From the NCBI RefSeq assembly GCF_044704955.1, contig NC_091988.1, positions 162,192,001 to 162,256,000 on the forward strand: a stretch of 64,000 nucleotides of DNA, in the 5' to 3' direction. The notes below the pieces were generated by a model. That model searched no databases. It was not told the DNA's origin and saw only the letters and a list, made by a program, of their open reading frames with translations. Origin of the DNA: Pristiophorus japonicus. Its lineage: Eukaryota. Each line of letters begins with the position of its first letter. The stretch's first letter is position 1. The position numbers were made by a program, and so were the translations under genes. Positions 1 through 64,000 of the stretch are shown here, one piece after another.

Positions 1-277
1 GTAGCAAAGGAACAGGGAATGCAAACTCAGGAAATTTTCACTGTGTATCATTTCCACAATGTCATTGAACTCTGCTGAAAAAAAGGTTGTGAAATGTTCT
101 GGCAGGCAACAGCTGCTGCAAAAAGCCATGGTCCAAATTCGTGACACAGGCATGGTGGATAAAGCCCAGCAAATATAATTGATAGTGTCTCCCATGTCTG
201 TAGCACTGTGTGATGGTGATCAGGGTGCAATAGGGCGATGTTGTGGAGATGGGAGGAAGCACTTTTGGCAATTGATT

Positions 278-1005
278 GGAGGTGCAATGAGACCTGGATG
301 TCATGGTACATCAGCCATTGAAAGTTGGCATGCAGGTACAGCAGGCGGCGAAGGCAAATGGTATGTTGGCCTTCATAGCTAGGGGATTTGAGTATAGGAG
401 CAGGGAGGTCTTACTGCAGTTGTACAGGGCCTTGGTGAGGCCTCACCTGGAATATTGTGTTCAGTTTTGGTCTCCTAATCTGAGGAAGGACGTTCTTGCT
501 ATTGAGGGAGTGCAGCGAACGTTCACCAGACTGATTCCCAGGATAGCAGGACTGACATATGAGGAGAGACTGGATCGACTGGGCCTGTATTCACTGGAGT
601 TTAGAAGGATGAGAGGGGATCTCATAAAAACATATAAAATTCTGATGGGACTGGACAGGTTAGATGCAGGAAGAATGTTACCGATGTTGGGGGAAATCCA
701 GAACCAGGGGGACACAGTCTAAGGATAAGGGGTAAGCCATTTAGGACTGCGATGAGGAGAAACTTCTTCACTCAGAGAGTTAACCTGTGGAATTCCCTAC
801 CACAGAGAGTTGTTGATGCCAGTTCATTGGATATATTCAAGAGAGAGTTAGATATGGCCCTTATGGCTAAAGGGATCAAGGGGTATGGTGAGAAAGCAGG
901 AAAGGGGTACTAAGGTGAATGATCAGCCATGATCTTATTGAATGGTGGTGCAAGCTCGAACGGCCAAATGGCCTACTCCTGCACCTATTTTCTATGTTTC
1001 TATGT
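278..1005 (+). mobile_element. CR1 LINE (subfamily A, HER1-like), 5'-truncated 3' end
   Basis: ORF 303-722 matches the CR1 ORF2 C-terminus (LVRPHLEYCVQFWSP, RRMRGDLI); ends in a (TTCTATGT)n tail at ~990-1005. Confidence 0.95.
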
Positions 1006-2814
1006 AGCTATCCACGACTTAATTCTATGTATGCTTGAATAGGTAAACAAAATGTCACAATTTTTGCAGAGGTGTTCACATGAAAGGATTTCTACTTAAT
1101 TGTGCGATTAGCCAAGACCATTCTCAGCAGAGTACATCAGCATTGGTCACAATTGTCTCCAACATCTGTTCAATAAGACGGGTATGTGTTGAAAATTCGC
1201 TGCCTACAAATATGGCACAGACCCTCGCAGATGCTATTCATGCATTATTATTGTAGGGTTTATTTGCCATTTTTCACAGAATAAGATTTAAATATAGGAA
1301 GATCACTGGTATTGCCAACTATTGATCAGTGTGTCTCTTCTCTCTTTTGCACTCATTAATCACTATAAAGTTCACTTAAATGCGATCAGTAGCCGCTCAC
1401 TTATAAACTGATTGGCTAACATCCAAACTTGCAAGAAACCAACCAATCAGCATTGACCAGCTGGTGTCAGGGACAGGATCGATCGGTAACGTAATGTAGT
1501 GATGCAGAATCATAAAATTTCAACTTTTTCTTCTGAAAATAATACAACATATAGTTCAAAAAATCTGTCTTTAGTTCAGTAAATTCTCAATCCTCCTGAA
1601 ATTCTGAATGAAGACATTAAAGAAAGTTGGCATCCTAAGTATTCTAGAAGTGTTTGATTGCAATTCTTGGTGTAGGCAGAGAAATCCAAACCTGATTCAG
1701 TTCCTAAGTGTTTTTTTTTTACATGAGCATCTTCAGAGCTTGAGTCTTGCACAATTTCTGCAATGTGCTTTCACTGCTCTGAACCCACACCACCTCTGTT
1801 GGATACAGCTGAACCTATGCTCACATCAACTGGTTATGGCTGTCATTCTAATTGCAATAGATAGGAATTTGTCTGAAATCGGGAACATTGAAATGGGCCG
1901 AATTGGGCCCAGCTCAATTAATTGCAATGTGTAAATGGCTAACAAACTCTCAGGTTGTCCAGGGGTCACAAATCTACCAGTGAAAATGGACACATCCTCA
2001 TCTGCACCACAGCAAGAAGTCACTGAATATTCTTGCTACAGTGTTCAGTTCCCCAGCAATGACAGGGGAAATGGATGATTATCCTGTCGTAAGACTACCA
2101 GAGATTGGAGACCCTCACCACCGCACATACTAGACCACCTGGGAAAATACAAACACATACAAGTGACAGAGAAAACAGATGCACACTAGCCTACAAGGGA
2201 TTAGCCACCTAGCTTTTTATTTCAAGATGAGCATCTACCTTTGCTTTTGTGCCAGCCACAGACCTGTGCAGAGGGCTTTCCGGCAGAAGAGTTCTGTGCA
2301 GTTCTACATCATTTTATTGCAAAAGTCACAAAATAGTTGATTTGTTGGAAATGTTTATTTTGTTCACAGTAAAGAAGTTTCTCATTGAAGTTTGCATTAG
2401 GATGTTTGTGGAACCCAATGCATGGCAAGTAGAACTGAATGTTGTATCTACGACAGAAAATGATGCACACATGAACATTGCCTCTTTAGAAAGAAGGTTA
2501 TTGCGTCCTAATGTCTTAATCAATTCAGACTTATTGTAGATTTACTTGATTTTTAATTTAAAAAAATTCTTAATGTTAATGTATATATTGTACAAAGATC
2601 ACAATGAATGTTGAATATATTTCCAGCATACTTTTTCACTTCTTACAATTGATGATAGCCCAGTACTCCTGCCATGAGTCAGGCAATTAAGTTTTCAATG
2701 TTAGAGCAACAAATGCACTACTTACTTTTGTCATTTTGACAGAAATGACTGCACTGACCATTTTGTACTGGAAATCAGTCACGTCTGGCCGCCTTCAGAT
2801 AGTTTTTGATGTTA

Positions 2815-3065
2815 TCATCTGTCTTTTGAACGAGATGTTAAATTGAGGCACCATCCACCCTCCCAGGTTGACGTAAAAGATTCCTTGGCACTATTGGAAG
2901 AAGAGCAGAGGGATTCTTCCAGTGTCCTGGCCAACACCATGAAAACTGATTATCTGGTCGTTTATTTCAAAGCGGGTGCTGCATTTTCCTCAAAAATATA
3001 GTTGTAAATTGCTTTGGGAGGTTGTGAAAGGTACTATTTAAAATGTAAGTCCTTCCTTCTCTCTT
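2815..3065 (+). mobile_element. DeuSINE (SacSINE1-like), decayed
   Basis: Deu-domain-like gacgtaaaagattccttggcactattggaagaagagcag...gtgtcctggccaa and L2-type tail gaaaggtactatttaaaatgtaagtc. Confidence 0.75.
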
Positions 3066-3860
3066 CCCCTCCTCCCTCCCTCCAAAGCGCAAGGTCTTAA
3101 TTTGCTCAAGTATTGACCTAGATTGATACATATATTGAAGAATCATTAAACCTAGTGTGTAATTAGTCAATTGGTTACTGATAAAACATTAATTTCTATT
3201 TCTTCTTTGCACATTGTTATTATTAACCAATATTTTGTAAAATAGGTCAGACACAATGCAAAGCCCATCAATTTTGCCTCTGACAATGGTTCTAGATCCC
3301 AATATCAGAATAGCAGCACATCTACTGGAAACTGGGGCATTCTATCCATTCTCTATCTGGGTGATTTGGTTAAACAGCATTGTTAAGCTGGTGCTGCCTG
3401 TGCTAGATTTAATGAAGCAAGCTTTCTCAAACTAATTTCACTTATTTTCCTGCCTGTTCTGGTCATGCCAGTGAATGTTTTAACAAACCACAGCACTGTG
3501 TGATTATAGCAGGCTCGAGTGTATTTCAGTTTATTTCAGAATTCTGCAAACCCACAACCCTTATTCCCTGCTCTCGTCTATCTGAATAATGCAGGATAGA
3601 TTACATATGACATACAAATTTGTTAGAGGTCAGTATCACGTTGTGCTTTATGAGAGGTTCATCGATCATTCTGACTGCCCCTTTATTATTGCCTCTGTGC
3701 TGGTGAGAAAGTAGATTCATATTTCATTCTAATTTTATTTGTCAATCTTTTGAGAGAGAATGATAAAAGCTTGGAAAAACAAAATTATGTAAAGGTCATT
3801 GTTTTCCCCTCTAGGTTGGCCATTTTATTCCTAGAATGCTTTGGGATTTGGTGACATCAG

Positions 3861-4569
3861 GGGGCCAAAATTGCCCTCAACGAGAAATTGGGGCGGGCAC
3901 TTCGAATTAGCCAGAAATTTAGCGCCCAGTGGGAATTGGAGGGAAGAGCCAGAAAATTCATCTCTTTAACTCTGACTCTGCCTCCCACCGGGTGGTGTTG
4001 GAGGCAGAATCGGGGCATGATCTTGTCGGGAGCGAGGTGGTTTCCATCACCGCGATGCAGACGTGCCACGTCGCAACGATCCTCCCCTTCACTTAAAGGG
4101 GAGGGATGATGCAAGGTCTAATAAGGCCTCCGTGGAGCACATTGTTGGTGGCCCGGCCTAACCAATCGCCACCATTGTCAGGCTGCCTCAGGAGTCGGCC
4201 CGATAATGAAAACAAAATGGCGGCCGCAGTGGTGCACCCTTCCCTTTTAAGGGAGGCCACACCACCCAGCCACTGGCAGCTTTCTTTCTTGCGAAGCTGT
4301 CGGGGACACTGACCGGTGGTGGCTGCGTTCCCACGGGGCAATTTCCCCCGCCGGGTGGTAAGGGGTCAGCGCATGGCAGCCAACAGGTCGTAGGGCTGGG
4401 TGGGGCGGAAACATGGGTCCTTGCGGAAACCTGTTTCTGCCACGTCCAGCCCGGGGACAATTGCGGATGAGTCCCACCCTCTGCCTGCCCGCGGTCAGTA
4501 AGGCCTTACCGCCCCGTTACCGTCTCTTAGAGGTGGTAACGGGCCTAAGAAGGGGGCAATTTCAGCCCC
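3861..4569. mobile_element. PIF/Harbinger-type non-autonomous DNA transposon (MITE)
   Basis: TIRs ggggccaaaattgccc / gggcaatttcagcccc; 3-bp TSD CAG at 3858-3860 and 4570-4572; GC-rich non-coding interior. Confidence 0.85.
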
Positions 4570-5616
4570 CAGAACTTTCAGGGTAAAGTTCAATTTTGGT
4601 GGCAATGCAAAACAGGCAGCAGTGGGTTGGCCACCATATTTATGCCCTGTCTGAATATTCATTCTATTGAAGCCAATGTAAAGCAAAATCTGCAGGATTT
4701 ATAACGTGGGTCTCAGCCGCTATCGGCCTTTTTGTATTTTACTCTTTATCTTTAAGCTTCATTTAAATCTTTTTTCTCCTTTAATATACCACTCCCTGTT
4801 GCCTTCCTGCTTCTATGCTTTCCTCTCTCAACCCCTGGTGATCCAGATAGTCTGATACATAAACAGCTACACATCAAAAATCAACAGTGCTCCGTACCAA
4901 GCAATAATTGCTATGCTTTGTGGGATGCTATGGAGAATCCTGTTTGCATTGCCTGTCCTGTGAGGTGATCCTGAAGCATCCACGGTGGGTAATGACATTC
5001 AAATATCAGTCAATGTTTGCAATCCAAACCCAAACTGGGAGGACTGCACTCCAATAAAAGAACAACTGGGTCACTTAAGTAATCCTTATAACGTGTGAGA
5101 GCTTTCCCTAAATTTTCCTGTAATACTGCGCAAAATAACATGACATTTTAGATTGTAGCATTAGAAAAAAGTAGCTTCTGATAGTTATTTAAGCAATGAA
5201 ACCACTTGTCAGTGAGATTGCAGATTGTATTAAACCAGCAGGATGCTGCACTATTTTTAAAGGTCTTTCTAGAGACTTATCACAGATCTATCCTATGTGT
5301 ATTACTCAGTCCTTAAACCCACGATCAGAGAGATGTGGAATTGGTTCTTCTGTTTGTCAAAATGCCAAATCACACTGGTTTTAGGTTCAGGGTTATGGAG
5401 AGATGACAAAATGCTTGAAAATTATGGGTATTAATCATTACAGTTCTGTGGCCACATTTTAATCTCTAAAGAGGCCCTTTTCTTTCACCAAGGTATATCA
5501 TCAACCTCTTGATATTTATCTCATCGGTCTCACCATTGAGATTGAGTCAATGAAAGCAGTGAATGGTGTAGTGCTAAAACAAATAAACAATTGCTTGAGG
5601 TCAATTCTTAAAGAGC

Positions 5617-6022
5617 AAAAGAACTTGCATTTATAAAGTGTCTTTCATGACTTCAGGGTGTTCCAAAGTGCTTCCTAGCCAATTAAGTACTTTTGAAGTG
5701 TAGCCACTGCTGTGATTATAAGGAAATGTGGCAGCAACATTCCACTAACAACAATGAGATAATGACCAGATAGTTTATTTTTAGTAATGTCGACTGAAGA
5801 ATAAATGTTAGACAAGGCACTAGGAGAGCTTCCCTGCTCTTCTTCAAATAGTGCCATGGGATTGTTTATGTCCAGCTGAGAGAGTGGGTAAGGTCTTGAT
5901 TTAACTTCTCAGCTGAAGGACTGCACTGAAGTGTCAGCCTAGATAATGTGCTCATGTCTCTTGAACCCATGATCTTGTTAGTTGGAGGCGAGAATGCTAC
6001 CACTGAGACAAGGCTGAGACCT
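5617..6022 (-). mobile_element. DeuSINE (SacSINE1-like), near full length
   Basis: On the minus strand: tRNA-like head (ctcagtggtagcattctcgcc), Deu core (catggcactatttgaagaagagcaggga) and tail ending tataaatgcaagttc. Confidence 0.85.
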
Positions 6023-6296
6023 AGCTCCATCTATTCCTCAGTTTGAAAAGATAGAACTGTGTGACTGCAAGGCAAAGATTTATGTATCAGAAATATTGAA
6101 AATCTATTCTTTTAAAATGCTTTCACAATTTAGCAAACACAGAAAATCTTCCTGCTACCATACATACCAACCATCAGGATTTTAAGCTGACATCAGCTTT
6201 TCAACCTATGTATCCGGTTCATCAGTATTTCATAAAAAGGCAGCTTTATTCACAACGGTCGGAGGGTGTCAGCATCAATTAGTCCGATAATGGAGG

Positions 6297-6432
6297 AAAA
6301 GAAACACTTGAATTCAAATAGCGCCTTTCACAACGTCAGGACATCAGGACATCCCTAAGTATTTTACAGCCAATGAAGTACTTTTGAAGTGCAGCCATTG
6401 TTGTAATGTAGGAAATGTCACAGTCAATTTAC
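6297..6432 (-). mobile_element. DeuSINE 3' tail fragment
   Basis: gcgcctttcacaacgtcaggacatc...acagccaatgaagtacttttgaagtg, same tail as 5617-5730. Confidence 0.75.
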
Positions 6433-6447
6433 ATCCAAAAGACATCA

Positions 6448-6956
6448 TCATCATAGGCAGTCCCTCAGAATCGAGAAAGACTTGTTTCCACTCCTAAAGT
6501 GAGTCCTTTGGTGGCTGAACAGTCCAATGCGAGAGACACAGACCCTGTTACAAGTGGGACAGACATTCGTCGGGGGAAGGGGGGTAGGTGGGACTGATTT
6601 TCCGCACGCTCCTTCCGCTGCCTGCGCCTGATCTCTTCACGCTCGCAGCGTTGAGATTCGAAGAGCTCAACGCCCTCCCGGATGCACTTTCTCCACCTAG
6701 GGCGGTCTTTGGCCAGGGACACCCAGGTATCGGTGAGGATGTCGCACTTTACCAGGGAGACTTTGAGGGTGTCCTTGTAACGTTTCTGCTGCCCACCTTT
6801 GGTTAGTTTGCCGTGAAGGAGCTCCACATAGAGCAATTGCTTAGGGAGCCTCGTGTCTGGCATGCGTACTATGTGGCCTGCCCAGCGAAGCTGATCGAGT
6901 GTGGTCAGTGCTTCAAAGCTGGAGATGCTGGCCTGTGCAAGGACACTGATGTTGAC
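6448..6956 (-). mobile_element. RTE-clade (BovB-like) LINE, 5'-truncated
   Basis: ORF 6465-6863 (MPDTRLPKQLLY..GGQQKRYKDTLK) is the RTE ORF C-terminus; (ATG)n tail; TSD aaagacatca at 6438-6447 and 6957-6966. Confidence 0.92.
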
Positions 6957-7518
6957 AAAGACATCACCTCTGACTAGTATTTAGCTGGAAGGACAGGATC
7001 CGATCAGCTTGGTTGGAAGTTGGGTCTAAAGGCAGAAAAATGTTAAATGAGTTGATGGTTTCTAAGGGTCACAGTTATAGATGTGCTTATTTCTGAAAGA
7101 AACTATAAATAACAACTAAACTGTTAAAGTTTTTTTTCATTTTCCTCAACTGTTGTGAAGACTAGTTGCAGCTACCTTTTTTGAGATAAGAAGGATGTTC
7201 CCTGTTGTGAATGAATGAATGGTTTTATTTGAACATTCCTGCCACTGCAATTATGGACTGACCAACGACTGAACATAAAAAAGGGAATGGGTTGGTGTGG
7301 TATGAGATTTAATTAACTAAAAATCAATACTGAGATTTTACAGCCAGAATGACACTAGAATCAAAATTCTGATATTAAAAATCGAAATCTAAAATTCTGT
7401 CCACATGCCACCAACCCCTGTAAAAAATAAATCTCTCATCTTCTACACTCACACCCCCTGTAGTAACATCGAAATTCACCACAGCTGCAAACTCTGCTTT
7501 TATGTACTCTCTCTTTCG

Positions 7519-8612
7519 GAGTCCCTCGGAGTCGAGGATGACTTGCTTCCACACTAAAAAAGAGTTCTCAGGTGACTAATGAGTCCTTTGCGGGACGTAC
7601 AGTCTCTGTCGCAGGTGGGGCAGACGGTGGTTTAGGGGATGGGTGGGTGGGGTGCTTGGATTGTCGAGCGCTCCTTCCGCTCTTTGCGCTTGGCCTCCAC
7701 TTGTTCCCGGCGAAGAGACTCGAGGTGTTCGACGCCTTCCCAGATGCTTCTCCTCCACTTTGAGCGGTCTTGGGCCAGGGATTCCCAGGTGTCGGTGGGG
7801 ATGTTGCACTTTTTCAAAGAGGCTTTGAGGGTGTCCTTGAAGCATTTCCCCATACCACCTGGGGCTCACTTGCTGTGTTGGAGCTCCGAGTAGAGCGCTT
7901 GTTTTGGGAGTCTAGTATCGGGCATGTGGACGATGTGTGGCCCATCCATCGGAGCTGATCGAGCGTAGTCAATGCTTCGATGCTGGGAATGTTGGTCTGA
8001 GCGAGAACACTGACGTTGGTGCACCTATCCTGTCAATGGATTTGCAGGATCTTGCGGAGACAGCGTTGGTAGCACTTCTCCAATGCTTTGAGGTGACTGC
8101 TGTACATAGTCCATGTCTCTGAAGCTTACAGGGAAGTGGGTATCATTACTGCTCTGTAGACCATGATTTTGATGCCAAGTTTGAGGTCCTGGTCTTCAAA
8201 CACTCTGTTCCTCAGGCAACAGATGTCTGCCCTTGTTGACTGTAGGCTCCCGAGATATGGAAAATGGGCCTCATTGTGGATTTTGATAATCAGGCGGCAG
8301 TACTGTATGGTGGGGGCAGGTTGGTAGAGGACCTTTGTCTTACGGATGTTTAGTGTAAGGCCCATGCTCTCGTATGCTTCTGTGAAGGTGTTGCCGATGG
8401 TTTGGAGTTTGACCTCCGAGTGTGTGCAGACGCAGGCGTCATCTGCATACTGTAATTCAATGACAGAGGATGAGATGACCTTGGATCTGGACTGGAGACG
8501 ACAAAGGTTGAACAGTTTCCCAATTGTTATGTAGATTAACTCCACTCCAGCAGAGAGCTTACTGAGGGTGAGGTGGAGCATTGCTGCATGGAAGATCAAG
8601 AAGAGCATTGGT
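7519..8612 (-). mobile_element. RTE-clade LINE fragment (RT C-terminal half to 3' end, internal deletions)
   Basis: ORF 8126-8608 contains LQYADD, GLTLNIRKTKV and FPYLGS; ORF 7632-7853 contains FKDTLKASLKKCNIP. Confidence 0.92.
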
Positions 8613-8740
8613 GCACTGCAATATTAAACAGTAACAAACTTATGTCCCGCTGTGCTTTCAGTCAAACTCCTTGTCTATTCTTGTCACAAGGGCTATATCC
8701 GTACTGTGTTTGAGCTGTCATCTCAGTTTGGGTTATACAA

Positions 8741-9964
8741 GGACCACTTGGCTCCAGACCTCATTACGGCCTTGATCCAAACATAGACAATAGAGTTGAA
8801 TTCCATAGGTGAGGTGAGAGTGACTGCCCTTGATATCAAGACAGCATTTGACCAAGTATGGCATCAAGGAGCCCTAATGAAATTGAAGTCCATGGGGCAA
8901 AACTCTCCACTGGCTGGAATCATACCTACCACAAAGGAACATAGTTTAGTTGTTGGAGATCAATCATCTCATCACAGCCCCAGGACATCACTGCAAGAGT
9001 TCCTCAGGGCAGTGTCCTAGACCCAACCATCTTCAGTTGCTTCATCAATGATCTTCCCTCCATCATAAGATCAGAAGTAGGGATGTTCACTGATGATTGC
9101 ACACTGTTCAGCTCCATTCACAACTCGTGAGACAATAAAGCAGTCCATGCCCTCATGTATCAAGACCTGGACGACATTCAGACTTAGGCTGATAAATGGC
9201 AAGTAACATTTGCGTAACAAGTTCCAGGCAATGACTATCTGTAACAAATGAGAGACTACCCACCGCCCCTTGACATTCAATGGCAATACCATCGCCGAAT
9301 CCCCCAACATCAACATTCTGGGGATTACCATTAACCAGAAACTTAACTGGACCAGCCACATAAATACTGTGGCAACAAGAGCAGGTCAGAGGCTGGCTAT
9401 TCTGCGGCGAGTGGCTCAGCTCCTGACACCCTAAAGCCTTTCCACCAGTACAAGTCAGGAGTGTGATGGAATACTCTCTGCTTGCCTGGATGAGTGCAGC
9501 TCCAATAACACTCAAGAAGCTCTACACCATCCCAAGCAGCCTGCTTGATTGGTACCCCATCAGCACCTTAAATAATCACACCCTCCACCAATGGTGCACC
9601 ATGGCTACACTGTGTACCATCTACAGGATGCACTCCAGCAACTTGCCAAGGCTTTTTCAACAGCACCTCCCAAACCCGAGACCTCTACCACTTAGAAGGA
9701 CAAGGACAGTAGGCACATGGGAACACCACCACCTGCAAGTTCCTCTCCAAGTCACACACCTAACTTGGAAATATATCACCGTTCCTTCATCGTCGCTGGT
9801 TCAAAATCCTGGAACTCTCTCCCTAACAGCACTGTGGGAGTACCTTCACCACACTGACTGCAGCCATTCAAGAAGATGGCTCACTACCACTTTCTCAAGG
9901 GCAATTAGGAATGGGCAATAAATGCTGGCGATGCCCTTATCCCAGGAATGATTAATTAAAAAAA
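8741..9964 (+). mobile_element. Non-LTR retrotransposon (RTE-X-like; clade uncertain), RT domain to 3' end, decayed
   Basis: ALDIKTAFDQVWHQG; gttcctcagggcagtgtcctag (VPQGSVL); atgttcactgatgat (MFTDD); 3' end gcaattaggaatgggcaataaatgctggc followed by an A-rich tail. Confidence 0.85.
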
Positions 9965-10427
9965 GCTTTTTGGCAGCGGTGCCGATTTTTTCGATATTCT
10001 TGGTCAGCTTTTTTAGTTTTGTAGGTTGACATGCATGTTCTACATTTCAGATGTTACTAACACGTAGTGACCAGCGAAGTTAGTTTTAGTTGGCTGCGAT
10101 CTTCCAACTAGTTTCCACTGAAAATGCCCATTGATTTTTTAGTGTATCCTACTGAGCTGTCAGTATGCGGCCCTAAGGCTAAATCGAAGAACAACTTGTG
10201 CAAGGGCCAGAGTAACTCACTGCACATGTGCAACTGGGCATCCTTCTGCGCACGTGCCAGTTGTTGTATCTGAGGTACTGACCGGGTTTGTGCTGTTGGA
10301 TTTTAGCGCCGGAAGTGCTTGGGAGCATGGCAACCGGAGCAGGTGAGGGAGAGGCCATTGGGGAGGACACAGACACAGTCACAGGGGAAGGGGTGGGTGG
10401 GGCTAATCCTACACATTATGGGCCTGC

Positions 10428-10750
10428 CAGGTGTGACCTCAGTCATTGGGGGGAGGGGAACAGTCAGGTGTGACCTGAGTTAGTGGGGGGAAGGGGTCAG
10501 GTGTGACTTCAGTCACTGGGGAGAAGGGTCAGGGATGACTCAGACACTGGGGGGGCAGGGGTCAAGTGTGACCTCAGTCATTGCAGGGGAGGGGTCAGCT
10601 ATGACTTGTCACTGGAGGGGAGTGAGAATGTGTGAACTTAGTCACTGGGGTGAGTGGAGTCAGCTGTGACCACAGTCACTAAGTGAGCATGGGCTCAGAT
10701 GTGGCCTCAGTCACTGGGCGGGGAGGGGTCAGATGTGACCTCGGTCACAG
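10428..10750. repeat. Degenerate ~32-bp minisatellite, about 10 units
   Basis: Repeated caggtgtgacctcagtcactggggggaggggt-like unit. Confidence 0.85.
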
Positions 10751-11354
10751 TGAATGTGCATCAATATTGTGACATCGCATCCGTGGTAATGATATGTGTT
10801 TTTTTCGCATTTGTAGCGTATATGTTCAACCGTTAAAGTATAGGCAGCTAATTCTGCCTCACTACTCCGCACAACCTACATTTTCCGTCCTGGCTACTTT
10901 GCTCCGCTCCCACCCTGTGTGTCCCCGGATTCAGTTTAGGAGATATGATCACCCTAATCTATAACTGAAGAACTTTGCCGTACAGAATCATATCAAAAGT
11001 GGTGAAATCTTATATATTATACGAAGACGTACAACTAACACAAGTAAAACTTTCAGGTCTCTCAAGAAAGTCGAGTATGGTTCCTGTCAATAGGAACAAG
11101 TTGGAATCAGTTTATCCTGACTATATTGTACACTAGGAAACACCTGTATAACCTGCAAATGATTATGTGCTACAAAACTTTCAAATCATGAAATAAGAAC
11201 AGTAACATTGAAGGGTTTATGACATCAACTGGAAAAATTACATTATTTTGTGAAATTATGTCACTTTACTTATTGAAGATAATTGAACAAATTCTCTAAT
11301 TCCATGTTCCCCATGTGGAGCTTCATTTCAAGGAAGAATGGGTCAGAGAAAAAA

Positions 11355-11575
11355 GACAAAAGAAAGATGTGCATTTATATAGTGCCTTCCATGACCACCA
11401 GACATCTCAATGCGCTTTACAGCCAATGAATGTATATACTTTTAGAGGGCAGTCACTGTTGTAATGTGGGAAATGCGGAAGCCAATTTGCGCACAGTAAG
11501 CTCTCACAAACAGCAATATGATAATGATCAGATAATCTGTTTTTGTTATGTTCATTTGAGGGATACATACTGGAT
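11355..11575 (-). mobile_element. DeuSINE 3' half
   Basis: tgcatttatatagtgccttcc...gcgctttacagccaatgaa...gccaatttgcgcacagtaagct...cagataatctg. Confidence 0.8.
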
Positions 11576-12155
11576 TGGGCTTGGAATGTTTAATCCTATC
11601 TCTCTTGGAGCGTAGTTCCCTGCTGGGAGTTTGGGATCTCGGAATTTACGCTTCTGAGTAATGGTTATAAAAGAGAACAAAATATGATATAGTGGGTGAA
11701 AATACCTTGTGTGTTAATTGTGCATTAATTGTCTGTTAATATGCAGTAATTTGGTGCATTAGAATTAGTTGAGAATTAGAATTTTTTTTTCCATTTCCCA
11801 AAATTCCTTCTAGGACTGACTCTGTTTGATGTACGTTAATGCACTTAACAATTTATTGACTTGATATATACCAGTTAAAGGGGAAGTGCAATGCAACTCA
11901 AGCTTGTCTTCCAGCTTTCACTGCATGATTAAGCTTGCAGAGTTGGCTGCTTCTCTTCCGCGGCTACATTCGAGTCAGGGTGTCCCTGGAGATAGAGCAC
12001 GCAGTGTCCACCGGTACGGACACAGCCTTCCGCGAGAGGTGGGCACCGGAGGGACTGGAGTGCATCATCAGCCCCCGGCAACCAAATTTTAATTTCATCC
12101 ATTTAATGTTAAAAGTTAAATTTATTTAATTTGTTGGTTTTAGTGCCCCTTTAAT

Positions 12156-13496
12156 GGGCCCAAGTTTGCCCCCAGGGTTAGAACGGCGCATCTCTGTGTG
12201 GTGCACCGACTTTTTGAAACAGAAACAGCGTGTATTATTTACCTTGGTATTCTCCCCTCCGTCTGGTCAATCCAGGCCAAGCCCGGTGGAGGGCGGAGCG
12301 AGGTCCCGGCGCTGAAAACAGTGCCGGCACCTCTGCACATGCACGCTGGAGTGTGCATGCATGTGCAGTAGCTCCAGGACCCGAGGCGGCGTGGGAGGGG
12401 CCGAAGCACTCCGCCCCTAGCCATGGCCGAATGGGGCCTCCTTCCCTCCTCCCCGTTTAGCTCCCACTCACCCCCGCTTCCTCCCTCCCATTTAGCTCCT
12501 GCTCCCCACCGCCCCCCCCACACAATGTCATCGTTGGTGGGGCCCGACCAGCATCTTGCTGGGGGAGGGCCCTGCCCGAAGTCTTCGGCGGCCCGGCTTG
12601 GCTTCTACATCCTCGGCGGGGCCCGCCCGCCCCGCCCGAAGTCTTCGGCGCGGCCCGTTCAGCCTCCCTCTACCCACCTCTCCTCTTCCCCCCCTCTCCT
12701 CCTCCTCCCCCTCCTCTCCCCCTCCCCTCCCTCCTCTCTCCCTTCCCCCTCCTCCCTCCCTACCCCCTCTCTCCTTCCCTCCCTACCCCCTCCCTCCCTC
12801 CCCCTCTTCTTCTCCCTCTCCCTCCCCCTCCTCTCTCCCCTCCCCTCCCTCCTCTCTCTCCCTTCCCCCTCCTCCCTCCCTACCCCCTCTCTCCCTACCC
12901 CCTCCCTCTCCCTCTCCCCCTCCCCCTCGCTGTCAGAAACACAGAGAGACACTGACAGAGAGAGAGACACTGGGGGGGCCCCATCCCAGCATGCTGTTGG
13001 AGGGCTCCGAGTGTTGCAGTCGGTGAGTAGAAACGTAATTTTTTATTTATTGATTTTTTTTTAATTTTCTTTTTATTTTTAATTTTTTGATTTTTTTTGA
13101 TTGATTTATTGATTTATTTATCATTTATTATTGATGATGGCTTTTTGTTTGTAAAAGTGAAGTGTTAAATGTTTGTAAACCCCCCTCCCCCCCCCCATCT
13201 CTTGTTCTCTACGCCTGATTTAGAAGTGTAGGCAAGGTTTTTCTGAGCATACAAAAATCTACACTTATTCCATTCTAAGTTAGTTTGGAGTAAATTTTCA
13301 CTGCCTAAACTTGCAAAACTGCCATAAGTATCTGGACATGCCCCCTTCTGGAAAAAAAATCTGTTCCACAATAGAACTATTGTAACTCACTCGAACTGGA
13401 GCAAACTAAATGCCGAGAATTGCAGTTTCTAAGATGCTCCATTCGAAACTAGTTGTTCCAAAAAAATAGGAGCAACTCGGGCCGAAACTTGAGCCC
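12156..13496. mobile_element. PIF/Harbinger-type non-autonomous DNA transposon
   Basis: TIRs gggcccaagtttg / cgaaacttgagccc; 3-bp TSD AAT at 12153-12155 and 13497-13499; the flanks rejoin into a continuous Tx1 3' UTR. Confidence 0.85.
12663..12928. repeat. Polypyrimidine/polypurine low-complexity tract
   Basis: ~265 bp almost entirely C/T, with an internal repeated ~45-bp block. Confidence 0.95.
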
Positions 13497-14034
13497 AATA
13501 AGGGGGCATTTAATTTATAGGTTCAACTAAAATAGTTGCAGAGTTGGCCGAGGTTCAGGATGGAACAGAGCAGGAGACATGAAAAATGGCTGAACTGTTT
13601 CAGTCCATATACCAGCCCTGGCCCATCAACTGATCTCATTCAGCTGGATATGTAGGGGAGCCGCATTGAGGGAGAGTTAGCGTCTTCCAAAGCCATAGGT
13701 GGAGATCACCAGGATCCAAGGCAGCATGTTTATCACTGGTGCCAGAACTGTCTCAACCTCAATGCGGAGGATTGCATGAAGAGGATACAGCTCATAAGTG
13801 AAGCCTTCTCCTGGAACTAGATCTGGAACCAAGAGCAATATTAGTACAGGTTTTACGACTTTGTTTTTGCAAGGTTCTTATCTTTCTAAGTACTTTTTGT
13901 CAGGCTTAACTCATTATAGCAATGATATCTCTGGCTTGTGGTAATCTGGAGCCTATCTCCAATTGCACTGAAGCTGTCCATTATTGCATCATGGGGAGCA
14001 ACTAACCGTCTTGTCCTTTCATTTCCCACAGCCT

Positions 14035-14270
14035 ACTACAGCAGCAACTTGCATGTATATAGCAGCTTTGCTGTAATAAAATGTCCCAAGGCATTTCAGA
14101 AGTGCGTTATCAAACATAATTTGACACCATAAGAAGATGTTAGGACAGGTGACCAAAAGCTTGGTCAGTGGTAGTTTATAAGGAGAGTCTTAAAGGAGGA
14201 GGGAAAGGTAGAGAGGCAGAGAGGTTTAGGGAGGGTATGCCAGAGCTTAGGGCCTAGGCAGCTGATGCAA
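14035..14270 (-). mobile_element. L2 LINE 3' end
   Basis: aacttgcatgtatatagc...gaccaaaagcttggtc...gagaggtttagggaggg; homologous to 18457-18655 and 20332-20852. Confidence 0.8.
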
Positions 14271-14794
14271 CAGCATGCTGATACTGCATGCAATGTAATG
14301 TAGCTATGAAAGGAGGCAGACAGCAAAAGCTAATAGCTTTGTAAGGACCCTGTTTGATGGTCCAATGTTATCCTGCCAGCCATTTTAGGTACGTGGATAG
14401 ATGAGGCTACAAATTCTGCAGTGCTGTTGCATCACTGGAAGTGCAAGGGTGGGCAGAACTTTCACCTGCCACATTGACCCCGTCCGAAAACACAAGAACA
14501 GGGTCATTTAAATAGTAGGAGCAGTTCGCCCGCACCTGTAGTGATGCAGCAGAGCTGACAGCCACAGAGAGGCAGCAGCTCTGAGAAGATTGGCCTGAGG
14601 GCAGGTTGGCCCACAGATGGAGAATAGCCAAAATAAACTCAATAAAAGAAGCCACAGTAAAGGCCCAGTGTGGAGTGAGATGGGCCAGAAGACGGATTTC
14701 TAACCTCAGATCCATGAGTTGAGAATCAGGACAGTCTGTCACAAAGCCCTGGATAGAGTGCTTCATGGAGCCAGCTGTTCGAGAAGCAAGGGAA

Positions 14795-15131
14795 GAAAAG
14801 AAAGCAAGAAAGAAAGTACGTGCATTTATATAGCGTCTTTCATCATGTCAGGATGTCCCAAAGCATTTTCCAGACAATACAATACCTTTTGAAATGTAAT
14901 CACTATTGTAACGTAGGAAACACAGCAGCCAATTTGCACGTAGCAAGCTCCCACAGACAACAATGAAATAAATGACCAGATCATTTGTTGTTTAAGTGTT
15001 GGCTGTGGGATAAATATTAGCCAGGCCACTAGGGAGAAATCGCCTGATCCAATTTGAATAGTGCCATAGGAAGCTAAACATCCATCTGAGGGGGCAGATA
15101 GGACCTCAGTTTAACGGCTCATCTGAAAGAC
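14795..15131 (-). mobile_element. DeuSINE (SacSINE1-like)
   Basis: tgcatttatatagcgtctttc...gcagccaatttgc...atagtgccatagg...tcatctgaaagaca. Confidence 0.8.
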
Positions 15132-15142
15132 ATGGGGGGGGG

Positions 15143-18100
15143 GGGGCCGAAGTTTCCCCCTTTTATAACTCCGTTAGTGCCTCCGGGGGCTGCTAACGGG
15201 ACGAAATGGAGTTTTCGCCTGGGGGAGGGGGTGCTACCGCCTCCTGGGAAATTGCCCCGGAGGTTTGAGGGGGTGCTGTCCCGGCAGCACCGCAGTTAGC
15301 GCCCCGGGCCGGTGCGCAATTGGCAATGATACCATTGCCGTGCGTGGCAAACCCTCACCACCCCACGCCGACACCTTTCCGCCCCACGGGGTTAATTGCT
15401 CCGCAGGCCGGGAGGCTGGCGTGGATGGATGTCAACGCTAGCTTCGCGGGTGTCGGGCAGCTGGACGGGTCGATCGCATCCCTGGTGGCCCAGTGGCGGC
15501 CAGCAAAGGGCCTGCAGAGTGGACAGAGGTCCTCCCCTTTCATGGAAGGAGGCCCCTTAAAGGAAACGCAGCATCGGAGACAGCGCTCCGCTTCCTTTGT
15601 GGGGCGTACGGCTCAATTCCGCATCAGGGGCAGTACTTCCCGTCTGGGTGCAGGAAGTCCCCGTCCTGAAGGTTACTGCCCCCAATAAGAACATAAGAAT
15701 TAGAATTAGGAACAGGAGTAGGCCATCTAGCCCCTCGAGCCTGCTCCGCCACTCAACAAGATCATGGCTGGTCTGGCCATGGACTCGGCTCCACTTACCC
15801 GCCCACTCCCCATAACCTTTAATTCCCTTATTGGTTAAAAATCTATCTAGCTGTGATTTGAATACATTCAATGAGCTAGCCTCAACTGCTTCCCTGGGCA
15901 GAGAATTCCACAGATTCACAACCCTGTGGGAGAAGAAATTCCTTCTCAACTCGGTTTTAAATTGGCTCCCCCGTATTTTGAGGCTGTGCCCCCTAGTTCT
16001 AGTCTCCCCGACCAGTGGAAACAACCTCTCTGCCTCTATCTTGTCTATCCCTTTCATTATTTTAAATGTTTCTATAAGATCCCCCCTCATCCTTCTGAAC
16101 TCCAACGAGTAAAGACCCAGTCTACTCAATCTATCATCATAAGGTAACCCCCTCATCTCCGGAATCAGCCTAGTGAATCGTCTCTATACCCCCTCCAAAG
16201 CTAGTATATCCTTCCTTAAGTAAGGTGACCAAAACTGCACGCAGTACTCCAGGTGCGGCCTCACCAATACCCTGTACAGTTGCAGCAGGACCTCCCTGCT
16301 TTTGTACTCCATCCCTCTCGCAATGAAGGCCAACATTTCATTCGCCTTCCTGATTACCTGCTGCACCTGCAAACTAACTTTTTGGGATTCATGTACAAGG
16401 ACCCCCAGGTCCCTCTGCACCGCAGCATGTTGTAATTTCTTCCCATTCAAATAATATTCCCTTTTACTGTTTTTTTTTCCCAAGGTGGATGATCTCATAT
16501 TTTCCGACATTGTATTCCATCTGCCAAACCTTAGCCCATTCGCTTAACCTATCTAAATCTCTTTGCAGCCTCTCTGTGTCCTCTACACAACCCGCTTTCC
16601 CACTAATCTTTGTGTCATCTGCAAATTTTGTTACACTACCCTCTGTCCCCTCTTCCAGGTCATCTATGTATATTGTAAACAGTTGTGGTCCCAGCACCGA
16701 TCCCTGTGGCACACCACTAACCACCGATTTCCAACCTGAAAAGGACCCATTTATCCCGACTCTCTGCTTTCTGTTAGCCAGCCAATTCTCTATCCATGCT
16801 AATACATTTCCTCTGACTCCGCGTACCTTTATCTTCTGCAGTAACCTTTTGTGTGGCACCTTATCGAATGCCTTTTGGAAATCTAAATACACCACATCCA
16901 TCGGTACACCTCTATCCAACATGCTCGTTATATCCTCAAAGAATTCCAGTAAATTAGTTAAACATGATTTCCCCTTCATGAATCCATGTTGCGTCTGCTT
17001 GATTGCACTATTCCTATCTAGATGTCCCGCTATTTCTTCCTTAATGATAGCTTCAAGCATTTTCCCCACTACAGATGTTAAACTAACCGGCCTATAGTTA
17101 AATGCCTTATGTCTGCCCCATTTTTTAAACAGAGGCGTTGCATTAGCTGCTTTCCAATCCGCTGGTACCTCCCCAGAGTACAGAGAATTTTGGTAGATTA
17201 TAACGAATGCATCTGCTATAACTTCCGCCATCTCTTTTAATACCCTGGGATGCATTTCATCAGGACCAGGGGACTTGTCTACCTTGAGTCCCATTAGCCT
17301 GTCCAGCACTACCCCCTAGGGATAGTGATTGTCTCAAGGTCCTCCCTTCCCACATTCTCGTGACCAGCAATTTTTGGCATGGTTTTTGTGTCTTCCACTG
17401 TGAAGACCGAAGCAAAATAATTGTTTAAGGTCTCAGCCATTTCCTCATTTCCCATTATTAAATCCCCCTTCTCATCTTCTAAGGGACCAACATTTACTTT
17501 AGTCACTCTTTTCCGTTTTATATATCGGTAAAAGCTTTTACTATCTGTTTTTATGTTTTGCGCAAGTTTACTTTCGTAATCTATCTTTCCTTTCTTTATT
17601 GCTTTCTTAGTCATTCTTTGCTGTCGTTTAAAATTTTCCCAATCTTCTAGTTTCCCACTAACCGTGGCCACCTTATACGCATTGGTTTTTAATTTGATAC
17701 TCTCTTTTATTTCCTTGGTAATCCACGGCTGGTTATCCGTTCTCTTACCGCCCTTCTTTTTCACTGGAATATATTTTTGTTGAGCACAATGAAAGAGCTC
17801 CGTAAAAGTCTCCCACTGTTCCTCAATTGTGCCATCGTTTAGTCTGTGTTCCCAGTCTACTTTAGCCAACTCTGCCCTCATCCCACTGTAGTCCCCTTTG
17901 TTTAAGCATAGTACGTTCGTTTGAGACGCTACTTCCTCATCCTCAATCTGTATTACAAATTCAACCATACTGTGATCGCTCATTCCGAGAGGATCTTTTA
18001 CTAGGAGATCGTTTACTATTCCTGTCTCATTACACAGGACCAGATCTAAGATAGCTTGCTCCCTTGTAGGTTCTGTAATATACTGTTCTAAAAAACAATC

Positions 18101-18216
18101 CCGTATGCATTCTATTAATTCCTCCTCAAGACTACCCCATGCGATTTGATTTAACCAATCGATATGTAGGTTAAAATCCCCCATGATTACAATCGGGGCG
18201 AAGGCAATTTTGAGTC
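15143..18216. mobile_element. Harbinger-type MITE interrupted by a CR1 (15687-18190)
   Basis: Left end ggggccgaagtttcccc; GC-rich body to 15686; remainder aatcggggcgaaggcaattttgagtc after the CR1; CAAT on both sides of the CR1. Confidence 0.6.
15687..18190 (-). mobile_element. CR1 LINE (subfamily B), 5'-truncated inside the APE domain
   Basis: Minus-strand ORFs 17309-18184 (MGDFN, SDH), 16464-17309 ([28 protein letters not shown]) and C-terminal fragments; (TTCTTATG)n tail. Confidence 0.96.
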
Positions 18217-18456
18217 TGTGATATTTCGAATTTCATTCCATTTGAATCTTACGTCCTGTCAGTGACTCACTCCATTATTGTCCCATTGATACATATTGTG
18301 TAATATATTATTACGACTACACTCTGTCTCATTATTATTGATGATGCCCACTTAAACCTTACTGACACGACCTGATTGTAAATGAAAAGTTATCAACTAA
18401 GATGAACACACATAAGGAAAATCTGGAATAGACAGAAATTAAGTATGTCAGTAAAT

Positions 18457-18655
18457 ACAACAACAATTTGCATTTATATAGCACCTTCAACGTAGTAAAA
18501 TATCCTAAGGTGCTTCACACGAGCATTATCAAACAAAATTTGACACCAAGCCACATAAGGAGATATTACGACAGGTGACCAAAAGTTTGATCAAAGAGGT
18601 AAGTTTTAAGGAGGGTCTTAAAGGAGGAAAATGAGGCGGGGAGGTTTTGGGAGCT
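18457..18655 (-). mobile_element. L2 LINE 3' end
   Basis: acaacaacaatttgcatttatatagcacc...gaccaaaagtttgatcaaagaggt. Confidence 0.8.
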
Positions 18656-19412
18656 TAAATGCAGAGTGATATTGGCAGTCGTTGTGGAGAATGAGGAACT
18701 CAGACCTGTCTGGGCTCTGAATAGAGACAACTGCATGACAGTGAAAGGCAGAGAAGAAGAAAAACTACAGGAGGGAGGTTAGGAGAAAGAAATAAATAAT
18801 GGACATTCAATGGAACAGAGAGTCTGGAGGTCAAAGAATACTCTTCCCTTGTAGTCAGAAAAGTATGTGTCTCAGGCACCTTGACATCATCAAATGATGC
18901 ATCCCTTTTTGCATTTCTGTGCTTAAAATTGCACTGCAAGCCATCCCTGTGATCCTGATAACAGCTTTTACTCTATACTGGGAGAGCAATGTGATGCAGT
19001 AATACCAGGGTGATCTTCTTTGGTACAGCTCACAAGTAGAAGGTTGCCAGTTGAAGCAGCAGCAGAGTTCATTTCCAACTGGGAGCCAGCAGAGCATAAT
19101 TCGATTACTGTCTAGATTTCCAGCTTTATGCTTGAAGGCACTCGGAAGGAGGCAGTCAGTAATAGGTCACTGGCCAGCAAACTGCAACAGCACCAACTGC
19201 ATGACAAATAGTTGGAAGCTTAACCCCTTTGTGTTCAGACATCCAGCCAGAGGTGTTTGAACCATGCGCCCGTAAGATAAGACTTATGGTAGAAATGGTT
19301 TCTGTGATTTTTTTATGATGGCAGTCAATTCAGCTTTACCACAGAATAGGTTGTCGAACCAGAACAATTGATTTATTCCTTGGAGATAGACAATGCATTA
19401 AAAATAAATAAT

Positions 19413-19556
19413 TCGCCCGGAATTTCCACTGAGATACTCCACCACTGTACCATCGCGGCAAGTGCGGTGGAGGTCCCGTTAACGCGCATGAATGGTGTTC
19501 ACTTTCGGTGAAGTTATGGTGATGGAATGGAAGCAGCTCAGAGAAAATCTCAGTCA
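19413..19556. mobile_element. Possible short decayed MITE
   Basis: Imperfect inverted ends cgcccggaatttccactgag / ctcagagaaaatctcagtc; CpG-rich patch in AT-rich DNA. Confidence 0.4.
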
Positions 19557-20331
19557 TAGTGTTCCTTTTGCAAACATTGGTTGTGTTAATCTGTATTGTA
19601 TGCACTATTAGCAAACACTGGTATTAGATGCTGTCAGCAATTGTACACCAGAAACATATCACAGCTTCTGTTTTCAGTGCACTTTAGTAGCTGTATGAAG
19701 CGAGTGTTGCTACAACAGTAGTTTACAGATGCATTATTTTATGTGGTTTGTGTGTTCAAGCGGTGGCCATAAATATTTCATGTTGTTTGAGGCTGTGGTA
19801 TATCTGAGTGCATTGTGAGGGGCATGTTTTAAGACAGTACTTCCATTCATTGGCCTATTTCTGAAGCATTAATAAATAATATGTGGCGTGGTCAAAAAGT
19901 TGTATACTGAGAGTTGGGCTGGATATGATTTCCTCTGTAAAGGAGGGAGACAAAACAGTGAATATCTTTTCTCGCTGGTGTATCAGTCAAATATCGTTTG
20001 CGCCAGTATGTATGTTCTTTAGCCTTTTGGCACAGGAGGAAATGTACCATCAACTGCCACATTCCCAGGAGCAGGTAAGGATCCTGCAGCTACGTTACTG
20101 GGAGTGTGTGTGGGGGGTCCGAATCTTGCGGGGGTGGGGGGGGCAGATCCTGGGTGGGGGGGAGGTGGGTATATCAAGACTTATTTAAATGGCCAACTTG
20201 CCTCCTGGGAGCAGGTTGATTCCCCGCATCTGTTACAACATGAAGTGGCCAGGTTAGAGTCGGATTTGAGATTTAAAAAATTTTAACACCCACCCGACCC
20301 CAATCCACCCGTTTTCTGTGGTTAAAGTTAT

Positions 20332-20852
20332 AACAACAACAACAACTTTTATTTTTATAGCACCTTTAAAGTAGTAAAATGTCCCAAGGTGCTTCACAGC
20401 AGTGTTATATGAGAAAACAAATAAATTTGACACTGAACCACGTAAGAAGAAATTACGGCAGATGACCAAAAGCTTGCTCAAAGAGGTAGGTTTCGAGGAG
20501 CGTCTTAAAGGAGGAAAGAGAGGCGGAGAGGTTTAGGGAGGGAGTTATAGAGCTTAGGGCCCAGGCAGATGAAGGCACGGCCACCAATGGTTGAACGATT
20601 ATAATCAGGGATGTTCAAGTGTGCAGAATTAGAGGAGTACAGACATCTCATGCGATTGTGGGGCTGGAGCAGATTACAGAGACAGGGAGGAACGAGGCCA
20701 TGGAGGGATTTGTAAACAAGGATGAGAATTTTGAAATCGAGGCGTTGCTTAACCAGGAGCTAATGTAGATCAGCGAGTACAGGGGTGATGGGTGATTGGG
20801 ACTTGGTGTGAGTTAGGACATGGGCAACTGAGTTTTGGATGACCTCAAGTTT
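20332..20852 (-). mobile_element. L2 LINE 3' portion
   Basis: (TTG)n tail; minus strand encodes an ITPVLADLH.LLVKQRLDFKILILVYKSLHGL-type L2 C-terminus. Confidence 0.88.
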
Positions 20853-20857
20853 ATCCC

Positions 20858-20962
20858 CAAAGTGTCAGTTCAGGTTATGTGTTGAAGTCTCCGGAGTGCA
20901 GCTCAAACCTTTCTTCTACTACCTCAGTGGTGAGAGCATTACCGTTGAGCCAAGACTGACAC
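20858..20962 (-). mobile_element. tRNA-derived SINE head (SacSINE1-like)
   Basis: Minus strand tgtcagtcttggctcaacggtaatgctctcacc..., homologous to the head at 5930-6022. Confidence 0.6.
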
Positions 20963-22168
20963 CAAGAGTGAATCAGCATCAAGTGTTCTTGGATTGCTAG
21001 GCCTCTAGTACTCTTAGTTTGACTCTGCCATGCTGATGTTGAAACAAAAATTCACTTAATCTCTTAATCCTGTCAGTTTTAATCTGCACCTATCCTCTAC
21101 AAAATTCAAAACTTAACAAAAAAATCTGAAAAAGGATTTATCCAGTGTTTGTGCACTATTCTCCTGATGGAATGCTGAAAAAAATGGCCATCGGGGCAAA
21201 ACAATAGCTTTGCTTCTTGGGCTGGAACCTTTGCTTGTATCTAATTAAAAGTGCTTGCATGGGTTTGAAGTTGCAATGGCAATCTTAAGGGCCAAATTAA
21301 TTCCCCCAACCCGGTGGGAACGATGCAGGAGGGGGAGGGTTCGCTCCCCCACTATTTTTGCTTGCCTGACCTGAGGCACGAGAAGGCCACCTTCCCCATA
21401 GCAGTGGGGGCCTAATTTAAAAAGCAGCCTGGCTACTCCTGATCTGTGCACGTGATTCGACACCAAGTGCTAGCAACCGCTGTGGTGAGATAGAGCGCTT
21501 GAGTGCTAGTTTAAAAATGGCAACACGGTAACACCTACCTTTTTTTTCCCGTGCAATGACTATTAGAGCAGATTTATCTCAATACAATATGTTACAAGTG
21601 GCTCTGCATCTCAATGTGTTATGAATATTGCTCTCTGTGCCTATTTTTCTGATCCTGTCTCCACCAATAACCTGAACCACCCTGCAGGATCTTAATGGAA
21701 ATGCTGAGGAAGGTAAGCAGCTGTGAAATCAGTTTTGTACGTGGCAGGAAAACTGGCAAAATGAGAAGCGTTCTCAAGCTGCCAGTGACACAGAATGACT
21801 GCCTTGCACTAACAAGGTGATTTTAACTTCTCACATTAGTGGCTGCACCACCAATGATAAGGCCATTCACTCTATCGAGCCCTCTTATTGCAATGGGCCA
21901 GGTACAATTTGTGCTGTCATGGACTCCCTCTGTAATTCATTTATTTAATCTGCTGAGAGAGGTGACTAACTAATGGCAACAAATCCAATAGGAGAAAACC
22001 CCCAAAGACAAGTCACGGGTGGAAAAAAAGCATCCTGACGAATCTCATTTGAAAGATGACAGTGCTAGTTCCAGCAGGTCTAGAGGTATGATGGTCCTAG
22101 AAGTTTCAATCTCCGCACTTATCATAATCTGCTCTTCTTTACATAAGTGACACATTGATCATCTTTTT

Positions 22169-23082
22169 ACAAAGATGGGAGGGAAAGCAATATGTGAGGA
22201 CACAAAAAATCTGCAAAAGGACATAGACAGACTAAGTGAGTGGCCAGAAATTTGGCAGATGAAGTATAATGTTGGAAAGTATGAGGTCATGCACTTTGGC
22301 AGAAAAAAAATCAAAGAGCAAGTTATTATTTAAATGGAGAAAGATTGCAAAGTGTAGCAGTACAGCGGGACCTGGGGTTACTTGTGCGTAACACACAAAA
22401 GGATGGTATGCAGGTACAGCAAGTGATCAGGAAGGTCAATGGAATCTTGGCCTTTATTGCAAAATGGATGGAGTATAAAAGCAGGGAAGTCTTGCTACAG
22501 TTGTACAAGGTCTTGGTGAGGCCACATCTGGAATACTGCGTGCAGTTTTGGTTTCCATATTTAAGAAAGGATACATTTCCTTTGGAGGCAATTAACTAGA
22601 AGGTTCACTAGATTGATTCCGGGGATGAGGGGGTTGACTTATGAGGAAAGGTTGAGTAGGTTGAGCCTCTACTCATTGGAATTCAGAAGAATGAGAGGTG
22701 ATCTTATCAAAATGTATAAGATTATGAGGGGGCTTGACAAGGTGGATTCAGAGAGGATGTTTCCACTGATAGGAGAGGCTAGAATTAGAGGGTATAATCT
22801 TAGCATAAGGGGCCGCCCATTTAAAACTGAAATGAGGAGAAATTTCTTCTCTCAGAGGGTTGTAAATCTGTGGAATTCACTGCTTCAGAGATCTGTGGAA
22901 GCTGGGACATTGAATAAATTTAAGACAGAAATAGACAGTTTCTTAAACCATAAGGGGTTATGGGGAGCGGGCAGGGAAATGGACCCGAGTCCATGATCAG
23001 ATCAGCCATGATCGTATTAAATGGCGGAGCAGGCTTGAGGGGCCGTATAGCCTACTCCTGCTCCTATTTCTTATATTCTTAT
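22169..23082 (+). mobile_element. CR1 LINE (third subfamily), 5'-truncated
   Basis: ORFs 22345-22599 and 22613-22996 are the CR1 ORF2 C-terminus; ttcttatattcttat tail. Confidence 0.94.
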
Positions 23083-23976
23083 CTGATATAAACTAGATCT
23101 CTCTCACATGCACAGAAAATCTACATGCGTTAAACAGAGGTAGATGTCTGACTTCTTATTTCCATTGGGAAACTTGCTCGCTGTTGCAGATTTTGAAAAA
23201 AAAATCCAGGGTTCCCTCAGACTACCTGAACAATTTTTAGAGATACCTACAGTTAATTTAAATGTTCAAACAGTGCAGACAATGGTATGCACTCTCTCCA
23301 AACATTTGAAAGGGTGTTTGAGGGTCCTGCACATGTGTAATCCTGCATGCACTGAGCTCTACTTTGGATTTAAGGATCGGAGTTCCAGGCAGGCATCATA
23401 AGGAGAATTCTGACAGGCTGGAATCAATGTAAATGCAACAATAGAAACCTGATCTAGCCCATCTATGAGAGTTTTCAGTACTTTCCATTGACTGCAGTCT
23501 TAGTGCTTAAGGATGAGTGGTTAGGTATTGTTATCCAGCAGTAGGACTAAGTTTAACAAACTGATTAGCGCAGATGGTACAACATTTGGATGGCTAGCTA
23601 TACAGCTCAAATCAGTGTCAGGGAGCAGCTGGTTGAGTAGGGATGCTTAGATGGAATTATGTACAGCGGATGGGATCAGATGCTTCATGCTAAAGATAGG
23701 ACAGAGCAAACACCTTGCATCTCATTTGCACTGGCGACTGGCGATGATCTGATCGCTGTCTGCCCACAATCTTTGAATGTCGTGTAATGTGGTTGAATTG
23801 TGCGTGCTGAATCAGTCTTGATATAAAATGAACCAAGGATTGGGGTAGGTTTAATGCCAGAAACAATTTGAAGGCATGTACAATTTAAACTTCCCATCGA
23901 TTTGGTGCAGTATTAACTTCATTCCATCTGGTACATTAAAATGCATGTTCCTACATGCATATATTGTATCAGATGT

Positions 23977-24092
23977 ACTACAGCGGTTCAAGAAGAAGGC
24001 TCACCACCATCTTCTCAAGGGCAATTAGCGGTAGGCAATAAATTTTGGCCATGCCAGTGATGCACACATCCTGAGAACGAATATATAAAAAT
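23977..24092 (+). mobile_element. 3' end of the 8741-9964 LINE family
   Basis: gcggttcaagaagaaggctcaccaccatcttctcaagggcaattag...aataaa matches 9860-9960. Confidence 0.8.
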
Positions 24093-25989
24093 ATATATAT
24101 GCTGTAGATAGGTAGAATAGACAGGCACATTAATATTTGAAATTATATATAAGCACGTCAACAGAGTAAGCAAGGCAGTTGCATTCAATCTACGGCCTCA
24201 CATTCAAACACTGAGCCTGGATCAAGATATCAATGAGGCCGCATCTCTTCCACTAGACCACCAGAATATTGCATCCCTACCACTAGATCACGAGTGATCG
24301 ATCCCAGCCAGGATACTGTACAGTGCAAAGGGAGGCTCAGCATTTTCCCAATGGGAAAAGGAAAAGAAAGTCTGTGGTGAGGTGCATGGCTGATCTGACA
24401 TACCTCCTAATAGCTGGTTACTATGCGATGGTACAACCAAGGACTTAGCCTCAATGCCATGATTTTTGCCCCAAAGGAAGCTTCAATAATGGGAAGAGGA
24501 GGGAATATAAATATTTCATTGGGGGGGGGGGGGGGCGGTTACAGAAATTAAATTATGTGAAACATTTATGTATAAATTGCAAATAGAAGGTTTGTTTAAA
24601 CTAGCTGTGTAACTGGTTTTGCATGGTGTACTAGAAGAGCACTGTAATATCAGTGCAGAGACACAGCTGTATTCTTCACAGGGTTCCAGGAAACAAACAT
24701 AAAGATTAATTCAGGAGATGCACTTGCATTAACAATATCCAAGGACACCTTCAACTTCTGGGACTCTTTTTCCACAACACGTAATAAATCAGTACTCTGA
24801 AAAATGTATTGAACTTTCAGACCATCAAAGGGAGCTATCTGGAGAGACACAAACTGTGCAGTATATACACCCCCACCCCACCCCCACTGTCCCTTGCATA
24901 GTTAACCTGTCTGCTTCACGAATTGTCAGGACATAAGCCAATAAGCCATCGCCATCTCACCGCTGACAATCCATTGTTGTTGGTCTGGGTTCCCTTCTGT
25001 TCGTTTTGATCCTCCTTGTGGTGTAACAGGAAAGGCAATAAAATATTAATAATAGAAATACATCAATACGTCAGCCGATTTAGTCAATACCAATTCATTT
25101 AGGAGCCTTATACATACAGTTAGCAGTGAAGGTTAAAACAGCAATGGGCTCGAGCAGCTCTGTAAAGAGCAGTGCGGTGCAAATGTAAATAGGAAGCTCT
25201 TCCGATTATTAATACAATCATTTATTATGACAGAGAATCAATATGTTCCAATGTGTATCACGTACAGCATACTCCACTGTGTATTCAGGCTGACTAGGGA
25301 AGATTAAATAAGATAGTATTTAATCTGATTTATAAAACTAATTACCTATGCCAACCCGGTAACACAAAATGACAATGCTTTTCGCAGCCACACTGATTTA
25401 TTAAAAACTATTGCAAGTTGAAAGGGGGATTGCCAGTAAATGCTGACTTGATTCACTCATGGCTCTAAGTTCAGTCACTGCCCCTTTACCACTGGTGAAC
25501 GGGGTTTCTCTTCCAATTAGCTCATGTGCACAGTACAACTAGATCTACTGTAGAACTACCTTCCAGTGAGAGCATGTGAGACACAGATGAAGATTTTTAA
25601 AGTCGTGCAATGAAGGCCATTTCTGACTCATGCCTATTACGGGGCAGAATAGGCAATTCCAGAAATCCAGTTCAAAGCCCTGTTCAGGTGCATTCAGGTG
25701 GCAGAAATGTTTTTAAAAGGCAGTTTTCTTAAGTTATGGCGTGTATGATGACAGACACAATTAATAGTTGTGGTGGTATCTTTATGCCATTAATCACATA
25801 ATCATACACATCTTTTTGCACATCTGGTAAAGTTCTTGAAAAACCCTTTAAAGGTCACAAGTGAAATGGGTTCAATCAGTTTGTGTTTAATTGAAAGTGG
25901 ATTTGACTGATGCCGGTCAATGGAAAAGCAAAACAATTCCATTATAGCAAATTAAATTTTGTTTAAGATTTCAAATAAAAATGGAAAGC

Positions 25990-26290
25990 ACGCCTGGCTG
26001 GCCTCCCACATTCTACCTTACGTAAACTTGAGATAATCCAAAACTCGGCAGCCCATGTCATAATTCACACCAAGTCCCATTAACCCATCACCCCCCTGTG
26101 CTCGCTGACCTACATTGGCTCCCAGTTAAGCAATGCCTCGATTTTAAAATTCTCATCCTTGTTTACAAATCCCTCCATAGCCTTGCCCCTCCCTATCTCT
26201 GTAACTTCAGCCTCACAACCCCCTGAAATGTCCGCAGTCCTCTAATTCTGCCCTCTTGAGCATCCCTGATTATAACTGCTCAACCATGGG
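25990..26290 (+). mobile_element. L2 LINE ORF2 C-terminal fragment
   Basis: IIQNSAA, VLADLHWLPVKQCLDFKILILVYKSLHSLAPPYL. Confidence 0.88.
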
Positions 26291-27574
26291 GACAGGAGGG
26301 CAAGGTAAGGTCCTTTTACTCCTGCGAATATAGGACATCCCTCCTCCTCGGGACTTCTTCCACCAGGACCTCCAGTATGGCATCCAAGAATCTGTGCACC
26401 CTCTCCCTCAGCCCATGAGCCATTCTAAAATGTGCCACTGTGTGTCTGCCAGCACACTCCACACCATCAGTGGAGGAGCCCACTTAAACTGCTCCATGAA
26501 AATTGCATCTAATTAGCACTTGAATGCTAAACCTGCAGGTTTCTAGTTTAGCACCTCCAGACAAGTTCAAATTATGGTAATCAGCAATTAAGACCAAAAT
26601 TGTGTGTCAAATCCAGACTTTCAAACAGGCATGCCTCATTAGCTCAGCACCCACTAACACCTGTTTTCATCCTTTGGCCATAATAACTCCCCCTATTCTG
26701 CACGTTATTAAAAATAAACCTTTGTTGAGAGAAACTCTTGAATGCGTTCCTGCTTGGGAATGTGACCCTCTGTTTGTGCCTCACAGGATGGTCAGGGCCC
26801 TCAATGCTTCATGACCCATGCTAGATAAATGTCTGAAACATTCAGCTCATTCAGCAGTAAAGTTCTAAAGATGACGCTGGAAACTATCAGTAGGTTCTTC
26901 AAAGGGACAAGTGCAGGGACACCTGACTAAACTGCGCCGACCTGCAAGATTTTGACATCCGAGATACAAGGTTTGAAACGTTGAAACTGACTATCCAATC
27001 TATTACAGTTCAAGATAAGTGACCTCCCCTTGATGGTGTCAGGTCAAAATAAATGTTGTTTTTGGAACAAATACTTGCAGGGCGTGAAAAACATGCCCGG
27101 TCTGTTTTTGCATCTTATCTCAGGTCTTAAAGATAGCAGAAGTTAGGCTTAGCATGAGCACTCCAGGTTCCCAAAAGAAAGGATCAGCTATCATGAATAC
27201 CAGCATCAGTTATCACTACACTTGACAACCAAAAATGCCAAGCCAATCTATTAGCACTGGGCTTTGCGCAGAGTCAGTAGAATCAGCCAAACACAAAGAT
27301 TCCTCAAACAGCGAGACGCAGAAATTTATCAATCAGATGGAAGACGATAGCCGTTGGTGGGGAGGAGATCAAGGGGAAGATAGATTTTTGATATGTCACC
27401 TGGCTGCAAAACTAGTGCTGATTTCAATGGAAATGAGATTCAGGCGGTTTCAAAAACGCGTGGCCCAGGCAGCCCGTCCATAACGGCAGTTTTATCCCCG
27501 GGTGGCAAATTGAAAATCTACTCCCAACATATAAAAGGCCCCTCCCAAAATGTAAAGGTTTTGTGACACATTTA

Positions 27575-27765
27575 AGAAAGGAAGAAAGACTTGTATTTCT
27601 ATAGCGCCTTTCACAACCTTTGGACTTCCCAAAGCACTCTACAGCCAATGACGTACTTTTGAGGTGTAGTCACTGTTGTAATGTACGAAACACAGCAGCC
27701 AATTTGCGCACAGCAAGGTCCTACAACAGCAATGTGATGATGACCAAATAATCTGTTTTTTTGAT
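27575..27765 (-). mobile_element. DeuSINE 3' half
   Basis: gacttgtatttctatagcgcctttcacaacc...gcagccaatttgcgcacagcaag. Confidence 0.82.
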
Positions 27766-28880
27766 GGTGCTTCACAATAGAAACCAGCTGCCTTGGCGTA
27801 AAATGATTTCAAATCATTTTTTTAAAATTCATATGTAAACCGTCCCTATTCCCTGATAATCCGTTGACAGCATTCTGAAGAAAATGGCTCTTTTGGAAAG
27901 AATAAAGAAAATAGCCATCACTGCAAATGCAACTCATTTTTTTCAGCCATCGGTTCAGGTAAAATACCATTCTACGATGACAGGTTTTCTTTCCACTATA
28001 ATAAGTGAAAAATGTTTAACCATCCAATCTCGGAAATACAACCCTAAATCGTCTTGTTGTTTGACTTCCCTTAATCCAGGAGAACTAATCAAATGGCCAG
28101 TAAGTGATCTGACAAGATGGATAAGAAACAGCTGAAACTGGAGCTTAGTCCTTGGGTTTAGTTCTCCTTTAGGCATTGATGGAAGTTCTATCAGTGAAGA
28201 AGCTCAGTGATTCCTTGCTTGCTTCAGGCAGAAACCCTCAAACTGTAGGTTGACATCATCAATGTTTTGGTGATTTGAAATCATATTTAAATACGAACTA
28301 GGATATGGGAAACGCAGACCTCGAAATTTAAATCTTTAGCGGCAGCTGTTAAGGCCGGTTTTGAAGAAAAAATAGCGGCTGCCTCACTTCCGCCCACTTT
28401 TGGCGCAGAACGCGGCAGCCATCATATTGGGCAGGTTGGCAGCACTACCGTTGACTGCGCTCACCTCAAATATTTTAATGATCAAGTGCGTGACGTCAAT
28501 CCGGTGTGCAACACCGAATTCACACACGCTGAGCAATTATGGACATTGTCACTCTTTTTACCGCCCTCTCCAAAGCATGTCCGTGCATGCTGCCGTTGCC
28601 AGTGCATAGACCCGGGAGAAAGCGGCGGAGATCTATAGATCACTGCCAACGTCTTCAATAACAATTCAGAGTATATCCCCTCCAGTGAGATGGCTCATAG
28701 TCATTGGTGCAGATACACATCAGCAGATTGAATGCCAGTACTATACACATTAGATGTCAGCATTCAACCGGAGCAGGTCAGTGATTTCTGGCACGTAATG
28801 TGTACAGGACAGCATTTGGTTACAAACAGTCCAGGTACTTGTACTGCATCTAAAGGCCTGATCCATTACTGTCCATTACT

Positions 28881-29173
28881 TCCCTCAAAGCCTCCCTGAA
28901 AAAGTGCAACATCCCCACTGACACCTGGGAGTCCCTGGCCAAAGAGCGCCCGAAGTGGAGGAAGTGCATCCGGGAGGGCGCTGTGCATCCGGGAGGGCGC
29001 TGAGCACCTCGAATCTCATCGCCGAGGGCATGCAGAAATCAAGCGCAGGCAGCGGAAAGAGCATGTGGCAAACATGTCCCACCCACCCTTTCCCTCAACG
29101 ACTATCTGTCCCACTTCATTTTAAGAGTGGAAGCAAGTCTTCCTTGATTCCAAGGGACTGCCTATGATGATGG
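28881..29173 (+). mobile_element. RTE LINE 3' fragment with a 30-bp TSD
   Basis: LKASLKKCNIPTDTWESLAK; tail gggactgcctatgatgatg; TSD at 28844-28873 and 29174-29203. Confidence 0.92.
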
Positions 29174-29887
29174 CTGCATCTAAAGGCCTTATCCATTACT
29201 GTCAGTCAGTTGTGTAATGCAAGACGTACACTTGTACAGCAGATTTTCAAATCTTACTAATAAGCATTTGCAGTTATATCAGTTAACTGGAAATAAAATT
29301 ATATTTGGGATTTGTAAATGTTTACTGTTATAGTTACAAATGTCCTTTTTGAATATACATCCTGCCCCTCTGAAGTAACAGCTATTGTGCTTATTACATT
29401 TTCAATATTTCTGAAGGAATTTGTACATCTGCATTTACTTGTATCGATATTCAGGTGTTCAGGATATCTGGTAAACGTTTCACATCTCTTGGTCTATTCT
29501 GGGAGGAATCATGGCTCACTTATGCCAGCTCTGACATCCAGTATTGTAAACAAATCTCCCAATTCCTGTAGACCTGGATTCTTTATCTGGGTACTTTCTA
29601 GAGAGATATACTCCTAAAAATAACAATGCTTATTCACCATGTATGTATATTAAAAGAATAGATTACTTTTATTTGTATTTTAGGGAGTTGAGTCGGAAAT
29701 ATTGGTTGCATTCTTTAAACTATGACAGATTAGTGCATTCTTAGGCTTTGATTTATCTTGCATTCCCTCGCTGTCAACCTACAAAACAATGGGAAACATT
29801 AATAAGTTGCGATTTCCTGATATGCACAGATAGATTAAACCCGACCTTCGGCCTCCTAGTGATCTTACCACCTGAAGGAGCATGTTG

Positions 29888-30027
29888 TGTCATGTATCTT
29901 ACATTATTATATATAACTGCATCCTAACATGCTATACATGACTGTAATAAGATATGACCTGTAACCACCAGCATACCTTACCACAAGGGGTGCACTTGCA
30001 AGAGACAGGTATATAAGGACAGGTCTC
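29888..30027 (+). repeat. 5' LTR, truncated to 140 bp
   Basis: Near-identical to the first 140 bp of the 3' LTR; TATA-like tatataa at ~30010. Confidence 0.92.
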
Positions 30028-31971
30028 TCCACGTGCTACTCAGGAAGGGGTGCGATTGGTTTTGGGGGGACGCCCAGGAATGCGCCTTCAATAAGGCACG
30101 CAACCTTCTTTGTTCCAACAGTGTTTTGACTTTCTTTGACTCAGGTAAAAAGCTAGTTCTCACATGCGATGCGTCAGCTTATGGGGTCGGGTGCGTTTTG
30201 CAACATGTCAATAGTGCGGGCAAATTACAACCCACAGCTTATGCCTCCAGGTCACTTTCGCGGGTGGAGCGCGGGTACGGAATGGTAGAGAAGGAGGCGC
30301 TCGCGTGCGTGTACGGTGTCAAAAAGATGCACCAATACCTTTTCGGGGCCAAGTTCGCGTTAGAAACTGACCACAAGCCCCTCACGTCCCTCCTATCCGA
30401 GAGCAAGGCAATAAACGCCAACGCCTCGACGCGAATTCAACGGTGGGCACTCATGCTGGCGTCCTACGACTATACCATAAGGCACAGACCAGGCATAGAC
30501 AACTGTGCCGAAGCGCTCAGCAGGCTACCCCTGGCGACCACGGAAGGGTCTGACGAACAGGACTGTGAGATAGTCATGGCAATCAATGCCTTTGAGTCCA
30601 CAGGTTCGCTCATGACGGCTCGCCAAATCAGAGCCTGGACGGCCAATGACCCCACGTTATCCTTAGTAAAAAGATGTGTCCTAACCGGTGACTGGGCAGA
30701 GGCTCACGATGCCTGCCCCGAGGAATTAAAACCCTTTCACAGGCGCATGCATGAGCTATCGCTACAAGTAGACTGCCTGATGTGGGGCAGCCGAGTAGTC
30801 ATGCCTCTGTGAGGCAGAGAGGCATTTGTCCGGGAGCACCCGGGGATCGTTCTCATGAAGGCCATAGCCAGATCCCACGTCTGGTGGCCTGGTATTGACT
30901 CAGACTTGGAGCTCTGTGTCCGAAGGTGCACCATTTGTGCCCAGCTCAGCAATGCCCCCAGGGAGGCTCCACTGAGCCCCTGGCCCTGGCCTACCAAACC
31001 GTGGTCGCGAGTGCACGTAGACTATGTGGGCTCATTCATGGGCAAAATGTTCCTCGTAGTTGTAGATGCATTTTTAAAGTGGATCGAATGCACCATTTTA
31101 AACTCGAGCACAACCTCCACCACTTGTGGAGAGCCTCGCAGCCATGTTTGCAACGCACGTAATCCCTGACATATTGGTCAGTGACAATGGTCCGTGCTTC
31201 ACCAGCGCAGAATTCCAAGACTTTATAATAGACCACGGCATAAATCATGTCAAGACTGCACCGTTCAAGCCGGCCTCCAACGGCCAGGCGGAGAGAGCAG
31301 TGTAAATCATTAAACAAGGCATGATAAAAATCCAAGGTCCCACGCTGCAGGGTCACCTGTTGCGACTGCTGCTGGCATACAAATCTCGTCCGCACTCATT
31401 GACTGGGATCCCCCCCGTGTAACTGTTGATGAAAAGGACTTTAAAACCAAGGCTCTCATTAATCCTCCCAGACATGCACGAAATCGTTGAGGCAAAGCGC
31501 CATAAGCTGACTGAGTACCATGACAGAAATTCGAGGGGGAGATGGAATGAGATAGGGGACAAAGTGTTTGTACTAAACTATGGCAGGGGTCCCAAATGGC
31601 TTGCAGGGACAGTAACAGGCAAGGAAGGAAACAGGCTACTGGTAGTACAAATGGACAATGGCAAAAACTGCCGGAGGCATGTAGACCAAGTCAAAAGCAG
31701 ATTTACCAACAACACTGCGGAACCAGAGGCAGACTACAATGTAGAACTCACACCACACCTGGTGGACAGACAGAGGGAACAACCTGAGGAAAGGGCAATC
31801 CCAACAGACAGCCCAGGCGAGTCAACAACAATCACACCAATCGAAACAGACAGCCCAGGCGAGATACCAGCAACCACACCCAAAGAAAAACAGACACCAA
31901 GGCAAACAACTGAACCACAACTCAGACGCTCCATGCGAGAGCGTAGACCACCTGAGAGACTGAACCTATAA
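30028..31971 (+). pseudogene. Gypsy pol remnant: RT connection, RNase H, integrase, C-terminal tail
   Basis: CDASAYGVG, EKEALA, ETDHKPL, RIQRWAL, HPGIV..WWPG..CTIC, HVDY, SDNG, SNGQAER; interrupted by stops and frameshifts. Confidence 0.93.
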
Positions 31972-31998
31972 AGACAATAAGACCTTGGGGAAGGGTGA

Positions 31999-32246
31999 TG
32001 TCATGTATCTTACATTATTATATATAACTGTATCCTAACATGCTATACATGACTGTAATAAGATGTGACCTGTAACCACCAGCATACCTTACCACCAGGG
32101 GTACACTTGCAAGAGACAGGTATATAAGGACAGGTCTCAGGCAAGTGCAGCATTCCAGAGCTGTGAAATAAAGGTGCAGGTCCAGAGTGATCTTAACTTC
32201 ACTACATGCCTCGTGTGAATCTGTACTGAGGGGACAGGACTTTACA
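31999..32246 (+). repeat. 3' LTR (248 bp)
   Basis: tgtcatg...tttaca with tatataa and aataaa; preceded by the PPT. Confidence 0.93.
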
Positions 32247-34248
32247 CGTTGCACGGGAGATTCTGTGCCGTGCTCATTTAAACCAGCCGGCAGCACCAAA
32301 ACAATGGGGCTGCCTGCGTTTTTTTTACAGGCAGTCATTAACCTCGGCTCACAGTGGCACCACCCGTAAATGGACTTACTCAAATTTCTAGGCCACAATC
32401 TATTAATATAGTACAGTATATAGTTCTGTGTCAACTTTTCCCACTTTGAAATTTTCCTGCCACTTCAACCCACGTTGTTGCTGTGCGAATAGCACATCCA
32501 GCTGCCTTTATTCTATTCTGTAGGTGTTGCATTCAAAAAACTTGTACACAATACTTGAGGCCATAATAGACAACCAACCTATCTGAGAGGCCAATAAAAT
32601 GCCATCCAATATTCTGTGCAAGCTTTATGAATGCTCAGCCGACACCTCTGCCCTTCTGAGTGGAACATGGCCAGATTGGGATTGAGAGTAGCAGTGGCAT
32701 CAGCAGCAGGGTGACACTGGAAGGCACAGCACCACCGAGACTGAGATTGGGAATGGCAGCTGGCAAAACAGTGGAATCCATTGGAACTAATCGGAATAGA
32801 GACAAACAAGAAATGGTGCTAGCCTGTGAGCTTCATAATGAGCAGCACCCCCATAGAGTGGTCTGATGCCGCTTTTGGTAGCAGTAAACCAAATGAGGAA
32901 ATATTGGGCCTTTACTCTCGAATATGAAAGGCAAAGTGGCAAAGACTTCAAACTGTCAGTACGGTAAATGGCAGGCACATCAGCATGGGGAGGGCGAGCA
33001 GGGAATCCAACAAGTAGCTGCTACAGATAGCGCACAATATGAAGGTTAGAACTCCTATAAACTGAGAGCCCAGAAACTCAGCCAATTTTCTAAATTAGAA
33101 GCAAAGCATCAGGCCAACAGGCTGATTTTCAGCAGAAACCAGGTTTAGATCAACAATCATACATGATAACCATCCTAATTTTCAATTGTGTAGCTGGTGA
33201 TTAATTTTAAAATGAATCCACTCATCCATCTTGCATTTCTTCCTCCGTATCTTTTAAACCTGGAGCTGTTCAGAAAGATACTGTAGCAAGTAATAGTGCA
33301 CTCAAAGTACATTTGCAATGTTCCTTAAAAAACATAATCATTGAATAAGATGTTATCAACTTTGGAGGACGAAAATGTTTCACCCTCAGCGTTGCTACAT
33401 TTAACACTGTTTATATGAGGCAGGGTGTACACATTGCGTCTCAAATCCTTAGCTTTTATCCAGATCTTTTCATATTCGGTTGCGCTGTATCACACACCAG
33501 AGACAAAATGATTACTAGTGACATTTCTGCGCCACCCTTCATAGTAAGACATTGTCACTGTGAGCTCAGCACTTACGCAGATTCTTGCCCGAGGAGGCTG
33601 AAATTATATAAGAATCCCAGATTCACAAAAGAACTTTGATCGTTGTTGGTTCAAGACCCCAAATCTCAAAATGTCTGAAGAGATGCTGAATTTTATGTGT
33701 ATTTATCCTACTCACTATTCTGAGACCAGAATAAGCCAGATCCGAATGTATTGGAAATGATACTGACTGCGACAATTTCTGTCGACTTCAACACAGTGAA
33801 CGTGACCAGAGATCGGTCACGTAATTGGAAAATACCTCATTGTTAGATCATTAAGCTCTTTCAGCGAGGTACAGATTAGATGGTTCATGAAATGAAAAAG
33901 TACATAGCTGTTTGCAATTAGCATTAACGCAGTAAAAGAACATAAAGGCATATAAAGTAAACTGAAACAAACAAAACCAGCATTTGGGACAACATGAATT
34001 TGACACAAGTACATGGCAAAAAGCTACCCTGATGCCAAAGAAATTCACACACAACAAACATCTCATAAACTGAGGGCACGGTTACCATTGATCTCAAGGT
34101 CATCAGTTATGTCCCTGTGATGCATCTTATCAGCATGAGAACGCATATCCTAGAGTAAAAGAACACGCTTTGTTAAAATATTGTTAGCATTGCATTGTGA
34201 ATGATTGTGTATACAGACAGGGTCATCAATGTATCAACAGGACATCTG

Positions 34249-34999
34249 GGGGCTGAAATTGCCTCTTTCTTTAAGGCCTCTTCACACCGGAAATCAGCGG
34301 CCACGCTATGGAGTTCAATGGCCGCTGACTTTCCGTGTAATGGCCGCCATTATCAAAATTCCGCTTCTGCGGTATCCCGGCGGTGACCCGCTCCTCCGGC
34401 CCCCCCTTCCCCCGCTCCACTGCTGATGATCTGTCCTAAAGTGCGTCATCACAGTGCACACCGCCGATGTTCCACCCCGACGGCAAAATTCCGCCGAGTA
34501 AATCTTCCTTCCACTGGGCGGTGCCGAAAGCTGCTTTTTCCCAATGGTGCAGTAAGGATCTGCCCTTCTGCAATGGCGGTGCTGTGCCCATGAAAGGGGG
34601 GGGGGGGAAGCACTGCAGTTACCGCCATGTTTTTTTTGTTGGCCGACTACCCTGTCAGGCCGACAATTGTGCCCTCGGATTCAGCCGGGTCGCCAACGGG
34701 CAGCCTGGCACCCTCTTTAAGTGAAGGGGAGAGCTGTGGTGACGCGGTGCCATGATGACATCATCAGCGCTATGCTGATGACCAACAGCGGCGGTCGCTA
34801 CCCATGCCCCCCAACTTCCGCCCCTCTCGTGTACCCACCGCCACACTTCCGCCCCCATTATGAGCCACTTCCGGTCCACCTGGAAAAAAAGCCAAAGATC
34901 GAAATTTTGCTCAAGAGGTGACCTCAACCACTGCGGCGGTAAAAACAGTTGGAACGGGGTGCATGCGCCACGTTTCCAGCGGTGGGCAATTTAGGCCCT
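34249..34999. mobile_element. Harbinger-type MITE, related to 3861-4569 in opposite orientation
   Basis: TIRs ggggctgaaattgcc / ggcaatttaggccct; flanks CTG/CTA; shares the ccccttcacttaaag motif in reverse complement. Confidence 0.8.
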
Positions 35000-35220
35000 C
35001 TAAAATTTACACTTGGCCATATTCAACCATGGGATTTTGGGGTTTTACTTTTCCATACAATACAGGGTGCTCAAAAGGGATGTCCGAGCATCTGGTGTAT
35101 TTACAGGGTGCGATGTGTCAAGCTTCACTCTGTGAACTGAGAGCGTGTTGGTTGCTTCTCCTGCAAGTCCATCCCTCTCCATCATTTATTCCATCTTCAA
35201 TACATTCAGTGCAAAATAAG

Positions 35221-35760
35221 GGGGCAAAATTGCCCCTTTTTGAGAGGCCCGTCAGCACCTCCAGGGGGCGCAGGGTGTGGTGGCACTATGATGTCCGTGC
35301 TGTACACGGCCACCCCTCAGCACCGTGTGCCGACCCCTTTCTGCCCCGCGGGGGAAATTGCCCTGCGGGTCGCGAAGCTGGCCGACATCCGCTTGTGGGG
35401 CAGAAGTTTAAGGAGAGATCGCCAGCACCCCACGCAGCCATCTTAGTTCTTGGCTCAGCTCACCTAACTGTTTTTTTCCATGGTCCGGGCCACCATCGTG
35501 CAGCCCAGCACTCTGTTTTGGATGCCCGGTACCATGTTGCCCTTTGGTTCAGTGGAGGTCATCAGAGGCCTTGCAGAGTGCGCAGTGGAGGGGAGGGGGA
35601 TTGAAACGCATCAGTGCACGCTGCACAACTTGCTCCATTAGCGCCATTGGAACCGCCCCGAAAGGAAGTTCCACTTCCTTTGAGGGGCAGTAAGCCCAGT
35701 TCAGCAGCCAGGACTGCGCCGGGCGCAGGAAGTTTTGCCCCAGGCGGATTATTGTCTCCT
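35221..35760. mobile_element. Harbinger-type MITE with decayed right end
   Basis: Left TIR ggggcaaaattgcccc; AAG on both flanks; internal ggggaaattgccc motif as in the other MITEs. Confidence 0.6.
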
Positions 35761-36183
35761 AAGTTTCTAAATGTAATGGGCTAGAAATTGCAGTTGGAGG
35801 CGCACCTCTGGAGTACACCTCCGAACTGCGAAACTTTTACAAACGTAACTCCAGATTCCCAGGCTGTGTGGACTTCCAGTTTCGGACCTCCAAGCGTACA
35901 GTAGCGTAAAGAACCATGGATCCCAAGGGTGAGAGGGATTCAGAAGCATACCTGGGATCACAGCGGGAGTCCGGGGGAGGTCTAGAAAGGCCCAACGTCG
36001 GAGGAGGAGCGGCAGTTTGAGCAGTGGGAGTCTGGGGGAGGCCTATAAAGGCCAACCGGTGCAGCTGCAGCAGGGAGGCAAAAAAGAAGTAGAAAGAAAT
36101 CGAAAGGTGATGTCACAGCCAAGGGTCTAAGTGATTGGTAAGTAGTTTTTCCTTTTTCTTTTTCTTTTCTTTATCAGAAAGTC

Positions 36184-37131
36184 ATGGCAGGAGAGCTCGG
36201 ACATGTGTTATGCTCCTCCTGTCATATGTGAGAAGTCAGGGATGCTTCCAGTGTCCCTGACGACGACATGTGCGGGAGGTGCATCTGCCTGCAGCTCCTG
36301 ACAGACCGCATTGCGGCACTGGAGCTGCGGGTGGATATACTCTGGAGCATCCACGATGCTGAGAATGACGTGAATAGCACGTTTAGTGAGTTGATCTTAC
36401 CGCAGGTAAAGGGTACACAGCCAGATAGGGAATGGGTGACCAACAGGAAGAGTAGTGGAAGGAAGGTAGTGCAGGGGTCCCCTGCTGTCATTCCCCTGCA
36501 AAACAGATACACCGCTTTGGGTACTGTTGGGGGGATGACTCATCAGGGGAAGGAGCAGCAACAGCCAAGTTCATGACACCATGGGTGGCTCTGCTGAGCA
36601 GGAGGGCAAGAAAAAGAGTGGGAGAGCTATAATGACAGGGGATTCAATTATACGGGGAAAAGATAGACATTTCTGCGGCCGAACTGAGACTCCAGGATGA
36701 TATGTTGCCTCCCTGGTGCAAGGGCCAAGGATGTCTTGGAGCGGGTGCAGGGCATTCTGAAAAGGGAGGGTGAACAGCCAGTTGTCGTGGTGCATATAGG
36801 TACCAACGATATAGGTAAAAAACGGGATGAGGACCTACAAGACGAATTTAGGGAGCTAGGAGCTAAATTAAAAAGTGGGACCTCAAAAGTAATAATCTCA
36901 GGATTGCTACCAGTGCCACATGCTAGTCAGAGTAGGAAGTGCAGGATAGCTCATATGAATACGTGGCTTGAAGAGTGGTGCAGAAGGGAGGGATTCAAAT
37001 TCCTGGGACATTGGAACCGGTTTTGGGGGAGGTGGGACCATGACAAACCGAACTGTCTGTACCTTCGCAGGACCAGAACTAATGTCCCAGGGGGAGTGTT
37101 TGCTAGTGCTGTTGGGGAGGAGTTAAACTAA
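36184..37131 (+). pseudogene. CR1 ORF1 (zinc finger/leucine zipper + SGNH esterase), disrupted
   Basis: MAGELGHVLCSSC..CGRC..LQLLTDRIAALELRV; GDS, CLPGA and VHIGTND esterase motifs; one early stop and frameshifts. Confidence 0.9.
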
Positions 37132-40099
37132 TATGGCAGGGGGATGGGAACCTATGCAGAGATACACAGGTAAGTAGAATGGGGGCAGAAGCAAAAGATT
37201 GAAAAAAGAAAATTAAAAGTGGAGGGCAGAGAAAACTAAGGCAAAAAGCAAAAAGGGCCACATTACAGCAAAATTCTAAAGGGGCAAAGTGTGTTAGAAA
37301 GACAAGCCTGAAGGCTCTGTGCCTCAATGCAAGTAGTATTCGGAATAAGGTGGACGAATTAACTGCGCAGATAGCAGTTAACGGGTATGATGTAATTAGC
37401 ATCACGGAGACATGGCTCCAGGGTGACCAAGGCTGGGAACTCAACATCCAGGGGTATTCAACATTTAGGAAGGATAGACAGAAAGGAAAAGGAGGCGGGG
37501 TGGCATTGCTGGTTAAAGAGGAAATTAATGCAATAGTAAGAAAGGACATTAGCTTGGATGATGTGGAATCGGTATGGGTGGAGCTACGGAATACCAAAGG
37601 GCAGAAAACGCTAGTGGGAGTTGTGTATAGACCATCAAACAGTAGTAGTGAGGTTGGGGACAGCATCAAACAAGAAATTAGGGATGCATGCAATAAAGGT
37701 ACAGCAGTTATCATGGGTGACTTTAATCTACATATTGATTGGGCTAACCAAACTGGTAGCAATGCAGTGGAGGAGGATTTCCTGGAGTGTATTAGGGATG
37801 GTTATCTAGACCAATATGTCAGGGAATCAACTAGGGAGCTTGCCATCCTAGACTGGGTGATGTCTAATGAGAAAGGACTAATTAGCAATCTTGTTGTGCG
37901 AGGCCCCTTGGGGAAGAGTGATCATAACATGGTAGAATTAAGATGGAGAGTGACGCAGTTAATTCAGAAACTAGGGTCCTGAACTTAAGGAAAGGTAACT
38001 TCAATGGTTTGTGGTGTGAATTGGCTAGAATAGACTGGCAAATTATACTTAAAGGGTTGACGGTGGATAGGCAATGGCAAACATTTAAAAATCACATGGA
38101 TGAACTTCAGCAATCGTACATTCCTGTCTGGAGTAAAAATAAAACAGGGAAGGTGGCTCAACCGTGGCTAACAAGGGAAATTAAGGATAGTGTTAAATCC
38201 AAGGAAGAGGCATATAAATTGGCCAGAAAAAGCAACAAACCTGAGGACTGGGAGAAATTTAGAATTCAGCAGAGGAAGACAAAGGGTTTAATTAAGAGGG
38301 GGAAAATAGAGTTCGAGAAGAAGCTTGCCGGGAACATAAAAACTGACTGCAAAAGCTTCTATAGATATGTGAAGAGAAAAAGATTAGTGAAGACAAACAT
38401 AGATCCCTTGCAGTCGGATTCAGGTGAATTTATAACGGGGAACAAAGAAATGGCAGTCCAATTGAACAAATATTTTGGTTCTGTCTTCACGAAGGAAGAC
38501 ACAACTAACTTTCCAGAAGTACTAGGGGACCTAGTGAGAAGGAGGAACTGAAGGATATCCTTATTAGGCGGGAAATTGTGTTAGGGAAATTGATGGGATT
38601 GAAGGCCGATAAATCCTCGGGGCCTGATAGTCTGCATCCCAGAGTACTTAAGGAAGTAGCCCTAGAAATAGTGGATGCATTGTGATCATTTTCCAACAGT
38701 CTGTCGACTCTGGATCAGTTCCTATGGACTGGAGGGTAGCTGATGTCGCACCACTTTTTAATAAGGGAGGGAGAGAGAAAGCAGGTAATTGTAGATCGGC
38801 TAGCCTGACATCAGTAGTGGGGAAAATATTGGAATCAATTATTAAGGATGAAATAGCAGCGCATTTGGAAAGCAGTGACAGGATCGGTCCAAGTCAGCAT
38901 GGATTTATGAAGTAGAAATCATGCTTGACAAATCTTCTGGAATTTTTTGAAGATGTAACTAGTAGAGTGGACAAGGGAGAACCAGTGGATGTGGTGTATT
39001 TGGACTTTCAAAAGGCTTTTGACAAGGTCCCACATAAGAGATTGGTGTGCAAAATCAAAGCACATGGTATTGGGGGTAATATACTGACGTGGATAGAGAA
39101 CTGGTTGGCAGACAGGAAGCAGAGAGTCGGGATAAATGGGTCCTTTTCAGAATGGCAGGCAGTGACTAGTGGAGTGCCGCAGGGCTCAGTGATGGGACCC
39201 CAGCTCTTTACAATATACATCAATGATTTAGATGAAGGAATGGAGTGTAATATCTCCAAGTTTGCAGATGACGCTAACTGTGTGGCGATGTGAGCTGTGA
39301 GGGGGACGCTAAGAGGCTGCAGGGTGACTTGGACAGGATAGGCGAGTGGGCAAATACATGGCAGATGCCGTATAATGTGGATAAATGTGAGATTATCCAC
39401 TTTGGGGGCAAAAACGCGAAGACCGAATATTATTTGAATGACGGCAGATTAGGAAAAGAGGAGGTGCAACGAGACCTGGGTGTCATTGTTCATCAGTCAT
39501 TGAAAGTTGGCATACAGGTGCAGCAGGCGGTGAAGAAGGCAAATGGTATGTTGGCCTTCATAGCTAGGGGATTTGAGTATAGGAGTAGGGAGGTCTTACT
39601 GCAGTTGTACAGGGCCTTGGTGAGGCATCACCTGGAATATTGTGTTCAGTTTTGGTCTCCTAATCTGAGGAAGGATGTTCTTGCTATTGAGGGAGTGCAG
39701 TGAAGGTTCACCAGACTGATTCCTGAAATGGCTGGACTGACATATGAGGAGAGACTGGATCAACTGGGCCTTTATACATTGGAGTTTAGAAGGATGAGAG
39801 TGGATCTCATAGAAACATATAATATTCTGACGGGACTGGACAGGGTAGATGCGGGTAGAATGTTCCCGATGTTGGTGAAGTCCAGAACCAGGGGACACAG
39901 TCTTAGGATAAGGGGTAGGCCATTTAGGACTGAGATAAGGAGAAACTTCTTCACTCAGAGAGTTGTTAACCTGTGGAATTCCTTGCCGCAGAGAGTTGTT
40001 GATGCCAGTTCATTGGATATATTCAAGAGGGAGTTAGATATGGCCCTTATGGCTAAGGCGTTCAAGGGGTATGGAGAGAAAGCAGGAAAGGGGTACTGA
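37122..40099 (+). pseudogene. CR1 ORF2 (APE endonuclease + reverse transcriptase), disrupted
   Basis: ITETWL, GGGVALL, MGDFN, SDH; [25 protein letters not shown]; fragmented across several ORFs. Confidence 0.95.
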
Positions 40100-41499
40100 G
40101 GGAATGATCAGCAATGATCTTATTGAATGGTGGTGCAGGCTCGAAGGGCTGAATGGCCTACTGCTGCACCTATTTTCTATGTTTCTATGGGCCCGTTCCT
40201 TCAATTACAAAGGAGGCTTCCATTGCACCCATTTACGAAGGGAATCCCCTAATGACATGCAATGGAATCCCCAAATAATTATAAAATGCACATATTTTTA
40301 ATAAATATAAATGTACTGAATTTCAATTTTATTCATAAAATTTAATTTTTTGGTAAATAATTTTAAACATCTTAATCCGGGCCAATATTTGCATAAATTA
40401 ATTAAGTGTATGTGCATCATTTTTGATTTAAAAATGTTTAATTTAAGGCTTATACATATCCTTATGCTGATGAAAGCAGGCCCTCTGCCTGCTTTTACCA
40501 GCCATAAGAGTTTTGTGGATAATTGTTGGACAGTTTTTGGGCAAATAGCCCATCTCTACACTAGCAATACTGATTTTCCATGTGGTTCGGATGATCCATC
40601 AAGGAGTACCTTGACAGATCGCAAGCTCTGGATTTCACGCAAACGCAAGCACATATGGAAACGCAGAATTTGAGGGGACGTTCAAATAGATTACAACGCC
40701 ATACTCTGAGAGTACGCCTTCACGGAGACCGCAATTTCCGGGCTAATGATGTTGTTGCAGAGTGTATAAAACAGTCTTAATATAAGACACACTCTTCTGT
40801 TACATTGCTGTTTGTAATGGGGTTGAATTTTTCACTTTTAACATATTCATTCGATTGATAGACCTTATATGATTTAATCCTCATAGTTTTGAAAAAATAC
40901 TAGCTGTGCTATGAGTTAGCACATGCATGTCCTGTACCTGCTGATAACTCATAGAAAAGGACACCAAAGAACACTCCCAAATATATTTTTTTTACCACAT
41001 GCTATAATTTTTATACGGAAAATGCAGAATGGTTGGGATTATGGACATATCAAATACTTGCCTTCAGCGTACATCAGGTTCACCACAGCGAGCCAAACCT
41101 CTGAGGCCATGTTGGGCGAGCAGTCAGACAGCTTGGCAACAAGTGTTGATTTCGGGATGGTGGTGGAGAAGTGAGGCTGGGCATCAGCATATGTGGACAG
41201 TGCTCATTGGACAGTCGGATTGGGCAACTTTTTCAGGAATGAGCTCATTAAGTTTCTGGGTAGAAAAGTAACAAGAGGTTCAGCAGCGTAGTTGCAGGTG
41301 CATTAGCTCTTCTGTGGGGCATCGGGTGTCGTGCATCTCACAGAAGACACTGGGAATCAAATATTGTCATACTTTCCTGCAACCATATTTAAAAAGAGAA
41401 CATTCTAATGCTTATTTAATAAATGGGGGCTGAAATTGTTTTTTGTCAGTAGTTTGAAATGAACCATAGGAAATCGACAGCCTGTTTTGCCCCATGCTT

Positions 41500-41779
41500 A
41501 GAGTTGTTAACCTGTGGAATTCCTTGCCGCAGAGAGTTGTTGATGCCAATTCATTGGATATATTCAAGAGGGAGTTAGATATGGCCCTTATGGCTAAGGG
41601 GATCAAGGGGTATGGCGAGAAAGCAGGAAAGGGGTACTGAGGAAATGATCAGCCATGATCTTATTGAATGATGGTGTAGGCTCGAAGGGCCAAATGGCCT
41701 ACTCCTGCACCTATTTTCTATGTTTTGATGTTTCTCTGGGCCCTATCCTTCAATTACAAAGGAGGTTTCCACAGCACCC
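41500..41779 (+). repeat. Duplicate of the CR1 3' end plus ~41 bp of its downstream flank (source 39959-40230)
   Basis: After the tail both copies continue ggccc..tccttcaattacaaaggagg.ttcca..gcaccc. Confidence 0.88.
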
Positions 41780-42999
41780 CTTGTGAAGCATCTTAGAATG
41801 CTTTCCTATGTTAAAGGCTAATTGACTGTTATGGTTATAGATGTTGTGAAAAGTGGTTTATAGCATTTTCACTATTCCAATCATTGTTATGTAAAGCAGA
41901 TTTTGGATAACTTAGGTGGCTGAACTACTCTGTCTAGTTTTCTGTGCTTTCAATAAACTGTTCGTTTTCAAATACTTCAGATTTCAAAATGGTACCATGT
42001 GGCAAGATATATTACCTTCAAAAAATGCTTGCTACTGCAACTGCAAACAAAATGATGCCAAATGATGCCTTTGGTAGTGAGTGAATGAGTGCCTTCATAC
42101 AAATGGCATGCACTTCTCTTAGACTCATGTTTATGCATTTGCACAGTGCAGATTGGGTGTTTCTACATGCGAAAGCTCTTTTTCTTTCTAACCTCCTGAA
42201 CACATTCTTATACGTGCTTCTCTTTTGTTTGTGTTATTGCAGGAGATGGAAACCCCAAGGAGAGCAGTCCCTTCATTAACAGTACGGAAGTTGAAAAAGG
42301 AAAAGAGTATGATGGGAAAAATATGGCTCTTTTTGAGGTACAGTATGGCAATTTACAGCAAACACCAACTTCCATCAATTTAGCTGAGAGAATCGAACAC
42401 TAATTTGAATTATGTTTTTGTCTTAGTGAGTGACAAATTAAGATTCTTAATAATGCAATGTAGTCAGCCATCTGCCACCTTATTCTTGGCCATCATTCAG
42501 GGAGTGTTGCAAACAGTTACATGTGTCTATGTATTGGAACATAATAGTTCAAAGTTCAGATCCTGTTCATGTACTGGCTTTGTTCAAGGTCAAGGGACAA
42601 AACAACTTTGCCCTCGTCATCTTCCGTCATCCGACAACATTATGTTAGTTGAGTGACTATCCCTGAACATTTGTGATAATTGGCATATGAAATAGAATTT
42701 GCTCATCAGCTGATTCAATGCAAATATTGACACAGTTTTTGGCTTGGATGGTAAAATTTGTCCCCATGGATTATAGAAGTATCCTATAATGTTTTATAAA
42801 GAGTGAAGCCTTTGCAATTGACCCTCAGTCCCTTCTGTAATCCATAGTCTGATACTTTACCAGCTGAAGTTAAATTCAGTACAAGCTGAAAATTATCTTT
42901 CTGCCATGCTAAATAACACAAAAGTGGACAATAATTTCTGTAGTATGACATTAGAACACAGCAGTCTGTTCTTTTGCCTTGTCTAAATATGGATATATT

Positions 43000-44060
43000 G
43001 GGCCAGATTATACTGGAAGCCTAATGATGTGCTAACTATGCAGATCAGCAATAATGCGCAAATTGGCCAGCGAATTCAGGGGGATTGAGATATAGCATGA
43101 GTTACGATTCTCGAGAACTTGCTGGTCCATTTACATCAATCCACTGTTTGCCTCACACAAACTTCATCTTGCCCTTAGCTTCCCTGTTATTTTTAAGAAC
43201 TTGCTGGATTTGAACGTTAATTGCCCATTAAACGTGTCACAGAAATTCAGGGAAAAAATGTTTTGAGCTGAAGGTTGCAGGAAACATCTAACTAATTCCA
43301 GCAAATTCCGGCTGATTAACCAAGAATTTACTGGAGCAGGGCATCTCATGGTGCGTGCCCTGTTAGACTTTTCCCTTCACCCTTCAACTCAAAACATGTT
43401 TTGCGCTGTAACTTGCTGAAAGTGCGAGCTGATAGCGCGGCAAGGGCAACGGGGCTGATGGGACCAACAGTCCATCTCTTTAACCAATGAGATTTAAGGA
43501 TTGATATATAAGCACTGAGAAGGAGGGTGAATTGGAGTAGATGAATTCGATGTCAAATCAGGTGCAAAAAGAAAAAGCGAGGGAAAGAAAGATTGGATTG
43601 AGTGAGAGAGAAAAAGAGACAGGAAGCAAAAGTAAGAAAAAATAAAGCAATTTAAAATTTGACATTTTTAAAATCTCCAACAATTCATTATGTAAAGGAA
43701 CGAGATTCCATACTTTTAATTGTTCACTTTCAGTGCCAGAGAGTTTGATTGGCAGTCAATAACTATTATCAGGTTGTAAGAAGGGTACTTATGCTATTAA
43801 TCACCAGACTTAACTTTCTGTGGTGAGTTTAATGGGCAATTAATGTGCAAATGCAACAACTTCATGAAGCTCATGGGGAGGTTAAAAGCATGATATCGTT
43901 TTTGCGAAGCTAATGGCAGAGCGGCACAAATTGTCCAACAACTTTTGATGATTCGCAATTCACGCAGTATCTCTCCCTCGGCACAAGTTGCTGGCTGATT
44001 TGCACATTAATAACGGCCTGCATCGTTCACACACTGTTATTGATCCGCAAATTCTGTGCC
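43000..44060. mobile_element. Old non-autonomous DNA transposon with ~250-bp imperfect inverted arms
   Basis: ttaattgcccattaaac (~43217) vs gtttaatgggcaattaa (~43827); gcaaattggccagc vs gctggctgatttgc; termini ggccagatt / aattctgtgcc. Confidence 0.75.
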
Positions 44061-45987
44061 AATAAATATGACATACAACATTAAAACTAAATTTCAACAA
44101 CAGTCAGAAGCCAAAATTTGTGCTGGATGCTTTTCAAGAAATACAATTGAATGGTGAAAAGACGGCATAATCTTTTATTTTGTCCAAGCAAAACCAATCG
44201 CTGTTTGCACAGGAAGAGCTATAGTAATGAGCTGGGTACATAGAAACATAGAAACATAGAAAATAGGTGCAGGAGTAGGCCGTTCGGCCCTTTGAGCCTG
44301 CACCACCATTCAAAAAGTTCATGGCTGAGCATTCCTTCCATACCCCTTTCCTGCTTTCTCTCCATACCCCTTGATCCCCTTAACCGTAAGGGCCATATCT
44401 AACTCCTTCTTGAATATATCCAATGAACTGGCATCAACAACTCTCTGCGGCAGGGAATTCCACAGATCAACAACTCTCTGAGTGAAGAAGTTTCTCCTCA
44501 TCTCAGTCCTAAATGGCCTACCACTTATCCTAAGACTATGTCCCCTGGTTCTGGACTTCCCCAACATCGGGAACATTCTTCCCGCATCTAACCTGTCCAG
44601 TCCCGTCAGAATCTTATATGTTTCTATGAGATCCCCTCTCATCCTTCTAAACGCCAGTGAATAAAGGCCCAGTTGATCCAGTCTCTTCTCATATGACAGC
44701 CCAGCCATCCCTGGAATCAGTCTGGTGAACCTTCGCTGCACTCCCTCAATAGCAAGAACATCTTTCCTCAGACTAGGAGACCAAAACTGAACACAATATT
44801 CCAGGTGAGGCCTCACGAAGGCCCTGTACAACTGCAGTAAGACCTCCCTACTCCTATATTCAAATCCCCTAGCTATGAAGGTCAACATACCATTTGCCTT
44901 CTTTACCGCCTGCTGTACCTGCGTGCCCACTTTGTGACTGATGAACCATGACGCCCAGGTCTCGTTGGACCTCCCCTTTTTCTAGTCTGCTGCCATTCAG
45001 ATAATATTCTGCCTTCGTGTTTTTGCCCCCAAAATGGATAACCTCACATTTATCCACATTATACTACATCTGCCATGTATTTGCCCACTCACCTAATCTG
45101 TCCAAGTCACCCTGCAGCCTCTTAGTGTCCTCCTCACAGCTCACACCACCACCCAGTTTAGTGTCATCCGCAAACTTGGCGATATTACACTCTATTCCTT
45201 CATCCAAATTGTTAATGTATATTGTAAAGAGCTGGGGTCCCAGCACTGAGCCCTGCGGCACGCCACTAGCAACTACCTGCCATTCTGAAAACTCTCTGTT
45301 TCCTGTCTGCCAACCAGTTCTCTATCCACATCAGTACATTACCCCCAATACCATGTGCTTTGATTTTGCACACCAATCTCTTGTGCGGGACCTTGTCAAA
45401 AGCTTTTTGAAAGTCCAAATACACCACATCCATTGGTTCTCCCTTGTCCACTCAACTAGTTACATCGTCAAAAAATTCCAGAAGATTCGTCAAGCATGAT
45501 TTCCCTTTCATAAATACATGCTGACTCGGTCCGATCCTGTCACTGCTTTCCAAATGGGCTGCTATTTCATCCTTAATGATTGATTCCAACATTTTCCCCA
45601 CGACTGATGTCAGGCTAACCAGTCTATAATTACCCGCTTTCTCTCTCCCTCCTTTTTAAAAAAAGTGGCGTTACATTAGCTACCCTCCAGTTCATAGGAA
45701 CTGATCCAGAGTTGATAGATTGTTGGAAAATGATCACCAATGCATCCACTATTTCTAGGGCCACTTCCTTAAGTACTCTGTGATGCAGACTATCAGGACC
45801 CGGGCATTTATCTGCCTTTAATCCCATCAATTTCCCTAACACAATTTCCAGCCTAATAAGGATATATTACAGTACCTCATTCTCACTCGACACACTGTCC
45901 CCAAGTACATTCGGAAGGTTATTTGTATCTTCCTTTGTGAAGACAGAACCGAAGTATTGGTTCAATTGGTCTGCCAGTTCTTTGTTC

Positions 45988-46824
45988 CATAAGAATATAA
46001 GAACATAAGAACATAAGAATTTGGAACAGGAGTAGGCCATCTAACCCCTCGAGCCTGCTCCGCCATTCAACAAGATCATGGCTGATCTGGCCATGGACTC
46101 AGCTCCACTTACCCGCCTGCTCCCCGTAACCCTTAATTCCATTATTGGTTAAAAATCTATCTATCTGTGATTTAAATACATTCAATGAGCTAGCCTCAAC
46201 TGCTTCCCTGCGCAGAGAATTCCACAGATTCACAACCCTCTAGGAGAAGAAATTCCTTCTCAACTCGGTTTTAAATTGGCTCCCCCGTATTTTGAGGCTG
46301 TGCCCCCTAGTTCTAGTCTCCCCGACCAGAGGAATCAACCTCTGTGCCTCTATCTTGTCCAGCCCTTTCATTATTTTAAATGTTTCTAGAAGATCACCCC
46401 TCATCCATCTGAACTCCAATGAGTAAAGACCCAGTCTACTCAATCTATCATCATAAGGTAACCCTCTCATCTCCGGAATAAGCCGAGTGAATCGTCTCTG
46501 TACCCCCTCCAAAGCTAGTATATCCTCCCTTAAGTAAGGTGACCAAAACTGCACGCAGTACTCCAGGTGCGGCCTCACCAATACCCTATACAGTTGCAGC
46601 AGGACCTCCCTGCTTTTGTACTCCATCCCTCTCGCAATGAAGGCCAACATTCCATTCGCCTTCCTGATTACCTGCTGCACCTGCAAACTAACTTTTTGGG
46701 ATTCATGCACAAGGACCCCCAGGTCCCTCTGCATCGCAGCATGTTGTAATTTCTCCCCATTCAAATAATATTCCCTTTTACTGTTTTTTTTTCCAAGGTG
46801 GATGACCTCACATTTTCCGACATT
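45988..46824 (-). mobile_element. CR1 subfamily B 3' fragment nested in CR1-A
   Basis: (TTCTTATG)n tail at 45988-46020; ORF 46240-46764; CAT at both junctions. Confidence 0.92.
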
Positions 46825-49800
46825 ATAAATTCACCTGAATCCGACTGCAAGGGACTTACGTTTGTCTTTACTAATCTTTTTCTCTTCACATATTTATAGA
46901 AGCTTTTGCAGCCAGTTTTTATGTTCCCTGCAAGCTTCCTCTCGTACTCTATTTTCCCCTTCTTAATTAAACCCTTAGTCCTCCTCTGTTGAATTCTAAA
47001 TTCCTCCCAGTCCTCAGGTTTGTTGCTTTTCTAGCCAATTTATATGCCTCTTCCTTGGTTTCAACACTATCCTTAATTTCCCTTGTTAGCCATGGTTGAG
47101 CCACCTTCCCAGTTTTATTTTTACTCCAGACAGGGATGTACAATTGCTGAAGTTCACCCATGTGATCTTTAAATGTTTGCCATTGCTTATCCACCGTCAA
47201 CCCTGCTGCCACGAGCTAGTAAGAGTAGGAATCGCAGGATAGCTCAGATGAATACGTGGCTTGAGCAGTGGTGCAGCAGAGAGGGATTCAAATTCCTGGG
47301 GCATTGGAACCGGTTCTGGGGGAGGTGGGACCAGCACAAACCGGACAGGACCGGAACCAATGTCCTAGGGGGAGTGTTTGCTAGTGCTGTTGGGGAGGAG
47401 TTAAACTAATATGGCAGGGGGTTGGAACCAAGACAGGGAGACAGAGGGAAACAAAATGGAGACAAAAGCAAAAGACAGAAAGGAGATGAGTAAAAGTGGA
47501 GGGCAGAGAAACCCAAGGCAAAAAACAAAAAGTGCCACTGTACAGCAAAATTCTAAAGGGTCAAAGTGTAATAAAAAGGCAAGCATGAAAGCTCGGTGCC
47601 TCAATGCAAAGAGTATTCGGAACCCAGGAGAGGGCTCTGAGCTAGTTCGAGTGGGTGAGAGCTCAGATGAACAGGACCCCAAGAAAGAATGCAAAAGGCA
47701 GGAGGCAACAGAGCAGAGTAGCAATGGGGTAAGTGTAAACCACAAGGTGATAGGAAGGGACAATATGTATGAATATAAAGGGGCTGCAGGAGGGGTCAAA
47801 ACTAAAAATCATGGTTTAAAAACTAGTATTAAAACACTCTACCTAAACGCACGCAGCATTCGAAATAAAGTAAATGAGTTGAAGGCACAAATCATTACAA
47901 ATGGGTATGATTTGGTGGCCATTACAGAAACGTGGTTGCAGGGGGGCCAAGACTGGGAATTAAACATACAGGGGTATCTGACAATTCGGAAAGATAGACA
48001 AGAAGGGAAAGGAGGTGGAGTAGCTCTGTTAATAAAGGATGATATCAGGGCAGATGTGAGAGACGATATTGGCTCTAATGAACAAAATGTTGAATCATTG
48101 TGGGTGGAGATTAGAGATAGTAAGGGGAAAAAGTCACTGGTGGGCGTAGTTTATCGGCCCCCAAATAATAACTTCATGGCGGGGCGGGCAATAATCAAGG
48201 GAATAATGGAGGCATGTGAAAAAGGAACGGCAGTAATTATGGGGGATTTTAACCTACATATCGATTGGTCAAATCAAATCGCACAGGGTAGCCTTGAGGA
48301 AGAATTCATAGAATGCATACGGGATTGTTTCTTCGAACAGTATGTTACAGAATCGACAAGGGAGCAAGCTATCTTAGATCTGGTCCTGTGTAATGAGAAA
48401 GGAATAATGAACGATCTCCAAGTAAAAGATCCTCTCGGAATGATTGATCACAGTATGGTTGAATTTGTAATACAGATTGAGGGTGAGGAAGTAGTGTCTC
48501 AAAAGAGCGTACTATGCTTAAACAAAGGGGACTACAGTGCGATGAGGGCAGAGTTGGTCTAAGTAGCCCCGAAACACAGACTAAAGGGTGGCACAATTGA
48601 GGAGCAGTAGAGGACTTTTAAGGAGCTCTTTCATAGTACTCAACAAAAATATATTCCAGTGAAAAAGAAAGGCGGTAAGAGAAGCGATAACTAACCGTGG
48701 ATAACCAAGGAAATAAAGGAGAGTATCAAATTAAAAACCAATGCGTATAAAGTGGCCAAGGTTAGTGGGAAACTAGAAGATTGGGAACATTTTAAACGAC
48801 AGCAAAGAATGACTAAGAAAGCAATAAAGAAAGGAAAGATAGATTACGAAAGTAAACTTGCGCAAAACATAAAAACAGATAGTAATAGCTTTTACCGATA
48901 TATAAAACGGAAAAGAGTGACTAAAGTAAATGTTGGTCCCTTAGAAGATGAGAAGGGGGATTTAATAATTGGAAATGTGGAAATGGCTGAGACCTTAAAC
49001 AATTATTTTGCTTCGGTCTTCACAGTGGAAGACACAAAAACCATGCCAAAAATTGCTGGTCACGGGAATGTGGGAAGGGAGGACCTTGAGATAATCACTA
49101 TCACGAGGGGGATAGTGCTGGACAAGCTAATGGGACTCAAGGTAGACAAGTCCCCTGGTCCTGATGAAATGCATCCCAGGGTATTAAAAGAGATGGCGGA
49201 AGTTATAGCAGATGCATTCGTTATAATCTATCAAAATTCTCTGGACTCTGGGGAGGTACCAGCGGATTGGAAAGCAGCTAATGTAACGCCTCTGTTTAAA
49301 AAAAGGGGGCAGACAAAAGGCAGGTAACTGTAGGCCAGTTAGTTTAACATCTGTAGTGGGGAAAATGCTTGAAGCTATCATTAAGGAATAAATAGCGGGA
49401 CATCTAGATAGGAATAGTGCAATCAAGCAGACGCAACATGGATTCATGAAGGGGAAATCATGTTTAACTAATTTACTGGAATTCTTTGAGGATTTAACGG
49501 GCATGGTGGATAGAGGTGTACCGATGGATGTGGTGTATTTAGATTTCCAAAAGGCATTCGATAAGGTGCCACACAAAAGGTTACTGCAGAAGATAAAGGT
49601 ACGTGGTGTCAGAGGAAATGTATTAGCATGGATAGAGAATTGGCTGGCTAACAGAAAGCAGAAAGTCGGGATAAATGGGTCCTTTTCGGGTTGGAAATCA
49701 GTGGTTAGTGGTGTGCCACAGGGATCGGTGCTGGGACCACAACTGTTTACAATATACATAGATGACCTGGAAGAGGGGACAGAGTGCAGTGTAACTAAAA

Positions 49801-50036
49801 TTGCAGATGACACAAAGATTAGTGGGAAAGTGGGTTGTGTAGAGGACACAGAGAGGCTGCAAAGAGATTTAGATAGGTTAAGCGAATGGGCTAAGATTTG
49901 GCAGATGGAATACAATGTCGGAAAATGTGAGGTCATCCACCTTGGAAAAAAGAACAGTAACAGGGAATATTATTTGAATGGGGAGAAATTACAACATGCT
50001 GGGGTGCAAAGGGACCTGGGGGTCCTTGTGCATGAA

Positions 50037-51256
50037 ACTCTTTTGAGTTTACCTGAAAATAAACATAAACATTAAACCGTGCCACCCGCCTGGGTGACAC
50101 AGCAGACATTTTCAAGGCCCTTTTTTTTTTTTTGTTTTTTTTTGGGGCGCTAAAATCAAATTTTTTCCAGTGCCCCCTATAAAAGGGGAGGGGGACACTA
50201 AAAGCACCGACAATTAAAACAAATTAAACTTTAAAACGTAAAATCAAATTAAAATTTGGTTGCCGGGCGTGATGATGCACTCCAGTCCCTCCGGTGCCCA
50301 CCTCTCGCGGAAGGCCGCGAGCGTACCGGTGGACACCGCTTGCTCCATCTCCAAGGACACCCTGGACCGGATGTAAGAGCGGAAGAGAGGCAGGCAGTCA
50401 GGTTGAACGACCCCCTCGACCGCCCGCTGCCTGGACCGGCTGATGGCACCCTTGGCCGTGCCCAGGAGCAGTCCTACGAGGAGGCCTTCGGACCTACCCG
50501 CTCCCCTCCGCACAGGGTGCCCAAAGATCAGGAGAGTGGGACTGAAGTGCAGCCAGAATTTCAGGAGCAGCCCCTTCAAATAATAAAACAGGGGCTGCAA
50601 CCTTGTGCATTCCATAAAAACATGGAACACGGACTCTTCCAGACCGCAGAAATTGCAGGCGGCCTGGGAGTCCGTGAACCGGCTTAAAAATTTGTTGCAC
50701 GGCACTGCTCCGTGCACCACCCTCCAGGCCAAGTCCCCGATGAATAGTGGGAGGACCCCTGCGTAGAGTGCCCTCCATCGGGGACCCCCGCCTCCTCCGG
50801 ACGGCAAGCTGGTACGCCATGGCGTGTCCGGACGTCCGGCGAGGATGGCAAAGTTGAGGGTGTGCAGGAGCAGCCCGTACAGGAAACCCCTCCGCGCGGA
50901 ACTGAAAGGCACGGAGGGGATTTCCCCGAGGCGGCTCAAGTTGTGAGGCGCCGGCCCCCGAGGGAGGTTCCGGGGTTTGGCGCCGATGAGGAATTCCGTC
51001 CGGACGGGGGTCAGTTCGGACAGGATCTCCCCACGTGCTTGAGTCTCCTCGATGCACCTAACGGAGTCAGGGCCCAGAGCTGTTTTTAGCGACTCGATGG
51101 CATCGGCCGCGTGGCGGACATTGGCAGAATTTAGGCGCCGCGCCAGCGTGTCTGGCGCCATCCAGCCCGCTCCTCCGCCATCGAGCAGGTCCCTGACCCT
51201 GGTCACCTCACCAGCCACAGCCCTCTCTTTCGACCGCCACATAAAACCTCGGCCGT
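50037..51256 (-). mobile_element. Tx1-clade retrotransposon copy 1, 5'-truncated (ORF2 C-terminus + 207-nt 3' UTR)
   Basis: WRVVHGAVPCN and CCHC zinc knuckle CNFCGLEESVFHVFMEC; stop at 50244; flanked by ggtccttgtgcatgaa. Confidence 0.93.
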
Positions 51257-51272
51257 GGTCCTTGTGCATGAA

Positions 51273-52492
51273 ACTCTTTTGAGTTAACCTGCAAAACATA
51301 AAACATGTATCCGTGCCACCCGACCTGGATGACACACACAAGACATTTACAAGGCCCTTTTTTTTTTTTTTTTTGGGCACTAAAATCAAATTTTTCCTTT
51401 TTCCAGTGCCCCCTATAAAAGGAGAGGGGGACACTAAAAGCACCGGCAATTAAAACAAATTAAACTTTAAAACGTAAAATCAAATTAAAATTTGGTTGCC
51501 GGGCGTGATGATGCACTCCAGTCCCTCCGGTGCCCACCTCTCGCGGAAGGCCGCGAGCGTACCGGTGGACACCGCGTGCTCCATCTCCAAGGACACCCTG
51601 GACCGGATGTAAGAGCGGAAGAGAGGCAGGCAGTCAGGTTGAACGACCCCCTCGACCGCCCGCTGCCTGGACCGGCTGATGGCACCCTTGGCGGTGCCCA
51701 GGAGCAGTCCTACGAGGAGGCCCTCGGACCTACCCGCTCCCCTCCGCACAGGGTGCCCAAAGATCAGGAGAGTGGGACTGAAGTGCAGCCAGAATTTCAG
51801 GAGCAGCCCCTTCAAATAATGGAACAGGGGCTGCAACCTTGTGCACTCAATAAAAACATGGAACACGGACTCCTCCAGACCGCAGAAATTGCAGGCGGCC
51901 TGGGAGTCCGTGAACCGGCTTAAAAATTTGTTGCACGGCACTGCTCCGTGCACCACCCTCCAGGCCAAGTCCCCGATGAATAGTGGGAGGACCCCTGCGT
52001 ACAGTGCCCTCCATCGGGGACCCCCGCCTCCTCCGGACGGCAAGATGGTACGCCATGGCGTGTCCGGACGGCCGGCGAGGATGGCAAAGTTGAGGGTGTG
52101 CAGGAGCAGCCCGTACAGGAAACCCCTCCGCGCGGAACTGAAAGGCACGGAGGGGATTTCCCCGAGGCGGCTCAAGTTGTGAGGCGCCGGCCCCCGAGGG
52201 AGGTTCCGGGGTTTGGCGCCGATGAGGAATTCCGTCCGGACGGGGGTCAGTTCGGACAGGATCTCCCCACGTGCTTGAGCCTCCTCGATGCACCTAACGG
52301 AGTCAGGGCCCAGAGCTGTTTTTAGCGACTCGATGGCATCGGCCGCGTGGCGGACATTGGCAGAATTTAGGCGCCGCGCCAGCGTGTCTGGCGCCATCCA
52401 GCCCGCTCCTCCGCCATCGAGCAGGTCCCTGACCCTGGTCACCTCACCAGCCACAGCCCTCTCTTTCGACCGCCACATAAAACCTCGGCCGT
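51273..52492 (-). mobile_element. Tx1-clade retrotransposon copy 2, same 5' truncation point
   Basis: Same motifs; stop at 51480; flanked by ggtccttgtgcatgaa at 51257-51272 and 52493-52508. Confidence 0.93.
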
Positions 52493-52508
52493 GGTCCTTG
52501 TGCATGAA

Positions 52509-52520
52509 ACTCTTTTGAGT
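52509..52520 (-). mobile_element. 10-12 nt Tx1 terminal micro-insertion
   Basis: actcttttga(gt), identical to the 3' terminus of both long copies, followed by a fourth target copy gtccttgtgcatgaa (52519-52533). Confidence 0.8.
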
Positions 52521-54756
52521 CCTTGTGCATGAATCCCAAAAAGTTAGTTTGCAGGTGCAGCAGGTAATCAGGAAGGCGAATGGAATGTTGGCCTTCATTG
52601 CTAGAGGGATGGAGTACAAAAACAGGGAGGTCCTGCTGCAACTGTATAGGGTATTGGTGAGGCCGCACCTGGAGTACTGCGTGCAGTTTTGTTCACCTTA
52701 TTTACGGAAGGATATACTAGCTTTGGAGGGGGTACAGAGACGATTCACTCGGCTTATTCCGAAGATGAGAGGGTTACCTTATGATAATAGATTGAGTAGA
52801 CTGGGTCTTTACTCGTTGGAGTTCAGAAGGATGAGGGGTGATCTTATAGAAACATTTAAAATAATGAAAGGGATAGACAAGATAGAGGCAGAGAGGTTGT
52901 TTCCACTGGTCGGGGAGACTAGAACAGCCTCAAAATACGGGGGAGCCAATTTAAAACTGAGTTGAGAAGGAATTTCTTCTCCCAGAGGGTTGTGAATCTG
53001 TGGAATTCTCTGCCTAAGGAAGCAGTTGAGGCTAGCTCATTGAATGTATTCAAATCACAGATAGATAGATTTTTAACCAATAAGGGAAATAAGGGTTACT
53101 TGGAGCGGGCTGGTAAGTGGAGCTGAGTCCACGGCCAGATCAGCCATGATCTTGTTGAATGGCGGAGCAGGCTCGAGGAGCTAGATGGCCTACTCCTGTT
53201 CCTAATTCTTATGTTCTTCTGTTCTTATGTTTAAGTATCCTCTGCCAGTCTATTCTAGCCAATTCACACCTCATACCATCGAAGTTACGTTTCCTTAAGT
53301 TCAGGACCCTAGTTTCCGAATTAACTTTTTCACTCTCCATCTTAATAAGGAATTTTACCATATTATGGTCACTTTTCCCCAAAGGGCCTCGCACAACAAG
53401 ATTGCTAATTAATCCCTTCTCATTACACATCAGCCAGTCTAGGATGGCCAGCTCCCTGGTTGGTTCCTCGACATATTGCTCTCGAAAACCATCCCTAATA
53501 CACTCCAGGAAATCCTCCTCCACCGCATTGCTACCAGTTTGGTTAGCCCAATCTATATGTAGATTAAAGTCGCCCACGATCACTGTTGTACCTTTATTGC
53601 ACACATCCCTTATTTCTTGTTTGATGCTGTCCCCAACCTCACTACTACTATTTGGTGGTCTGTACACAACTCCCACTAACGTTTTCTGCCCTTTGGAATT
53701 CCGCAGCTCCACCCATACCGATTCCACATCATCCAGGCTAATGTCCTTCCTTACAATTGCATTGATTTCGTCTTTAACCAGCAACGCCACCCTGCCTCAT
53801 TTTCCTTTCTGTCTATCCTTCCTAAAAGCTGAATACCCTTGGATGTTGAGTTCCCAGCCTTAGTCACCCTGGAGCCATGTCTCCGTGATGCCAATTACAT
53901 CGTATCCGTTAACTGCTATCTGCGCAGTTAATTCATCCACCTTATTCCAAATACTCCTCGCATTGAGGCACAGAGCCTTCAGGCTTGTCTTTTTAACACA
54001 CTTTGCCCCTTTTGAATCTTGCTGTAATATGGCCCTTTTTGCTTTTTGCCTTGGGTTTCTCTGCCTTCCACTTTTACCATTCTCCTTTCTATCTTTTGCT
54101 TCTGCCCCCCTTCTATTTCCCTCTGTCTCCCTGCATAGCTTCCCGTCTCCCTGCATAGCTTCCCATCCCCCTGCCATATTAGTTTAACTCCTCCCCAACA
54201 GCATTAGCAAACACTCCCCCTAGTATTGGATAAGATTATTCTTCTAAAGCTGATTTTTTTCCGAGTCTCATTCTGAAGGTTATATTTCCACACGCTGTAC
54301 TTTTGTTGCTGGTCACACTGGGGTTTCCCGCAGCTTTCTCAACACTGCAGGAGCAGAACTCAGTTGTAATCAAAATGCAATGCAGACAAATAAAACCCAA
54401 TGTAAGAAAGGTTTCTTTGAGCACCACAGTGTGCTTCATCAATGGGCTGTAGGTGGTTCAATTTGACTAGCCAAAGGCACAAGTTTTAGTGCTTAAAAGG
54501 AAAGAAAAGTCCATGAATGTATTCTGTTCAAGGGACTTTCCCCATCAGTGTTTGAACAAAAAAATGTAGTTTCGAAACATACTTTACCTGCAGATTGCAT
54601 GTGTCCCGAGTGACTCGATGCTGGTTTGTAGGGGCCAGTCCTTCACAGCCTGGCAGCTGATCTGAAGCCTAGACAAACACTAAAGCTAGCTTTGTAACCA
54701 TTCACACCACTACATATAGACTTTCATCATTTTGAATCTCTGAAGTGATGCCATCA

Positions 54757-55180
54757 GAACAGAGGAACAGGAGTAGGTCATTCAGCTCCTCAAGCCTTTT
54801 CCACCCTTCAAATAGATCATTGTTCATCTGTATCTTAACTCCATCTACCCACCTTGGTTCCGTATCCCTTCATACTCTAACCCAACAAAAATCTACTAAA
54901 CTCAATTTTGAAATTTTCAATTGACCCCCAGCCTCGACAGCTTTTTTTGGGGGGTAGAGTTCCAGACTTCCACTACCCTTTGTGTGAAGAACTGCTTCCT
55001 GACCACTCCTAATTTTAGAATTAATTTTAAGATTACGCCCCCTTGTTCTGGACTCGCCCATCAGAGGAAACAGTTTTACTCTATCTATCCTATCAAATCC
55101 TTTAATCATCTTAAACACCCCAATTAGATTACTTCTTAATCTTCTATATTCAATGGAATAAAAGCCCAGACTATGCAACA
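54757..55180 (-). mobile_element. Older CR1 3' fragment
   Basis: ORF 54870-55235 contains LGFYSIEYRRLRSNLI..LFPLMGESRTRG; degenerate tail. Confidence 0.85.
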
Positions 55181-55254
55181 TGGTTCCACTGTCTTTTTCC
55201 TGTATTCTCCCCTTCTCGTACACTGATGGTTCCACGGGGTTGCTCTCCAGTACC

Positions 55255-55560
55255 TTGACGAACTGATTGTTCCTTATGTGTGAGCGGTAACAGGTTGTTC
55301 AACCTTGGAGCATCACGGCTGAACCCAACGCACCTTTATTAGCAGAGCCCACTGGACAACAATTAGAAATGGAGTCACTGGTTGATTATCCCCCTTCCCT
55401 GCCTAGGGGCACTAAGGCTAATTGCAGAGCAGGCAGTGTCATCCTGGCTGAGAGGAATTAATTCAACATAGACCAGTTCGTCTATGTCTGGCATGCCTGG
55501 CATTTTTCTGGTCTGTGTTGCTCAGTACTGTACTATGGGATGCATCAACCCACCGAACCA
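55255..55560 (-). mobile_element. Old SINE (LF-SINE-like), decayed
   Basis: Minus strand ggtctatgttgaatta..ctcagccagga..caattagccttagtgcccctagg resembles 63915-64000. Confidence 0.5.
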
Positions 55561-56159
55561 TCAGTAGAGAGCCCTTGTGAGACAGTCCGATTGAATCCAT
55601 TCTCACAATATCCTGTTTGTACCATTTGTTGTCCTCAGTACTTTGAAGATTATGTAAATAAAACTAGTTTCACGGTAAAATTGTCGTGCCTCATTCAGAT
55701 TTTTCCCAATTTCTCCTTTCTCTCCTTCCCATCATGGCATTTGCCTCTTTTCATTTCTTTCCGGCTGAAGAGGTGAATAAATGGGTGGCAAAGCTTATCT
55801 AAACCTTCCAGTTCCAGAGGAGTGTATTAGGTATCTGTTATAATGTGAGAATAGGATAGGCCTCCGCATTCCCAGGAGTGTGTGGTGACTGTGCCAAGAC
55901 AAAGTGAACACATGCTGAAACTAGCAGGACAGCTGCCAATATTGAGAGATCTTCATAAATTGACATTTCAATGGAATCAATACCTTAAACACGGAGCAAT
56001 ATTTGAAAGATTAACTGATAGATTGTAATCTCAGTGGGAATCTCTGTTTTCATCACTTGTCCCACTTCATACCACAGCTAAAAATCAATTAGACCCAGCA
56101 CATGTGTTAGCGGCTGACAGGCCCAGAGCCAGCCAGCACTGAAACTTAAACCTGAAAGC

Positions 56160-56705
56160 TCATCATCATAGGCAGTCCCGCGAAACGAGGATGACTTGCT
56201 TCAACGCCAAAAAAGAATGAGTTCACAGGTGTTTCAATGAAGGAGCCGAACTACATCCTCAAGGGTAGAAGATGCCTGTGTGTGGAATTTTTTAACTTGT
56301 GGTGGCCGTTATATACCAGCCACCACACGGGCTTGACAGAGCTAGGTCTTGGTCCAGTGGTAAAAGGTAACCAAGACGACTGGAGACCTGCTCTGCTGCA
56401 CGGACCTAGTGCGCACAAATATTGCAATGTGGGCTGGCCCATATTGTCCCTGGGCCCCTGCCCCCTAACTCACGCCTCTCCTGGGCCCCGATCACGTCCC
56501 TCTACAGTCTCTCGCCGCTCCTTCACCCCGATCTTGCCGATCCTGCTGTACCTTCCCACACTCCAATCACCGACCTGAAGCTTGATGATGTCACTCTTCG
56601 CTGCCGTCGCCCTCCTGCACCAGCTTGCGCTGCCCTCTGGAGTAGTATGCCTCCACGCTGCTCCCGAGGCCTCCAAGCCACTCCTTTTATGGCCCCGACC
56701 TGCCG
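56160..56705 (-). mobile_element. Non-autonomous RTE-derived bipartite retroposon
   Basis: RTE-type tail aagcaagtcatcctcg..gggactgcctatgatgatg; TSD ctgaaagc at 56152-56159 and 56706-56713; core homologous to 60770-60975. Confidence 0.82.
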
Positions 56706-56799
56706 CTGAAAGCACAGTGATGGAGAATATCAGCAGGTTTAAGCTGTATGGCCACACAGCATTCATTAGACACCTGTATTTATTGGTTCCACATCCACC

Positions 56800-58722
56800 T
56801 GGCCTGGTTCTTCCCGCCCCCACGCCCCTTCCCCAGGAATGATTTTACACCACCTCAGCCCTCTTAACAAAGTTGGCTGATCATTTCTTTTTAATTTACC
56901 ATTTTCTGTCGGGTCCATGCTGCTTCCCTGGACTGGACCTGCCCCTCCACATTCAAACACGCGGAGGCCACGATTTCTCCACAGGCGGCGGGATTGATAC
57001 AGCCGGGGTTGGTGGTGTTTGGAAAGCCTGCTCCTGACTCGAGCCCGCTCTCTGTCCCGAATCTTGTGATGATTGTTAAGCCCGGCCTGCGGGCTTCCCG
57101 GTCAAGAGGAAGCCAGTCTGATGATGTCATTTGTTGATGCCTCATCAGCCGGTTTCCTTAAAGGGACCATGCCCACAAAGATTTTCACATTGAGCTGCTG
57201 AAAACACAGACAAGCACTGCACAGAGGTGCACGGCTGCACCCAGGCTCTCCCATCACTCCTTGCAGATGCTTATGGAGGGAGTCGCAGCATACAGGGAGA
57301 TCCTCTTCCCTTCTCATGGGCAGAGGGGACCTCCCCAGGACACCAACGCAGCCTGGTTGCACATTGCATAGGAGGGCACATGCAGGGACATCGTCAGGAG
57401 GACCAGGCTGCAGTGGTGCAAACCTTGCAATGATCTCAGTAGATGACAAAATGTTACTGCAAAGCCACACTCAACCTCATCCTGCTGTGCCACTCATCAC
57501 ATCCTCATCACTCTGCCTTCCCTACTCTGCACCTGCAAATCATTACTCACACCAACATACCTTGCACCTCCATCCATCTCTGTCTCTATCTACATTATCA
57601 GTTCCCCAGTTCACTCGCCACCCCTCATACTCACCCTCATCCTTGTCCAACCATACCAACCAACAACACACAAGGGTAGGCACTTGGGTCCTTTATCAAC
57701 ATTTGTGTATAGTTAATGTTGATGTGGTGTCAAATATTGTAATCTTTATTTTCAGCACTTTGCATTCTTGGACAGATTTGTGAGCATCTTTGGAAGTGGT
57801 TTAGTGAGTTGTAGTGAATGGTGAGACAGAAGGGTACCCCCACAATGGTGATGAGTGTGAAAGGAATGGGTTGAACATTGCAGGGATGCTTTATAAGCTG
57901 GTGTGAGGTGGTGCCAACCTGGCGCATCATGTGGCAGTCAGGCTGTACACTGTGAAGTGAAATAAATCTGGCCATGGTGAGGCCATCCCTGGCCTCCTGG
58001 GCAGCAATGTGGTCGGGTGCTGATGCCCTGTGTCCTGTGCAGCATCAGGTGATTGAGAAGTAGGTTGGTGTTGCTGTTGGTGATGCTGGTGTGTTTAGTG
58101 AGGTTGATGTTGTGACTGATCATGGTGAGATTCTAAGGACCAAGGTGAGATTTTTTCAAGGGCACCGATGCTGCTGGAATAGATGGCAGGTGAAGTTGAG
58201 ATGACATAAGCGATCTGTCAATGGCGAAGTAGGTTGCTCCAAGGAGATGACAGTGAATAGAGAGTTCATTGCAAACATTTCCAACCTCCATACAGCTCAA
58301 AAGTCTCTTCCAAATCCTGAAGGCTTCAGCTTCTGACATTGGGAAGCGAACAACTGCAAAATGGTAGCTTTTATACCATTTCTGCAGCTGTCAACTTGCC
58401 AAAGTGATGGAGAGTCACAGAAACCCCAACTCCACTTACCTGACCTGAAACCCAAGGCACGGCAAACCCATAAAAATGTTGGTAAAATTGTAAGTGTCCT
58501 GCTTTTAACCATCTTAACTACCATTTAAGTACCTTTTTAATTATGTAAATTATCTGTCTCCCGGCTGGCTGTTGGGTCTGCGATCTGAACGCAGATATGA
58601 CAGTTGAGAAACTCACACTGAGTAGGGTTTAGAGCTGCATCCCGACCCGCTGTCAATCACAGCCATTTTGACAGCGGGCCCACCTCCAAACTCGCACTCA
58701 CAGGACTGGGCAGATTCTGGCC
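56800..58722. mobile_element. Internally deleted PIF/Harbinger derivative (left boundary uncertain)
   Basis: Myb/SANT remnant on +, transposase-like C-terminal motif on -, right terminus gggcagattctggcc. Confidence 0.65.
57225..57443 (+). pseudogene. Harbinger-associated Myb/SANT-like DNA-binding domain remnant
   Basis: Manual translation RCTAAPRLSHHSLQMLMEGVAAYREILFPSHGQRGPPQDTNAAWLHIA*EGTCRDIVRRTRLQWCKPCNDLSR fits the Myb_DNA-bind_5 pattern; not in the ORF track. Confidence 0.75.
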
Positions 58723-58897
58723 ATAGAGTGGGGCCCACTTTTACTCTTCTAGAGGCCAAGGTGTCTCATTTTACTGGGAGTGCCACCCTCCAACCTTACT
58801 CCAGATCCCGCTAAGGTCAGGAATACAGGAACTCCCAGCCTAGAGATACTCCACCCCCAACCCCCTCCCATTCTGACCCAGTGAACTAATTTAAGAT

Positions 58898-59154
58898 CAT
58901 AAGAACATAAGAAATAGGAGCAGGAGTAGGCCATTTGGCCCCTCGAGTCTGCTCTATCATTCAATAAGATCATGGCTGATCTGATCATGGACTCAGCTCC
59001 ACTTCTCTGCCCGCTCCCCATAAACCTTTACTCCCTTATCGCTCAAATATCTGTCTATCTCCGCCTTAAATATACTCAATGACTCACAGCTCTCTGGCGC
59101 AGTGAATTCCACACATTTACAACCCTCTGAGAGAAGGAATCCTCCTCATCTCAG
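58898..59154 (-). mobile_element. CR1 3' end fragment
   Basis: cataagaacataagaaataggagcaggagtaggcc...gaattccacacatttacaaccctctgag. Confidence 0.88.
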
Positions 59155-59199
59155 GTCGTGGTGGACAGAAGTTATGCTCTGGATACATCGGGTATGGTA

Positions 59200-59586
59200 A
59201 TAGAGTGGATATGTTACTGGACTTCTAATCCAGAGGATATGGTCCCAAACCCCAAATTGAGAATTTTAATTCAGTTTTAAATAAAAAGCTGGTATCAGTA
59301 AAAGTGACCAAGAAGCTGTTGAATTGTCGTAATATCCCTAATGTCCATTAGGTAAAGAAATCTGATATCCTTACTCAATATGGCTTATATGTGACTCCAG
59401 TCCCACAGCAGCATGGTTGACTCTTAACAGCCCTCTGAAGTGCCAGCCACTCAATTGTATGAAACCGCTATAATGAACAACAAGACTGCAGTGGCCCACC
59501 ATCACCTTCTGAGTGCAACTAGAAATGGGAAATAAATGTCGACCTTGCCAGTGATGTCCACATCCCAAGAATGAATGATAAAAAAG
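59200..59586 (+). mobile_element. tRNA-head SINE sharing its tail with the 8741-9964 LINE family
   Basis: Head gtggatatgttactggacttctaatccagag; tail gcccaccatcaccttct..aataaatg..ccttgccagtgatgtccacatcccaagaatgaat. Confidence 0.72.
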
Positions 59587-59649
59587 GCTCCCCTAGAAAC
59601 TCCGAGTGCTAAAGAAATGCTTGGACATGATCAAAGAATTTGCATCAAG

Positions 59650-59800
59650 GTACAGCATCATCACATGGTGTGGTATGAAACCAGAGGGACCCAGATTTGA
59701 TTTTTGATCAGTGCTGAGTTAAGTGATGTCATCCAAGGCCACAGCTGGTAACAACAATTGCTGTCAGGCTTCCAACTCCTGATTGCTATATAGTAACTCC
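59650..59800 (+). mobile_element. Old SINE (LF-SINE-like) fragment
   Basis: tcagtgctgagttaagtgatgtcatcc...ctcctgattgctat. Confidence 0.4.
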
Positions 59801-60304
59801 CGTCAGTGCAGACAGGAGGGCATGGTCAGGTAATTAGTGATTGAGCAAAATGAGAGTAGCAAATGTACAAGTGAAGGAAATACATTGGCTTTGGCTGAAT
59901 ATATGTTAACGAATGGTTTTAGTTGAGGTGGCCTGACACAAGGCTGATTGGCTGAGGGTATAAATATAATGAGCACCACGAGAGAGAAACTATTTCAATG
60001 TTGACTCACATAGAATATAAATAATAGAAGAGATGGTTGTTGCCTCAGTTGATTTGAAATTCTGTCCTGAAGATTAAATCTGTCAGATTATCATCGTTAT
60101 GTTTTTATGAATTTTGGGATTTTAACATTTATTCATTAATCCAGAAAAGGAAAGTTTGTGGGTCTGTTACAATCATCCTCAACATCATGGTCATACAGCC
60201 CACGATGAACGTGTGTTAATTTTCTTCTTCCTCATTAGTTAGGCGTGTATACTCCAGGGGGGCCCATTTTCCTGACCTTTGCCCGAGGGAACATCCGGAT
60301 ATCC

Positions 60305-60430
60305 TTTGGGTCAATATCTAGGAATTCTTTCCCTGACACCTTTGTGGAAGTGCCATCTGCACAAGGACTCAGTGGTTCAAGCAGAAAGCCCACCACCCCC
60401 TTCTCAGGGAAGGTACGGAGGGATAATAAA
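60305..60430 (+). mobile_element. Decayed 3' end of the 8741-9964 LINE family
   Basis: gggtcaatatctaggaattc...gtggttcaagcagaaagcccaccaccccctt...aataaa, similar to 9795-9922. Confidence 0.6.
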
Positions 60431-61072
60431 CGCAGGTCGGGAGTGTAAGAGCTGGAGCATGTCACTGCAGCTTTCAGCGCGAGCCGACACGAATGTGCGA
60501 CAGCTTTGAGGTGGGCGACTGGGTGACATCATCAGGACCCAGATCACCATTTGGAGCATGGGCAGAAGCATCGGCGGAGCCTTGGTACAGCGGAGGAGCG
60601 GGAAGGTCATGGCAAACATGTGACGAGTGATCGGGGTGGAGGAATGATGATGGATCATGGCTGAGATTTGGTGGGTGATCGTGGCGGAGGTGCGGCGGAT
60701 GTTTGTGGTGGATGAGCGGCGAGAGATCAGTGACGGAGGTGTGGCAAATGAGGGTACGGGGCCCAGAAGAGCCGAGGGCCCAGGGGCAGCACGGGCCAGT
60801 TCACACTGCGATATGTGTGTGCACTCAGTCCATGCAGCAGAGCAGATCTCCAGTCGTCCTGGTTAACCCTTGCCACTGGATAAAGGCCGAGCTCTGCCAA
60901 GCCCATGTGGTGGCTAATGTGCAACGGTCACCACACGTTAAAAAAATCCACGCACAGGCATCTTCCACCCTTTAATTAGACTTCAGGACTGGAACATCGG
61001 GTCCTTCATTGAAATATCTGAGAACTCATGTGGAAGCAAGTCATCCTCGTTTGAGGGACTGCCTATGATGAT
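60431..61072 (+). mobile_element. Non-autonomous RTE-derived bipartite retroposon
   Basis: Starts gcaggtcggg like the 56705 copy; shared core; tail gtggaagcaagtcatcctcg..gggactgcctatgatgat. Confidence 0.8.
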
Positions 61073-61097
61073 AATCCATCAATTGTATGTAGGTAGT

Positions 61098-62637
61098 TAG
61101 AAAGATAGAAACATAGAAAATAGGGGCAGGAGCATGCCATTCGGCCCTTCGAGCCTGCACCGCCATTCAATATGATCATGGCTGATCATTCAACCTCAGT
61201 ACCCCACCCCTGGCTTCTCTCCATAGCCCCTGATACCTTTAGCTGTAAGGGCCACATCTAACTCCCTTTTGAATATGTCCAAACGAACTGGACTCAACAA
61301 CTTTCTGTGGCAGAGAATTCCACAGGTTCACAACTCTCTGGGTGAAAAAGTTTCTCCTCATCTCGGTCCTATATGGCTTACCCCTTATCCTTAGACTGTG
61401 TCCCTGGTTCTGGACTTCCCCAACATCGGGAACATTCTTCCTGCAATCTAATTTGTCCAGTCCCATCAGAATATACATTTCTATGAGATCCCCTCTCATT
61501 CTTCTAAATTCCAGTGAGTATAAGCCTAGCCGATCCAGTCTTTCCTCATATGTCAGTCCTGCCATCCCGGGAATCAGTCTGGTGAACCTTCGCTGCACTC
61601 CCTCAATAGCAAGAATGTCCTTCCTCAGATTAGGAGACCAAAACTGCACACAATACTCAAGGTGTGGTCTCACCAAGGCCCTGTACAACTGCAACAAGAC
61701 CTCCCTGCTCCTATACTCAAATCCCCTCGCTATGAAGGCCAGCATGCCATATGCTTTCTTTACTGCTTGCTGTGCTTGCATGCCTACCTCCAATGACTGA
61801 TGTACCTTGACAACCAGGTCTCGTTGCACCTCCACTTTTACTAATCTGTCACCATTCAGATAATAATCCGCCTTCCTGTTTTGGCCACCAAAGTGGATAA
61901 CCTCACATTTATCCACATTATACTGCATCTGTCATGCATTTGCCCACTCACCTAACCTGTCCAAGTCCCCGTGCAGCCTCTTAGCATCCTCCTTGCAGCT
62001 TGCACTGCCACCCAGCTTAGTGTCATCTGCAAACTTGGAGATATTACATTCAATTCCTTTGTCTAAATCATTAATGTATTTTGTAAATAGCTGGGTTCCA
62101 GCACTGAACCCTGCGGCACCCCACTAGTCACTGCCTGCCATTCTGAAAAGGACACGTTTATTCCCACTCTTTGCTTCCTGTCTGCCAACTATTTCTCTAT
62201 CCATGTCAATACATTATCCCCATACAATGTGCCTTAATTTTGCACACTAATTTCTTGTGTGGGGCCTTGTCAAAAGCCTTTTGAAAGTCCATCTACTGGT
62301 TCTCCCTTATCCAGTCTACTAGTTACATCCTCAAAAAACTCTAGAAGATTTGTCAAGCTTGATTTCCCTTTCATAAATCCATGCTGACTTGGACCGATCC
62401 TGCCACTGCTTTCCAAATGCGCTGCTATTACATCTTTAATAATTGACTCCAGCATTTTCCTCACTACCGATGTTAGGCTAACTGGTCTATAATTCCCTGT
62501 TTTCTTTCTCCCTCCTTTTTTAAAAAGTGGGGTTACATTAGCTACCCTCTAATCCATAGGAACTGATCCAGAGTCCATGGAATGTTGGAAAATGACCACC
62601 AATGCATCCACTATTTCGAGGGCCACTTCCCTAAGTA
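61098..62637 (-). mobile_element. CR1 subfamily A, 5'-truncated
   Basis: ORFs 61239-61928, 62270-62464 and 62549-62737 are CR1 ORF2 pieces; (TTCTATGT)n tail. Confidence 0.94.
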
Positions 62638-63914
62638 TGGCTAGTATTTTGAGTGATGACTGATACCAAGATGGAAGGGAAATGTAATCTGAAAGCTTGA
62701 CCAGTGTGTGGGAGCACAATGGCAAGAGAAAAAACACCTGTATTTAAATTACTATTACTCTTATGAAAATATAAATATAAATTATATAAATGAAAAATGC
62801 TCCACTGGTGCAGTACGGGGAAAGGAATGTCATTGTTGAAGAGTAGAAGGAGGTTTAGACGGTGTCTAACTTTGCTGTACCTAAGCTGGAAGCGCTAAAT
62901 GCTGGCACTGAATACTTGAAATGTATTCCAATCCCTGGCACTGACATCCTTCACCTTGATGAGTATCAAATTGAATTGCAGAGAAATAGAAAAATTGGTT
63001 GAACTCTCAGCCACATTCTTTGCATTAGGCATTCAACTCACAACATTATTTCGTGGAACTATTCATATGAATAGAAGGGAAGATAATCGGGCCAATAACA
63101 TTAAGGATGGATCCAGGATTTTGACATTTTGATGACTGTGTTTTAGTAATGTACTCATTATCTGTCAGAACGCATTCTGTTAGCGAGAGGAATCTATATT
63201 CAATTCTAAATTTGTTTTCAGAAAACAGATGTTTGATGAAGAAGGACATTTAACTGAGATAAATAGAAGATTTGAGTACAAATAAGCTTTGTCATTTATA
63301 TGAAGAGACTTGTGTTCGATTTAAATAAGACGAGAAGGAATGGCCAGTCAGTCGTAGCAGTTCACTGATGTTTCTGTGTGCTCATTAAAAACTTTGCTGG
63401 CTAAAATGAATAATTAAACTGCTGTTTCAGGATGAATGTGATTTGTTCAACAAAAAAGCTACTTATATTTATAGTTCCACATTATTTTAGCTCGTAGTTT
63501 CACCAATAGTCTTGATGGAAAATTTATTCAGTCTCTACATATGTATTTTGGATACATTAATATTGCTGAATTAGTTACCTACTAACACTTTTCACATAAT
63601 AGCTGCCTAGTGAATTAAATTATTTTCCTTTAAAAACTGTGACACGTACATATATATATTGCACTTTTCTGCAATAAAATAATGTTTAAAATGATTTTGT
63701 TTCGTTTTACAAAATCCATTTTGTTCTTGTTAGTTACAGTCAAACCACATAGTAACAAAAATGTTCCCCTTGACCCAGTTGAAATGTCATTATTGGTATC
63801 AGAGACGCTTAATGATATGAACCCATTGATGAGAAGAACTTATTTTATGAAAATCCTTGAACAATGTCAGTGCGAAGCTGTGTGAATTCTGCAGGAGTTT
63901 TCTCTTGAAATCCT

Positions 63915-64000
63915 CAAGTGCTCCTCTGTGCTGAGTTAGTTGATATTAGCCAGGGTGGCAGTAGGGGTAGTACAATTGGCCTCAGTATCTCCTGGGCTCT
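63915..64000 (+). mobile_element. Old SINE (LF-SINE-like), runs off the window end
   Basis: ctgtgctgagttagttgatattagccagggtggcagtagggg..acaattggcctcagt. Confidence 0.55.

Follow-up and report, generated by a model that had tools for sequence, protein, structure and literature searches.

How a Tx1-like LINE came to occupy one site of a CR1-type LINE repeatedly, in two long units that share a 5' truncation and differ in their 3' ends, is the question raised by this locus. Within the window (the whole 64-kb stretch of DNA analysed, which has no N anywhere), the array runs in the order target, unit A, target, unit B, target, stub of 10-12 nt and target, all inside the CR1-type LINE.

46823..54221, - strand: older LINE, from a different CR1-type family, which the host CR1 divides into 46823-47204 and 53230-54221
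47205..53231, + strand: host CR1-type LINE with APE endonuclease, reverse transcriptase (RT) and 8-mer repeat tail
50021..50036, + strand: target copy 1, CR1 ORF2 sequence; the 15-bp duplication is 50022-50036
50037..51256, - strand: unit A, 5'-truncated Tx1-like LINE with its 3' end at 50037, probably the older resident
51257..51272, + strand: target copy 2, common to A and B, its first base a 1-nt microhomology with the element
51273..52492, - strand: unit B, with A's 5' truncation and a different 3' lineage, probably newer and mosaic
52493..52508, + strand: target copy 3
52509..52520, - strand: stub, element 3' terminus only, 10-12 nt, with 2-nt microhomology at the 5' junction
52519..52533, + strand: target copy 4 (15 bp, the last 15 bases of the 16-mer), with intact CR1 sequence next
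46702..46717, - strand: empty target in a sister CR1 copy, exact match
16388..16403, - strand: empty target in a second sister CR1 copy, one mismatch

The host LINE, which we take to be of the CR1 clade, showed Pfam endonuclease and RVT_1 matches and an ORF with APE and RT domains; it is decayed by stops and frameshifts, with 2.4% private divergence, and the 8-mer repeat tail that is clear in sister copies is degenerate in it. The older outer LINE runs unbroken across the host CR1, and a single ectopic crossover with a CR1 copy elsewhere is thus excluded. The CR1 flanks differ from the sisters by 4.8% on both the left and the right, and the left three-way comparison covers just 126 bp, so that neither flank had power for phasing. 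The target is single and empty in both close sister copies, and the five more distant CR1 copies spanning the site are diverged there and uninterrupted, the site being occupied in none of the seven other CR1 copies that cover the target position within the window. By chance, 64 kb should contain any one 15-mer about 1e-4 times. The first-pass annotation had placed the target at four positions, regarded these as true duplications and proposed that both long units are truncated at the same base; every coordinate is borne out, the empty sister sites agree with the duplications, and the junctions match.

The inserts carry the signature of target-primed reverse transcription, namely the same 3' terminus in all three, duplications of 14-16 bp and microhomologies of 1-2 nt, and insertion of the units by this type of process is supported. 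All three hit the CR1 at a single nucleotide. The duplication appears to be better read as 15 bp (range 14-16) plus a 1-nt microhomology, because the 16th base starts a His codon and several homologues also have His; this length agrees with the 13-15 bp of the stub. The first-strand nick was probably made at the right end of target copy 1 on the + strand. The likeness of the element 3' end to the CR1 bases past the target was not collinear and was judged to be chance. Units A and B are each 1220 bp long with a period of 1236, and their equal length is partly coincidence because indels cancel. As in a tandem built by double insertion, each tandem junction carries one target duplication. However, the distinct 5' truncations by which McGurk and Barbash recognise double insertion are absent from the long units, whose 5' junctions are identical, the stub alone differing; simple double insertion is therefore insufficient. 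The stub spans 52509-52518, or 12 nt counting the 2-nt overlap into target copy 4, and its end coincides with the point where the cDNA can form a weak hairpin. It could alternatively be a product of slippage.

Two further features bear on the identity of the element.

50244..51257, - strand: C-terminal 337 codons of ORF2 in A, open, with a zf-RVT zinc-binding motif
11935..13548, + strand: copy C, a short related Tx1-like copy in a non-CR1 site, 83% identical, with a 13-bp duplication

In both long units the frame stays open throughout, and neither A nor B has a stop or frameshift. The RT domain, whose phylogeny sets the Tx1 clade apart from L1, lies outside these truncated units. The zf-RVT match in the truncated unit, where the C-terminus alone is present, had an E-value of 1.9e-5 and 25.6 bits, below the cut-off of 27.5; three full-length homologues (28-31% identical) have endonuclease and RT, and two of the three also have zf-RVT. 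The likeness to a Tx1-annotated ORF2 rests on P0169 (33% over 243 aa, E 2e-34), which was named via a member of its 90% cluster, XP_078791710.1 ('transposon TX1 uncharacterized 149 kDa protein'), itself without a match, a Tx1-type name occurring in one of the ten clusters checked. No close relative was found in the protein searches (1, 9 and the best 150 of 464 matches), in which the best matches were 55-76% identical and none exceeded 76%. Residues can therefore be polarised and subfamilies cannot be typed, so that no difference between A and B is assignable to a subfamily and no crossover is mapped against a donor. None of 103 pattern matches was confirmed when bacterial and archaeal genomes were scanned for stray copies.

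The strongest contrast between the two units lies in their 3' tails.

50037..50119, - strand: structured 3' tail of A, with predicted outer stem, inner stem-loop and terminal hairpin with an A4 loop
51273..51357, - strand: structured 3' tail of B, with A's predicted fold and a two-sided A-U to U-G change

In A, an internal A tract (50121-50143) precedes the tail. The tails differ by eight substitutions and five indels over 86/87 nt (seven substitutions at 79 aligned sites in another alignment), a divergence about nine times that of the ORF (Fisher p 5e-5; Poisson p 1e-5 to 2e-4). Despite this divergence, the same three-stem RNA fold is predicted for both (z-scores of -4.5 for A and -2.7 for B), and B retains A's pairing far better than mutants in which the same changes were placed at random (p 0.0055 and 0/2000, <0.0005). 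Besides the two-sided change, B has one G-C pair turned into G-U, and such a pattern would be the mark of working RNAs evolving in separate sources. On the other hand, 5 of A's 29 pairs are broken in B, and the number of canonical pairs retained did not reach significance (p 0.42 and 0.055). The tail is the best evidence that the 3' parts of A and B come from different source lineages, which is supported. An Rfam scan of 49800-52800 gave eight matches, all far under their gathering scores, and the target and tail are therefore not known RNA families. The idea that the 83 nt past the A tract are transduced target flank is unlikely, with no Rfam match, no other copy in the window and a hairpin-type end that is also present in copy C.

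In the ORF, A and B share a nearly identical 5' block.

50836..51256, - strand: 5' block of A common with B, one difference in 421 bp
52072..52492, - strand: 5' block of B common with A, one difference in 421 bp

The units differ at 12 positions in 1013 bp of ORF, one (non-synonymous) in the 5'-most 421 bp and 11, of which seven are synonymous, in the other 592 bp. By segment, the first 421 bp hold one difference, the middle 379 bp ten and the last 213 bp one, compared with 2% and a 6-nt indel in the proximal UTR and about 9-10% in the tail; conservation in copy C explains only part of the near-identity of the last 213 bp. Among the five amino-acid differences, three are derived in A, the homologues agreeing with B, and two fall at variable positions; at the A-derived sites, A72 is found in 14 of 35 homologues and H306 in 31 of 78, with Q in none, and position 150 is mostly hydrophobic. 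The other nine ORF differences, of lineage type, are all confined to the part 3' of the 421-bp block (p 0.008; p 0.023 for synonymous differences only). In element orientation, the probable switch or crossover lies no further 3' than the difference at 52071.

The first-pass annotation reported about one difference in some 420 bp and 11 in some 590 bp, seven synonymous, counts that are exactly reproduced, together with a heavily diverged terminal UTR of about 85 nt and different source lineages for the 3' ends, which the tail results above uphold. Its divergence gradient is partly retained: the shared 5' block was favoured (p 0.008-0.06, depending on the differences counted), but the divergence is not monotonic and a free change-point within the ORF was not significant (p 0.15-0.21). 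Its synonymous bias (7 of 12) likewise stands as a count, but with marginal support, weaker than had been implied (p 0.02-0.08 depending on the mutation model, and 0.086 against a local CR1 yardstick). Finally, its argument that plain tandem duplication followed only by neutral decay is poorly supported agrees with our results, and we consider this history the least credible of all. The ORF differences by themselves do not reject uniformity (KS p 0.11-0.15) and the synonymous excess over CR1 decay is marginal; however, the tail diverges far beyond the ORF with its fold kept, neither unit has a stop or frameshift, and none of the 12 ORF differences is a CpG transition, where the decay of local CR1 copies would predict 24% (p 0.04).

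In our view, the array probably arose when the element inserted repeatedly and site-specifically at a regenerated target and one 5' end was then copied by homology, a reading drawn from one haplotype of one locus with A and B as the only copies of their subfamily at hand. A Tx1-like LINE would have nicked the CR1 sense strand past the 15-bp site, and target-primed reverse transcription would have given the 5'-truncated unit A with a 15-bp duplication, restoring an intact target on the 5' side of A. RNA of a different active source lineage may then have inserted at the restored target, giving unit B. At least 421 bp of B's 5' part would next have been replaced by, or completed from, A, and B would have A's truncation point and junction because its 5' part came from A. 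In the slightly likelier route, DNA recombination would have followed insertion, B misaligning with the A unit of a homologue or sister free of B, so that one crossover or conversion would yield A, target, B 3' part joined to A 5' part, and target. The stub may be what remains of a third priming event that aborted at the rebuilt target. The order was thus probably A, then B, then the stub, with B a mosaic unit; three derived changes in A against none in B (p 0.25), together with the analogy to R1, suggest that A is the older.

For the copying step itself, ordinary unequal exchange after insertion is our tentative choice, short of an even chance, and is slightly more likely than, though nearly equal to, completion by loop-back of nascent cDNA. 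The latter, which we hold possible but rather unlikely, differs from the history proposed above in the third step alone and takes up, with corrected geometry, the idea of the first-pass annotation. After nicking past target copy 2, the enzyme would reverse-transcribe about 800 nt of the second RNA; the end of this cDNA would anneal to A's opposite strand 1.2 kb back, copy A's 5' part and the target, reach the nick and be ligated, duplicating the target and A's junction without a second-strand cut, and replication would fix the loop. A single switch would yield the entire structure, including the identical junction and microhomology, whereas priming at target copy 1 would by default only swap the resident's 3' end. 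L1 cDNA pairs with nearby homologous DNA in templated insertions (10.1101/2024.08.27.596794), and recombination of cDNA with a resident copy builds hybrid tandems in the LTR element Tf1 (PMC11042837). However, our literature search gave no direct precedent for a site-specific non-LTR element, and nothing within the window sets loop-back apart from unequal exchange, the two being indistinguishable because there is one haplotype only and both yield the same sequence. A study of L1 by Gilbert in 2005 reportedly concerned chimeras of cDNA and endogenous L1.

Other histories fit less well. One unit could have been duplicated in tandem via the short repeat that flanks it, which measures 16 bp alone or 28 bp with the stub in place, and the 3' part of one unit then changed by gene conversion from another family copy. 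This history would explain the identical junction simply, and B is indeed bounded on either side by 28 bp of directly repeated target plus stub. It is nevertheless unlikely, as the tail still demands a second lineage, and a rare short-homology duplication is needed as well as a tract running through the most diverged part to the element end, with flanking homology for A only and only if the donor lay in the same CR1 site. Slightly less probable again is that A and B are two members of a dispersed, non-autonomous family of 1220-bp copies whose 5' end is fixed, spread as read-through RNA carrying the target at its 5' end so that every insertion ends at the same base. In R1, target sequence carried upstream on the transcripts makes the 5' junctions precise (PMC2718515), and Tx1-mobilised SINEU forms tandems of that kind (PMC4494074), but the open frame in both units, the synonymous lean and the spared 5' block would be unexpected in a non-coding family of long standing without further recombination, and a third copy with the 5' end of A and B was not found in the window. 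An assembly artefact joining two alleles into a false tandem, suggested by the long near-identical block and equal unit lengths, seems very improbable: A and B are joined by precisely one target copy and no flank is duplicated, the 2.5-kb array is short relative to long reads and is without N, and alleles with a common 5' end but structured tails diverged by 10% would still need recombination between lineages.

The array shares parts of its structure with several known systems, here compared as they are outlined in the cited sources. SINEU-3 tandems, mobilised by Tx1, sandwich a 16-bp duplication and are read as sequential insertion (PMC4494074). Like Tx1-Mar/SINEU-3 in Mariner-N4_AMi of crocodilians, the present case has Tx1 machinery at one site of an abundant transposon; the target here, however, is the RT region of a CR1-type LINE instead of a DNA transposon, and, unlike SINEU-3 as described, the units are truncated LINE copies with a common truncation and mosaic ancestry (PMC4494074). 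Other Tx1 targets given there are LTR elements, Harbinger, microsatellites and U2, and a family is considered target-specific when >20% of its flanks lie in one repeat type (PMC4494074). R1 re-inserts in the duplication at the 5' end of a resident (PMC2718515), and dimers expand through unequal exchange (10.1101/158386). The R1 arrays of Drosophila 28S rDNA likewise involve a site-specific APE-type LINE, with a 14-bp duplication between units, but R1 is of another clade, targets an RNA gene and has its double insertions diagnosed by distinct truncations, in contrast to the identical truncations and different 3' parts seen here (PMC2718515; 10.1101/158386). MoTeR arrays at Magnaporthe telomeres, also of site-specific non-LTR elements, have identical truncation positions and junctions; unlike here, D-loop or break-induced replication at chromosome ends is invoked for them, and a two-lineage mosaic is not described in the available portion of that source (PMC7367193). 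In integrase-independent insertion of Tf1 at resident Tf2, new cDNA recombines with resident DNA into hybrid tandem units, as may have happened here, but Tf1 is an LTR element with free cDNA (PMC11042837); in L1 templated insertions, cDNA and nearby homologous DNA likewise give local duplications, but the pieces are mostly <250 bp of non-L1 DNA (10.1101/2024.08.27.596794). As far as these two sources extend, neither system joins re-targeting of a regenerated site with copying of a neighbour's 5' end.

Tandem building at a common duplication has thus already been described for Tx1-mobilised SINEU-3 and R1, and both Tx1-driven tandems with a common duplication in another transposon and arrays with identical truncations are already published. 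A search by title or abstract start found no report of CR1 as a Tx1 target, with Repbase and the supplements of PMC4494074 outside the search, nor of a same-truncation mosaic Tx1 dimer, with subscription papers outside it. For LINE insertions, the way in which the 5' end is finished and the need for a second nick are treated as open questions (PMC10760644), and the present locus could show whether 5'-end copying occurs during insertion or afterwards. A site-specific family re-hitting a rebuilt target sets a homologous template beside the nick, and the share of same-truncation mosaics among all dimers of the Pristiophorus japonicus genome would therefore measure cDNA completion on the neighbour. 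If a Tx1 family aims at a CR1 coding site, LINE-on-LINE parasitism would join the known Tx1 targets. That such a family is specialised on a fixed RT-gene site of a CR1 LINE and builds arrays by loop-back completion free of a second nick is doubtful; if true, every cycle would extend the array by a mosaic unit truncated where the resident is, shuffling lineages and knocking out a competing LINE. Should the route have been ordinary unequal exchange, the locus would be a tidy, unremarkable illustration of double insertion and recombination.

Elsewhere in the window, copy C, whose flank is neither CR1 nor repeated, is bounded by its duplication at 11935-11947 and 13536-13548, is split by a DNA transposon and covers just two of the substitutions between A and B. 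The hairpin-type end of the tail recurs in this copy.

The window DNA is rich in repeats, with many LINE copies, and a tandem array of Tx1-like units lies in the RT region of a decayed CR1-type LINE in the order target, unit A, target, unit B, target, stub, target.

46823-54221, older LINE of another family around the host CR1, unbroken across it
47205-53231, + strand, decayed host CR1-type LINE with Pfam endonuclease and RT
50037-51256, strand opposite to host, unit A, within the host RT region
51273-52492, strand opposite to host, unit B, within the host RT region
52509-52518, strand opposite to host, stub (3' terminus of the element), within the host RT region

We regard the locus as a tandem of Tx1-like units, one of them mosaic, at a target within a LINE. 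Each long unit contains an open ORF2 C-terminus of 337 codons with a weak zf-RVT match; its best long homologue is 62% identical, and identity to a member of a protein cluster that includes one named TX1 149 kDa is 33%. The nearest named relatives are from sea turtles, sturgeon and teleosts, and RT is absent from the truncated units A and B; 'Tx1-like' appears a fair label.

The site stands single and empty in two closely related sister CR1 copies, and no interruption is seen there in five more distant ones, so the target repeats are duplications made at insertion, as the first-pass annotation had claimed; its observation as a whole was confirmed. Of the 16-bp target that it described, the repeats are real, but the duplication is best taken as 15 bp plus 1-nt microhomology, since the junction residue is His in several homologues and the 16th base at the 5' junction is thus also element sequence. 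The stub junction (13-15 bp, with 2-nt microhomology) is compatible with the same cut. The 3' start base is identical in all three inserts, and all three lack a terminal poly(A), the A tract sitting about 84 nt inside. For one nucleotide to be hit two or three times, either the endonuclease must be specific or the same nick was used again.

The strong evidence in the comparison of A and B comes from the 3' tail, whose last 86 nt differ by eight substitutions and five indels, a rate some nine times that of the ORF (p 5e-5). Both tails fold alike, with an outer stem, an inner stem-loop and a terminal hairpin (z -4.5 and -2.7); in one pair both bases are altered (A-U to U-G), another has gone from G-C to G-U, and 5 of A's 29 tail pairs are broken in B. 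Ensemble pairing was kept equally well by only 11/2000 and 0/2000 random mutants with an equal number of changes; on the cruder measure of canonical-pair count, the result was not significant (p 0.42, 0.055). We read the two tails as coming from separate source elements, in each of which the tail evolved as a working RNA; at least two RNAs would then have been reverse-transcribed at the site, and the shared 5' end of one unit would have been homology-copied to the other.

The ORF difference counts are modest evidence taken alone. As previously noted, A and B are truncated at the same base, their 5' junctions being identical, and a recount bore out one difference in the 5'-most 421 bp and seven synonymous differences, among 12 in total. 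The synonymous bias is present but modest, with p 0.02-0.08 depending on the mutation model and p 0.086 against local decayed CR1 copies (25 of 76 differences synonymous). The proposed divergence gradient gave way to a patchy pattern, in which the ORF's final 213 bp, a stretch still conserved in copy C (83% identical), also hold a single difference. Uniform spread along the ORF was not rejected (KS p 0.11-0.15; free change-point p 0.15-0.21), and a test anchored at the 5' end gave p 0.015-0.05. When residues were polarised against 164 aligned stretches from 156 proteins (35-115 covering each site), three of the five amino-acid differences proved to be changes derived in A at conserved positions, the sole difference in the 5' block among them, and two fell at variable residues. 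The nine differences left without A's three are without exception found beyond the 5' block (p 0.008, or p 0.023 when just the synonymous ones are counted). Plain decay is the least probable account; CpG transitions are missing among the 12 ORF differences (p 0.04, compared with local decay).

We propose the following scenario. The cDNA would start at the right end of a target copy and extend on the + strand; once A was in place, the target on its 5' side would have kept intact CR1 behind it, and B would have inserted there. Re-insertion at the target copy on the resident's 5' side is described for R1 elements (PMC2718515), and the same position for B next to A gives the likely order A, B, stub, with which the count of damaging changes (three in A, none in B; p 0.25) agrees weakly. 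If B were the resident, priming on the side of A would normally do no more than replace B's 3' end, so the idea of the first-pass annotation, that an RNA of a second lineage primed at the same nick and switched to the resident copy, fits best with B as the newcomer. That interpretation is supported in part: its two source lineages and copied 5' end stand on the tail evidence, but copying at the cDNA stage is indistinguishable from recombination after insertion.

In the route that we tentatively prefer, B would enter with its own truncation and later, misaligned, pair with A on a homologue or sister that does not carry B. A single crossover or conversion would then leave A, target, a unit with B's 3' and A's 5' part, and target. 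Alternatively, and only a little less probably, the cDNA would loop back onto A's other strand during insertion, copy both the 5' part of A and the target, and be ligated at the nick, making a second cut unnecessary. Both predict the same haplotype; recombination after insertion is slightly favoured, since each of its steps has a published precedent. Double insertion followed by unequal exchange has been described (10.1101/158386), and MoTeR arrays, with identical truncations across units as in A and B, are reported to be made by recombination (PMC7367193). Duplication via the 16-28 bp repeat followed by ectopic conversion is an unlikely source of the two units, a dispersed family with a fixed end is an improbable explanation of their common 5' junction, and misassembly is very improbable. 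For the stub, aborted priming is the simplest reading. The 12 nt are able to self-fold (-2 to -4 kcal/mol with cDNA at 12-14 nt), which is no more than suggestive, and slippage between target copies is a possible alternative.

L1 chimeras were reportedly described by Gilbert in 2005. Crocodilian Tx1 families are described as targeting other transposons with 16-bp duplications and as forming tandems that sandwich one duplication, as in the present array (PMC4494074). Hybrid Tf1 tandems are reported to arise from cDNA recombining with resident copies (PMC11042837), L1 cDNA is reported to be able to pair with nearby homologous DNA (10.1101/2024.08.27.596794), and a review calls insertion resolution poorly understood (PMC10760644). 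A literature search of titles and abstract starts (Repbase not covered) found no CR1 target and no such mosaic form. A CR1-specialised Tx1-like family using loop-back completion free of a second nick is rather unlikely.

A related copy, C, bears on target choice.

11935-13548, + strand, copy C, related subfamily, with a 13-bp duplication
12156-13496, DNA-transposon-like insert, 1341 bp, non-coding, within the 3' UTR hairpin of copy C

The flank of copy C had no match elsewhere in the window. A terminal A-loop hairpin is common to A, B and C, and its 3' arm extends into the target's first TT, suggesting that the RNA may form a short pairing with the primer at an AA 3' end. The 3' UTR of C is far shorter than those of A and B; it lacks the A tract and the long stem, though its terminal hairpin resembles theirs. 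Around the ORF stop, some 70 nt hardly vary between subfamilies and may be an RNA recognition signal. The insert, which we take to be Harbinger-like, has terminal inverted repeats of about 12 bp along with a 3-bp duplication, and is single-copy in the window.

The region 46823-54221 shows three nesting levels of alternating orientation (old LINE, host CR1, Tx1-like array), and the host CR1 entered the old LINE without evident duplication. Its 5'-most 400 bp (47207-47622) resemble the other CR1-type family, with 81-84% identity to 36914-37345 and 53945-54223, and include the start of that family's endonuclease ahead of the host's own; the host 5' end thus appears chimeric. The sister CR1 copies at 15685-18190, 45994-46827 and 47205-53231 show equal, star-like divergence (2.3-2.4% private changes each), which suggests one burst; their CpG excess is weak, about 1.8-fold. 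A degenerate minisatellite of about 10 copies with a 33-35 bp period lies at 10428-10748.
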